NCBI RefSeq assembly: GCF_028641065.1
Contig: NC_073384.1
Location: 46,004,001-46,068,000, forward strand
Source of the DNA: Leucoraja erinacea
Taxonomy: Eukaryota
DNA: 64,000 nt
Direction: 5' to 3'
Of the stretch, positions 1 through 64,000 are shown in pieces (the stretch's first letter is position 1; every line of letters starts with the position of its first letter). Both the position numbers and the translations under genes were made by a program. Below the pieces are notes generated by a model, which saw only the letters and a program-made list of their open reading frames with translations, did not search any database and had not been told where the DNA came from.

Positions 1-355
1 ATTGGCCTGGTAAATGGAAATGCCTTCTTGGTAATGCACCAAGAATGCATCAATCATAAAATTCTGAAAAAAAAGTATTAAATTGCATTGCTGGCGTCCA
101 TTATGCAAAATTTGGCTATTACTGCAGTGCTTTCTGACGCAAGACCACAAGTAATATTACGCATTGGAGCAACTAGGTCTGCGTATTTTCATGTTAAGCT
201 TATGTTTGAACAACATGAGTTGCCATATTATGGGACTTAATTACACTAACACCAATTGAACCCACTACATCTACCTAACGCCGGAGTATTGTGTCACTGG
301 AGAACCTCATATTCCGCTTGGATAGTTTACAACCCTGCGGTATGAAAATTGAACA

Positions 356-883
356 TTGAACATTCTACAGGTGCACGGTAGAGAGCATTCTCAGTGGTTG
401 CATCGTGGCCTGGTTCGGAAACTTGAATGTCCACGAGCAGAAAAGACTGCAAAAAATTGTGACCACTGCCCAGTTCATCGCCGGCTTTGACCTCCCCACC
501 GTCGAAGGGATCTATCGTAGTCGCTGCCTCAAAAAGACAGCCAAAGTCATCAGAGACCCACACCATCCTGGCGACACACGTGTTTCACCATTGCCATCAG
601 GAAGATGGTACAGGAGCCTGAAAACTGTAACATCCAGGTCAGGAACAGCTTTTTCCCTATAGCCATCAGGCTATTAATCACAACAACATATACACTCTGA
701 ACTCTGAACTGCAAAATACTATATTATTATTGCACTATATTTGTTATTTATTGAACTTTTTTTTCTTTTCCGTTATGTACTATGTTTATATATTCACATA
801 TTTTGTTGTGCTGCAGCAAGTAAGAATTTAATTGTCCCATCCAGGACTTATGACAATAAAACACTCTTGATTCTTGACTTGAA
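356..883 (+). mobile_element. 5'-truncated Rex1/Babar-type LINE 3' end
   Basis: ORF 405-662 (AWFGNL..LQKIVTTAQFI..Y..RCLKK..DPHHP..LPSGRWYRSL) is the Rex1-type ORF2 C-terminus. AATAAA is followed by a (CTTGA)n tail. Closely similar to 50270-50867. Confidence 0.85.
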
Positions 884-1355
884 TTCTCCAATTTCAAGTA
901 AGTTCCCTAGCCCCATCCCGCTGTGCAGACATTTCTCCCACCATCTCCAGCCACCAAATACATCCTGCTCCATTCCCCTCTTCAAGTAAGCTCATCTCCC
1001 ATTCCCCAATATCTTATTTCTTATTTATCTCCGATTTTCCCTCTCTCCTGTCCCTTTATACCCACATCACTCCCTCCAGTTTTGCATTTCACCCCGCTTC
1101 TCACCATACATGATACCGTTTTGCCTTCTTTTCACCTCTAGTCTCTGTCATTCACTCCATTATATGGCAATCGCCTCTTTTCCATCTATCTGCCAACCAC
1201 TTTCCAGGCTTTGCCACAACTCCATCTCGGTATTCTTGTGCCCCTTACCCCAAATTGTCTCAAGAAGCATCCCAACTGCCCCCCCCCCCCCCCCCCCCAC
1301 CCCCCACACACGCACACACATACAGACGTGCCTATTGCGCTGAATTCCCCAAGTT

Positions 1356-1750
1356 AAGATCACAAGTAAGGTCATAAGATCATAAGATCATAAGATCATA
1401 AGAGATATGAGTAGAATGAAGTCATTCGGCCCAACAAGTTTACTCCGCCATTCAATCATGGCATATCTCTCCCTCCTAATCCCATTCTCCTGCCTTCACC
1501 CCATAATCTCTGACACCCGTACTAATCAAGAATCTATCTATCTCGGCCTTAAATATATCCACAGACTTTGCCTCCACAGCCTTCTGGCAACTAATTCCAT
1601 AGATTCACCACACTTTGACTAAATAAATTCCTCCTCATCTCCTTCCTAAAAGAACGTCCTTTAATTCTAAGGCTATGGCCTCCAGTCCTAGACTCTCCTA
1701 CTTGTGGAAACATCATCTCCACATCCACTCTATCCAAGCATTTCACTATT
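1356..1750 (-). mobile_element. CR1-type LINE 3' fragment
   Basis: (CATAAGAT)n tail at ~1372-1400 followed by the reverse of the CR1 3'UTR (cattcggccc..ccgccattcaatcatggc) and ORF2 end. Confidence 0.8.
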
Positions 1751-1866
1751 TTCAGCTAAAGATTCCCGCATCTGCAGTTTTCCTTGTCCTGTTGCACCAT
1801 TTGGGCGAAGGAATACTGTGAATATCAAGCAATAAAACATTATAAATCTTAAAGCCTGGGCATATA

Positions 1867-3510
1867 CCGTGCCCTCCATAATGTTTGGGCCAAACACCCA
1901 CCATTTATTTATTTGCCTCTGTACTCCACAATTTGATATTTGTAATAGAAAAAAAAAATCATGTGTGGTTAAAGTGCACATGGTCAGATTTTAATAAAGG
2001 TCATTTTTATACATTTTGGTTTTACCATGTAGAAATTACAACAGTGTTTATAAATAGTCCCCCCATTTCAGGGCACCATAATGTTTGGGATGCAGCAATG
2101 TCATGAAAATGAAAGTAGTCATGTTTAGTTTTTTGTTGCAATGCCTTTGCATGCAATGACAAGTCAAGAGTCAAGAGTGTTTAATCGACATATGTCCCAG
2201 ATAGTATTCTTGCTTGCTGCAGCACAACAGAATACACAACACAACAGACTGCTTGAGTCTGCGATTCATGGACATCACCAGTTGGTGGGTGATTTCTCTG
2301 TTGAGGCCTGTATTTCAGCCATCTTTAGCGTGCTTGTTTTGGGAGCTAGTACCCTTCAGCTTTCTCTTCAGCATATAAAAGGCATGCTCAATTGGGTTCA
2401 GATCGGGTGATTGACTTGGCCACTCAAGAATTTACCATTTTTTTTTAGCTTTGTTGCTTTAGCAGAATGTTTGGGATCATTGTCTTGCTGTAGAATGGAT
2501 CACCGGACAATGAGTTTTGAGGCATTTGTTTGAACTTGAGCAGATATGCTTCAGAAATATCTTCAGAAAGTGCCTATATGCTTCAGAAATAATTATGTTA
2601 CTGCCATCAGCAGTTGTATCATCAATGAAGATAAGTGAGCCAGTACCTTTAGCAGCCATACATGCCCAGGCCATAACACCCCCACCACCATGTTTCACAG
2701 ATGTGGTGGTATGCTTTGGATCTTGGGCAGTTCCTTCTCTCCTCCATACTTTGTCTTGCCATCCTTCTGATATAAGTTAATCTTTGTCTCGTCTGTCCAC
2801 AGGACGTCTTTTCTAGAACTGTGATTGCTCTTTTAAGTACTTCTTGGCAAACTGTAACCTGGCTATTCTATTTTTGTAGCTAACCAATTATCTGCATCTT
2901 GAAGTGTAGCCTCTGTTTTTCTGTGGTAATTGACAAATCCACACCTGACTCCTGAAGAGTGTTTCTGATCTGTCAGATAGGTAGTTGGGGATTTTTCTTT
3001 ATTATAGAGATAATTTTTCTGTCATCAGCTGTGGAGGTCCTCCTTGGCCTGCCAGTCCCTTTGCGATTAGTAAGCTCACTAGTGCTATCTTTCTTCTTAA
3101 TAATGTTCCATACAGTTTATTTTGGTAACCCTAAGATTTGGCTTATGTCTCTAACAGTTTTATTCTTGTTTCTCAGTCTCATAATGGCTTCTTTGACTTT
3201 CATTGGCACAACTTTCGTCCTCCTATTGATAAATGGCAATAAATGTTTCCAAAGGTGATGGATAGACTGGAGGAGAGGCTAGGTGCTCATAGATCTCTTA
3301 TACCTGCATTAAGGAGGTATTTAAACACACCTGAGCAATTACAAACACCTGTGAAGCCATGTGTCCCAAACATTATGGTGCCCCCTGGGGGGGGGGGGGG
3401 GGGGGGGGGGGCTATGTATAAATACAACTGTCATTTCTACATGGTGAAACCAAAATGTATAAAATACCCTTTAATAAAATCTGACAATGTGCACTTTAAC
3501 CACATGTGAT
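1867..3510 (-). mobile_element. Decayed Tc1-like DNA transposon (DD34E) with long IR/DR-type terminal inverted repeats
   Basis: TA at 1865-66, left TIR ~1867-2092 and reverse-complement TIR ~3360-3510. Minus-strand motifs TDETKINL (~2775-2800), [13 protein letters not shown] (ORF 2477-2698), LQQDNDPK (2470-2493) and WPSQSPDLNPIEHA (2382-2422). Frameshifted; a short LINE tail is inserted at ~2160-2245. Confidence 0.9.
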
Positions 3511-3823
3511 GTGGCACCTGTGATAGGTCGCCGAAATTTTCAACATGTTTCAGCAACCAGAAAGACGCTACGACTATTTGGTGACCTCTCATGACCATAG
3601 ACCTCTCACGACCATACGGGCGATTCCTGGTGACATGTCGTGGATGACCTCTCACGACCATAGGAGACCTCCCACGACCATAAGCCTGTATGGTCGTGAG
3701 AGGTCTCTAAAGAGTCGTAGCGTCTTTCTGATCGCCGCTGAATTTTCAACATGTCGAAAATTTCGGCGACCTATCACGGGTGCCGGCAGTCGCCTGTCCA
3801 GGTCGCGTAAGTGGGACAGACCC
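3511..3823. mobile_element. PIF/Harbinger-family MITE (left end missing)
   Basis: Right end AAGTGGGACAGACCC is the reverse of the GGGCCTGTCCCACTT TIR seen at 53608 and 54905. Long internal inverted arms (3513-3580 vs 3708-3784) flank tandem GACCTCTCACGACCATA units. Confidence 0.75.
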
Positions 3824-4562
3824 TTTAGAAACTAAATTGGAAAGAAGATGAAATGAATATCTGTTAAAAAAAAAAAAAAAACATTAGAAACCATTACGCA
3901 GATCGGCAAAGCGATGAAAAATGCAAACAAGCTGCGGAATTTATTTACATCGAAGAGAATACAAAATGATTGAACTTCCGTGCGCAGGAATCTCGCCAGG
4001 TTGCACCAGCATAGGTCCACGTAAAAGAAGGACTTGGACGCATTCGGGAAAAAACACAAAAGAGATTTGTAAGAGATGCATCAAATTAGTGATCATAGTT
4101 TCAGAAAAAAGAGATTTGGAAATGAGCTAATAAAGATCTGTGAATTCTTGTAAGTAAATTTTAAGCGGCGTGGAAGTAGCATTCTCGCAATGGCATGGAA
4201 TCTAAAGCATTGGTCGTTGAAAGGAAACTGTTCCTAACTCATCTTATGCAGAGTGTCAACTTGTTATCGAAGCATTTGGTTAAGATAAACAATTTGCATG
4301 TTTTAAAAGAAAGCCAGTACATGAGAGAAAGTTAGACATTGCCAAGCATTAGATCAAATAGGAGGTCAGATAAAGTCATACAAAAGTAATTACAGCTGCG
4401 GACCGGCTGAGTTACGTTTTCATTTCAGTATTGTATATTGTATGTAAATCTATGAAAGGTGAGATAATAAATGTCGATAATTACTATTAATTAGGATTTT
4501 TATTTGGTTAATAACCAACTTTGGCTTATAGTAGAAAATAACGTAGAATTTAATCAAGAGAA

Positions 4563-4775
4563 ATGTGTAAGAAGGAACTGCAGATGCTGGTTTAAACCGA
4601 AGATAAACACAAAGAGCTGGAGTAACTCAGAGGGAGAGGCAGCATCTCTGGAGAGGAGTGGGTGACGTTTCAGGTCGAGGCCCTTCAAGGGTCTCGACCC
4701 GAAACGTCACGCATTCCTTCTCTCCAGAGATGCTGCCTGTCCCGCTGAGTTACTCCAGCTTTTTGTGCCTATCTT
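4563..4775. mobile_element. Penelope-derived pLTR pair in inverted (hairpin) arrangement
   Basis: 4600-4687 is the approximate reverse complement of 4688-4775. Contains GGGTCTCGACCCGAAACGTC, but the CTGAAGA core is deleted at the junction. Confidence 0.75.
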
Positions 4776-4919
4776 GATCAAGAGAGATACCGAAATGGCA
4801 GAGATGCAAGAAAATAGCCAATAACCGGAAGAATATTGAGTAAATTGTAGGAACAATCCGACCTCGATATGTATGTCCACACGTCCGTAGCAGGTCAAGC
4901 CATTAATGTAGATAAAGGG

Positions 4920-5350
4920 TCATGCGGGATGTTTATTTGTGTCAACCAACCTATATGATACATGCAGGGACGTAATGCTACGGCTATATACAACTGACTA
5001 CATCTGGTGTCCGTATACATTTCTGGTTACCACGCTGCAGGAAGGAAGTGTGGAGAATACATTGAGAGGACTGAAAATATGTAATTATCAGAAAAGCTGG
5101 AATTGGTTGATTTGGAAGTCTGGGGGAAGCTTAAGTGAGATGCAAAAGCTATGAGGGAGCCAGATAAAGTCAATAGGATGGACTTATTTCTGAAGGCAGA
5201 GGCTGGGGCATGGAAAGCCTGGAAAACCCGACGTCGAGGAATTACTACAAGAATTAGCGGAAAGACGAAAACGTTTTTGTACTAAACGGTGGGTTCTGGC
5301 CGGTGGGCAATTGACTGAAATGGGGATAAAATCGAAACACTCATAGCATT
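4920..5350 (+). mobile_element. Highly degenerate CR1 LINE fragment
   Basis: Weak similarity to CR1 ORF2 3' part (cagggacgtaatgctacggctatata.., gatggacttatttc..). Confidence 0.5.
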
Positions 5351-5614
5351 TGAAGAGAACTTGAATAAATATGCACTTGGAACCATGACCCGTAGTACCG
5401 GGGTCTATCACCAGACGTTGCCTTCAGGTTGGGCAGTTCTCGAACTACATGATGGACCAAAATGTACCCCCCCCCCCCCCCCTCTCCCCCAAACCACCAA
5501 CCACCACAACTTTCCGAGTCATGATTTCCGTATGATTCAATTAGTCCATAGCTGGAATAATAGTTGAAAGATAAATGGTTAAAGTAAATAGACGGGTGCA
5601 TAAGTCTCTCGAAG

Positions 5615-6485
5615 CAAAACTGTACCGTCCAAGTTCATGAGCAGCTTCTTCCTTCCAGCCATCAGACTAATAAACAACACACCATTCAAATATGCTCCGA
5701 ACTACATTGACTTCGAGGCATTATCTTTTGTGCCTTTGNNNNNNNNNNNNNNNNNNNNNNNNNNNNNNNNNNNNNNNNNNNNNNNNNNNNNNNNNNNNNN
5801 NNNNNNNNNNNNNNNNNNNNNNNNNNNNNNNNNNNNNNNNNNNNNNNNNNNNNNNNNNNNNNNNNNNNNNNNNNNNNNNNNNNNNNNNNNNNNNNNNNNN
5901 NNNNNNNNNNNNNNNNNNNNNNNNNNNNNNNNNNNNNNNNNNNNNNNNNNNNNNNNNNNNNNNNNNNNNNNNNNNNNNNNNNNNNNNNNNNNNNNNNNNN
6001 NNNNNNNNNNNNNNNNNNNNNNNNNNNNNNNNNNNNNNNNNNNNNNNNNNNNNNNNNNNNNNNNNNNNNNNNNNNNNNNNNNNNNNNNNNNNNNNNNNNN
6101 NNNNNNNNNNNNNNNNNNNNNNNNNNNNNNNNNNNNNNNNNNNNNNNNNNNNNNNNNNNNNNNNNNNNNNNNNNNNNNNNNNNNNNNNNNNNNNNNNNNN
6201 NNTGAACTTTGCTTACAGAGTACTATGTTTACATATCGGTTGTGCTGCTACAGGTAAGAATCGGAAGAGTTGGATTTAGCTCTTAAGCCTGAGGAAATCA
6301 AGGGAAATGGGGGAAAAGCCTGAACGGGGTACAGATTTTGGATGATCAGCCATGATCATATTGAATGGCGGTGCTGGCTCCAGGGGCCGAATGGCCTACC
6401 CCTGCACCTATTTTCTATGTTTCTAATTCCACTGTTCCGTTTCGGGCCAAATGACAGTAAAACACTCTTGACGACTTTTGACTTT
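5615..6485 (+). mobile_element. Rex1/Babar LINE 3' end spanning the gap, interrupted by a CR1 3' tail (~6260-6425)
   Basis: cagcttcttccttccagccatcagact, tgtgctgctacaggtaagaat and aaacactcttga tail. Insert carries gatcagccatgatcatattgaatggcgg..ggccgaatggcctac..ttctatgtttct. Confidence 0.7.
5739..6202. other. Assembly gap (N run)
   Basis: Run of N. Confidence 1.
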
Positions 6486-8094
6486 TTCTAATTGGGGACT
6501 AATTAAAGTGCACAAATTTGTGGACATAAACTTACAACCTTTCAGTAAATCAGTTCATGAGCCTTTTTTTAAATTTGACCGGCTGATAAATATGTAAAAG
6601 CAAGGCGCTTTCAGTGATATTATCACCGTTTATGCATAAACTGGTGTCTTGCAATTTGTAATATACGTCCCAATATGTTCATATAACTCCCGCGAATGCA
6701 TGGGGGAAATGATAGCAATATGAGTTAAGGGACTGTCCATTCACTGTACGGGTCAAATGTTATCTTAAAATAAGTTCAAATATTAAACGGAAAATATTTT
6801 GAGAACATATGCAAAAGGAATTATTGACATTGATACGAGAATAAGTGACGGGGTAAAAACAAATCTGATTATTTCCCTCACTAATTAGAACACGCACATT
6901 TTGTCACTTCATGCAACAGTCTAAAAGTTCAAACCTGTAGCAACTCGCTGTTGTTAATATGCCGGAAAGAAACTCGGCACCGTATAATTAACACGCATCA
7001 TACGTTGTTAGATAATTGAGGCATTTATTTTTTCAATAAAATGTCGGTATAAAGCCAAATATGTACCTTATTTACCATTATTATTTTCAACTACGTCATA
7101 ATATGTTTTATGATGAAAAATTGGAAATGAATGGACTGGAAAATAGGTTTCCAACATTATCATGTCCTTGTGATAATACTGATGAATGCTAAGCATGGCT
7201 TCCCAGCGACCCATTGCTTTGTTCTTCGATATGCTTACAGATCCTGTACAGTGAACTTAAGTAACGCTGAATCTTGGACGAATGATAACTTATACATTAG
7301 GATATACGTTTACATAGTGAAATTGGTCCTATCCCAGTAATTATCCGGTAAAGATAATCTTCCTTTCCCTCTGGAAATCGCTCAGCGTTACTGGGTTTAA
7401 TTAAATGCGTAATCTAACTGCAGTGGAAACAATTAAAAACAACGGCAAATTCAACTGGTATTTAAACTATCGATTATTAAAGTTGATTATTGCAGCAAAC
7501 ACTATATAGCATATATCATATAACTTTGTTACAATATCTGACTATAACGTTCAGTCATATGCGAAGGAAATAATAATCTGTCTCATCGTGTGAATGGTTA
7601 AGTGATACCGAAGACAAATCTATAATTTATTCAAATCTTTTAATATGTCGCTATGTAGAGTAGTAATTTACACAAGAATGCAATGGCAAGCCACAGACAA
7701 TTGTTATCAGGTGTTGTACAAAGTGGAATATAATTAGTTCGATACTTGTCATAATTCGTCATACAAATTCTTGGCAACTATTGTAAACAAAACTCGCAGG
7801 TTCAATGATCCACCGTTTAACTTTAAACCAGTTGATGGAAAACGCAGTGGGAGGGGAAGATACCAATTCTCAATTTCTGTCACTACTGTTTCAGGACGTG
7901 TCTCCTTTTAGATTTCACACAGATATTGTGCACGATGGGTCATGCTGCCGGTGCTGCGGTGATCACTAACCAAGGGGATAGATTCCCCAAACTGACTTAG
8001 TCTCATATATGTTTTATTTTGGGGTTTAAATTAAAGTGGGTATTAATTCCACATGCCTTTTTCTGCTACAAAAATCGTCATCTCTGCCTTTTGA

Positions 8095-8340
8095 ATAAAA
8101 CCCAGCCAATGTATCGGAAAACAAGTTGAAGAGACTGTTGTCACGATTTTAATTGTATACTGTCACGCACAGGCAGTTGGATTCATAAATGACAGATGTA
8201 ACCAAACAATGGTTGTAACTATAACAATAAAGCATTATGCCACCGCTCTACTCACATTCAGATAGTAACTGGTAACCACTTCAGGTTTATTCAGCGGTCG
8301 CTCTTTCCATGGGAGAATTGTGACCTCTGGCGCTGTACAG
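8095..8340. promoter_or_regulatory. Candidate SIX3 upstream conserved non-coding element
   Basis: Unique sequence with clustered TGACAG (Meis/TALE), AACAATG and AACAATA (SOX) motifs in the TE-free block. Inference from motif content and position. Confidence 0.4.
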
Positions 8341-9814
8341 TTCGAAGTTTGCGAAAAACTTTGTCAAAAGGACATGCGATGCATTCATCACAATATTGCT
8401 AAGTACTCTCTTTGCATTATAGTCGGTAACATACAAAATGGGTAATAACTGAAAATTGATAATTAAAGAAAATTATGCCCAGTATGATTAATATCCTTGG
8501 TCGAAAATTGTACCAAGAATGATCGTGTTTCAGTTATACTACAAATGAACATGTTTCAGTTTTATACGGAAAAGCCCAGTAAGGTTATCAGTCTCGGATG
8601 TGGGATGGATATGCCAATTATTGGTTAAATAAAACACATTATGCTTGCCGCAGCGGAAGCATGCGCTGTAACTTTCAACATGTTACTACGTTAGCAAATG
8701 GATCTTTTGGAGAAGAATGTTGTATTGCCAAAGCCTCCTAAAATTGAGATCCTATTTTCTCATTCATTTATTCGTATTAATATTATTATTTAGTGAAGTG
8801 GCACGATAATCCTCTAACATTAAAACCTTGCGCTTGAGTGACTCATCTGTTGAGTGCAATGCAGGCGATGGAAATCAATGTATCTGCTGCAGGCTAGGCT
8901 AATGGATTAGAATTAGTCTATAGTGTAGAGTGTTCGATAGCATGGGGGATGGTGATTCTTGAACCGGGATTGTGCAGCTCCCGTTTATCTATAACAAGAT
9001 GTCCGTAATCCAAATAAAGTAATCATCACCAGCATGAAAAGTTCCGGCAGCATTATGTCCTTACTGTAAGGAGATAGTTCTCACACGCACAAATTGATGA
9101 AGGCGCTCAGCTAGTGAAACGGGAACTGATTTGGCAAATTGTTCTTTCATCATCTGTCAGCGGCTTTTTTTTTGGAATAAAACAACATTAAAAGAAACCT
9201 TTTATCCTCATTTCGCTCTCCCTCGGGGAGCGCTATACATTTGTTTCAAATAATTTACTTTAAGATTTCAAAAGACTAATTGATTTTTAAGTGCTAACTC
9301 AGTGGGGGGAAAAGCACAATGCCATACGCCAAAAGCAAGCAATTGGCAATCGAAAGGTTACCTGAATTTCATGGCAATCGTGGGTTTTTATTCGGGAGAA
9401 CTCAAGATGGGCATCTGCTTAGAGCCGCTCGAGGGACCGATTATGTAGAGGCAGTTAAGTCAACTTTTTTTGACTAAAGCAGATTGAAATGTCAAGCCGA
9501 CTGACCAATGAGCCATGATAGCACCATATGATATTATATTGTGTTGAACTGGATTCAGTGCTTTTATTCATGTAACTAATTCGTTTTGACACATACACAC
9601 ATAACCCGGTAGCAGGAAGCCCGGCGTTCACCCTTCACCCTGTCCTCCTCCCAATAACTTCACCACCACCCCTCTCCCCACCCCCACCACCCATCGCCAC
9701 ACAAAAAAAAACGCTACTAAATTTCTGGGCTCGGACTCACATCTTTGTTCAATTCATTAGAAGTAACGAGTTGACATAAGGTAAATCGGCGGTAAGGCGC
9801 CTTTATTTCTTGTC

Positions 9815-9935
9815 TATAGGGCGACCTCATTAAATATCGCTAACAAGGCGTGCAAATCCCCTGATTGGACAGACGTCGTGTAACGCTCTGCCCCTTGCAG
9901 GATGTACACTTAATGAAGGCAACGGGAACAGTGAC
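9815..9935. promoter_or_regulatory. Candidate SIX3 upstream enhancer
   Basis: CCTCATTAAATATCGCTAACAAG..GTGCAAAT..TGATTGGACAG..TTAATGA: homeodomain, POU-like and Pbx/CCAAT-like motifs. Resembles, from memory and not aligned, a conserved block upstream of fish six3 genes. Confidence 0.45.
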
Positions 9936-12319
9936 GGACAAGAATTTCCAAATGCCCCAACTAAATGAGTGAGAGTTTGCAACCGCATCGTTTGATACCT
10001 GTTTCCATTTTCAACACAAACTGCACATATTTTCCGAGGTTGATAGCAAATACGATTGTAAAAAGCAACGGATCCTTCTAATCTATCAGAATCTTATCGT
10101 CCATATTCTGAAATGATATAAACATATTAAAATCCACAGCGTAAGGGGCTTGGCCATCAATGTTTCATTTTGATAAAAGTTTACAGCGCGCCTTCCCCAG
10201 ACGCTTGATTATTAAGATTGCCCGGTATTTGTTTAAAATATCGCAATTATAAGAACAAACTTTTAAAAGATTGGTGATTTCAGCAGATGCTTCGGACATC
10301 CGCTGCTGCTGATTGCGCTTCAGTTTGTAAAGTCTCATCTTTGTTTTGAAATCTCCTGTGTGAGCTCATCCCTCCCGAGATCTGTCGACTTTTGACTTTG
10401 GGAGTCTCGAAATATCTGCGTCTCTGCATTTCTGACCTTTTGGACATTCCCGCTGCATCACTGGAAGACGCGCCCTTTCCACTTCCAGGACAAACTCCGG
10501 AATCGTCCTGTCTCCCGAAAAACACTTCTTCGTTCCTTTGCTTCCCTGTAGAACTGATTGACCAGGTTTTGCGACATTTCCCCTAATACCCCTCCATGCG
10601 TCTCTTTGGTTATATTGAGTGTGTAGGAAATCGAGTTGCGTTTATGGGGCCGGATAAAAGTAATGTCCGTGTGATGATTGTAGTTGGTGAGGGGGAAAAG
10701 TGGTTAGTCGGCTTTGCAGCGTGCTGTAGCAATAGGGTTAAAACTTAAGCGGTGTCTTTTCAGCCCAGATCTGCGAGCAGGACAAAACATAAAGCGGTTA
10801 ATCGGTGGAATCTTATCGTAATCGCAATGATACCGGCGTATAGTTGGCTGAGAAGGGAGAATGCTCCATATTTCCTAATAAATGGCTGAATTACATTTTT
10901 TTTTAAATGTCCATGAACGACCATGAGTTGCCGTGACCTATTAGTTTTACTTTATAATACTTTCCGCCTCATATTACAAAGACTGGACAAGCAACAATGG
11001 AATATGTTTATTTAGGCGGGTTATGATAAATTAAAACGAAATATTTCAGCTTTAAACATCCAATTAATATAATATTCAATAAATCAATATAACATGCAAT
11101 TGACTTGATTGTGCATTCAAATTAGTCGTATGGTTTTCTATGTGATATGTCAAGTGTACTGGAATTTGATTTTAGGCGGAATTTAAAATTTCCATTTCTA
11201 TGTAGATGTTTTTTCCACCTGGGTGTAATTGTCTATCATTGAGTTGTAACCGCTTGCATTGAAATGATTGAAAGTACAAACGCTACCCTGATTTATCCGT
11301 GATAAAACCAGATGAAAGCCCGACGCTGTAGCTTTACAAGTGCACAGATACCAAAAAATGCTTATTAGTGAAAAGAAGACATACATTTGTTAAATGGTCA
11401 ATCCACGATCCAGTGCGAACATATCAGATACAGTACAATTAATGATGTATGCAAAACTAACGATGAATCATAAAAGTAATATATTTCAGTCCTGAGGATC
11501 AATGGCACACAGTTCAGGCAACAAATGAATCTGAGCTGGCTTGGTATTGAAAATAGCGTTAAGGGATACAGGTCCAGTGAAGCTCACATTGAACCAGCCA
11601 CCTTAAAGATACAAGGTCAATGCAAGAGGAAGGAATGAAGGAAACAGTAGTGGAGGATACAAAACAAATTGAACATTTAACAAGCAACACAAAACAAACA
11701 GAACAAAAGCCAAATTAATGCATCTAATTGTATTTGCGACACCAGGACCGGCAACAGTGGCGTGACCGCACTAAATATATAAAATAATAAATTCGCCAAT
11801 TCCACCCCGTGAAATAGGTAACAAGCCCAAAGTCGACGGTCCCATGTTGGTTTAACAAAAAGAAAACACTATAGAAAGTTATTTTAAAAAAAAATCATTA
11901 TAGCGTAATCATTCTACCCTATGCTAACAGGTTGAACTAATTCTATTCATAACGTTATTAAATACATAATGATTCAACATTATTTTGAAGTACTCATACT
12001 TCCGCTTCCTCACCTCTGTAAACATTACGGGTGATCAAACAGCGCTGGACTTTCCACGTTAAATGATAACCGGGTTTTAATACTTTGGCAATACTGGCTC
12101 TTCAACTTCAGTCATATGCTGTACTGTTTGATGTTATGAAAAGTGCAAACCGACAAGACTCTGTGACGGCTACAAAAACTTAAAATAATTTCAATTAAAT
12201 GGAAACTTACAGGGAATTAATGCAAGGTATCTCCGGGGAGAATCCTGGATGTAGTAATCACCTCTTTCGGATGCCGGTCTATCACTTTGTCTAATTGCAG
12301 AATGTCTTCATATTTGTGA

Positions 12320-13200
12320 AACTTTAATGTCTCTTTCTAGTTGGGAGGTTACAGTTACTTTGAGCTGGACAGGACTCAGAGCTTTGAATGAAGCTCGTTC
12401 ATTGCAGATCGCCGCTACAAACAGAAGCGGCCAGCTGCCGTCATTAAAAAGCGATTTACACCCAGTACTCTGCACACAAAGATTGGGCGAATAATTATGT
12501 GCTTGTAGCTTTATGAATGTGTCTCTGGATGGGCTCTGACAAGCAAGTAGTTCTCCGCTTTTATTCTTAACACCTGCAAATGTATACATTATATATAGAA
12601 AAAAAATCTGTACGTTATTTTTACTTTTTGACATAGTTGCACAGAACAAAAAAAAAATCATTAATACCACCTACCATTTTCAATGATTAATGTTGAGGTG
12701 TGTTGCCGGTCGTTCGTGAGACTGCTCGATACAAGGAAGCCTTTGCCTTTTTAAGACGCTCTCCTTCAGCGAGCGGAAAAGCGCTTCCCATGTGCCTGAA
12801 ACAAACACGCAAATAAATAAATAAATGCGGATTACTCTCGCACCTCACATGGTTAATCTGCGGGGATAATAATCCAACATTTTAGAAACATTTCGCCAAA
12901 CATTCTTTCCCCACCCTTTTGTTTTGTGAAGCAATGAACGAAAATTAAAGTGATTACACAAATAGACATTATGCTGCTCTGAGCTCCCTATCCTCTTGTG
13001 TTGTGGCTGAATGAAACGATTTAGAGTATTTAAATGGGCGTTGATGATACTTTTTAATAGAAATCTGCAGCAAATGTGTAATACAGCATCGCTGTTTCCA
13101 GTTGAACAACCTTCCCAACCGGATCTATTCATGTGCCACTTGGAATTAGTTCATGCGGATTGCCCGATGACAGGAGCGCAAACAGTTTGCAGTCCACTAC
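12320..13200. promoter_or_regulatory. Candidate proximal enhancer cluster of SIX3
   Basis: Unique sequence rich in TAAT/TAATCC/TAATCT (K50 homeodomain) and CTTTGA (TCF-like) motifs, 1.5-2.4 kb upstream of the ATG. Confidence 0.3.
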
Positions 13201-14479
13201 CATACCCATACCACCCATTAGCGTTATTATCTTTGTGCACCGCAAATTCGCCCTGTTCCCTTTCCCCCCCTACAAAAAACAGCAATATCTTTTCCTTTCC
13301 ATTTGAGTTTGGAAAGCAGATCGTGCCTTTACCGTACACCTCTCGTTTCCTCCGATCTGCTTTGGAATGTGCAAGAGAACGAAAAAAAAGTTTTGAATTC
13401 CTCAATGATTTCCTCCCCCCCTGTAGAAAGGCGGCTTAGGATAATTATTTCAGCTTTATTGAAAGCAGATTAGTTGAAGTCTGGATGCTGCGTTTCAATA
13501 CGCGTTGTACAATCCGGTACAATGTCCGTATTGTTCGCTACTGTGTGTGAACCCATTGAAAATATACACTTTTTAACACCAAGTAAAATCCTGTCTAAAT
13601 ATACACCGTAAGGCTGGAAAGACGTCCATGACCCGTGCAAATCTTTGTAAATCACACTTCCATAGTTACAGAAGCCAAACAAAAGAGCCAACAGCTCAAG
13701 ATGCTGATTAAACCCTTCTTAAAGGCAAACATACCTAATCATAAAATATACTGGGACTGCACCGATGACCAATAGAACGTCTGGCGCTGGTACCGTTCGA
13801 ATAACAGCTTTAAAACATAAACCATGATTTCAACAACTACAAGCCAATGATTAAATATGACTTTGTTTTTGTTCTAATACAGCGTGTTACGTCTACCTGC
13901 GAACTATCCACATCCGTTCCATGGACTCCCACATAACCTATCTGCGCGATGTCTTTTACACAAGCTTCAATGATCCATGCTCAATGTACAGTATCATTAT
14001 TTGCAGGATCCAAAAAAAACCCGGCTTCGGGTTGGCAGTTACGCTATTAATTAGGAGTTGCGAGCACCAGGAAAGCACGATGCTAAAGGCAGATTAAAAC
14101 ATACCCTTTCTAGATATAGAGCCATGACATAAACATGGGTCTAATGATCTCATTTTTATTTTATTCCCCAGTACTATAAATGCTCATACCAGCAGAATGA
14201 AATGAAACTACGTGCAAATCATGTGTAAACTGTCCCACTTAGGAGCCCTCTATTCCAGCCAACACCACAGGCTCTCCCATTTGCTTCCCCCCTATCTTCC
14301 AGACTTAAGGAGAATTGTAACGATCGCAGTAATATTTTCGCCCTCTAATCACTCGTCCCATTCAGCAATATGTGCGCGGTGAGGTTTTCACATGTGAACT
14401 TTTGGAGAGGTAGGTGGGCGATGTGGAGATGTATTTCAGATAACCCCTGCACAGCCCCGAAGTGGTGGATGCCTCTACG

Positions 14480-14620
14480 TTCCGCTGCTTGATTGGCACG
14501 TTTGACAGTGATAGACAGCGACGCCATGGCGACGGCACAACGACACTGCAAGACCCAATAGAAAAAGCGAAAAAAAAACACCGGCGCTCCACACAGTATT
14601 TTGGGGATATAATATGAGGG
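14480..14620 (+). promoter_or_regulatory. SIX3 proximal promoter
   Basis: ATTGG (14492-96) and CCAAT (14555-59) flank a near-palindromic RFX X-box-like GACGCCATGGCGAC (14520-33). TATA-like GATATAAT at ~14606-13. CpG-rich. Confidence 0.6.
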
Positions 14621-14689
14621 AGTGTGACATTAGTCGATTTCGTTGCATCTGACACGTTTTTGTGCTTTTTCAAATCATCAGGCCAGTCC

Positions 14690-15372
14690 ATGGTGTTCAG
14701 GTCGCAGCTAGAGCTGTACAGCGCTCTGCCTCTCCTGCCAAACTCAACCGAGAGCGCGTTTCTCTTCCTAGCCAGCTCCCAGCCCCAAGAAGAGTTGTCA
14801 ATGTTCCAGCTACCGACCATCAATTTCACTCCGGAGCAAGTGGCCAGCGTTTGCGAGACGCTGGAGGAAACGGGAGACATCGAAAGATTGGGACGTTTCC
14901 TTTGGTCTTTACCTGTGGCGCCGGGGGCATGCGAGGCAATCAACAAACACGAGTCGATCCTCAGAGCCCGGGCGGTTGTAGCCTTCCACACGGGCAACTT
15001 CCGAGACTTGTACCACATCCTGGAGAACCACAAGTTCACCAAGGAATCGCACGGCAAGCTTCAGGCGATGTGGCTCGAAGCGCACTACCAAGAGGCCGAG
15101 AAATTGAGGGGTCGCCCACTGGGGCCGGTCGATAAGTACCGCGTCCGTAAGAAGTTTCCCTTGCCCCGGACCATCTGGGACGGCGAGCAGAAAACGCACT
15201 GTTTCAAAGAGAGGACCCGCAGCTTGTTGCGAGAATGGTACTTGCAGGACCCATACCCAAACCCTTCCAAAAAAAGGGAACTGGCCCAGGCAACCGGCCT
15301 CACGCCGACTCAAGTAGGGAACTGGTTTAAAAACCGTAGGCAGAGAGACAGAGCGGCCGCCGCCAAAAACAG
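14690..15372 (+). CDS. SIX3: SIX homeobox 3, coding exon 1 (N-terminus, SIX domain, K50 homeodomain)
   Basis: [128 protein letters not shown]. The MVFRS N-terminus is SIX3-specific. Phase-2 donor AG|GTTCGT at 15372/15373. Confidence 0.97.
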
Positions 15373-16967
15373 GTTCGTGGTTTCCTTCCAGGTTACCCTG
15401 TTCCCAGCGCGTCAAATTAACATTTAAATAATGTTTCAGGAACACAGCAAGTGATCAGTAAATCACGATAAATAGCCTCGTAAGACATACCTTATTTTTT
15501 TAGGTACCTGAATGTTTGCAGCTTTTTTCATAGGCCGGGGCAAAATGGGATCACAAGCTAAACTTTTCTAATCAGTTTGGTCAATAAAGAAACTTACTAA
15601 TTGATTTAGGAAGAAGCTACCGGATGGTTTAGAGTAATAATTAATTAGAAATTGTAAAACAACTAGCGACATTGATACCTCGGGATTGGCAACAAAAATA
15701 TACCAACAATAGCCAAATGCGATTTCACTAAAAATAAAAGACTTGAGGGGTTTAGTTTAAAATATTGCTCATTGTAGTTGGATAAGATAATCGTAATTAA
15801 TCATAAAATTCACCGTAAACATGTTTTACTCATGTCCGTATCCTTGTAGTAAAACATAACACAGACATTTAGAGAGGGCGTCCTGAAAATAAATGAGTTT
15901 CTTCTGATTCAGAACCACAACGCGCGTCACATCATCTGGCTGGTTTTGTGCATAAATATACACATTTAGAGTATGGAAGGGTGGAACTGGAAGAGAATGT
16001 GGAATTGTAGCTTCCCGAAGAATGCGGTACTTTCTAAAAAGTGAACGGGTACACAAAGCAATGACTGCCTATTTCGAAAGTAAGATAACACAAATGAAGT
16101 GAGATTAAAGGGTAAACTGATCCAGGAAGATTAAAAAAAACACAGGGCATTTTATAGCGTGATATGTGAAATCCTATCAGTATGTTGTCACATACTGCAA
16201 CACAATCGGCTCCCTTGTTCTGGATAAATGGACAGAAATATAGGCATGGTGACACTATTTTCCTAGCAGTTAATGGGAACCAACTCAATACAATAAACGT
16301 GATATTAGCTTTTACAGCAAAAGAATGTGTACTTGGCGGGCATTCAAATCAATGTAGGGCATTATTTGACTTGATGACTATAGCAATATTTTTATCCAAA
16401 ATAAACTCATTATATTTGCGTTGCCACCTTTAATGTTCTTCTAAGCACTTCCAGTTGACATTATAAATATTAATTACTGAAAGGGTGCATAGTAAACACT
16501 GGATTTGGGCATATTTTGAAACATAATTTAAGCGTGCCATAATGAAAACAAACAAGACCACTTACAATTTTAGCTTTCGAGAAACACGTTCATGATCAGC
16601 TTGACAATGAAACTAAGGATAACTTTTAAAGCACAATGGAGTGCAACTGTTTACAACAAAGTGCATTTTGTTGGTGAGCATCATGTTAGTTGAAACCGGC
16701 AAGCGAATTGTAATCTAATAATTTAATGATCGAATTGGGAAGATTTTATCAACTTCTAAGTAAGATTTCAGTCCGACGTATTTGCGTTAAAAGATTATTT
16801 AAAATATAATTTAAAAACGCTGGACTGCTTGGCTTTTCAGAAGCGCCGTATTTCAAGTAATTTTGTAAATATGTACATCCCTTGGATTTCTTATCCTATG
16901 ATATTGCCTGATTATGCTCTTATTTGTATTTCGCCCACTTTTTTACTTTGCTGTTTGACCCGTATAG
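15373..16967 (+). other. SIX3: SIX3 intron (1595 bp, GT-AG)
   Basis: GT at 15373; pyrimidine tract and TAG acceptor ending at 16967. Splicing restores the KNR|LQHQ frame. Confidence 0.93.
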
Positions 16968-17160
16968 GCTGCAACATCAGGCAGTCGGACAGAGTGGGGT
17001 TTGTACGCTATCGGAGGCGGGCTGCACTGCTCACAGCGCGGCGGAATCTCCGTCCACAGCCGCCAGCCCTACCACCAGCGTGTCCAGCATGACAGAGCGA
17101 GCCGAGACGGCCACGTCCATCCTATCGGTAACCTCCAGCGACAGTGAATGTGATGTATGA
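16968..17160 (+). CDS. SIX3: SIX homeobox 3, coding exon 2 (C-terminus)
   Basis: (R)[63 protein letters not shown]. The [14 protein letters not shown] end is diagnostic of SIX3. Total protein 291 aa. Confidence 0.97.
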
Positions 17161-17559
17161 TACAAAAGAGAGAGAAATAGAGAGAGACACACAAACTCGT
17201 AATGCATTCACAGAGGAATATGGACCTGAGATGAAAGACAAACATTAAAAAAAAGACAATTTAATGACAATTTTTAAAAGACAGAAATAAAACAGATTCG
17301 AGAAGAAAAGAAAGTGGCCGAACAGTAAAAGGACGAGCACATCTGATCCAGCGTTTTCCATGGAGGCCCCCGTATTGCATGATGTATTTTATATCTGAGG
17401 AAATAATAATCTACATTAATATTTTTTACAAGGAACTGCAATGAAGAGGGAATGAGAAAATTTTCGTCGCCTTTGTTGCTCTCTATAGTCCGAGTGCTGG
17501 TCAGACCCCCCGAAGCCAAGCTGCAATCGTTTTTTCTGTTCTGCAGACAATCATTTTTC

Positions 17560-17745
17560 GTAAGCACCTTTTTCTACACTTCTGTTACTGCCTATGTGGG
17601 TACTGGTTATGTGAAAGAATAGTTATGACTGTAACAGATTTTTATTTTTATTTCAAAATTTTATATGAATTATGTATATCTAATGACGCGATCATCCTCC
17701 CAGTTTGTAATATATGTGTAGAAATGCCTGTATATGAAATGCTTC
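17560..17745 (+). promoter_or_regulatory. AU-rich conserved block in SIX3 3'UTR
   Basis: TTATGACTGTAACAGATTTTTATTTTTATTTCAAAATTTTATATGAATTATGTATATC..CCCAGTTTGTAATATATGTGTAGAAATG resembles, from recall, the tetrapod SIX3 3'UTR. An earlier AATAAA lies at 17286-91. Confidence 0.55.
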
Positions 17746-19699
17746 TGTTTCTCCTTCTTTCTCTATCTTTCTGGATCACAGACTCAGTGTTTTTATGCAT
17801 ATTGTGTGAAGCGTCTGACGAAAGTGCTAGGTTCTCTACAAAATGGGTGGTTGGGGTAAAGCCCAGCTGGATAGATCTGTTGCGATGTAACTTTATGCAA
17901 AGTGCTATTTTGGGTATTTTCAGTCAGAATGAAGTTATATTATATCACTCCCCTTCATGTTGGGCGCTTATTAGTCACTGTTTCTTCAACTGCGTGTTTA
18001 TCTATATGTAAAAAAAACCTTTCTAACTCAAAATATAGTATTCCGTTTTCTTATACCTGCTGGCTTGTCGTGTCTTTCTCTTCAAAGTATTTAATGGTTC
18101 GAAATACTTATCCGTAGACATTTAGTAAACGGCGCATCGTGTTCGCTGAGACGCCAAAGCGGAAAACAAGACCTATTTGTCTTTTTTTTTTGCTGATTTT
18201 TTAAAAATCGAAGTTTTTAACGTTATAAAGGTTAACATCACGCATTTACGTAATTTCTGTATTTGTGTCATTTCAAAGATCAGGGGGAAAGAAAGCTACA
18301 CATGCGTTTTTTCCCCATCGGTAGACTATTTCCACAAAGTAACCCCATCCGAGGAACATGTTTTCAGCAATTGATATAGACTGATTATACAAGAAATGTG
18401 GGTTGAGACACTAACTTCCTCCTATTTATGGCGGTAAATGAAAACAGTAAATACGGGGACTCGCCATTTAATCAGCTAATCATATTACAGCTCCTCCCCG
18501 TGAATCTTAAGTTCATTGTGAAGTGTTGAAAGAAGTCTTTATTTGCATGACTAACAGTCCACCACCAGCACCTTTGCACTAATGTCGTTCATTGCCCCGG
18601 GCTGTTAATTCAAGCGTGAATTAAAAATAGAACTGAGCCCTGAACTTGTTTTCACTTGTGAAGTTTTTGAAATCTATCCCTGTGTGCTTTGGATATCTGA
18701 TCGAGAATTTCCGTGACGAGTTTTTCTGGCAACTAAAACGAGATTTAAATGAGGCCCAACGGTTAACTGAAGAAAATAGCAAGCAGGACTAAACGATAGA
18801 CGGTTTTGCAATTTGATTAATAAACATTGATTAATTTTGATTACACAGAGGTATACACATGCATCTATATTATGTAAACATGAGGATACATTTGTAATAA
18901 ATATCATAGACATAAAGGTATGGATGACACAGTGGTAAGCCTCCCAAACTTTCCGAAGTTATGAATGCTGATTAGGGACAAGTTGGTTTTGTGTCATTTT
19001 ATCACTGGAGTGATTCCTACTTTCTTATTTCGCAACAAACGTAACTCGTATTCATTTTCTTGGTATAACTACAATCTCACAAACCAAAAACAAAAAAATA
19101 ATAGATGTAGCCATTTATGTGCGATTATTTGGATTTTTCATGAAAAGTTCGTGTTCGCCGCCAATCTTTTTAACTACTTGGCAACGGCGCGTTTCAGTAT
19201 GCGCTGGATGGTGACAATTGAATCTTTTGGAGCTGTTGTTTGTGTGCGAGGAACGTAATCTTTCCGCCGCGGATTTCTGTTTCTATTGAAACCCATCTGA
19301 GTAGAAAAACTCTTAAAAAGGGAGACGGTGTTTTGATTTCATAATGAAAATGCAATAATATGTTTTGAAGTTGGGCTTTCACGGCGCCTTTCCTATTTGG
19401 GCTGAATTTGTTTTAATTTTTTTACTTTGAAGATAGTAAGTTACAATTTATCAAGTGTTTGGATATTTTAAAGTAAAACCTGTTAAGAACATTGGGTTAC
19501 ATCGAAACTGTATTTTAAATTACTGCAGTATAAATAAGAGTATAATTTTTAAATGTTGCACTATTGCACTGTATTAATATCTGGGTTCGGCAAGTATCAT
19601 TGTTTAATAGTAATATACACGGGTGTAAGGATTATTCATGATATACAACTCAGAAGTCTTTACAAACTCTGTTGGTCGATTTGGATTTGAACGTACGAT

Positions 19700-20120
19700 G
19701 GTTTTTATTTTGCCATTGAATACACCACACTGGGGAGACAAGCGACCCAAATAAAAGGCTGCCATACAAAAGTGATCGTAGCGCCTGCTTGAGATCCTGC
19801 ACAAACGTCGGGGAGATTGTGCTGAGGACACCGAGCAGGAAAGAGCAAAACGCGGCACCGGAGTTTAATTTTGTCTGGAGCTGGGTTTGCAGGAAGGAAG
19901 CAGCAGGCCGCTCCGCGGAGAAGCGGCGAGCATGCGCGCTCCCGCCGTGTTAATTTCAAAGAGTGAGTTGAGCTCAGCTGCCAGAACAAATCGTGTCAGG
20001 CGAGCAGAGATAACATCCACTTATTAGTGAAAGCTCTTTGAAATAATGGTCTGTAGTTTGAAAGTGGCAGCGCTGGCAGTATATGCCTTTAAAGAACGCT
20101 TTACAATGGAGATCTTAGGA
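19700..20120. promoter_or_regulatory. Candidate downstream enhancer / CpG-rich element
   Basis: GC/CpG-rich core (19850-19950) and an inverted pair of TCF/LEF-like sites, ATTTCAAAGAG (19953-63) and CTCTTTGAAAT (20034-44). Confidence 0.4.
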
Positions 20121-23100
20121 AGGTTTAGTAAGAGTAGAGAAGTCTACTGATTTGGGGTTGGTTTGTTCTTGGGTAGTGGATTGAGACGGAAATCAATGAA
20201 AATCCTAATTTAAGCTTTCTGATTTGTTAAATCCTCCTGCCCCGGCAAGATACGGCCTATCGCAAGTACCGAGCCAGGGCGGTTTCCCTCAGCTTGCCCA
20301 ATACCGATTATTATCGATGGGTCTTCTTCAGACCTCCATTAGTTTATTATCCATGACTAGTCTCGCTGTTGATGAAGATGAAATTTATCTAAAGCCGTCA
20401 AACAGATGGCATAGGCAGCATTTGACTTCGATATTCCACTCGGGCGGTAATATGCCAAATGTACCAAAGCATTCAAGAAGCGCAGCATATAGACCACAGC
20501 TGCTGTCTCTCTGTGTGCCTTGGTGACGAGTTCGGTGCTTGAGACCCGACACGTAGCATGCCATCTAAAAGGCCATTCCACAAGCACAGAAATATTGGCT
20601 ATTTTCTATTTACACGAGGGCGCGTCTAACTCTGCGTTTATTATCGGCATACCCAGTTTAGAAGCAAGAAGTCTGCTATAATGCATCTACCCACCTACCA
20701 ATTACAATGGTATTGTTGCCAAACAAACACATTGATACAAATTATTTTGGTATTGCGTGTTCATATCGAACACTAGGAGATTTTATTTTGTGTTTACTGA
20801 AGTGATTTCAATTTATGGTTTCAATGCGATAGCCTCCTAAAAAACGGTTGAGCTATGAACGTGGTCTGTTCCGATTTTGCGATTATTTGGCAGTTTAGCA
20901 GAGTAGAATTTTCTTTTATTCGTGTGTAGCCATGCGGTCCTTACTCCAACTCTATGCACCACTCGGAGTGACTCGGGGAAAGGCAGTCAGCCGGATATAT
21001 TCCAGTCTAGAAGAACGGGAATAAACATAGAGATAAGATAGAGTCCGACAGCTCCCGCATTATGTTGCTTTTACCCCGTTGTACCATGGATACCGCACAT
21101 GTATGTGGTATCTTCCCGACGCACGCGGGACATTTAGTCTTTTATTGAAATACAAAGTATTCACGTTAATAAATTGAAGTGTGGCAATGTCGAAAGAAAT
21201 TACTGAATAACACTTAATTCGTTTTAATTTGGTAATAGATTATCATAACTTACTGAAATAAGCTGTTTAATGTAATTCTAAATTCTCATTAAATATGCGT
21301 TGAAACTGACTAATCGATCATATTTCTCACCTTACATTGTCCATATTACATCCCCGACGACTAGCCATTTATTTGTTTTTGCATGGAGACGCTGGTAGCT
21401 GAACGTAATGAAACTTCATGATACCCCAATATTCTGCAACTTCATAATCACAATTTTTTTTTAAGATTTCCTAATTAATAAGACACGTAATGTAATAAGA
21501 ACGTTTATTCTTGGTTTGCCGAATAACTTGCGTCTTTATCTTTTATTGCAATCACTTTATTTTCAATCTTCCAGATCAGGGTGTTTAGTTATTGTTCATT
21601 GGCATACGCGATCTTGTCCCGGGATAGTTTATGTAGGTTTATATTTCCCGTAAATGTTATATTTGTTTTGAAGGGCGGGCGTAGGATATGCACGATGGTG
21701 AAAGTTGCAGGAAAGTTGTTTGAGTGAAAATTCAGGACGTTAAAACACACGCTCTTCAGGAATCACATAATGTGTTTCTCTTTCCCAACATTGCTTCGAC
21801 TCGATGCAAAATTGCTGAGACACATTTAATCGAAAATTATTATTTTCAATTAATAAACGGATTAAAAAAATGTCCATGGTTGAATTTAAGTAATTAACCA
21901 CTGAGAACTTGCGGTGGTGAATTTGAGTAGTGAATGTTAGGAACTGTGTGACCTGTCAGTAGATTTCATTCACGCAGCCGCACGTCGCGTTCGATTCTTG
22001 TTTCGCTGTTATGTTCATTCTTTGCTGATAAAAAAAAACATTATTTAAGACTATTTGGATTTAAAACTGTAATTCTATTAAATAGTAATTGAAGGATATG
22101 ATACAGGATCAACTGCCACATAAGCCGCCTGTTTGAACTTTGATTTGTAGTCAGACGCAGATGGGATCACGGCCTTTCCAGGCTGATTGTGGAGCCCCGG
22201 CATGGAAGACAGCAACAAGAGTTTAATTAATTTGTCTTCATTCAAATGAAGAAAATTGATAGAACATTCGCTCTGTTCCAAGATAATTTCAGACCAGTTT
22301 TAACCTCACCATTCCTTTTGTGGATTAAATGGAATTAAACACTTTTTTTTATAGGTTGTAATTGAAATGGTGGGATTCATATTTCTATGACTGTTATTCT
22401 TCCTCTGAGACAGACCGTTTGCCGTTGAACTCATTTCGCCTGTTTGTAGTTGAACATTACTTTTGTGTTTTCGGAAAGGTTTCCAAGTGGAAGTTATAAA
22501 CGTTATTGTCAGATCCATAGTTATAGCGGCATCCGATATCGCATCAACATTACATTGGTAGACTGGATTATTATTATTTACCGTTCATAGATTGTTTTGA
22601 TCACATATTAATATCTTAGAATCCTGATATAATCTAGCACGTGATCATTACGCGATTAGTAATTTCAACATATTAAGAATATTTTCCAAAAGAACATATT
22701 GAAACAGTACAATACATTGGGATGTTTACATATATTGAGTCTAAATTATAAAGTAGATATGCTTAAAGTTTCGAGCACGGATAACTTGATTGTTCGAGGT
22801 CCAAATGCATGTTTGTTAATACTTAGCTGTTCGAGTTGCAGGTGTTTAAACGCGTGCGCCTGTTTTAGCAAATGGATAGAATGTGACTGTGAAACATTTG
22901 GATATATCAAATACAAACTGATCTATTATTATTTTGTATATATCGGAATCTGATGTATTTTTTAAATAATTTATAGACAGTGCTTTTTCCACCTTCTCAT
23001 ATATATGATATATATTCAAATTACTTCATTTAAAGGAGGTTGAACGTAGTGAATCGTTTGTCAGGGAATCTTAACTGGATGGTGGCACTTGTTCTAAATA

Positions 23101-23610
23101 TGATGCTGATAATGCCATAAAAGTTAATTAGTTATAATTACTTGAACACGTCATATGCGGAAATAATAAATCCACATTAGTTTGCAGTTAGGTATTTAAA
23201 GCAGGTATCAAACGATAGCTGCCTGTAGAGAAACAAAGACATTACAGGAGTCATGTTAGACAATGCATAATACATCAACAAATTGAAGTGTTAAACATTA
23301 CGGCACATTTCAGCACTTATGTTGCTAGTGCATCGGGTTCAGGGCTCTAATAGGTCCATTTTGTCTCGCTATGTTTTGAAATACTACCTACTTTGGCAGG
23401 TCTATGGCACGCATTAGTTGTGTCATTTCGATGGATGCAAAGATGTGCAAGTAGAAACATGCATTACACAATAACAATATGGACACATAGGTGCATGATA
23501 TGTCACAAAGTGAGTCTCCAGAATTAAGGAAATTATCACGGTTTGGGAAAGTTACATGCCATTGTCAAAATAGCGTGAGCTTATTCATTGTTTAGATTTG
23601 TTACTGTTCT

Positions 23611-24292
23611 GTCCACTGCGTGTGCTCTCTGCCTAACGTATGGACGATCTCTTCCTTGCCTTCTCAGCTCCCCAAGTTTTGCCCATTCAACGATTCCCCT
23701 GGGCCAGGGAATGCTTTTGAACATACTTCATTATGATATATCCTCTTTCGAACAAAAGACCTTGTTGCCTTAACGCCACTATTTTGGTTTCACTTGGTCA
23801 ATCTATTAAACCACTTATGTCCCTAAACACTGCTCTTCAGAAGGTTTTATACGCTTCTTTGTAAGCACGAGCACGCAGGTGGATGTCTGCTGGTCTACAG
23901 TTCGCGAACTTTCCAACTTATGGGTCAAAACGGGCAAAGGATGTTATTTCAATATTTCCGCGTTCGCTGTTGATCCGGGAAGCCAATTGGAAGCACTCAA
24001 CAGATTGGTTTCCAATCATTCCTCTCCTATTTCCTGCTATTTAAAAACTGGAGATTTATATCGCACTCGCTGTTGCGGGACAGCTGTTACGGCTCTGCGT
24101 GTGCTTATGTGCCTCACACAAGCATATGGTTGAGTATGCTTGGCCATGAATATAGTATAATACACACACACACACAAATGCTTATATATACAAATGGTTG
24201 TTTTGCCCAATGCGTGTGCTTTCTGTCTAATGTATGGAATACCTCTTCCTTCCCTTCTTAGCTCCCTCAAGTTTTCAACGATTCAACGATTC
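23611..24292 (+). repeat. Local direct duplication of ~85 bp (23611-23696 and 24205-24292)
   Basis: tgcgtgtgctctctgcctaacgtatggacgatctcttccttgccttctcagctccccaagtttt..attcaacgattc vs tgcgtgtgctttctgtctaatgtatggaatacctcttccttcccttcttagctccctcaagtttt..attcaacgattc. Confidence 0.85.
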
Positions 24293-24370
24293 ACTATCAT
24301 ACGCCCATACCCAATTCACGCGTATATGCGATAAATCGGTGAATCCATGTATTCTCTTCTTGATTTGTTT

Positions 24371-24510
24371 GGATACAGTCTGAAGAAGGGTCCAGACCAG
24401 AAAAGTCGCGTATCCATGTTCTCCAGAGATGCTGCCGGACCCGCTGCATTAGTCCAATACTTTGTGTATTTTATTGTTGTACACCATCATCTACAGTTCC
24501 CTGCATCTCG
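24371..24510 (+). mobile_element. Penelope-derived pLTR with degenerate hammerhead motif
   Basis: CTGAAGAAGGGTCCAGACCAGAAAAGTC (24380-24407) followed by ctccagagatgctgcc..ccatcatctacagttcc. Confidence 0.7.
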
Positions 24511-25371
24511 AAGAATGTAGGTCTTTGTGTGCGTTTTTTTTCCCAGAGGAAGAACAAGTTGCAAAATTATCGCGAAAGAGAAGGTGAATAAAAATAACTG
24601 ATTAGTACTTACAAAAAATCGCATGTGATGTTATTACTTCGCGCAACTACATGTTTCTCGGTTGAGCTGCCCGTACACACTTGACAATTCTAGCAGATTA
24701 TTTCCCTTACTTGATCAATCACTTAATTGGAAAGCCTGTTGCTGACCCCCTTGTATGAGGGAATAATTACGCTCGGTCTTTATACCGAGGAAGGAGCGTT
24801 TACTCATTTTGGACACCTGTCAGTTTTGTGTAACATTGATTTTTCCTGTTAATGTATTTGTGCAACATAATGCAGAGTATTAACGCTCCCACAGCACCAC
24901 AGGTATGTTTTGTAAGTGCACTTTGGGGATTACGTTTGGTGCTTTCGGTAGTTGTTATAATGTGCCAGTGTCTCGTCTGCAATCGGCCCTGAGTCTTTAT
25001 TGAGGAATGGGTGGGCGGGGGAATCTTCAAAAGTCTCTTCCTTGGTTTCGTTTTCGTCTAATCCTGTACATTCTAAGAACATTTACCCCGTATTTACGCC
25101 TCTCAGTTGGAGCGGTCCCAGCAGACGGGTCAAGGTGAATTTTGAAGCGCCTGTTTCTCGAATATGGTACAGTGACATTTTCATACACGCGTGAATCTCC
25201 TTTTCAGGAAGGGGGAATAAAAGTAACATCCACACCCGAGAAATTATCAGGGGAATAGATGGTAAGAATCCTTTTCCCTTGATGGGGTACATATGCGGAG
25301 AGGGCAGATGGGAGATAGGAGGATTAGAAGGGCATTTCTTCGCGTAAAATGGTTAACCCTGGACTCCGGAC

Positions 25372-25702
25372 GTAGACACGAGGAACTGCAGATGCTGCAA
25401 TCATGCGTCGACCACAAAGCTTGGATAGACACAAAAAACTGGAATAAATCAGCGGGACAGGGAGCATCTCTGGAGCGAAGGAGTGGGTGACGTTTCGGGT
25501 CGAGACCCTTCTTCAGACAACGTCGCTGGAGGATATGGATAGGCGTCATTTCGGAACGGTGCCCCGCTTCACACTCAACTATGGAGGAAGTGGAGGCGGA
25601 TATTCTGAAGAATGGTCTCGACCCGAAGCGTCACCCATTCCTTCTCTCCAGAGATGTTGCCTGTCCCGCTGAGTTAGTCCAGCATGTTGTGTCTATCTTC
25701 GG
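25372..25702. mobile_element. Inverted pair of Penelope-derived pLTRs
   Basis: Minus-strand arm ~25424-25518 and plus-strand arm 25605-25702 are reverse complements around an ~85 bp spacer. Confidence 0.8.
25489..25516 (-). ncRNA. Minimal type-I hammerhead ribozyme motif (intact core)
   Basis: Minus strand reads CUGAAGA-A-GGGU-CUCG-ACCC-GAAA-C-GUC: CUGANGA and GAAA boxes, stem II hairpin, GUC cleavage triplet. Confidence 0.7.
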
Positions 25703-25870
25703 ATATTATCAAAACCGTTAAGAAGCATTTAGATAAGGACTTGAGTCCCCGAGGCTGAGAAGACTACGGGCCAAATACGGGTAAATGTTTAGCATGGGCA
25801 TGATGAGCCGTAAGACCTTCTTCTTTGTTGTATGGCTCTAATAGCAACTGCCCAGCATCTCCCTTTGCAC

Positions 25871-25966
25871 GAAGATAGACACAAAAAGCTGGAGTAACTC
25901 AGCCGGGCAGGCAGCATCTCTGGGGAGAAGGGATGGGTGACGTTTCGGGTCGAGACCCTTCTTCAG
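25871..25966 (-). mobile_element. Penelope-derived pLTR with intact hammerhead core (25939-25966)
   Basis: gacgtttcgggtcgagacccttcttcag is the reverse complement of CTGAAGAAGGGTCTCGACCCGAAACGTC. Confidence 0.75.
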
Positions 25967-27359
25967 CTCATGTTCTCAACTAGGGATATTTAGTGCCAGT
26001 TATTTCCTGGGTTGAGAGGCTGCGTGATTGATAGGATATAGATAGACAAGTCCGGTTGGTGTCTACGAGGGCCTCTAGTATCCCCTGCTAATGTTTGCCA
26101 ACCGTGTCGATTGAGCAGGCACAGAGTGAGTACGAGGTTTATGAAGAAATCCACATCTTAACCTCTCTGGCAATCAAGACCTAAGTGAGAAGATTTGCAA
26201 GGAGTTGGGATTGTTAGTGGGGCCCCCAGAGAAACCAGTCCCGTTCCTGTTTGCGTGGAAATGCACGTTTAATAAGCAAACGTTCAAAGATTTTTGGGCT
26301 TTATATCAACACTAAACATGTGCAGAATAAACCAGATAGATACCAGAGTTATCTACCTTTGGAAGTGAGTGCGGGGCCAAGCTTTGTGTCAATATTTCCT
26401 TCAAGCAATTTCATGTATCCACTGCCCCACCGAGCCCAGCGCTCGAGTTAAAATGAGACTGGGCTTTTGGATCGCCCAGCGCCAGCCAGTTATATTCCTC
26501 TGCCGCTGTTCCCATGTCCCCCACTCCACTTCTTTTCCGTCCACCTATCCGAACCAATTTGATCGTTGACATGAATATTGCCTGAATCATTGGAAGTGTC
26601 TGCCGCAGTCCCACAAGACGAAATTTATACTGAGTTTGTGCCGTGATTCAATTGCTTCAATGTGAGTCAATGATCGCGGTCTGTATGGGACTATGTGTGA
26701 GTCATCGTGTAATGATGCATGGACGCTTGTGAGAATGAGAGCAGTGGAATTGAAAGCAACTACATTTATGAACGAGTGTATCAAGTGCAGTGTGGATGTG
26801 TCAACCGCAATGCAGTTGGGAATGCGTACATATGAGCCGACTTTAAGCTTGGTGTAACTGAGAAAATAGTTTACTGCAGCTGAAATTACATTTCATGTTA
26901 ACTGTGATGTCGTGCAAATTAATGAAAGGCAAGTGAGTGTGAATACGCTCATTAATAAATTTGGTGAAACTGGGTGTGTGGAATATCTATCTGTGTGACT
27001 CTGAATGTGCAAATGAGTTCAGTGTGTCAATGGTTGAATGAGCTCGCTAAAACAGTGAGTATGTGATTCAGGCCAGTTTAAATGCAGATGGATTCCGCGT
27101 GTCCTGGAGTATAACTAAAAAAGTCAAATGGTGACTGTGACAGTGCAGTGTGCAAATTAGTTCAGAGTGACCGGATGAGGAAGTGCCGTGTACACACAGT
27201 GCGTGCATGAAGGAGCTCCATCTGACTCTTGTTGTGTAAATGGACTTAGTGTTGGTGTGGACATGACAGTGTGAAGTGACAGTGAGTGTGTGAATGATGA
27301 CTGTATCTATGTGTGTAAACACGTGGCTGAGTGAAAATGTAGAGTATAAATGACTTCAA

Positions 27360-27540
27360 TGGGCTATCCTTACTCGGACTTTACGGGACTTTATCCTGCA
27401 CTAAACGTTCTTCCCTTTACTGGATACAGTGGATGGATCGTTTGTAATCACGTATAGTCTTTGGGCTGGCTGATTAGCGTGAAACAAATGGCTTTCATTG
27501 TACCTCGGTACACGTGACAATAAATTAAACGAGGCCAAAC
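27360..27540 (+). mobile_element. LINE 3'UTR fragment
   Basis: ctttcattgtacctcggtacacgtgacaataaa tail, shared with ~39200-39240, ~46400-46440 and ~63920-63950. Confidence 0.65.
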
Positions 27541-28179
27541 TAATCTAGTGTGTGAGTGAGTTCAGCTGATAACATCCGAATCAGTTTTGTGTTTTGTATA
27601 CATGGGATGTGTGTAAGTGTAAAGTGGTCTGTGTAACTGTGTTAAAAGAGCTCCGTGTGCGGAGGAATGAATGCTGTGAGTTTGTGATCACTGTACTGGT
27701 GTGTACATGGACCTAATATAACTGAATTGAAAATGCTACCAGGTCAGATTGTATATATGAGATCACTGTAACTATAAGACCATAGGACATAGGACCAGTA
27801 TTAGGCCCACCGAATCCACTGCCATTAAATCATGGCTGGTCTATTTTTCCCTCGCAACTCCATTCTCCTGCCTTCTGCTCGTTTAACTCTGTGTAGACAC
27901 AGTCTCAGTGGCTTTGCTCGAGTGTCAGACGGGGACTCCGAGATATTGAATGCCTAACCCAGCTCTGTGCAACAGGAAACATAAAGAGCTTGGTGTAACT
28001 CAGACAAGTGTGACTTCATGTGTAAATGAGCTCGGCTTAACAGTGAGTGCATGAATTAAGTTTGGAAGTTAGCCCCATGAAACTGTGAAAGGTGTGAAAA
28101 TGAACTTAAAATGATACTGAGTGTGTTGATAGCTTCTCATAATGGCTGGGGTGGGATGTGGGTGCATGGAGCGTTAGAG

Positions 28180-28770
28180 TGATAGCATCATACAGCATGG
28201 AAACAGATCCTTAGGTCCAACTTGCCCACACTGACCAGATGTCCCACCTGCTTGCGTTTTGGCCCCTATCTCTCTAAACCTGTCCTATCCATGTACCTGT
28301 CTAAATGTTTCTTAAACATTACAATAGTCCCTCAACTACCACCTCTGGCAGCTCGTTCCATACACCCACCAACCTTTATGTAAAAAAGTTACCCTTTAGA
28401 TTCACATTAAATCTCCCCCTCTCACCTTAAACCTATGTCCTGTGGCTCGCAATTCCCCTATCCTGGGCAAAAGACTCTGTGTGCTTATCCGATCTATTCC
28501 TCTCATGATTTTGTATACCTCTATAAGATCACCGCTCATCCTCCTGTGCTCCAAGGCATAAAGCCAAAGCCTGCTCAACCTCTCTCTATAGCTCATTCCC
28601 TCGAATCCTCGTACTCATAAATATCTGCCTTGGAGTTGATTGACCTCAGTATATTTACATAATTACAGGTGGGACTAGTGTAGATGGGGCATCTTGGTTG
28701 GTGTGAGCAAATTGGGTCGAAGGGCACTTTTTCATGCTGTACGACTCTATGACTCTAAGAATCACAGAGT
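28180..28770. mobile_element. CR1/HER1-like LINE 3' fragments (minus 28180-28610; plus tail ~28665-28770)
   Basis: Minus ORF MSYRERLSRLWLYALEHRRMSGDLIEVYKIMRGIDR..GHRFKVRG, the typical CR1 ORF2 end. Confidence 0.8.
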
Positions 28771-29309
28771 GACAACAAATGCACAAATTAAATAAATTTG
28801 AGTATGAATGTGTAAATGAAATTTGCATGGTCATGAATTCACAAAAGAGTTCTGTTTGACTCCATGCATAGAAGGACTCAACGTGATGATGAGAGTTTAA
28901 ATTTGAATATGTGAATGAGCATAACTGTGAGCACATTGAATAAACTCATTCTAACCTTGGTTGAGAGTTGTATCTACAATCAAAATGGTTAATATTTCAG
29001 GTTTGGGACACTTCTTCAGAATTGGGAAAGAGAGTAGAACAAGTTCACAGGAGCGACACTGAAAGAGTAACTAAGAACCGTGTAACTGAAAATGACACTT
29101 GTGTATCTGTCAGCAAATGCTCTGTTTTACCGTAATTTTCCTTTACTGTTGTTTACCACATTAAGCTCACTGTGGCCATGAGTAGGTAGATAAACATGAT
29201 GTAAATGTAAATCAATTCCATGTAACAATGTATGAATAACCTCAGTGTGACAGTTTATACATGAGCTTGGTGTTACAGGAGCATTCAATGAGTTTCAAAA
29301 AACTCACAG

Positions 29310-31220
29310 AATAGTCACAGTACTGAAGGGGACAACTCAGTTTATCTGGGCAATACTGGTTTTATGTAAGGGCAATGCAGATAGTTCCATTCCTACTCTG
29401 TCCCCACAACCCTGAAAACTATTTCCTTTCAGATACTTAACCAGCTTTCTTTCAAACATTACAATTGAAGTTGCTTCTATTACTGTACATCACATCTGAA
29501 TTCCAGACTCTAATCACTTGCTATGTAATAATAAACTTTTCCTCATGTCAATTTTGGTTCATTTATCAATCTTCTTCAGCTCTTAACTGGTCTGCCAATG
29601 GGAGATGTTTCCCTCTATTTACCCTGTTTCTACCCTTCATTTTAGATACCTTCAACAGATCATTCGCAATTTCTTCTCCCCATGTTTTCCTGTCTATCTA
29701 AAAATCCGAAGCACCCCCTACATAGAATCATTGTGATGAATCCCCTCTGCACCCTATCCAGAGCCTTCACATCTTACCTAAAGTGTGGCATCCAAAATGG
29801 AATCCAATGCTTTTGTTGTAGCAGAACCAATGTTTTTAAAATAATCATCATGGTCTTGCTCTTAGGCTCCACGTCTCTCTGTCTACAAAGCCCAGAATCC
29901 CTGACATCGTTTTAACCATTTTCTTAACCAACCGTGCCACTTATAATGTTCAAAGAATTTGACAAGTATTCATGACCGCTGCATTCTTGTGCAAAACGCA
30001 AAGCTGGAGGAACTCAACGGAGAACGTGTAAACTCCATACATAGAACGTAACCAGCATTTTCTATTTCCATTTTGGATTTCCAGCATGTTGTTTATTGAT
30101 TTGCATTGATCTCTTTGTAGACTATAATTGTGTTCCTCGGAGTTCAGTATGCCTTCATTTGTACCATGTGCATATCATTAATATATATTAAGAAACGCAT
30201 TGATCCTATTACTGACTGCTGGGAATCTCAACTGTGTATACTGCCATCCAATCTAAAATAATTATACCTGAACTACTCAGTATCTGGTTGCTTAGCACCC
30301 TTTCTATCTATACCTCATCAGTATTTATTATTGCATTAATCTCAACCTTGACGAGAAGTTGTGTGGCACATTATCGTGCTTTTTGGAAGATTATATATAT
30401 CATATCAACTACATTTTCCTTGTTGGCCCCATCCATTACTTCATTAAAAAAGATGCAACCAACTCCCCTTCCTTTATTCTGTCTTGGCATTGTGCTAGAT
30501 CTGCTTCACTACAGTGCACACTTGTCAATGAAGTTAGAGCAGAATTTGGCTGCACAGTCATTAGTGTATAAGGAGTATAGTTAGGAGCTGAGAACTGCTC
30601 CTTGTGGGGCACTGGTGTTGAGAATTACCATAGAGGAAGTTTTACCATCTCTCCTCACTTATTCTGATCTATGGGTTAGGAAGTCGAGGATTCAGTTGCA
30701 GAGCATGTGCTAGACGAGGTTTGTCTTAACAAATCTTTGCAGGTTTTCTCTCTTTAATCCACACTTGTCCAACTGACGGTTAATTCTTCCCTGTCCATTG
30801 TTTTAAGAATTTTCTCCACCATCATTGTTAGACAGATTAGCCTCTCGTTACTGAATTTGTCATTATACTTTTTTTTTGAGTAACCATGTAATATGTGCAA
30901 TTTTCCAGTTCCTACCCTTGGATTTGCAGATGTTTTGGAAGATTATGGCCGGGGCCTGCGCATTGCCCACCCTTTCCACTAGCAACATGGATGCCTCCCA
31001 CTTGATTTATCCACGTCAAATGGAGCTCGCCATTCTGCTACTTTATTTTTTTTTAATCAATTTGTTTGCACATCCTGAATCTGAATTGCATCTTCCTTCA
31101 CTGAGACTCCAGAAGTATCTTCATTCTTGCTAAATTTTGAGATAATTCTTTCACACCTCCATCATACCAAATGTCTATATGAATACATTTCCATTTTGGT
31201 TACTTCTCTACTTAGAACGC
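29310..31220 (-). mobile_element. Old degenerate CR1/L2-type LINE fragments with small nested pieces
   Basis: Patchy similarity to reverse ORF2 (ccctctgcaccctatccagagcc..aagtgtggcatccaaaatggaatccaatg; ggagctgagaactgctccttgtggggcac). Confidence 0.45.
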
Positions 31221-31249
31221 ATTTGTTCTTTACTTGCCTAAAACTGATA

Positions 31250-31560
31250 AGGTTGCTGCCTCATAATGCCAGAAATCTAGGTTTCTTCCTGACTTCAGGA
31301 ATTGTCTGTGTGGAATGTGCATGTTCTCCCTGTAACCACGTGGATTTCCTCCGGGTGCTCCAGTTTCCTCCAATATCCATATGATGCATAGGTTTTTTGG
31401 TTAATTGCCCTATAACAAAGTTTCCCTCAATATGTAGTGTGAATGAGAAAGTGGGATAACAGGACTAGTGTGAATGAGTGATCAATGGTCAGCATGGACT
31501 CAGTGGGCCGAAAGCCTTTTCCCATGTTGTATCTTTAAAATTTAAACTTAAACTAAACTG
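31250..31560 (+). mobile_element. HE1/V-SINE-like SINE
   Basis: gtctgtgtggaatgtgcatgttctccc..gtggatttcctccgggtgctccagtttcctcc central V-domain; LINE-derived tail gtgggccgaaagcc..(aaact)n. Confidence 0.75.
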
Positions 31561-33138
31561 GGCAAGTGTATATCAGTCTGTAAATAAGGTTTAAGAATGA
31601 ACGTGCGAATGAGATGGAACAACTGTGTGTTAGTTAGCTCAGTGTAACGTGGAATTAATCTAATGCAAATAAAATGTGTAGGTCTCATTGTGTATGTGAG
31701 GTTGCTATTGCAGGTGTACGGGTGAGCTCAGTATAATTGTGATTGTGCAAAAAACCTGATGTGTGGTGTCATAGAGACATATAGCAAGGAAACTGGCCCT
31801 TTGGCCCAACTTGTCCATACCGACCAATATGCCCCATCATAGCTTAGTCCCATTTGCCCGCATTTGGCCCATAACCCTCTAAACCTTTCCTATCCATGCA
31901 AATGTCCAAGTGTTTTAAATGCTTAAATATAAATGTGCTCAATCTAACAGCAAACATATTACTGAACAGAATGACTGAGAGGGTGAGAATGTCCTGATGT
32001 AACAAAGAGTGACCAAAGCAAGCTTAGTGCAACTGTGAAAGTCTAACATAATTCTGTTCATGTCCTGTGTTTATTACATCAGTGTATCTGTGTATGTAAT
32101 AATATTAAGTGTGAGTGTGATAATGAGTTAATTGTGGCAACAAGTGTGCAAAATTGTAAATGTGCTCAACGAGAAAGATAGTATTATCATCAGTGGCTTT
32201 TGAATGTGCAGAGATTCTGCAGGAAATTACTGAGTGAAGCAAGTGGCCTCTTCCTACTTTCATAAGTGATAGGAGCATAATTGGGCCATTCACCATTCAA
32301 TCATGGCTGATCTATCTTATCTTCTACACCCAATTCTCCTGCCTCCTCCCCATAACACCTGCCATTTACACTGGAACCTGGTGCAACCAACCTGGAGCAT
32401 GGACACAGGCTCGTGTGGACCATTGAATAGGTGGAGTCTATCATGCAGCTATTTTACTCTAATCCTACACTAATCCTAATTTATTCTCCCTGTATTCCTA
32501 TAAAATCCTGACTCGCCCAAACACTTAGCTTAATTTACAGTTTCCAATTAATGCACCAATTTCCATGTCTTCAAATGTAGGAGGAAATGGGCTCTTTGGA
32601 CCCAAGGGAAACACTTGAAGTCGCAGGAACAACGTGGAAACTCAATACAGACAGTATCCAAGGTCAGGATTATGAAATTGAAACGATGCATCCAAGCACA
32701 TTTCTGTCATTATATGTTTGATAAATACATTGCCTAGAATAAAGGATAAGATACAGGAAGCTTAATATTGTTCTCAGATTTATAGCGCACCAGTTCCATA
32801 GGCAAAGTCTAATGAGCATGATGGGGTAAAGGTGAATGTGACAGTACCATAACTTGTGGTAGGACCATTCAGTAGCCTGATACCAGAAGTGAAGAAGCTG
32901 ATCCTGAGTCTGCTTCTATTCTTAGTGCAGTGAGTAATTCTGCCAGTGGGCACGATAGCCTGAGATTTTGACTGCCTAAAGTACGGAGAAAATGTGGCAA
33001 TTTTTGTGTGTGAGTCAGAAGTCTAAAGAGAAAGGAGAAAGCGAAACATTTGGGTAAGTTATTTTAATGGGGAGTTTTATTGACCCAAAAGTAAACCAGG
33101 TAATCTGTTTTATAATCAGCAATCATGAATGCTACATG

Positions 33139-34275
33139 TTGAACATTGAATTCTCCAATTTTAGGTTGCTACATAACCTTCCTCTTCTTCCCCCATATAA
33201 CCCCGACCACCTTCTCTCCCCTTCCTTCTGCTCTCCCCTGAGTCCCACCTGGCTCACACCCATTTCTCCCCTGCCATTCCACTTACTACATTCCTTCCTC
33301 TAGCTTCACAATTTGCAAATTTTCAATCCTTTTGTGTAACCCCTTCATCTTTCACCTGAAACATAGAAAGTAGGTGCAGGAGTCGGCCATTCGGCCCTTC
33401 GAGCCAGCACCGCCATTCAATATGATCATGGCTGATCATCCAGAATCAGGATCCTGTTCCTGCTTTTTCCCTGTGTCCCTTGATTCAGTTAGTCCTAAGA
33501 GTTATATCTAACTCTCTCTTGAAAATATCCAGTGAATTGGCCTACATTGCTTTCTGTGGCAGAGAATTCCAAAGATTCACAACTTTCTGGGTGAAAAAGG
33601 TTTTCATCATCTCAGTCCTAAATGGCCTACCCCTTATTTTTAAACTCTGACCCCTGGTTCTTGACCTCCCCAACATTTGGAAATGTTTTCCTGCATCTAG
33701 CCTGTCTAATCCCTTAAGAATTTTATATGTTTCTATAAGATAGCCTTCTTATAGAATCCTTCTAAATTCCAGTGAATATGCCTATCAAATAACCCTCCTC
33801 ACCCGTGTTGGCCTATTGCCTGCCAGGCTTTTCCTGCCCCTCTTCTCTTCCAGCTTTCTTCCCCCCTCTCCAAAGCAATCTGAAGAAGGGTCACTGCGGC
33901 GACTTTTGCAGAGCACCAGAAATAGAAAAGGTTCATCTACAACTTCTATCAACTCACCTGGATCAGGGAAACGGCAGTAATCGGTACCGTTTCAGACAAG
34001 CTGCTTGGGCAGCTGAAAGCGCTGGCAAGTTATTCATGTGTGTATATATTTATAGTATGGTATATGGACATATGGATCTGTTTTGTAGTAAATGCCTACT
34101 ATGTCTGTGTGCTGAAGCAAAGCAAGAATTTCATTGCCCGATCAGGGACACATGACAATAAACTCACTTGAACTTGAACTTTAACTCAAAATATCATCTA
34201 TCTGTGTTCTCCTGATTTGCTGCCTGAGCTAGTTCAGCAATTTGTGCCTCATTTTGTAACCAGCATCTGTGCTCC
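33139..34275 (+). mobile_element. Penelope-like 3' remnant with nested CR1 (minus, ~33360-33780) and nested LINE tail (plus, ~33893-34180)
   Basis: LNIEFSNFR at ~33139-33165, CT-rich tract, CTGAAGAAGGGTC at 33880-92, resuming after the insert at 34181 (ttaactcaaaatatc..tgctgcctgagc..accagcatctg). Confidence 0.7.
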
Positions 34276-34544
34276 TTTTGATTCAACTTGTATTATCTAA
34301 ATACAATATGGCAAGGAAGAATCAAGAATTTGTCTTGGCATTTGTAGTATACGGAAAAGGTACACCAAATGGATGTTGAATTCCATGTCTATTCTGCAAA
34401 ACAAAATGGTCCTCTTGAATTTTTACAGGGGTTTGATTGCCTTGAATGTCCATTTGTCATGTGTGAGCTGAGAGCTGTCCCTGTCTGACATCCATACATG
34501 AACATGCTCTGCTGACGTCATTGGATACCGATCAGGACCAAGAG

Positions 34545-34672
34545 TGTAGGAAGGAATTGGTGATGCCGGTTTCCACCAAAGATAGACACAAAATGCGGAA
34601 TAACTCAGCGGGACAAACATCGTCTCTGGACAGAAGGAATGGGTGACGTTTTGGGTCGAGATGTTTCTTCAA
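34545..34672 (-). mobile_element. Penelope-derived pLTR
   Basis: gatagacacaaaatgcggaataactcagcgggac..gggtgacgttttgggtcgagatgtttcttc. Confidence 0.7.
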
Positions 34673-34679
34673 TTTCTTC

Positions 34680-35310
34680 AAAGGATTTGAGTATAGGAGC
34701 AGGGAGGTTCTACTGCAGTTGTACAGGGTCTTGGTAAGACCACACCTGGAGTATTGCGTACAGTTTTGGTCTCCAAATCTGAGGAAGGACATTATTGCCA
34801 TAGAGTGAGTGCAGAACGGTTCACCAGACTGATTCCTTGAATTCAGGACTGTCTATTATGAAGAAAAACAAAATGACTTCTCTCTAGATTTTAGAAGATT
34901 GAGAAATTATCATCCTTTAGAAACTTACAAAATTTTTACAGGGGTTTGACATTGCCTTGCAGGAAGATTGTTCCCGATGTGAGGGAAGTCCAGGACAATG
35001 GGTCACAGCTTAAGGGTAAGGGGGAAATCCTTTAAAACCGAGATGAGAAGAACTTTTTTAACACAGAGAGTGGTGAATCTCTGGAACTCTCTGCCACAGA
35101 GGGTAAGAGTGAGGCCAGTTCATTGGCTAATTTAAGAGGGAGTTAGATGTGGCCCTTGTGGCCAGGGGATCAGGGGGTATGGAGAGAAGGCAGGTACGGG
35201 ATACTGAGTTGGATGATCAACCATGATCATATTGAATGGCGGTGCAGGCTCGAAGGGCCGAATGGCCTGCTCCTGCACCTAATTTCTATGTTTCTATGTT
35301 TCTATGTTTC
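34680..35310 (+). mobile_element. CR1 LINE 3' part
   Basis: [32 protein letters not shown] motif, 3'UTR ggccgaatggcctgctcctgcacc and (TTTCTATG)n tail. Confidence 0.88.
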
Positions 35311-35315
35311 AAACA

Positions 35316-35462
35316 AACAGCATCTCTAGAGAGAAGGAAAGGGTGACGTTTTCAGGTCAAGAAATCTGAAGAAGGGTCTCAACCTGAAATGTCACCCATT
35401 TCTTCTCTTCAGAGATGCTGCATGTCCCACTGAGTTACTCCAGCATTTTGTGTCTATCTTCA
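35316..35462. mobile_element. Inverted pair of Penelope-derived pLTRs with plus-strand hammerhead-like core (35366-35393)
   Basis: cagcatctctagagagaaggaaagggtgacgtttt followed by CTGAAGAAGGGTCTCAACCTGAAATGTCacccatttcttctcttcagagatgctg. Confidence 0.72.
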
Positions 35463-36198
35463 GGACCAAGACTAATAGCTGTTAATTGTCATCTTCTGAG
35501 GACAGTGGTGCCTGGCTTAAAGTTCTCTGCTGGGGCTCCAGCTGAGATCAGCTTCTGGTTTGTACAGCTCAGTTACACAATGCATTTATCTTATCAAACT
35601 GGGCAAAAGTGCCTATCAGAGGCAGCATTTGCAGCAAGAAGCTTTCATCTGCTCTTTTTGAATGCATTTCCACATTCATTCCACCAGATGGGAGGAATAT
35701 ATGACACCAAAAAAAAGTATGGCAACTTAAAATTAGAAGTTAAGAAATCAAAGCTGCACTAGTTATGAATGGTATAGATTAATATACATCATAATCTAAG
35801 ACACAACATTTCAGTATTGTTCTGAAGATGGATGAGAGGACAGATCAATCATTTATCCCTGCTGCAAAGAGCTCACAACGATACCTTGATGAGTTTTATA
35901 TATTATCTAACATACTATCGGATTAAATTATAGATTTGCTCATGTCACTATTTCAGTCAATTATATAGCTAACGATGTCTGTTGTATGATTTATATCTTG
36001 CTGCCCAAAAAAGATGAATTAATTTGTATCAAAGATAGTTTATTACCTTTGAAATTACTACATATATTTACATATTATTAGATATATTTAAATATAATCA
36101 TTACTTATGGGTATATTATTGGTTGATTATATTTGGAACCGAATGGCATTGATTGTTTGAAATGGATTATGTGAAGGTGCCCCGCAATTTGTATTAAC

Positions 36199-36325
36199 AA
36201 GGAACTGTAGATGCTGGTTTGTACCAAGGATAGACACAACTGTCGGAGTAACTCAGAGCATCAGGCAGCATCTCTGGATAAAATGGATAGATGATGTTTT
36301 AGGTCAGGATCCTTCTTCAGACTGA
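36199..36325 (-). mobile_element. Penelope-derived pLTR
   Basis: aaggaactgtagatgctggttt..ggagtaactcag..gcagcatctctgg..gatgttttaggtcaggatccttcttcagactg. Confidence 0.7.
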
Positions 36326-37559
36326 ACAGCAATTTGTATCGCCTTGTATGAGTATGTGAAGTGCTCTAAATGTGTGTATGGCTGCGTATAATAGTTAGGT
36401 TATGTCTGGCTTTATACTGATGTATGAGAGATCATGTTTACAAATTTGTATTAGTAGAGGTGAGAATCCAGTATAGGATTTTATTTGGGGGTTTGCCGAG
36501 GTGCATTTTGTGGTCAGATTTGCAAATGCCATTGAATTTGTGCAGTATCTTTCAATCTAAATGTATGACATTTCCTCCATATATAATGCATGCAATTATA
36601 TGAGTTTGTGATGTAGAAATTAGCATGTTCCTGTTTGTCCAGATTTCTATTGCTATATGTGGAAATAATAGGCTGATTTTTGGATTTGTGTGCCGTTGTT
36701 GCCATTTTGTGTTTCAATTATATTCATAAATGACAGTGGGGTCAAGGAAAGAGCGTTCACATCGCGGCCTTGTTTTCACCAATCTTTCCATCACCATGCA
36801 TAAGAAGCACAAGAAGCGCAAGACAGACACCATTGTGCAGATGCCAATAAGTGTGTGTGTGTTCAGCTCTGGCTAAACAACATAATCTTTTGTGTGGACT
36901 CGATAAGAAGATAAATAACAATCGATAAGTTTCTGTGGGAACATATGAACATAAAAATGCGCATATGGATTTATATTGGAGTTTCATTTTTGAGTCCATT
37001 TGCTGCATTACATATACATGTTTCTACATATATATTTATATCCTATAAAAGGCAGCACATGGGTTTTGATCATATATGAAACCAAATGTAGGTTTGTGAT
37101 CAGGTGTGAAATGTTATGTCTGAATTTAATACGAATAATTAAATTGTATGTATGATTTTATTACTTGTCATTCGTGGTCATTATGACATTGTATTGAAGA
37201 AATTGCAGACATATGTAAGATTATATTTATGAATTTATATTCATCCATGAGTTTTATTTGTAAGTATCTGAATGTGACCACTTGCATGGACATGTTGCTG
37301 TATGCAAAACAGATAGATATATGTCCGTTTATGTTGTGCTTATCAGTGTTGGTGTCTGAGTTTGTTTTGATATCTGAATGTGTTCAATTTTGGTTCAAAC
37401 ACGAATGTATTCAGACCCGTGAAGGTTTGGGGTTACTGTGGATGAGTTGTTGGTAGAGGTGTTAGATAGGATGCCTGGACTTTTATTGCAATCTGCAAAG
37501 AAGTTTGATTTTTGACTGTGCGTTGTGTGTGAGAGAGAGACACACACACACAAGGAGAG

Positions 37560-38000
37560 GAGGATTCTGATTGAGTTCTCCATCCGCAGACTAATCCGCC
37601 CGATTTGGCCCTCCGGCTTCACAATTAGCGGTCCTTCTGCTGCCCCCCCCCGCTGTGAAGGAGCGCTCGCCCCTTATGTCCGCGATGTTTCTCGGCACCA
37701 CCTACCGGGAATGAAGGGAACAATCAGGAAACAATTAAAGAAACTGAGTGATTCTGTAAATAATCTTTGACGTCTCAACAAAGACGCCATTGGATAAGAG
37801 TTTATTAGCAAGAAACCATTAAAACAGATGTCATGTTAGCTTTTCTTTAGGGTTTGGTGACACATCTCCAAGAATGAATTGCCGATTGTCTAGTACTCAG
37901 TTAGTAAACACCCGGCCCATTGTTCAACTTTAAGGGAGCTCACAACACAGAATGAGTTCCCTTGCACGCATTCCTAACCAGGCCGGGTGCACCAAATCTA
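37560..38000. promoter_or_regulatory. CpG-rich unique element with reverse-oriented CTCF-like site (37695-37708)
   Basis: Minus strand GATTGTTCC-cttca-TTC-CCGGTAGGTGGTGC; also TAATCC, AACAAT and ACAAAG motifs. Confidence 0.45.
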
Positions 38001-38689
38001 TAATCTGTTAATCCCAAAGCACATTGCTTCTGAGTCCGCACCATTTGTAACTAAATTGCTTCACAATGTTTAGAGAGAAACAAGAATAAATCATCGCCTG
38101 AAATTCCGATTAAGGTTGGGCCGTGTCCTGGAGTGGAGAATGGTTCCGATGAGCGTGTCTCTCGACCAAAACCAACCAGGAAACTCACCCGTGTCCCGTT
38201 TTACATGACCCTGGCCAAAGCAGGAAGTTAAACATCAGGAAACACGAATGGCAAACAGGGAAATGCAGGGAGAGAGAGAGAGAGAGACCGCGATCTCAGT
38301 TCACAGTAAAACGAAGGCAGGCGGGGGTTTCGGTCAAAATCGTGATAATTTGTATTAATTGCCATTTATGATTATGCAACTGCTTTCATTTGCCGCAAAT
38401 ATGTTTTAGTCGGCAATGAAAATATTACGATATAATATATAACATGATATAAATTAGCATTCAGAAGGAACCATATTATTTAATTTTCACGTAAATTGCT
38501 TTGCACCTATTTGCAATTTTCCAAGGAAATGTTATAGTATTGGAATAAATGTCAATCATAAAGCCGTGAGAAATATCCACACTTACATTAAAAAAACATT
38601 AGCGTTCCAGATTTTAACCCCAGTATGTGAACACCCTAGCAAATGATTATTTTCATCATCGATGATGAAAATGATCGATGTTGAAAATT

Positions 38690-39100
38690 AGCATTTTCTC
38701 GCTGTTACCATCGGACAGGAGGTACCGATGCTTGAAGTCCCCCACACCACCAGGGTCAGGAACAGCTACTTTCCTGCAACCACTTGGCTCTTTAACGACC
38801 TGCACAACCCGAATCATATCTTGGCAACGGTGCATAACAGACACCCCTTGCACTATCAGAGATTTGTTCTTCAATTGTGTTTTTGCACTATTGTCTCACC
38901 CCCCCCCCCCCCCCCCCCATCTGTTTATTTTCGCTGTCTTTGATAATTCATGTATAACTTACAAGTGTAAGTCCATGTGCCTGCGAGTACATGTAAAGTT
39001 GTGGACTTAGTCCATGTGCCTGCGTTGCTGCAACACGCAAGATTGTCATTGCACCTGTACTTTCACCGTACGTGTGCATATGACATGAAATACTTGACGA
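38690..39100 (+). mobile_element. Rex1/Babar LINE 3' fragment
   Basis: FSLLPSDRRYRCLK..TTRVRNSYFP motif. Confidence 0.7.
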
Positions 39101-42094
39101 TATATACCAGATATCATAATCACATGTCACATCTAACCACCGATAGTCTTTGATTAAAGCCCCTGGTATTTCTTAGTCGACAGGATACATTATAATTCAA
39201 AGCTTTTCACTGTACCTCGGTACACGTGATAATAAACTAAACTCATTGTGTTCTATTTCAGGCCAGAGGGTCGCCATGATATATCCCCTTTAGTCTTATT
39301 TATTTGGACTCTGAAAGGAAAAATAGCTGGACTTGATTCAGACATGACTCAATGATGATTCACTGATTCCATGTTACTTTATTGTACACACAGGTATCAC
39401 CACACATGTCTCAGACATGACAGGGGAGTGGTGTTACACAGAAAGGAGCCATATAAGTGTTCCCATAAAGAATACTCATTACATATAAGACAAGTGGAGA
39501 TTTTACTCCCGACACTCTAGATGGCTATAAAAAACGGAAGACTCTGGGGGAAAAAAGGCAAGGATAGTTAACTTGACACTTATGTGTTAAATGCACACTT
39601 ATGTACTCTCCGCGCGGAATACGCGAGGGTAACGAGGTTCGGCTTGTCAGAAAGGAGCTATACACGTGATTGACATAGTTACTTAAACAAAAATGACACA
39701 TTAATCAGGCCTGTTCCAGAAAAGGCGAGTCGTCAATATCGAAAGTTTACGACAGCTACCCATCCACCGCTTCCTTCAAATAGATAATAATCTATAATGC
39801 ATCCGCGGTGAATGTATTATTCGAGATAAGTTATTTTATTTGCTGTTGCGGAACAATACGGATGCATGCCGATCTGTCATCATGTTCATCGTTGTAATCT
39901 TAGTTTTGATTGAAGGGGCTTATTTGATAATAAGGGACATTTAGACGATGCAAAACTGGACCCAACGATGACATTCAGACGGATGTATGTATGTATGCAC
40001 AAGCACTCAAGAACAATCGGAGTAATCTCTCTCAAACCACGTATTATCCCACCCCAAGTGCACAGCGAATATTCCCAAATAAACGAGTGTCATTAGTATA
40101 GGTAGATTAAAAAAATTAAACGAGTTTGTAGTTTGCGAAATCACATGTCAATAGACAATAGACAATCGGTGCAGGAGTAGGCCATTCGGCCCTTCGAGCC
40201 AGCACCGCCATTCAATGTGAAAAAAGATCCTTCTTTGGATGTGTTAGGAAGGACAAATACCTGCGACGGAATGCAATTTAAATGAAGTACAGATTAAGTG
40301 CATAATCTTTGGCAATTTCGGAGCCACATTAACTGCGGGACTGTGCTCGCCTCGCTCCGTTCGCTCTTTCCTCTGAGATCGGAATAAACGCCTTTCGGTA
40401 GCGGATACCGTAAACACAGTTTTGTAAAGATGAATTCTCTTCATAGATTCAAGTATTCTCCCAAAAAACCCACACATACATAAATAGGTTAATACGTGGA
40501 CCCGAATGCAGATACAGGTATGCCAATATAAGGCTTAAGGGGCAGAACGTCTAATTAAAAGGTTATACCATGTGAGTGGTGAAAGGTAGCTTAAGCGAAG
40601 GGGTTTATAATTTATTTTATAATTTCGTGAAAAATCGAACGGTTAAGCGTTGCGTCAGATTGGATGTTCAGTGGGATCCCGGAAACTGAGGTTAGTAGCT
40701 GTCTGAGAGACACTAACCCGAATCTAAACAGACTTCGATTTCACACAAAGTGATCGGTTCAATGGGTGGCGGAAATGTAAAATGTACACATCTGGAAGTG
40801 CGAACAGGTTGGAATGGAATGTACATTGCCGTCAGTCTGCCTGCGCTGTAAAGTCTTTTATAATCAATATTGGACGTTGTGCGTCCACCGGACCTCCAGA
40901 GTAAGATAAGGGCAGATAACTAAAGCTTTCAACAATAAATACTGTCACTTAAACCCAAGCCGGAATCAACGCCGCGTTAAACTGTAGTCAGTTTCTCAGC
41001 TCCGCTGGTGATCTCACAGAGACTGCACCGTGTGACTGACATCCCCAGCGCTTCTCCAGGCCATGAAAACCGCCCGTCATTACATCACTTTAATTCCTAA
41101 TTTCTCACTTCTTGCTTGGTCTCATTGCCTGGGGGAAGGTTAATAGAGAAGGGATGGTCTCTGAAAGAGTTAATCCATCGACCTACTTAGGAGAGTGTTT
41201 ACATTTGGCGATTTATACACAACATGCCAATCTACATGTAAACACACAGACATACATGTATAATATTCACATAGGTAACGCACATGGACTTGATGCACAT
41301 ATAAATATTGAATAGACGCACTCACATATATAACATATATGACACGAGTACGATTATGTGTCATGCACAAATGTTATAGATAGTTATAGCTATACACAAT
41401 ATAAACAGCGAGCTTAGTTATAAAGCGCATTAAGTACAATTATGTTTCCATGTACACATATATTACTCAGATTTGCATATACGGTTAGATAGGGAATTAG
41501 TTCGCAAATCCCCAACAGGGAACGGTTTTAACTGACTTGTAAATAATGCGTCCAAGATACACTACACTGGCGTAAAGTACTCGCTTCGTTTGAAAAGTGG
41601 TATTAATGATCATCAAAATAGACACAAGGTCTGAGCTGTGAGGCTCTGGTGGTATTGTAGCGCCATCGTGTGGCCAGGCCAGCCACGAAGTAACTTCATC
41701 TCAATGGAGCCACAAGGAACTGCAGATGCTGGGAACGTGAGCAAAAAGCTGGCGGAACTCAGCAGGCCAAGCAGCATCTGTGGAGGGAATGGACAGACGA
41801 CGTTATTTGTTTCAGTCGGACCTGCTGCAGTTTGCGTCCCTCCAGCAGTTTGCTTATTGCCTTAATTTCCATTGTGTTCGTCCTCCTGAATCATTTTCCT
41901 GCGGCACTCAGACACGAATAAAAAGAAGACTAGATTACTTGAGAGGGGATTCTAAATATTTTCATCATATTTCTGAGTATAATAACATATTAAAATAATT
42001 GCAACGCGCAATTCGGTGGCATCTAAAGTTTGATAAATACTTTTTGGCATGCACATAAACAGCAGTTCACATAAACATGCCCGGGAGAATTTGA

Positions 42095-44040
42095 AGAGAG
42101 TCAAGAGACAAGAGTGTTTAATTGTCCGAAAGACCGAAAGTGGAACATCGGCGATCTTATTTGCAGTAGCAGAACAGGCAAGTGCATACAATACGCATTG
42201 ATAATATGTAATGATTAAAAAAAAAAACTGGTGCGGCAGCTTTTTCACACAAAGGGTGGTGGGTGTATGGAACGAGCTGCCAGAGGAGGTAGTTAAGGCT
42301 GGGACTATCCTACTGTTTAAGAGACATTTACACACTTACATGGATAGGACAGATTTAGATGGATGAGTGGGACTAGTTTACATGGGACATGTTGGTCGGT
42401 GTGGGCAAGTTGGGCTGAAGGGCCTGTTTCCACACCGCATCATTCTATGACTAAAAAGTTAAGAAGAAAATGCATGTAGATAAGTAGAGCAGATTTGAAG
42501 GAGGAGTGAAATGTAAAGGCAGAGACAAAGGTTTATGGGTGGAAAGGAACATAGAAAAGGAGGGGGGAGAGTGGGCTTGGGCAGATGGGTGAAGGGAAAA
42601 CAGACACAAAGTGCTGGAGTAACTCAGTGGGTCAGGCAGCATCTCTGGAGAAAAGGTATAGGTTATATTTCGGGTCTAGGCCCTTCTTCAGTAATATTCA
42701 TGATGTGACATGCATAAACATTCCTGAATGTTACCTAAACCATTGTGAGCTACTTTGATACGGTGCTTGCCCTCTCCTTTAACGTCTCTGCTGCCTTGGG
42801 TGATGCAGGACAGGACACAAGCTTTGGGACACGGTGTGAAGCTGTTGCCGTCTGTCCCAGCCTGGTAAAAACCTGGATAGAGTGGATGTGGAGAGGATGT
42901 TTCCACTAGTGGGAGAGTCTAGGACCAGTGGCCACAGCCTCAGAATTAAAAGACATTCCTGCCACAGACAGCTGTGGAGGTCAAGTCAATGGACATTTTT
43001 CAGGAGCAGATTGATAGATTCTTGATTGATACAGGTGTCAGAGGTAATGGGGAGAAGGCAGGAGAATGGGTTTGAGAGGGAAAGATAGATAGTCATATAG
43101 TAATACAGTGTGGAAACAGGCCCTTCGGCCCAGCATGTCCCATCTACACTAGTCCCATCTGCCCACGTTTGATCCAGATTCCTCCGAACCTGTCCTATCC
43201 ATGTACTGTTTCTTAAATGTTGTGATAGTCCCTGCCTCAACTACCTCCTCTGGCAGCTTGTTCCATACACCGACCACCCTTTGTGTGAAAAATATACCCC
43301 TCAGATTCCTATTAAATCTTTTGCCCTTCACCTTAAACTTATGTCCTCTGCTCCTCGATTCGCCTACTCTGGGAAAATAGACAACCATATCTATTCAAAT
43401 CATGATTTTATACACCTCTATTAGATCATCCCTCATCCTCCTGTGCTCCATGAAATAGAGTCCCAGCCTACTCAACCTCTCCCTATAGCTCTGGCCCTCT
43501 AGTCCTGGCAACATCCTCATAAATCTTCACTGTACCCTTTCCAGTTTGATGACATATTTCCTATAACATGGTGCCCAGAACTGAACACAATACTCTGAAT
43601 GCAGCCTCACCAACTTCTTATGCAACTGCAACATGACCTCCCAACCTCCATACTCAGCCTGACCCGCTGAGTTACTCCAGCACTCTGTGAAATGTCACAG
43701 AACAGGGCAAGATTAGCAAGTTTGCTGATGATACAGAAGTGAGTGGTTTTGCAGATAGTGAAGATGGTTGTGAAAGATTGCAGCAGGATCTGGATCAATT
43801 AGCCAGGTGGGCAGAGGAATGGTTGATGGTTGCATGGTTCCTTGAAGGTCGAGTCGCAGGTATATCAGGTGGTCAAAAAGTATTTTGGCACTTTGGCCTT
43901 CATCAGTCAGAGTATTGAGTATAGAAGTTGGGAGGTCATGTTGCAGTTGTATGAGACGTTGGTGAGACCGCATTTAGAATATTGTGTTCAGTTCTGGGCA
44001 CCATGTTATAGGAAAGATGCCAAATTGAAAAGAGTACAGA
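42095..44040. mobile_element. Cluster of CR1/HER1-like fragments in both orientations, plus a Penelope pLTR (minus, ~42600-42691)
   Basis: FFTQRVVGVWNKLPEEVVEAG (43149-43388, minus), [29 protein letters not shown] (43830-44040, plus); tttcgggtctaggcccttcttcag at ~42668-42691. Confidence 0.8.
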
Positions 44041-44041
44041 G

Positions 44042-45085
44042 AACCCCATCCTGGATCAGTCCAATCAGGGTTGTGTCATCTGCAAACTTGAGAAGCTTGA
44101 CAGAAGTGGAGGTGCAGTCATTGGTGTGGCGAGAGTAGAGGGGAGAGTACGCATCTTGCGGTGCTCCTATGCTGAGAGTTTGTGGGTCTGAGATATGCTT
44201 TCTCGCCTCACATGCTGCTTCCTGTCTGTCAGAAAGCTGGTGATGCATTGACAGAGGGGTTCAGGCACAGTCAACTCAGAAAGTTTGGAGCATAGTAGCT
44301 CTGGCACAATGGTGTTGAATGCAGAGCTAAAATCAACAAACAAAATCCTCGCACAGGTCCCCTGGCGGTCTAGGTGCTGGAGGATGAAGTGCAGACCCAG
44401 ATTGACTGCATCATCCACAGATCTATTGGCCCAATATGCAAAATGCAGAGGGTCCAGCAGGGGGATTGTGATATTTTTCAGCTTGGCCAGCACAAGCCTT
44501 TCAAGGGTCTTCATGACTACAGAGGTCAGTGCGACAGGCCTGTAGTCATTAAGACCAGTAATCCTTGCCTTTTTGGGTACAGGGACAATAGTGGAGACTT
44601 TGAAGCAGGCAGGGACAGTACATCTTTGCAGGGACTGGTTAAAAATGAGTAATTGGGTGTGACATGGTGATTGGAGTGGGGTGGGTGTAGAAGGGCCCAG
44701 TCTTTGCAGACTGAGGTCAGGCTGTGAGTGGGTGTGAAGTGTTGGTTGGGGTGGGAAAGGGTCCACTCTTTTCATACTGGAGTCTTGCCTTAAGTAGGTG
44801 AATGGGAAGGAGAGGGTGCAGGGTCCGTTCTTTGCAGACTGGGGTCTGGCTGTGTTTGTTGGGAGGGAGTTTCAGGGTTACGTTTCTGATTTTCAAACCT
44901 GCAGTAAAACTCATTCCGGTCGTTCGTCAGCTGACGAATGTCCAAAGAGCGGTGGGCTTTCCTCTTGTAGCTGGTGATTTCTTGCATGCCCTTCCAAACT
45001 GAAAATGAATCACCAGCTGAGAACTTGCTCCTCAACTTCTCAGCGTACATTTCCTTGGCAGCTCTGATTCTTCTTCTCAGCTCTT
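44042..45085 (-). mobile_element. Rex1/Babar LINE reverse-transcriptase fragment
   Basis: [48 protein letters not shown] and KFADDTTLIG; frameshifted. Confidence 0.9.
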
Positions 45086-45328
45086 TAGGCTATCTTTTAA
45101 CTCAGCTGATTGCTCTCCGATTTTTTTTAAAAAATCGTTTTTTTTCTTACTCCGGGAAAAAAAGGGGGGGGGGGGGGCACGGTCGCACCCAACGCACTGC
45201 CCCTACAGACGGCCATGGGGGAGGGTTTGGGAGGGTGGTACAATTATTATTTTTTGTTGTTGCTCAACCTCCAAAAACTGGGGGATAATACAGGCTATCC
45301 CCCAACTCAAAAAGTGGGGAAACATACC

Positions 45329-45467
45329 NNNNNNNNNNNNNNNNNNNNNNNNNNNNNNNNNNNNNNNNNNNNNNNNNNNNNNNNNNNNNNNNNNNNNNNN
45401 NNNNNNNNNNNNNNNNNNNNNNNNNNNNNNNNNNNNNNNNNNNNNNNNNNNNNNNNNNNNNNNNNNN
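45329..45467. other. Assembly gap (N run)
   Basis: Run of N. Confidence 1.
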
Positions 45468-45944
45468 TCTCGGAACCGACTCTCTCTCTCTCTCTCTCGG
45501 AGCCGACTCTCCCTCCCTCTCGGGCCGACTCTCCCTCCCTTCCCGTCGGCAACTAATCACAGCGCTTCATTCACTGCCCCATATCTCGACTGTGAACCGC
45601 ACTGTGTTTGGGCATTGAGCGGAGGGAAGGGAGGTTTCACGGAGGCAGTCGGTTTCCGCCACGGCTGGTTGCGGTTTTGCCGCGCACACTGTGCGCTTGT
45701 TCTGAGATTCTGGATGTCGGAGGTCCCGCCACGGCCGGATAATTTTGGTTATTGACTGAGTGGAGGGGCTTTGCCCGCGGCCCATGTATCTTATAGACAA
45801 CATATTAGACAACATATATGTGTTTCTTCATTCTTCCAGGGTCTTATCCTGAGAATTCTCTTCCTCACAGCGTTGCTTTGGGTCCATATAAGTGCTGATC
45901 TGGTTAAATAGAGGCACTATACCACCACCTTCCCATGTTGTACA

Positions 45945-46440
45945 GGTAGGTGCACTATAGAAACCTTACTGTCGGGTTGCTGGTTTGCGAACAGCTCTGG
46001 CCATGACCACAAGAAATTGCAGCGAGTTGTGGGTGCAGCCCAGTCCATCACACATCCCATACTCCCCACCATTGACTCCATCTACACTTTATGCTGCTTC
46101 AGAAAAGGAGCCAACGTCCCAACCCAGTCATTCCTTGCTCCAGTCAGGCAGAAAATACAGAAGCTTGAAAGTGCGCACCACCAGACTCAGGAACAGCTTC
46201 TTCCCCTTCTGGTATCAGGCTTCTGCAACGTCCTCCCTTAGGCCAGGGTACTGGCCAATTCCACCTATTGTGGGCCATTAAACTTTGCCTCTGGAACTGT
46301 CATGCCATAATGCTGAGAACTATATCCTGCATTCCCTTCACTCTACATGTGTTGGCTTGATTGTATTTACATATAATATCTCCATTGATTGGATAGCTTT
46401 TCAGTTCCCATTGGTACACGTGACGGTAATTAATCAATAC
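45945..46440 (+). mobile_element. Rex1/Babar LINE 3' fragment
   Basis: LQRVVGAAQSIT..SGRKYRSLKVRTTRLRNSFFP. Confidence 0.8.
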
Positions 46441-48322
46441 CAATTAAAGATGGGCAATAAATATTATCTTGTGAAGTAACGTCATACCCCCATCAATGAA
46501 TGTAAATATATTTGAAGATACAAGAATATCCGGAAGTTACCTATCAGTTGTGTTTTTCAGGTGTGGGTGTCAGGACATTTATGGCAGCAGGGTGGGTTAT
46601 ATTAATAATTACATTTATTATACTTTAATGATTCATCAGGCTTCAATTATCTCCATCAACGTAACTGAGACACATATCACTGTCTAATGTCACTTGCTAC
46701 AAAAATACAGTCAAGTTTCCATCTTTACATCTTCATACCACATGTTGCAGCATTTTATTAACATAAGAAATTAATAAATGTATGATTAGATTTTGACAGT
46801 AATGACATACATTTAAATTTGGATTACTGGAGAATTTGCCCAAAATCTTCCCACATACAGGATCGATTGACAGCACAAAACTTCAAGGCAGTTGCTGCGT
46901 CAGAAAGTCTAGGCTGGTATTGCCCTTAAAATCTATTTTATAATCACTTCAAAGTGAGTCATAGAGTAATGCAGCACAGAAACAGGTCTTTCAACCCAAC
47001 TTGCCTATGCCGACCAAGGTGCCCCATCTACACTGTCCCTCCGGCCTGTGTTTGGTCCATATCCATCTAAACCTTTACTATCCATGTACCTTTCTAAATG
47101 TCTTTTAAATGACAAAAATATTTGAATCATGACTTTTAATTTTTAAGCAAAGTTGAGTAAGTACAATTAATGTGCACTGATTCTGTGCCCATTGTGAAAG
47201 GGGGAATCACCCAAAGGCAGAGTTGCACTCTCCAGGGTAATGGGCAATTCATATCTCCAACTTAATGGTACAGTTAGATGCATCCAAGCCTTGATACCAG
47301 AGATTGCACAGGTGTACAATAGTACTGGAGAGGTCACACCCCACCTTGGGACAGGAGCATGCACTCCCAAACTTTTGCACAGGAGATTTTGTACGTGCCA
47401 ACTAGTACAAGAGAATTGTCATCATGCTCTTAATATATAATATCAAGTGCATAGCAGACATTAGCACACATGGATGTCTTTCCATCCTGTTTGGACGAAG
47501 GTGCACCCCTGGTCTATGGTACAGGATGATCGATGTAATATATTTATGGGTGCAATTTGGATGATGCTGTGCTGTATCACAATAATATATGCAGAGGACC
47601 ATGGGCTTTAATTCTTGTCTAATGACAAGACAAACGGACATGTGGTGCTTATATCATACATTAGATTACATCATATTACAGTCTATAACTAAATGATTTA
47701 CTTCAATATTACACAGAAACACAGTTCATTTCTTTCCCTCTTAGAAAACCAACATGTGAACACTCTTTATTCAGATGCAGCTTGTTTAGCGTCCTTTTTT
47801 GGTTCTGTCTCAGCTATGTGCTTGACTCTGATATTGTATTAGTTCCTTGAATTGGAAACATGTGACCTCTTGGCTTAACTCACTGCCATTCTTTGTGTTC
47901 TCAACTGTGGCCAATTCTATGTCACTGTCAGGAATGGATTAAATGTCACACATCACTTCAATACCTTCAGGCATGCCTCTTGCTGCCATCATCTGATCAA
48001 GGGACACTGACCTGGTCAAATTCAATAAGTTCCTGTTAATGAATCTCATACTTCCTCATAGCTCTGATGACTCCAACCTTTTCACAATTGAAATAGTTTT
48101 TCTTTGTTTCCAAGCATTGCCTATTTGCTTCACTTAACTCTCCCCTTTACATTCGGCATGCTTTCATTTCACTCCAACCATTGAGAAGAAGGTAGAGGAG
48201 TCATAGAATAATAGTCATACAGTGTAGACAGGCCTAACTTGCCCTCACCGACCAACATGTCCCATCTATACTAGTCCCACCTGCCTGCCCATATCCCTCT
48301 AAACCTGTCCTATCCATGTAAA

Positions 48323-50867
48323 ATGTTCATGAGGGAATGTTCTATGTTTTGTCTCACAGAGACATGGCTCACCCCCAGCTCCCCAGACCCAACCGTTAAT
48401 CCTGAAGGTTTCTCCATGCATCGTATGGACCGTACGCAGACATCTGGGAAAGGGAGAGGAGGGCGTGTCTGCCTCATGGTCAACTCTTCGTGGTGCTCAG
48501 ACGTGGCAGATCTGTCTAACCCCTGCTCTCTGCACCTGGAACATCTGTCGGTGAAGTGCCGCCCCTTCTACCTACCGAGGGAATTCATCCCCATCACCCT
48601 GTCTACATCCCACCCTAGGAAGACGTCCGTCTGGCACTGGAGGAGCTGCACGTCGCGGTCAACGAGCACCAGACAGCCTACCCTGAGGCGTTTACTACCA
48701 TAGCCGGGGACTTCAACAAAGCTAACCTGAAAAAAATCACTCCCAAACTACCATCAACATGCCTCCTGCAGCACCAGAGGATTAAACACCCTTGACCACT
48801 TCTATACGACCATCAAGGATGCCTATTGCTCTATCCCTCGCCCTCACTTCAGGAAATCCAACCATTCAGCGGTGCTGCTTCATCCTGTATACAGGCAGCA
48901 ACTGAAGAACGCACCCCCAGAAGTGACGACTGCACAGAGCTGGTCAGGGAGGCAGAGGAACAACTACAGGACTGCTTGAAGGCAGTAGACTGGGCAATGT
49001 TCAAGGACTCGGCAAAGGACCTGAATGAATATGCCACAGTGACTACAGAATACATAAGGAAATGTGTGGTGGACTGTGTTCCTACAAAAACCTTCCGAGT
49101 GTTTCCTAACCAGAAGCCTAGGATGTACCAGGAAATCAGCATTCTTCTGAAGTCCAGATGGTGTTGGAGAGGGTGGTGTTATGTGTAACATAGTTGTTTG
49201 TAATTTAATGTCTGAATAGTTTGGTGATTCCATAATATGGTGGTAGGTATGTCACCACCTTTTTTGGTTTTTTTTGGCTTTGAAATTTAAATAAATTATT
49301 TTTTGATACAAAAAAAAAGCTGGTTACCATGTTCACGGAACTGGGTCTATGCGCATCTCTCTGCAATTGGATTGTTGACTTCCTCATCTACAGACCACAG
49401 TCTGTTCGAATTGGCTGAAATACTTCATCCTCAGTAACAATCAATACGGGTGCATCTCAAGGCTGCGTGCTCAGCCCCCTGTTCTACTCACTCTATACTC
49501 ATGACTGTGTAGCCGGACACACTGCGAACTCCATCTTCAAGTTCGCCGATGACACCACTATCAGAACTGAACAAGGAGGAGGACACAAATGCAGGCTCAG
49601 ACACAGGGCAGATCAGTCTTCAAAGTTTAATCGGTCCAAGTCAGTACATGGGTAAGCAAAACAGAAGCAACAGTACAATCAAGTATCATACACAACGAAC
49701 TGGCAATGAGCACTAAAACACCAAGGGCTTAAATACAGACTAGCAGGGGATAACGAGACACAGGTGAAACACATCAGGGCGGGGCCAATAATCACATGAG
49801 GGTAAACGACCTGATAGGAAATGGGACCTGAAACAAGAGGAGATGTGAAACACCAAAATAAAACAAGAATGCACACTCTAATACTAAAAAACAATAAGAA
49901 CCAGAAACTAGATCAAACCCGAGACCTGACAACCACTGTTGTGGGACGAATTACAGATGGTGATGAGTCAGAGTGTAGAAGTGAGATTGGCCGATTGACC
50001 AAATGGTGCCAGCACAACAATCTGGCTGTCAATATCAGTAAAACCAAAGAACTGATTGTGGACTTTGGAAGAGGAAGGATGAGGACCCACAATCCTGTTT
50101 ATATCAATGGGACGATGGTGGAGAGAGTCAAAAACTTCAAATTCCTGGGCGTGCATATATCCAAAGATTTTTTCTAGACCCAGCACACTGATGCAATTAT
50201 AAAGAAAGCAAATCAGCACATCTACGCCCTGAGAAGATTACAGAGATTTGGTATGTCAAAGAGGATTCTTTTGAACTTCTACAGGTGCACAGTAGAGAGC
50301 ATATTCACTAGTTGCATCATGGCCTGGTTTGGCAACTTGAACATCTAGGAGCGGAAAAGAATGGAAAAAGTTGTGACCACTGCCCAGTCCATCACTGGCT
50401 CTCACCATCCCACCATCGAAGGGATTTATCAGAGTCGCTGCCTCAAAAAGGCAGCCAATGTCATCAGACCCACACCATCCAGGCCTCACACTCATCTCAC
50501 CACTGATATCAAGAAGAAGGTACAGGAGCCTGAAAGCTGTAACAACCAGGTTCAGGAACAGCCTCTTCCCTACAGCCATCAGGCTACTAAACACTACAAC
50601 CTCATATAAACTCTGAACTACAATAGACTATTATTATTATTATTATTGCACTATTATTGTTTGTTTTCGAGTATGTGTGTATGTATGTATATATATATGA
50701 ATATATATGAGTATGTGTATATATACACACTGAAGTTTTATTTATTTCTCTCGTTTATCATATTATTTACAGTGTACTATGTTTACATATTCTGTTGTGC
50801 TGCAGCAAGTAAGAATTTCATTGTTCTATCTGGGATACATGACAAGAAAACACTCTTGACTCTTGAC
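48323..50867 (+). mobile_element. Rex1/Babar LINE, internally deleted (APE and RT remnants, 3'UTR)
   Basis: APE CLTETWLT..DRTQTSGKGRGGRVC..CRPFYLPREF; RT QGCVLSPLFYSLYTHDC..KFADDTT|VVG..WCQHNNLAVNISKTKELIVDF..FKFLGVHI; (CTTGA)n tail. Confidence 0.9.
49559..49931 (-). mobile_element. Solo LTR (Gypsy-like), 373 bp
   Basis: Termini TATCAG...CTGACA (TGTCAG/CTGACA type) with 5-bp target-site duplication ACCAC (49554-58, 49932-36). TATTTAAG and ATTAAA on the minus strand. Confidence 0.8.
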
Positions 50868-51330
50868 TAATCCCTGCCTCAATTACTTCCTCCGGCAGCT
50901 CGTTCCATACAGGTGGGTACCTTATGCAAAAAAGTTACCATTCAGATTCCTATTAAATTTTTCCCCCTTCACCTTAAACAAATGTCTTCTGTTTCTTGAT
51001 TCCCCTTCTCTGGGCAAGAGACTCTGTGCTTTTACCAGATCTATTCCTCTCTTGAGTCTGAAAACAATGACCACCAGTTTCAGGAATACCTTCTTCCCCA
51101 CCACCATCGGGCTCTAGAAGACTACATAACACTAACTATAACTATGAACCATGGACTGTTTTTCGTTGGACTAACTTCAGGCTTTTTTGCGCTAGTATTG
51201 GAGTTATTAACATTGCTTTTCATGTTTATTATATATTATCTATACATTGCATTTAAAGGCCTTTTATGCTGCAGCAAGTAAAAATGTCATTGTTCCGTAT
51301 GGAATTAAACACTTAAACACTGTTGACTCT
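50868..51330. mobile_element. CR1 fragment (minus, ~50870-51050) and Rex-type 3' tail (plus, ~51055-51330)
   Basis: HLFKVKGEKFNRNLNGNFF on the minus strand; LKTMTTSFRNTFFPTTI on the plus strand. Confidence 0.7.
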
Positions 51331-51339
51331 GAAACTAGC

Positions 51340-53580
51340 CCATTAGGCACAATTTTGCAATTCAAAAATGATGGTCAAAATATGATTGTGGTAGTTAATG
51401 TTTTCCTGTGGACAAAGAGCAGAAGAAAATGTTGTATATTGAATATCCAAAGTCAATGATGTTTTTGTGAAAATTCACATATCAAACGTTTGTAAATCAA
51501 GGAATACCTGAGATCACACTGCAACAGTAAAACTGTCAACCTCTGTATCCTGGAAGCTGTGATTGCTGGAATTGCTACTTTAGGATTGTTAATAACCATT
51601 AGTGATTTGTAATGAGGACAAAGGGTCATTCCAGCAAGAACAGACGAAACGCATTCACACTGCAGATACTGTAATTGCTACCACTCCCTTCTGAAATGTG
51701 AACTTAGTTTCATTTGCTTTTGTCAAGAATATGTGAAGCAAATGTATGGGCTGTTCCTGCCCATCATCCATTACATAGTTGGTGACAGCACCTCCGCCCT
51801 CACTTGAAGCAGCACAAGCAAGCTGGAGGGTTCTCATTGTAGTGTAGTGAGCCAGAAAATATTTGCTGCTCATAATGTGCTTACATTGATCAAATGCTTT
51901 CTATTGCACGTCAGTCCAATTCCATTTCTCATTCTTAATAATTTGGTACAATGATGTAAGCATTATTGTTAGATCGAGCAACCATGTGGAATGATATTTA
52001 ATTACTCAGAGAGAGGTGCAAAGTTCTGCAATGTTGCCTGGCCGCCTGGCTTTCACAATGACATTAACCTTGACTTTAACTGGTCTCACTCCACGAGCAC
52101 CTACCTTCAGACTGAGCTACACACCTTTGGCTGGACTTTGATCATTTCTATTTTATATCACAATGCTGAATTTGCTCAACGCTTCCTCCAAAATATGTAA
52201 TTATCCTCTGCACTAAGTGTTACCATAAAGAGATTGTTCTAGTTGTAGCTTTGGCCTTCAACATATTTACAATGGTTCAATGGTTCCTTATTGTCATGTA
52301 CGCACTGCACAGTGATACTCTTACACCCATCACCATATTTTAGCACCATTTACAAAAGAAAAAGTCCAAAGTGTAAAATCCGGTCCACATGCTGGATGTA
52401 CTGGAGTGCCCCCGATCCAGGTAAGCCCAGGTGAGACCCAGGCTGTTACAGAACCTTCTTGTCAACCCCAATTGGTTCGGCCCATAAACCGACACCCCTC
52501 TCCTTGCTCGACCGTCTCTGTGTCCCGGGGGCACCTCTTACAGCTGACCTTGCAGATGCTGGAGGCAATACCTCGCTCCTCTTCTCTACCGCTCCACTCC
52601 TCTTGTCCGTCATCGCAAGCGGCTCCCTCCTACTCGACTTTCCAGTCTTCAGGACTGAGCTCGGCAGCTTCCGAGCTTCCCCTGCAGGTGGCAGCCTGCC
52701 GGGTCCTTCTTCGTGGCGGCAAACCAGGCCTGCCACCGCACTTGGCCCCGGATGGACTGAAAGGTCTGGCGAGAATTTGACTCTGTAGTTAATGGAGGAG
52801 TATAGCTCTTCATATGAATTGGTAGTGAGGTACTTCTGGCTGGCCTTATCCATTATTGGCACTGTGTAATCAATTTTAATTAAACCATTTGGGTTCTGAT
52901 AGTGGCATATATGGGTCCCAGGAAGATGGTAAAGTATATTGCTTTTTGTCTCCATTGACATTCCAATTTATGTTAGCTTGTAGTCGCTGCATAACTTTAC
53001 TGCTTTAAGTCCCTTAGATCCCACAGTTAACAGAATTCCCAATTGCTATGAAGTATTTTGATCAAAGGTCCATTTCATTTCAACGTCATGTTCGATTCCA
53101 CTTGGTTCTTTGGGAAATAAAGAACTGACCTTACTTTGCAGTACACTGGCTTGATGCCAGATTTGATCCATGCACCTGCCTTATATTCGACAATTTCTGT
53201 GTTGGCATCTTGCGAGATGACATCAGATTTGGAGAATGGTGCCTCCAATTGACAGCGGTTTATTTGTATGGTTGCTGAATATGACCTTCCAAATGAGTTT
53301 CCAATTTGCAGCCCAATCCCTACCAAACAGGGTTGAATCTTTGGTTTGGTTCACTCTGACTATTTGTTTACAATTTTTCTGCAATAGTGTTAAGAATGAG
53401 AGTGCTCAAGATTAAGGTAGGTATTTGGAATAGTCCCATAATGAAACAAACTTCAGTGGTGTCAACCTGTATTCTTAATGATGTGTTGTCAGGGGTGTAA
53501 GATGAAAGCCCTGATTCTTACGCTGCAATCATACCATGCAAATTCCCCATTTTTTAACTACTCTGTTCTCACTGTGCCAA
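51340..53580 (-). mobile_element. Highly decayed Gypsy LTR-retrotransposon pol (RT/RNase H), interrupted by another repeat at ~52265-52800
   Basis: LQLACAASSEGGGAV..DGQEQPI resembles RNase H LxLACDASxYGxGAV..GxERPI. YHLP..KIDY..SQKYLTTN resembles RT. KPVYCKVRSVLY resembles PVFxKARPVPY. Confidence 0.65.
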
Positions 53581-53607
53581 TGTTACATTAGAAACTGCTC
53601 TCTTGAT

Positions 53608-54900
53608 GGGCCTGTCCCACTTGGGTGATTTTGGGACCTTCATGAGGAAGCCACTGGAACCAGGCCTGCGCCTAGCCATCACCCTCCGCTACCTGGCATC
53701 AGGAGACTCCTACAAGAGCCTCTCCTACAACTTTCTTGTGACCCACAACACCATCAGCAAGGTTGTCCAAGAGACCTGTGAGTCCATCATCAATGCTTAT
53801 GAAGATGAAGTCATGGACTGCCCTAGTACACCAGATGAGTGGAAGAGAGTGGAGCAGGGCTTTGATACAAGAAGGAACTTCCAGCACACATGTGGGGCAG
53901 TGGGCGGAAAGCATGTGGCCATCAGGTGTGCACCCCAGGGAGGTTCTATGTACTTCAACTGCAATAAGTTCCATTCCATCGTATTCCTCTGGTGGGTGCA
54001 AACTACAACTTCCTGTTTGTGGATGTGGGCACACCTGGCAGTGTCGCAGATGGTGGGATCTGGAAAGAGACCTCCCTTGGGCAAGCACTGGAAGAAGGAA
54101 GAGCAGGCTTTCCTGATCCAGAACCTCTGCCAGGAAATGACAACCCTGACATCCCCTACACACTGGTTGCTGATGATGCCTTCCCACACAGGTCATGGGT
54201 AATGAAGCCATACCCTCACAGGCAGATGTCAAGGGAGCAGAGGATCTTCAACTACAGGCTGTCATGGGCTAGGAGGGTCGTGGAAAACGCCTTTGGCATC
54301 CTCGCCAGCAGATTCAGATGTTTGCTGAATACGATGGAGCAGGAGCCCAAGAATGTGGAGACCATTGTCTACGCAGCATGTGTCCTCCACAACCTGATCC
54401 GTACCAGAAGTGCAGCAGCAGCAGCCATGGAGGAGGGTGACCAAGTGGACAACCAGACAGGCAACATGGAGAACTGGAGGACAGGCTGCACCTATAGTGC
54501 CACTGGAGAGATTGCCAGGAAACACTGGCAAAAAGAGAGTAAAGGAGCAGAGAGACCATATCTGCACTTACTACAACTCCGAACCAGGCAGTGTACCATG
54601 GCAGAAGGACATGACCTGAAGACCAGCAGCAAACATCCCACACCACAAACAGAAGTCCACCACTCCAGGAAGAGAGCCCACTACAGATCACAAGATAAGT
54701 CCCTTTTCAGGGTCACCCACATCCTCCCAAAAGAGTTTAATTTTTAATGCAGTGCATTGCTTGGTGTTTGTATTTGTTTTATTCATCACAATATATAAAA
54801 ATAATTTACTTTTCAATGCAGTGCACTACGTGGAACTGTGTACTTTCTCTCGAACATGAGGCGCCCATCTAGCGACTGCGTAGTCTCCTGTAGTCGCCTA
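53608..54900 (+). mobile_element. PIF/Harbinger transposon with frameshifted transposase pseudogene
   Basis: TIR GGGCCTGTCCCACTT at 53608. RLAITLRYLASGDSY..GAVGGKH (first catalytic D lost), frameshift near 53990, then FLFVDVG..VADDAFP..MKPYP..FNYRLSWARRVVENAFGILASRFRCL..CVLHNL. Confidence 0.9.
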
Positions 54901-54904
54901 AAAA

Positions 54905-55141
54905 GGGCCTGTCCCACTTAGGCGATTTTTTGGGCGACTACAGGCAACTGCTGCAACATTTTCGACATGTTGAACATTTTTCGGCAACAGTGGTGACAAT
55001 TTTTGTTGTCATAAGTTGACGTAGGTGTTGTGGTAGGTTGTTGAAGGTGCTGCCGTAGGTTGTCGCCAGGTGTCGTAGGTGAATTCCATTAAAACTAGTC
55101 CCTGGCCGTCGCCTAACGAGTCGCCTAAGTTGGACAGGCCC
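54905..55141. mobile_element. Harbinger MITE
   Basis: TIRs GGGCCTGTCCCACTTAGGCGA ... TCGCCTAAGTTGGACAGGCCC. Confidence 0.8.
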
Positions 55142-55177
55142 ATTTTCCTGTTCCTTGTGTTTCAATCTACACGTTTA

Positions 55178-56006
55178 CTCTGGAGAAATGAAAAAGGTGA
55201 CTTTTCGGGTCAAGACCCTTTTTCAGACTGAAGAAGGGTCCCGACCCAAAACATCACCCATTCCTCTCCTCCATAGATGCTGCCTGACCCACTGAGTTAC
55301 TCTAGCATTTTGTATCTATCCTCAGTGCATTATGCCCCTGTCCCACTTAGGTGATTTTTTCAGCAACTACAGGTGACTGGGCTGTTTTCACATGGTTGCG
55401 GGGTGATGCCTGTCTGGTCGTGAGTAGTCTCCTTAAGTCGCCTAAACAGTCGTTACGTTTTTCTGGTCTCGGCTGGATTTTGAAATGTTCAAAGCTTTTC
55501 GCCGACTGTGGGCTTGATGTAGCTTGTGTTCTCCTGTCACAGGTGCTGTTGTAGGCTGTCGCCAGGATGACGCAGGTTGTGGCCAGGCGCTGACTTCGGT
55601 GAATCCTATTGGCGATTTCCTACATCAACCTATGTCAACCAGCGACTGAATTGTCTTCAGTTGTCTTCAGTTATCGCCGACAGGATCGTTGTTTGTCGTA
55701 GCTTGTCGTGCATGGACGTAGGTTGACTTCGGTTGTTGTAGGTTGTTGCCTGTGTGGTCGTAGGTTGTTGTAGGTGTGGTCGTAGGTGGATGTCCTAAGT
55801 CGCGACAATTGGGTCACCGGTTGTCGGTAACTTGCCGTAGCTTGACGTCGACTAGGTGGTAGGTTGTCGTAGACATTGTCATAGGGGGGGTCCAGTCGCC
55901 GCTATTTCAGCAACCTGCTACGACTGTGACAGTCGCCGGCAGTCACCAAAAAAATCACCTAAATGGGACAGGCCCTTAAACCAGCATCTGCAGTTCCTTC
56001 CTACAC
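55178..56006. mobile_element. Head-to-head Penelope pLTR pair interrupted by a Harbinger MITE
   Basis: gacttttcgggtcaagaccctttttcag-a-ctgaagaagggtcccgacccaaaacatc centred at ~55227. The element resumes at ~55977 (aaaccagcatctgcagttccttcctacac). Confidence 0.75.
55334..55975. mobile_element. Harbinger MITE with internal (GTAGGTTGTC)-type minisatellite
   Basis: GCCCCTGTCCCACTTAGGTGATTTTTT ... AAAAAATCACCTAAATGGGACAGGCCC, flanked by TAT/TTA. Confidence 0.85.
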
Positions 56007-56349
56007 AGGTTTGCTATACATTCTGTCTTGAGGCATCCGTTGCATGGTCACTTCATAAGAATAATTGGAGGTAATTAATATCATATACTATTTCAACCCC
56101 TAAACTATTTCTCCAAACACGGTATTTTTAGCTTTCTGCGGAATCACAAAGTTAATGTTTGCACAATACACTCAGAGCTGACTTTTGTGAGTAAAATTAC
56201 ATTCTCTCATTCCCTCATTGACTGTGTGATATCATTACCATCTTCCTCATCAAGAATATATGTCCCACAAAATACATCTCCAAACTCTCCATATAGGATG
56301 CGAATGATTCACTTCATTATAAATCCAAGACTCCCCTGCAAAGCTTTTC

Positions 56350-58065
56350 AGCATAGAAACAGGCTCTTCAGCCCAATTCTAGTATGTCAAAAAAGTTGTC
56401 TAATTGAACTCGTCCCATTTTCCCGTACCTGGCTAGTAGCTCTCCCAACCTTTCCTATACATTGGCCTGTCCAAGTGTCTTTCAAATGTTGCAATTGTAC
56501 CCATCTCCACCACTTCCTCTGGCAGATCGTTCCATATACACACAACAGTCTATGTAAAAAGATTTCCCCTTTTGTTTTAGATTCCCGTACCCAGGGGAAA
56601 TGACGGCCTATTCATCTTATCTATGTCCTGTATGATTCTATCTACCTCAATGAGGTCATCCCTCAGCTTCCTATGCTCCAAGGAAAAAAAGTCCCCACTT
56701 CTCCAGACTCTACTTATACTCAATTCGTCTGACCCAGTAATATCTTCATTATTCATTTTGCAGTCTTTCCAGTTTAATAATATCCCTCCTATAGCTCGGT
56801 GCCAAAACTATACAGATGTATTCCAAATGTGGACTCACCAATGTCTTGTGCAGCTAAAACATTATGTTTGAACTCTATTTAATACCCTGACCAATGAAGA
56901 CTATGCTAAATTCCTTTGTCACCACTCTTTTTATCAGTGTCACCACATTCAAGGAGCTATATATCTGTATCCCTCAGTCACTCTGTTCCATAACACTTTC
57001 TAAGGACATCATTTACAGTGTAAGTTCTGATCTGGTTTGCCTTATCAACATGCAAAACCTACCATTTATTTAAATTAAACTCCATCTGCCATTCCTTGGC
57101 CTAGTGGTCCAGTTCATCAAGATCCCATTGTAATCTTAGACATTCTTCTTCAATGTCCACTATACCACCACTTTTAGTGCATCTGCAAACCTGCTAACCT
57201 GCCTTCTCATCAATGTCATTATTATAAATAACTAACAGCAGTGAAAACAGCACTGATTCCAATGGTACACGACTTGTTACAGGCCTCTGGTCTAATAAAC
57301 TGCCCTTTTGCCAGTCTTGCCCGAGAGTCTCACAGAGACATGGTGGCTCTGAACTCCCCCTATCTCACTTTTAAAAGTCTCCCACCTGCAAATATGCTTT
57401 ACCTACAAACAGCCTCCCCCATTCAACTTTTGAAAGTTCCTGTCTGATACCATCAAAATTGGCCTTTCCACATATTCACGATGCTAACATGCACCAGTCC
57501 TACATTTTTCCATAACTATTCTAAAAGTAAACGTATAATGGCAATCCCCCACTAACACTTCAGTCACTGACTGACCTGTTTATTCCCAAGAGGAGATTGA
57601 AGATTACCCCTTCTGTAATAAGGTCATTTATATATTGATTAAGAAAATTGTGTTAAATGTACTTAACAAATTCTACCTCATCCAAGCCCTTCACAGTCTG
57701 GCAGTCTCAATCAATGTTTGGAAAATTCCATTGCTCTTCTTGGTGCACATTTGATCCTCTAATTTCGACTGATTATCAAAGTGATCATCTCTTCTTATTT
57801 CTCAGTTCCACCCATATAACTTCACTGGAACATTCTTCATGAATAAACTCTTGAGGTACCTCCGTGATGTTTTCCCCAATCCAAAACACATCACGCTCTC
57901 TCTCCTCTCTTACCTCTACCTCTGTCTCTCCTGTAGCATGTATACCCTGGAAGCTGCCAGTCTTGTTCATTCTTCAACCATATGTCTGCAATTGTTATAA
58001 TATCCCAGCCCCATGTTCCTATCCATGCCCTGGCTCCATCTTCTTTACCTGTCAAACATGTTGAA
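56350..58065 (-). mobile_element. Old CR1 LINE (fragmented ORF2 including endonuclease region)
   Basis: WDIITIADIWL..DWQLPGYTCYRRDR..GKRG and SEVIWVELRNKK on the minus strand; 3' tail at ~56350-56520. Confidence 0.75.
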
Positions 58066-58079
58066 ATAAAATAATTGCA

Positions 58080-58350
58080 GGGTGGCACAGTGGTGCAGCC
58101 CTACAGGACCAGACCATGGATGCTGTCAGGATCTTATGGAGTTTGTACGATCTCAGTGTGACCATGTGAAGGTGCTCCAGTTTCCTCCCACACTCCAATG
58201 ATGTACAGGTTTGTCAGTTAATTGGCTTTGGTAAAATTGTAAATTGTCCCCGGTGTGTAGGATAGTGCTAATGTACGAGGTGATCGCTGTTAGGCTCAGA
58301 CTCAGTGGGCCAAAGGGCTGTATCCATGCTGTATCTCTAAAGTCTAAAGC
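58080..58350 (+). mobile_element. HE1/V-SINE-like SINE
   Basis: ggtggcacagtggtgcag start (tRNA-like A box), ggtgctccagtttcctcccacactcc V-domain, gggccaaagggctg..ctgtatctctaaa tail. Confidence 0.75.
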
Positions 58351-58545
58351 CAGCTGGGTGTAACAGCCGGTTGTATTGTATATCTTTATTGTCATTTTCC
58401 TGAGTACTCACATACCCAGAGGAAACAAAAAAACGTTGCTCAACTAGTGTCCATTCAGTGTGCAGTAAAAAATAAATAGAAATAAAAATACATATATCTT
58501 TATAATACATATACAATGGCCAAATTCTGCTCCTAGAACTTATAT

Positions 58546-58596
58546 ACTAAACTAAACTAACTAAACTAAACTAAGCTAAATTAAATTAAAATAAAG
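58546..58596. repeat. (CTAAA)n microsatellite
   Basis: actaaactaaactaactaaactaaactaagctaaattaaattaaa. Confidence 0.85.
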
Positions 58597-58929
58597 ACGT
58601 GTATGGACTCAGGCTGAGCACAAGAGGGAGCGCACGACCTTTAGTAACCCAGGTTATGCACCAGGACCAATAATCGGGGTATTGTACAGACAGCTCTCAG
58701 CACCGTGATGTGCCTAACCCCATCATTAGCACAGCAGGGAGGTCATAGGGTCAGGAGAGTGTACAACTGGCCCTTAAGAAAAGTGCATGCAGAGGACAGA
58801 CTCCAAGGCACTGTCAATGCTTTCACTGAAGTGTGCACTCAATATAAGAGCAGAGGATTCTCACTCAGTCCTTGTCGCAGGATGTAGACACAAGGAACTG
58901 CAGGTGGTTGTTTACCAAAAATAAAGACA

Positions 58930-59858
58930 TACTTCTATCAGGTCTCGTTGCAACCTCCGGCATTCCAGAGAAACGATCCTCATAAGTCTAACCTCTCCTT
59001 GTAACCAATATTCCCTGATCCAGTTATTAATCTGGTAAATCACCTTTGCACTCATGAAACCTTCACACCCTATATGTAATGGATTTGACCAAAACAGCAC
59101 TTCAAATGTGCCTAACCAATGTCTCATAAAGCTGTTTCATGACTTCCTGACTATTATACTCAATGCCCCGACCTATGAAAGCAAGCATACCATATGAGGA
59201 CATGACTTCAGAATTAAGGGACAGAAGTTTAGGGGTAACATGAGGGGGAACTTCTTTACTCAGAGAGTGGTAGCGGTGTGGAATGAGATTCCAGTGGAAG
59301 TGGTGGAGGCAGGTTCGTTGGTATCATTTAAAAATAAATTGGATAGGCATATGGATGAGAAGGGAATGGAGGGTTATGGTATGAGTGCAGGCAGGTGGGA
59401 CTAAGAGAAAAAAATTTGTTCGGCACGGACTTGTAGGGCCGAGATGGCCTGTTTCCGTGCTGTAATTGTTATATGGTTATATGGTTATATGGCTTTTTTA
59501 CTACTCTGTCTACTTGTATTGCCATTTTTGGGGAATTATTGACTTGGACCCAAGATCTCTCCGTACATCATTGCTGTTAAGCATCATATCATTAATTATA
59601 TATTTTCCCCATGCATTTGACCTCCCAAAGTGCAACACCTCGTACCTGCGCAGATCAAACTCCATCTGCCATTTCTGCTCATTTCTGTAATTGATCTATT
59701 TCCCGCTGTATGTTTTGACAGCCTTCCGCACAGTTCGCTGCCCTAGCAATCTTGGCGTCATCTGCAAATTTACTAACCAACCTGTCTATGTTTGCATCCA
59801 AATCATTTATATTTGTCACAAACAGCAGTCGTCCCAGCACAGATCCCTGTGGAACCGA
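58930..59858. mobile_element. Degenerate minus-strand CR1 with a younger plus-strand CR1 tail inserted (~59200-59490)
   Basis: gaacttctttactcagagagtggtagcggtgtggaatgag..gggccgagatggcctgtttccgtgctgt and (ATGGTTAT)n tail. Confidence 0.75.
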
Positions 59859-59859
59859 C

Positions 59860-60890
59860 TGAGATTCACCACTCTCTGTGTGAAAAATATTTTTCTCATC
59901 TCGGTCCTAAAAGATTTCCCCCTTATCCTTAAACTGTGACCCCTTGTTCTAGACTTCCCCAACATCGGGAACAATCTTCCGGCATCTAGCCTGTCCAACC
60001 CCTTAAGAATTTTGTAAGTTTTGATAAGATCCCCCCTCAATCTTCTAAATTCTAGCAAGTACAAGCCGAGTCTATCCAATCTTTCTTCATATGAAAATCC
60101 TGACATCCCAGGAATCAGTCTGGTGAACCTTCTCTGTACTCCCTCTGTGGCAAGAATGTCTTTCCTCAGATTAGGAGACCAAAACGGTGCTCAATACTCC
60201 AGGTGTGGTCTTACCAAGACCCTGTACAACTGCAGTAGAACCTCCCTGCTCGTATACTCAAATCCTTTTGCTATGAATGCTAACATACCATTCGCTTTCT
60301 TCACTGCTTGCTGCACCTGCATGCCTACTTTAAATGACTGGTGTACCATGACACCCAGGTCTCGTTGCATCTCCCCTTTTCCTAATCGGCCACCATTCAG
60401 ATAATAGTCTACTTCCTGTTTTCGCCACCAAGGTGGATAACCTCACATTTATCCACATTATACTGCATCTGGAATGCATTTGCCCACTCACCCAGCCTAT
60501 CCAAGTCACTTCGCAGCCTCCTAGCATCCTCCTCACAGCTAACACTGCCCCCCAGCTTTGTGTCATCTGCAAACTAGGAGATGTTGCATTCAATTCCCTC
60601 GTCCAAATCATTAATATATATTGTAAATAGCTGGGGTCCCAGCACTGAGCCTTGCAGTACCCCACTAGTCACTACCTGCCATTCTGAAAAGAACCCGTTT
60701 ACTCCTACTCTTTGCTTCCCGTCTGCCAGCCAGTTCTCTATCCACATCAATACTGAACCTCAAATACCATGTGCTTTAGTTTGTATACTAATCTCTTATG
60801 TGGGTCCTTGTAGAGAGCCTTCTGAAGGTCCAGATATAACACATCCACTAGTTCTCCCTTCTCCACTCTACTAGTTACATCCTCGAAAAC
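59860..60890 (-). mobile_element. CR1 LINE RT-region fragment
   Basis: [41 protein letters not shown] and YEERLDRLGLYLLEFRRLRGDLIKTYKILKGLDR. Confidence 0.9.
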
Positions 60891-61337
60891 ATCTAGCTTT
60901 CCCACTATCCAGGGACTTAAAAACTACACTTATCTGGCAAATGTAGCACTAAGGTTATTCATTTACAATGCACTTGTAAATTAAAACAATCTCAAGGGCC
61001 GAGTGAGTGAAAAGACTACAGTTGAACCATACACCAGATTCACCTTTTAAGATGTTAACTGATTATATGACTCATTGGATCCTTAAAGGTCCTTTTCAGA
61101 AGAGAGTACTATTGGTCTGTCAGCAGAGAGATTGTCAGTATCATATCCTGCTCTTCTGGATGCTAAAAATACATTTATTGCATACACAGTCAATGTTCTC
61201 TGAAAGGCAGATTGGGTCAAATGGCAATGTCACTCTTTCAGCCTATGTGCTTGATTGAAATCCATCACAATTAGTTTTCTTCAGAAAAAAACTGGATAAC
61301 AATGCAAATGAACAGTTTCAAAACAACAATTGTGACA

Positions 61338-62130
61338 GTTTAGTTTAGAGATACAATGGGGAAACAGGCCCTTCTGTCCACAGAGTCCGTGCCAACCAGC
61401 GATCGCCATACACTAATGCTATCCTACACACTAAGGACAATTTACAATTTTTACTGAGGCCAATTAACCTCCAAACCTGTAGGTCTTTGGTGTGGGGGCG
61501 GAAACCAGAGAAAACCCATGCTGTCACGGGGAAAACGTACAAACTCCGTACAGTTAGTACCCATGGTCCGGATCAAATCCGGGTGCCTGACGCTTTAAGG
61601 CAGCAACTCTACCACTGTGCCACCATGCTGCCCTATTTTGTACATTTCTTCAGAAATCAAGTGGCATCAGTGATGAAAAGTATTAATAATCCAGTGTGTG
61701 GCTTTAGTGACTATAGGCTCAGATAAATTGTTGCAGAGAGTTTATGCAAACTGACTCTATTTAGCAGGCTCTGGAAATAAAAGAGGCAACTGAGGCTCTT
61801 ACCACATCCTTCCCATTTCTGTCTCCCAACCATTCTTAGTTTAAAGGCACAGCATTTAAATAGACCCTTCAGCCCACGGAGTCCACACCGGCCCTCGATT
61901 ACCCATTCATACTAGTTCTATGGTATCCCACATTCTCATCCACTCCTTACACATTAGGGGCAACTTACAGAGGCCAAATAACCTACTAACCTGCAGGTGT
62001 TTTTGGATGTGGGAGGAAACCGGCGCACCGGCAGGATAACCACATGGTCACATGGAGAAACTCCACACTGACAGCACCTGAGAACCTGTGCCCCTGGTGC
62101 TGTGAGGCAGCAGCTCCACCAGCTCTCATA
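61338..62130 (-). mobile_element. Two HE1/V-SINE-like SINEs (61338-61635, ~61845-62130)
   Basis: Reverse V-domain (gtgggaggaaaccgg..; aaactccgtacag) and ggcagcaactctaccactgtgccacc. Confidence 0.75.
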
Positions 62131-62504
62131 GCCATTTCCATTGATACCAGTAGGGGTTAAAAGACCATAAGCTGGAGCATATATTGAATTATGACACATG
62201 AATATCTTATTTGCATCTCTATTATTACTTAGCCATGAAATGCTGTAAAAGAGAGCAAAGCTCTGATACTGAAGAAGGGCTGAATTGGCAAATGATGTGG
62301 TGCTGGTATTCTTGAGGTACGGATGTTCTTCATCTAAATGTTTATGACAGACGACCTCACCATAATGAATGGCCAGTAGTAAATTTGATTGGTGGATTTT
62401 AAAATGCATTATTATAAGAACTATACAGCTTGGCTTCAAAGAAGACAGTTAAGAATCATTTGGTTACATTATTGCTGACAGAGGAAGAGCAAGATGGATC
62501 AGGA

Positions 62505-62625
62505 TCTGAATGGTCGCAACCCAAAACATCACATCCATATTCTTCAGAGATACTGCCTGACCCATTGAGTTACTCCAGCTTTTCATGCCTATCTTTGGTA
62601 TAAACCAGCATCTGCAGCTCATTTC
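62505..62625 (+). mobile_element. Degenerate Penelope-derived pLTR
   Basis: ctgaatggtcgcaacccaaaacatc..agagatactgcctgacccattgagttactccagc..accagcatctgcag. Confidence 0.65.
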
Positions 62626-62657
62626 TATTAGAATAGATCAGAATCTGATGTTTTTAT

Positions 62658-62688
62658 TGCAGTACAAGCTTCCTGCTGTAGGTGGCAG
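62658..62688 (+). promoter_or_regulatory. CTCF-like site with upstream module
   Basis: TGCAGTACA-agctt-CCT-GCTGTAGGTGGCAG: upstream TGCAG module at canonical 5-bp spacing from an AGGTGGCAG core. Confidence 0.45.
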
Positions 62689-64000
62689 GCGCGGGCAACA
62701 TTCAACCGTGGAAAGGATTATATTCCAGGTGTCAATGTGGTGATACTGAAACATACCTGCTTGCCACGTTAAGGTGGATTTCCAGAATATTGGATGGAAA
62801 AATGAAGTGAATAGCATAAAAATACTCCAGATGATCTTTAACAGTCTCCAGTCATTATAAGGGAGGTTGCTGTGAATGCAGGAAACAGAAGTTATTTGTT
62901 ATAATAAGGCAATGGATTCATGTCAATAACACTGGTTCCTTCAATGATGAACAGAAGGAAATGTTTCTTTAGGAGATGGAATATCATTGGTAATGATTCA
63001 AATGCACATTGTATAGAAAGGCTCTGCAAGCAAGTCCGTGTAGCTCTGTATAGCAAAGTTCTTTGCAAGTACTTCAATAGCAGACTTGGTGAATAAGCTT
63101 CTCAATTTTCCATACACCTCTTGAGGTCTCCATGGTTCAATTCTAGTATGAAAATAATTTCACACCCAGACATGATCAATTAAAAAAAAAAATACAGTTA
63201 TTGCCCATCTATGTGCAGATATTTCTGCTGGTAAGTTTCATGCCTTGCCCATCATCATGGAGCAAATATATAATAGAAGTGAATTTCTGTGAGGAGGATG
63301 TGCCATGGGCCCTCCTAAAGAAAAGCTTTGGTGTGGGTGAGTGACTGGTGTTGCTCAATGTAATTCTCTTGGAGAAGTGTGCGGGTGAAGCCCATGACTC
63401 TATGGCTCGGTAACTCTATGTCGACAGTCAGAACCTTTTTCGCAGGGTGAAAATGTCAAAGACAAGAGGACAAAGCTTTCATGAGAGGGGTGAAGAAGAA
63501 ACAAAATATGAAGAAACTAATGTTTTATGTTTTATTTAGTTTATTGTGGCTAGTTTCAATTTGGCTCCATTTCCCACTGTTCTCTATTTTCAAAATATCT
63601 CAGCCTTGAACATATTAACTTGGTCCCCACAGTGTCTATTCTCTTTCACTTGGCCATCAACTCTCCCCCAATTTTCCTGCCATTTACCTCTACAAAGGAT
63701 AATTTACAATAGCCAATTTTCAACATGCCAACCTGCTCATCTTTGGGATGAAGAAAAAACAGATCACCTGGGAAAACCCCATGCAGTCACAGAGTGACAT
63801 GCGGAGTGACATATTGTGTATTGGCTCAGTGTAATCTACAATTCTTACACTCCTGTACTCAGTATGATTATGCCTTTGTATAGTAGGATTTTTACTGAAC
63901 TGTATGCAAAAAAGGAATTTCACTGTACCTAGGTACATGTGACAATAAAGTACCATTCAACCATTAAAACTCAACATAGATAATATAAGTCACAACTAAA

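Follow-up and report, generated by a model that had tools for sequence, protein, structure and literature searches.

Background

Why does a short repeat with a hammerhead-like head recur around SIX3 in the skate Leucoraja erinacea? A sequence-only reading of the window, by which we mean the whole 64-kb stretch of DNA analysed (contig NC_073384.1, positions 46,004,001 to 46,068,000), had proposed a non-autonomous family that seeds self-cleaving motifs near a developmental locus. We consider it probable that the repeats are pLTR pieces of a Penelope-like element (PLE) encoding RT and GIY-YIG domains, evenly spread, with a hammerhead that is probably inert, and likely made by copying the first 100-135 nt of uncut RNA. 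The parentage, the pLTR-ORF-pLTR layout, the two 3' ends, the inverted pairs, the target duplications, the sharp 5' boundary and the lack of enrichment at SIX3 are secure observations.

Dispersed minimal hammerhead ribozymes (min-HHRs) from truncated PLEs have been known since 2014 (PMC4209133), and finding one here is ordinary. Most are described as dispersed singles or close opposite-strand pairs derived from truncated PLEs (PMC4209133, Cervera & de la Pena 2014), with no cleavage as monomers and low cleavage as dimers (PMC4209133). A literature search outside Repbase, Dfam and Lunse et al. 2017 returned no paper that treats this family or describes promoter sequence shared with a PLE hammerhead. 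The family occupies ~4% of a 2.2-Gb genome and includes a young subfamily of 97-99% identity, which makes it a good system for studying PLE copying. Its sharp 5' boundary bears on the role of PLE hammerheads, in that the RNA that was copied had not been cut and appears to stop immediately ahead of the core. Should the boundary be a transcription start, the conservation of the 'ribozyme' might partly reflect promoter function.

Results

Repeat copies in the window

A profile built from 15 genomic copies identified 17 segments in the window, and its reversed-sequence control yielded 0 segments in 380 kb of sample blocks. The profile recovered 11 of the 13 repeat places listed in the sequence-only reading; the other two (~28995 and 33880) have a degenerate head only and were unscored. 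A repeat length of ~130-150 bp had been given, and the copies are actually ~100 or ~130 nt long, with two 3' ends. The minus strand has exact matches to the 28-nt head CTGAAGAAGGGTCTCGACCCGAAACGTC at 25516-25489 and 25966-25939, as previously read.

The first of these heads belongs to a PLE pLTR end with a decayed tail (25381..25518, minus strand). Its min-HHR core (25489..25516, minus strand) consists of CUGAAGA, an extra A after A9, a 4-bp stem II, GAAA, the ACGU palindrome that stands for stem III and a GUC triplet; it overlaps MTE/DPE-like motifs. The palindrome and the extra A are present as described. Stem I of this copy is the expected 2 bp (GU/AC). The second copy (25870..25966, minus strand) is tail-less with an intact core at 25966-25939, and there the description of stem I does not hold, because GAG precedes the core and leaves no stem I. 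Between them lies a tail-less pLTR end with a broken GAAA (25604..25704, plus strand), head-to-head with the 25516 copy across an 88-nt spacer.

Of the longer segments in the window, 14 in all, a loose test for the core is passed by 5. Inverted head-to-head pairs on both strands occur at 4563..4776 (minus arm with a tail, plus arm without, CUGA absent in both), 35313..35464 and 55178..55326, the last joined at a CAG-T-CTG palindrome. Single pLTR ends with a tail are located at 24375..24502 (plus, diverged), 34544..34672 (minus, broken core), 36195..36325 (minus, diverged, broken core) and 62508..62627 (plus, diverged), and a tail-less one at 42596..42691 (minus). A weak segment at 34182..34276 (plus) and an old pLTR end at 41714..41810 (minus) are truncated at the 5' end, and an isolated tail fragment lies at 55976..56008 (plus). 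No PLE ORF remnant was found in the 64-kb window. Separately, a weak CPEB3-ribozyme match at 36726-36789 (24 bits, E=0.057, cut-off 35) is likely due to chance.

Genome-wide abundance and the SIX3 question

The profile search was extended to contigs C1-C34, which were sampled as 98 blocks, each 10 kb long and positioned at round coordinates. It found 370 segments in 980 kb (4.4% of bases), which bears out the very high copy number claimed for the repeat. Extrapolated to the 2.19-Gb genome, this amounts to ~0.83 million segments, with each arm of an inverted pair counted, and to ~150,000 core-intact copies (70 in 980 kb by the loose core test). An exact 30-mer occurs 11,482 times genome-wide; its control occurs 0 times.

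The window contains a SIX3-type homeobox on the plus strand (~15150-15370, approximate bounds), which we take to be SIX3 from a sequence motif and from Six3os1 matches in Rfam. Conserved regions 5 and 7 of Six3os1 exceed the Rfam cut-off at window positions 9748-10004 and 13333-13527, in a non-mammalian genome. As a location, 'around SIX3' is correct. Copy density is nevertheless unremarkable, as the window contains 17 segments where 24 would be expected (P(<=17)=0.13) and 60 kb of flanks contain 17. The repeats are spread evenly through the genome and are not enriched at SIX3. We regard it as very improbable that SIX3-proximal copies were retained as regulatory self-cleaving elements. Two exact cores in 64 kb do exceed the ~0.3 predicted from the 11,482 copies, although the window was chosen for them; density is raised neither in the window nor in its flanks, and both named copies run antisense to SIX3 at a distance of ~10 kb past the homeobox, with stem I missing from one of them. 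The idea of working ribozymes seeded near a developmental locus is not supported, given the lack of enrichment, the antisense orientation, and the absence of covariation and of a read-end pile-up reported below.

The parent element

Genomic copies often run upstream into a decayed GIY-YIG (EN) end and RT, and one (L130) has a PLE body flanked by the repeat on either side (pLTR-ORF-pLTR). The Penelope-like origin proposed for the repeats is confirmed by such full-length copies elsewhere in the genome. A second long copy, L280, consists of pLTR, tail, an ATG ~165 nt after CUGA, ORF and pLTR, with 3,238 nt between its two hammerheads and a 775-aa open frame from RT to EN; the best 40 copies of its subfamily by score are 97-99% identical. 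Young full-length copies include one at C7:42769689-42773288. Another, L273, matches RVT_1 (E=1.5e-6) and GIY-YIG (E=0.0046) in Pfam, both under the curated cut-offs. L280 and L273 carry breaks, and no wholly intact ORF was seen. Both have the CxxxxCxxC linker, as PCNRKRCNTC, by which PMC8557442 defines Neptune/Nematis, and this motif would place the parent with these two clades without telling them apart. Short and long copies have subfamily bases in common. The GIY-YIG ORF end is still present upstream in 28 of 179 anchored copies, which belong to several subfamilies, among them the youngest and that of the window.

The family resembles the canonical EN+ PLE of Neptune/Nematis type, as described in PMC8557442, in its RT with DKG and YIDD, its CxxxxCxxC linker, its C-terminal GIY-YIG, its pLTRs, the inverted 5'-truncated partner and the 30-40-bp tail. 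It differs from that description in that 5' truncation in the skate is concentrated in the few bases before the hammerhead core.

The top GIY-YIG family matches (L031-L033) were considered as the parent and rejected, as they form a separate, telomere-linked PLE family in which a simple pattern detected no hammerhead. This PLE is near-identical in three places (C23:2058-5309, C37:13145203-13148454 and C39:12328488-12331739), with a 759-aa frame containing RT and GIY-YIG. The first of the three lies 3.5 kb from the start of its contig and runs directly into (CCCTAA)n and a satellite of 16 bp, and an EN-bearing PLE attached to telomeric repeats is unusual.

Anatomy and origin of the short copies

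The short copies are 100-135-nt pLTR ends with an optional tail of ~35 nt. Over the 370 sampled segments, 3' ends cluster at +90-102 and +122-132, ~35 nt apart, and neighbouring copies form 61 head-to-head pairs, 3 tail-to-tail pairs and 13 direct tandems. An optional 30-40-bp tail and an inverted partner are known marks of PLEs (PMC8557442).

For most short copies the best reading is that ORF-bearing masters produced them directly, because the EN end is kept across subfamilies and mini forms make up only 3 of 179 copies; a minor non-autonomous lineage may exist in addition. The sequence-only reading had favoured a non-autonomous family of SINE or retrozyme type, moved by a PLE helper, and we now judge such a family, with masters of its own, unlikely. 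Such a family would fit the short majority, the fixed 5' end and the target duplications, and internally deleted forms, in which the tail and ATG region are joined to the next hammerhead, do exist (3/179 and 1/62). Short copies, however, share their subfamily bases with long ones, several subfamilies are still joined to the GIY-YIG end, and direct tandems are rare (13/370). The short copies also lack the post-tail sequence that the Anolis PLE template requires according to PMC11167929. The Rfam scan returned no tRNA, 5S or 7SL match over the window copies. The mini forms L190, L188, L147 and L311 contain the tail and the first 40-110 nt past the ATG, followed by the next hammerhead, and are candidates for true non-autonomous PLEs.

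As to retrozymes, the skate copies resemble the non-LTR retrozymes of PMC7229834 and bioRxiv 10.64898/2026.07.22.740005 in having a type I hammerhead, PLE ancestry and no coding capacity. Retrozymes are described there as tandem arrays, whereas skate copies are mostly single or in inverted pairs, and the tandem hammerhead units that define a retrozyme are scarce among the 370 segments. The preprint (bioRxiv 10.64898/2026.07.22.740005) includes one chondrichthyan. For circular RNA, no RNA-supported back-joint was present among the joints listed, which derive from poly(A) reads, a library type unsuited to this purpose.

The hammerhead motif

Positions are numbered with +1 as the C of CUGA, 0 as T, -1 as G and -2 as A, which puts the predicted cut between +28 and +29. 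The repeat head contains CUGANGA, GAAA and NUH, a base between 9 and 10.1, G10.1-C11.1 and a palindromic 15.2-16.2, so that the minimal hammerhead anatomy proposed for it agrees with the min-HHR description in PMC4209133. The Rfam scan of the window gave no hammerhead-family match at E<=1. A descriptor search returned 136 matches in 1.8 Mb of loci enriched for this PLE family and 0 in the reversed control. The helix I of 4-5 bp expected of a minimal type I hammerhead is uncommon: stem I has 2 bp in 88 of 128 descriptor matches and at least 4 bp in 8, the third pair is A-C in 238 of 286, and an exact pattern for a longer-stem-I form had 0 matches. The old copies L140 and L192 carry one additional base ahead of the core and another behind the triplet, a hint that stem I may have been longer in an older form.

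Compared with the metazoan PLE min-HHRs of PMC4209133, the skate motif shares the core boxes, the 9/10.1 base, G10.1-C11.1, the 15.2-16.2 palindrome, the site in the pLTR and the dispersal as singles or opposite-strand pairs. Its 4-bp helix II counts as a difference, and its 2-bp helix I is like that of D. virilis (2 bp) and shorter than that of S. mansoni (4-5 bp). The ~150,000 core-intact skate copies compare with 4,000-9,000 in coelacanth and Xenopus, counted with a different descriptor (PMC4209133). Two supplement files of that paper contain no shark or skate term.

The hammerhead is probably inert in the dispersed copies, and several observations speak against its function. Paired counts equalled the independence expectation for 9 of 9 stem pairs in 361 copies, a test of low power within one genome. 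The predicted folds of monomer and dimer are not hammerhead, and in the youngest subfamily the closing pair is U-G and the triplet GUU. Poly(A) short reads of a relative (run X15) showed no read-end pile-up at the cut site, which argues against efficient cutting of dispersed copies, in a library ill-suited to ends; the reads were mostly 90-95% alike and made up about 6% of the run, with depths of 1291 and 1408 on the two strands in the hammerhead bin. Within the same run, the L280 ORF body showed a ~2-4-fold strand bias, antisense if the library is of the usual kind, and the hammerhead-tail part was even.

It is conceivable, and to us somewhat short of an even chance, that master elements have a working hammerhead, acting as a dimer or aided by PLE protein, and that this activity keeps the head conserved. 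None of 11 core columns varied between subfamilies at K=6 (23/82 other columns, p=0.06) or at K=8 (26/82, p=0.03), and the changes seen within the motif (loop II, U-A to U-G, C17 to U) are all compatible with the fold. The hammerhead of the Anolis PLE is reported in PMC11167929 to cleave with protein help. The contrast weakens at K=10, however (1/11 core columns vs 27/82 others, p=0.16), and non-core blocks are as invariant as the core; the lack of covariation, the short stem I and the predicted folds weigh against activity in masters too. Such activity can coexist with the proposed origin of the short copies as cDNAs of an RNA leader.

A sharp 5' boundary

In the unbiased genomic sample, the rate at which copies stop at the 5' side was 8.5% per nt at -5..+1, 1.2% at +2..+25 and 0.46% at +26..+31, the region of the cut site. 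Since the profile contains the upstream sequence of one subfamily only, this peak is inflated, and the boundary was rechecked in a single young subfamily against its natural parent. The sample comprised the first 82 of 100 listed places, out of 8,573 matches, in 80 regions, all on contig C1; copies were selected for an intact +1..+31, and shorter copies were not counted. The match to the parent extended no more than 7 nt upstream in 76 of the 82 and at least 12 nt in 5. Flanking direct repeats of 9-18 nt were found in 30 of the 82 (one being a tandem artefact), compared with 1/82 in the control, and in 26 of these 30 the element reaches at most A(-2), i.e. no more than 3 nt upstream of the core. 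The commonest boundary was G(-1), in 24/82, vs 17/82 for the predicted start A(-2). Copies L285-L364 have target-site duplications of 9-18 bp, and microhomology of 1-3 nt or a few additional bases are frequent at their 5' junctions. Copying of a cap G was considered: by eye, G preceded AGT in 9 of 15 young copies but in 2 of 12 of the window's subfamily, and pure G made up 3 of 13 junction extras; cap-G copying is not claimed.

The match of this boundary to an initiator with MTE/DPE-like motifs in register, described below, suggests that the copies may be complete cDNAs of an RNA leader. In the reading that we favour, the element's own enzyme would copy just the first 100-135 nt of its uncut RNA; that the templates were uncut follows from the 28 nt ahead of the cut site, which the copies retain. 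By analogy with the Anolis PLE (PMC11167929), reverse transcription would start internally, ~+95 or +130 of the core. The chances appear evenly balanced that the RNA starts at the initiator TCAGT, on the A three bases before CUGA, and that copying runs off the RNA 5' end. A start at A(-2) combined with internal priming at +95/+130 would give exactly such short copies and would limit stem I to 3 bp, and read-through transcripts would give the rarer long ones. Poseidon_Ac of Anolis, as described by Frangieh et al. 2024 (PMC11167929), likewise has two internal RT start sites that bound the tail and an uncut RNA template, with no RNA-seq ends at the cut site. Its ORF starts inside stem II, whereas the skate ATG lies beyond the tail.

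Transcription start, splice site or promoter

The boundary falls on TCAGTC/CCAGTC, which matches the initiator (Inr 5-6/6) with its A+1 at A(-2). Counted from that A, and with consensus sequences from PMC5580651 and PMC4422821, the MTE matches at 7-8 of 10 positions (+18..+27) and the DPE at 4 of 5 (+28..+32), best at shift 0; among 2,230 background YCAGTY sites, 15 scored at least 11 and 1 at least 12. The MTE/DPE match was noticed post hoc, and the hammerhead core likewise fixes 7 of the matching positions. The X15 reads, poly(A) short reads of a relative, showed no pile-up of molecule starts at the initiator.

The pLTR of D. virilis Penelope contains an internal promoter of Inr/DPE type (PMC2377424); its start lies ~120 nt upstream (PMC4209133, PMC2377424), and an intron extends as far as the 5' end of helix I (PMC4209133). 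It follows from this arrangement that YCAG|T may be a splice acceptor, and such an acceptor, D. virilis-like, is the main rival to a transcription start. We hold it possible, though doubtful, that the copies have the same origin and that their boundary marks a 3' splice site, or the edge of a folded hammerhead that stops RT, with no transcription start. A splice site would agree with the intron end in D. virilis, and in ORF-linked subfamilies the words upstream are rich in pyrimidines and have YCAG as their last bases; yet 96 solo copies have no shared upstream exon, no RNA-only joint at AG|U was among those listed, with nearby skips also present in contigs of runs X9/X10, and the candidate donor at the ATG is lost in the young subfamily. 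Splicing from that ATG donor to the AG before the core was accordingly rejected. A stop at a folded edge would account for the modal boundary at G(-1), the first base of the 2-bp stem I, but pairing of 2 bp is too weak for RT to be blocked. Splicing to host exons was also rejected. About 35% of exon ends have A at -3, and the 4 of 44 copies with AG that do so, counted by eye, are well below this.

The preferred origin, leader cDNAs of uncut RNA, allows a further and more tentative proposal, namely that the head is dually coded: as DNA it would serve as an internal promoter with Inr, MTE and DPE, and as RNA it would make up the transcript's first 31 bases. The short copies would be complete 'strong-stop-like' cDNAs, and each would be a portable core promoter, not a ribozyme. 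An analogy exists in Pr77 of trypanosome L1Tc (PMC4748587), a 5' segment that acts as a DPE-bearing promoter as DNA and as a ribozyme as RNA; Pr77 differs in having an HDV ribozyme, in element class and in kingdom, and its dual role is proven, whereas the skate case is a motif match. Were dual coding true, stem I would be capped at 2-3 bp, and hundreds of thousands of short copies, ~4% of the genome, would run from the internal priming site to the cap.
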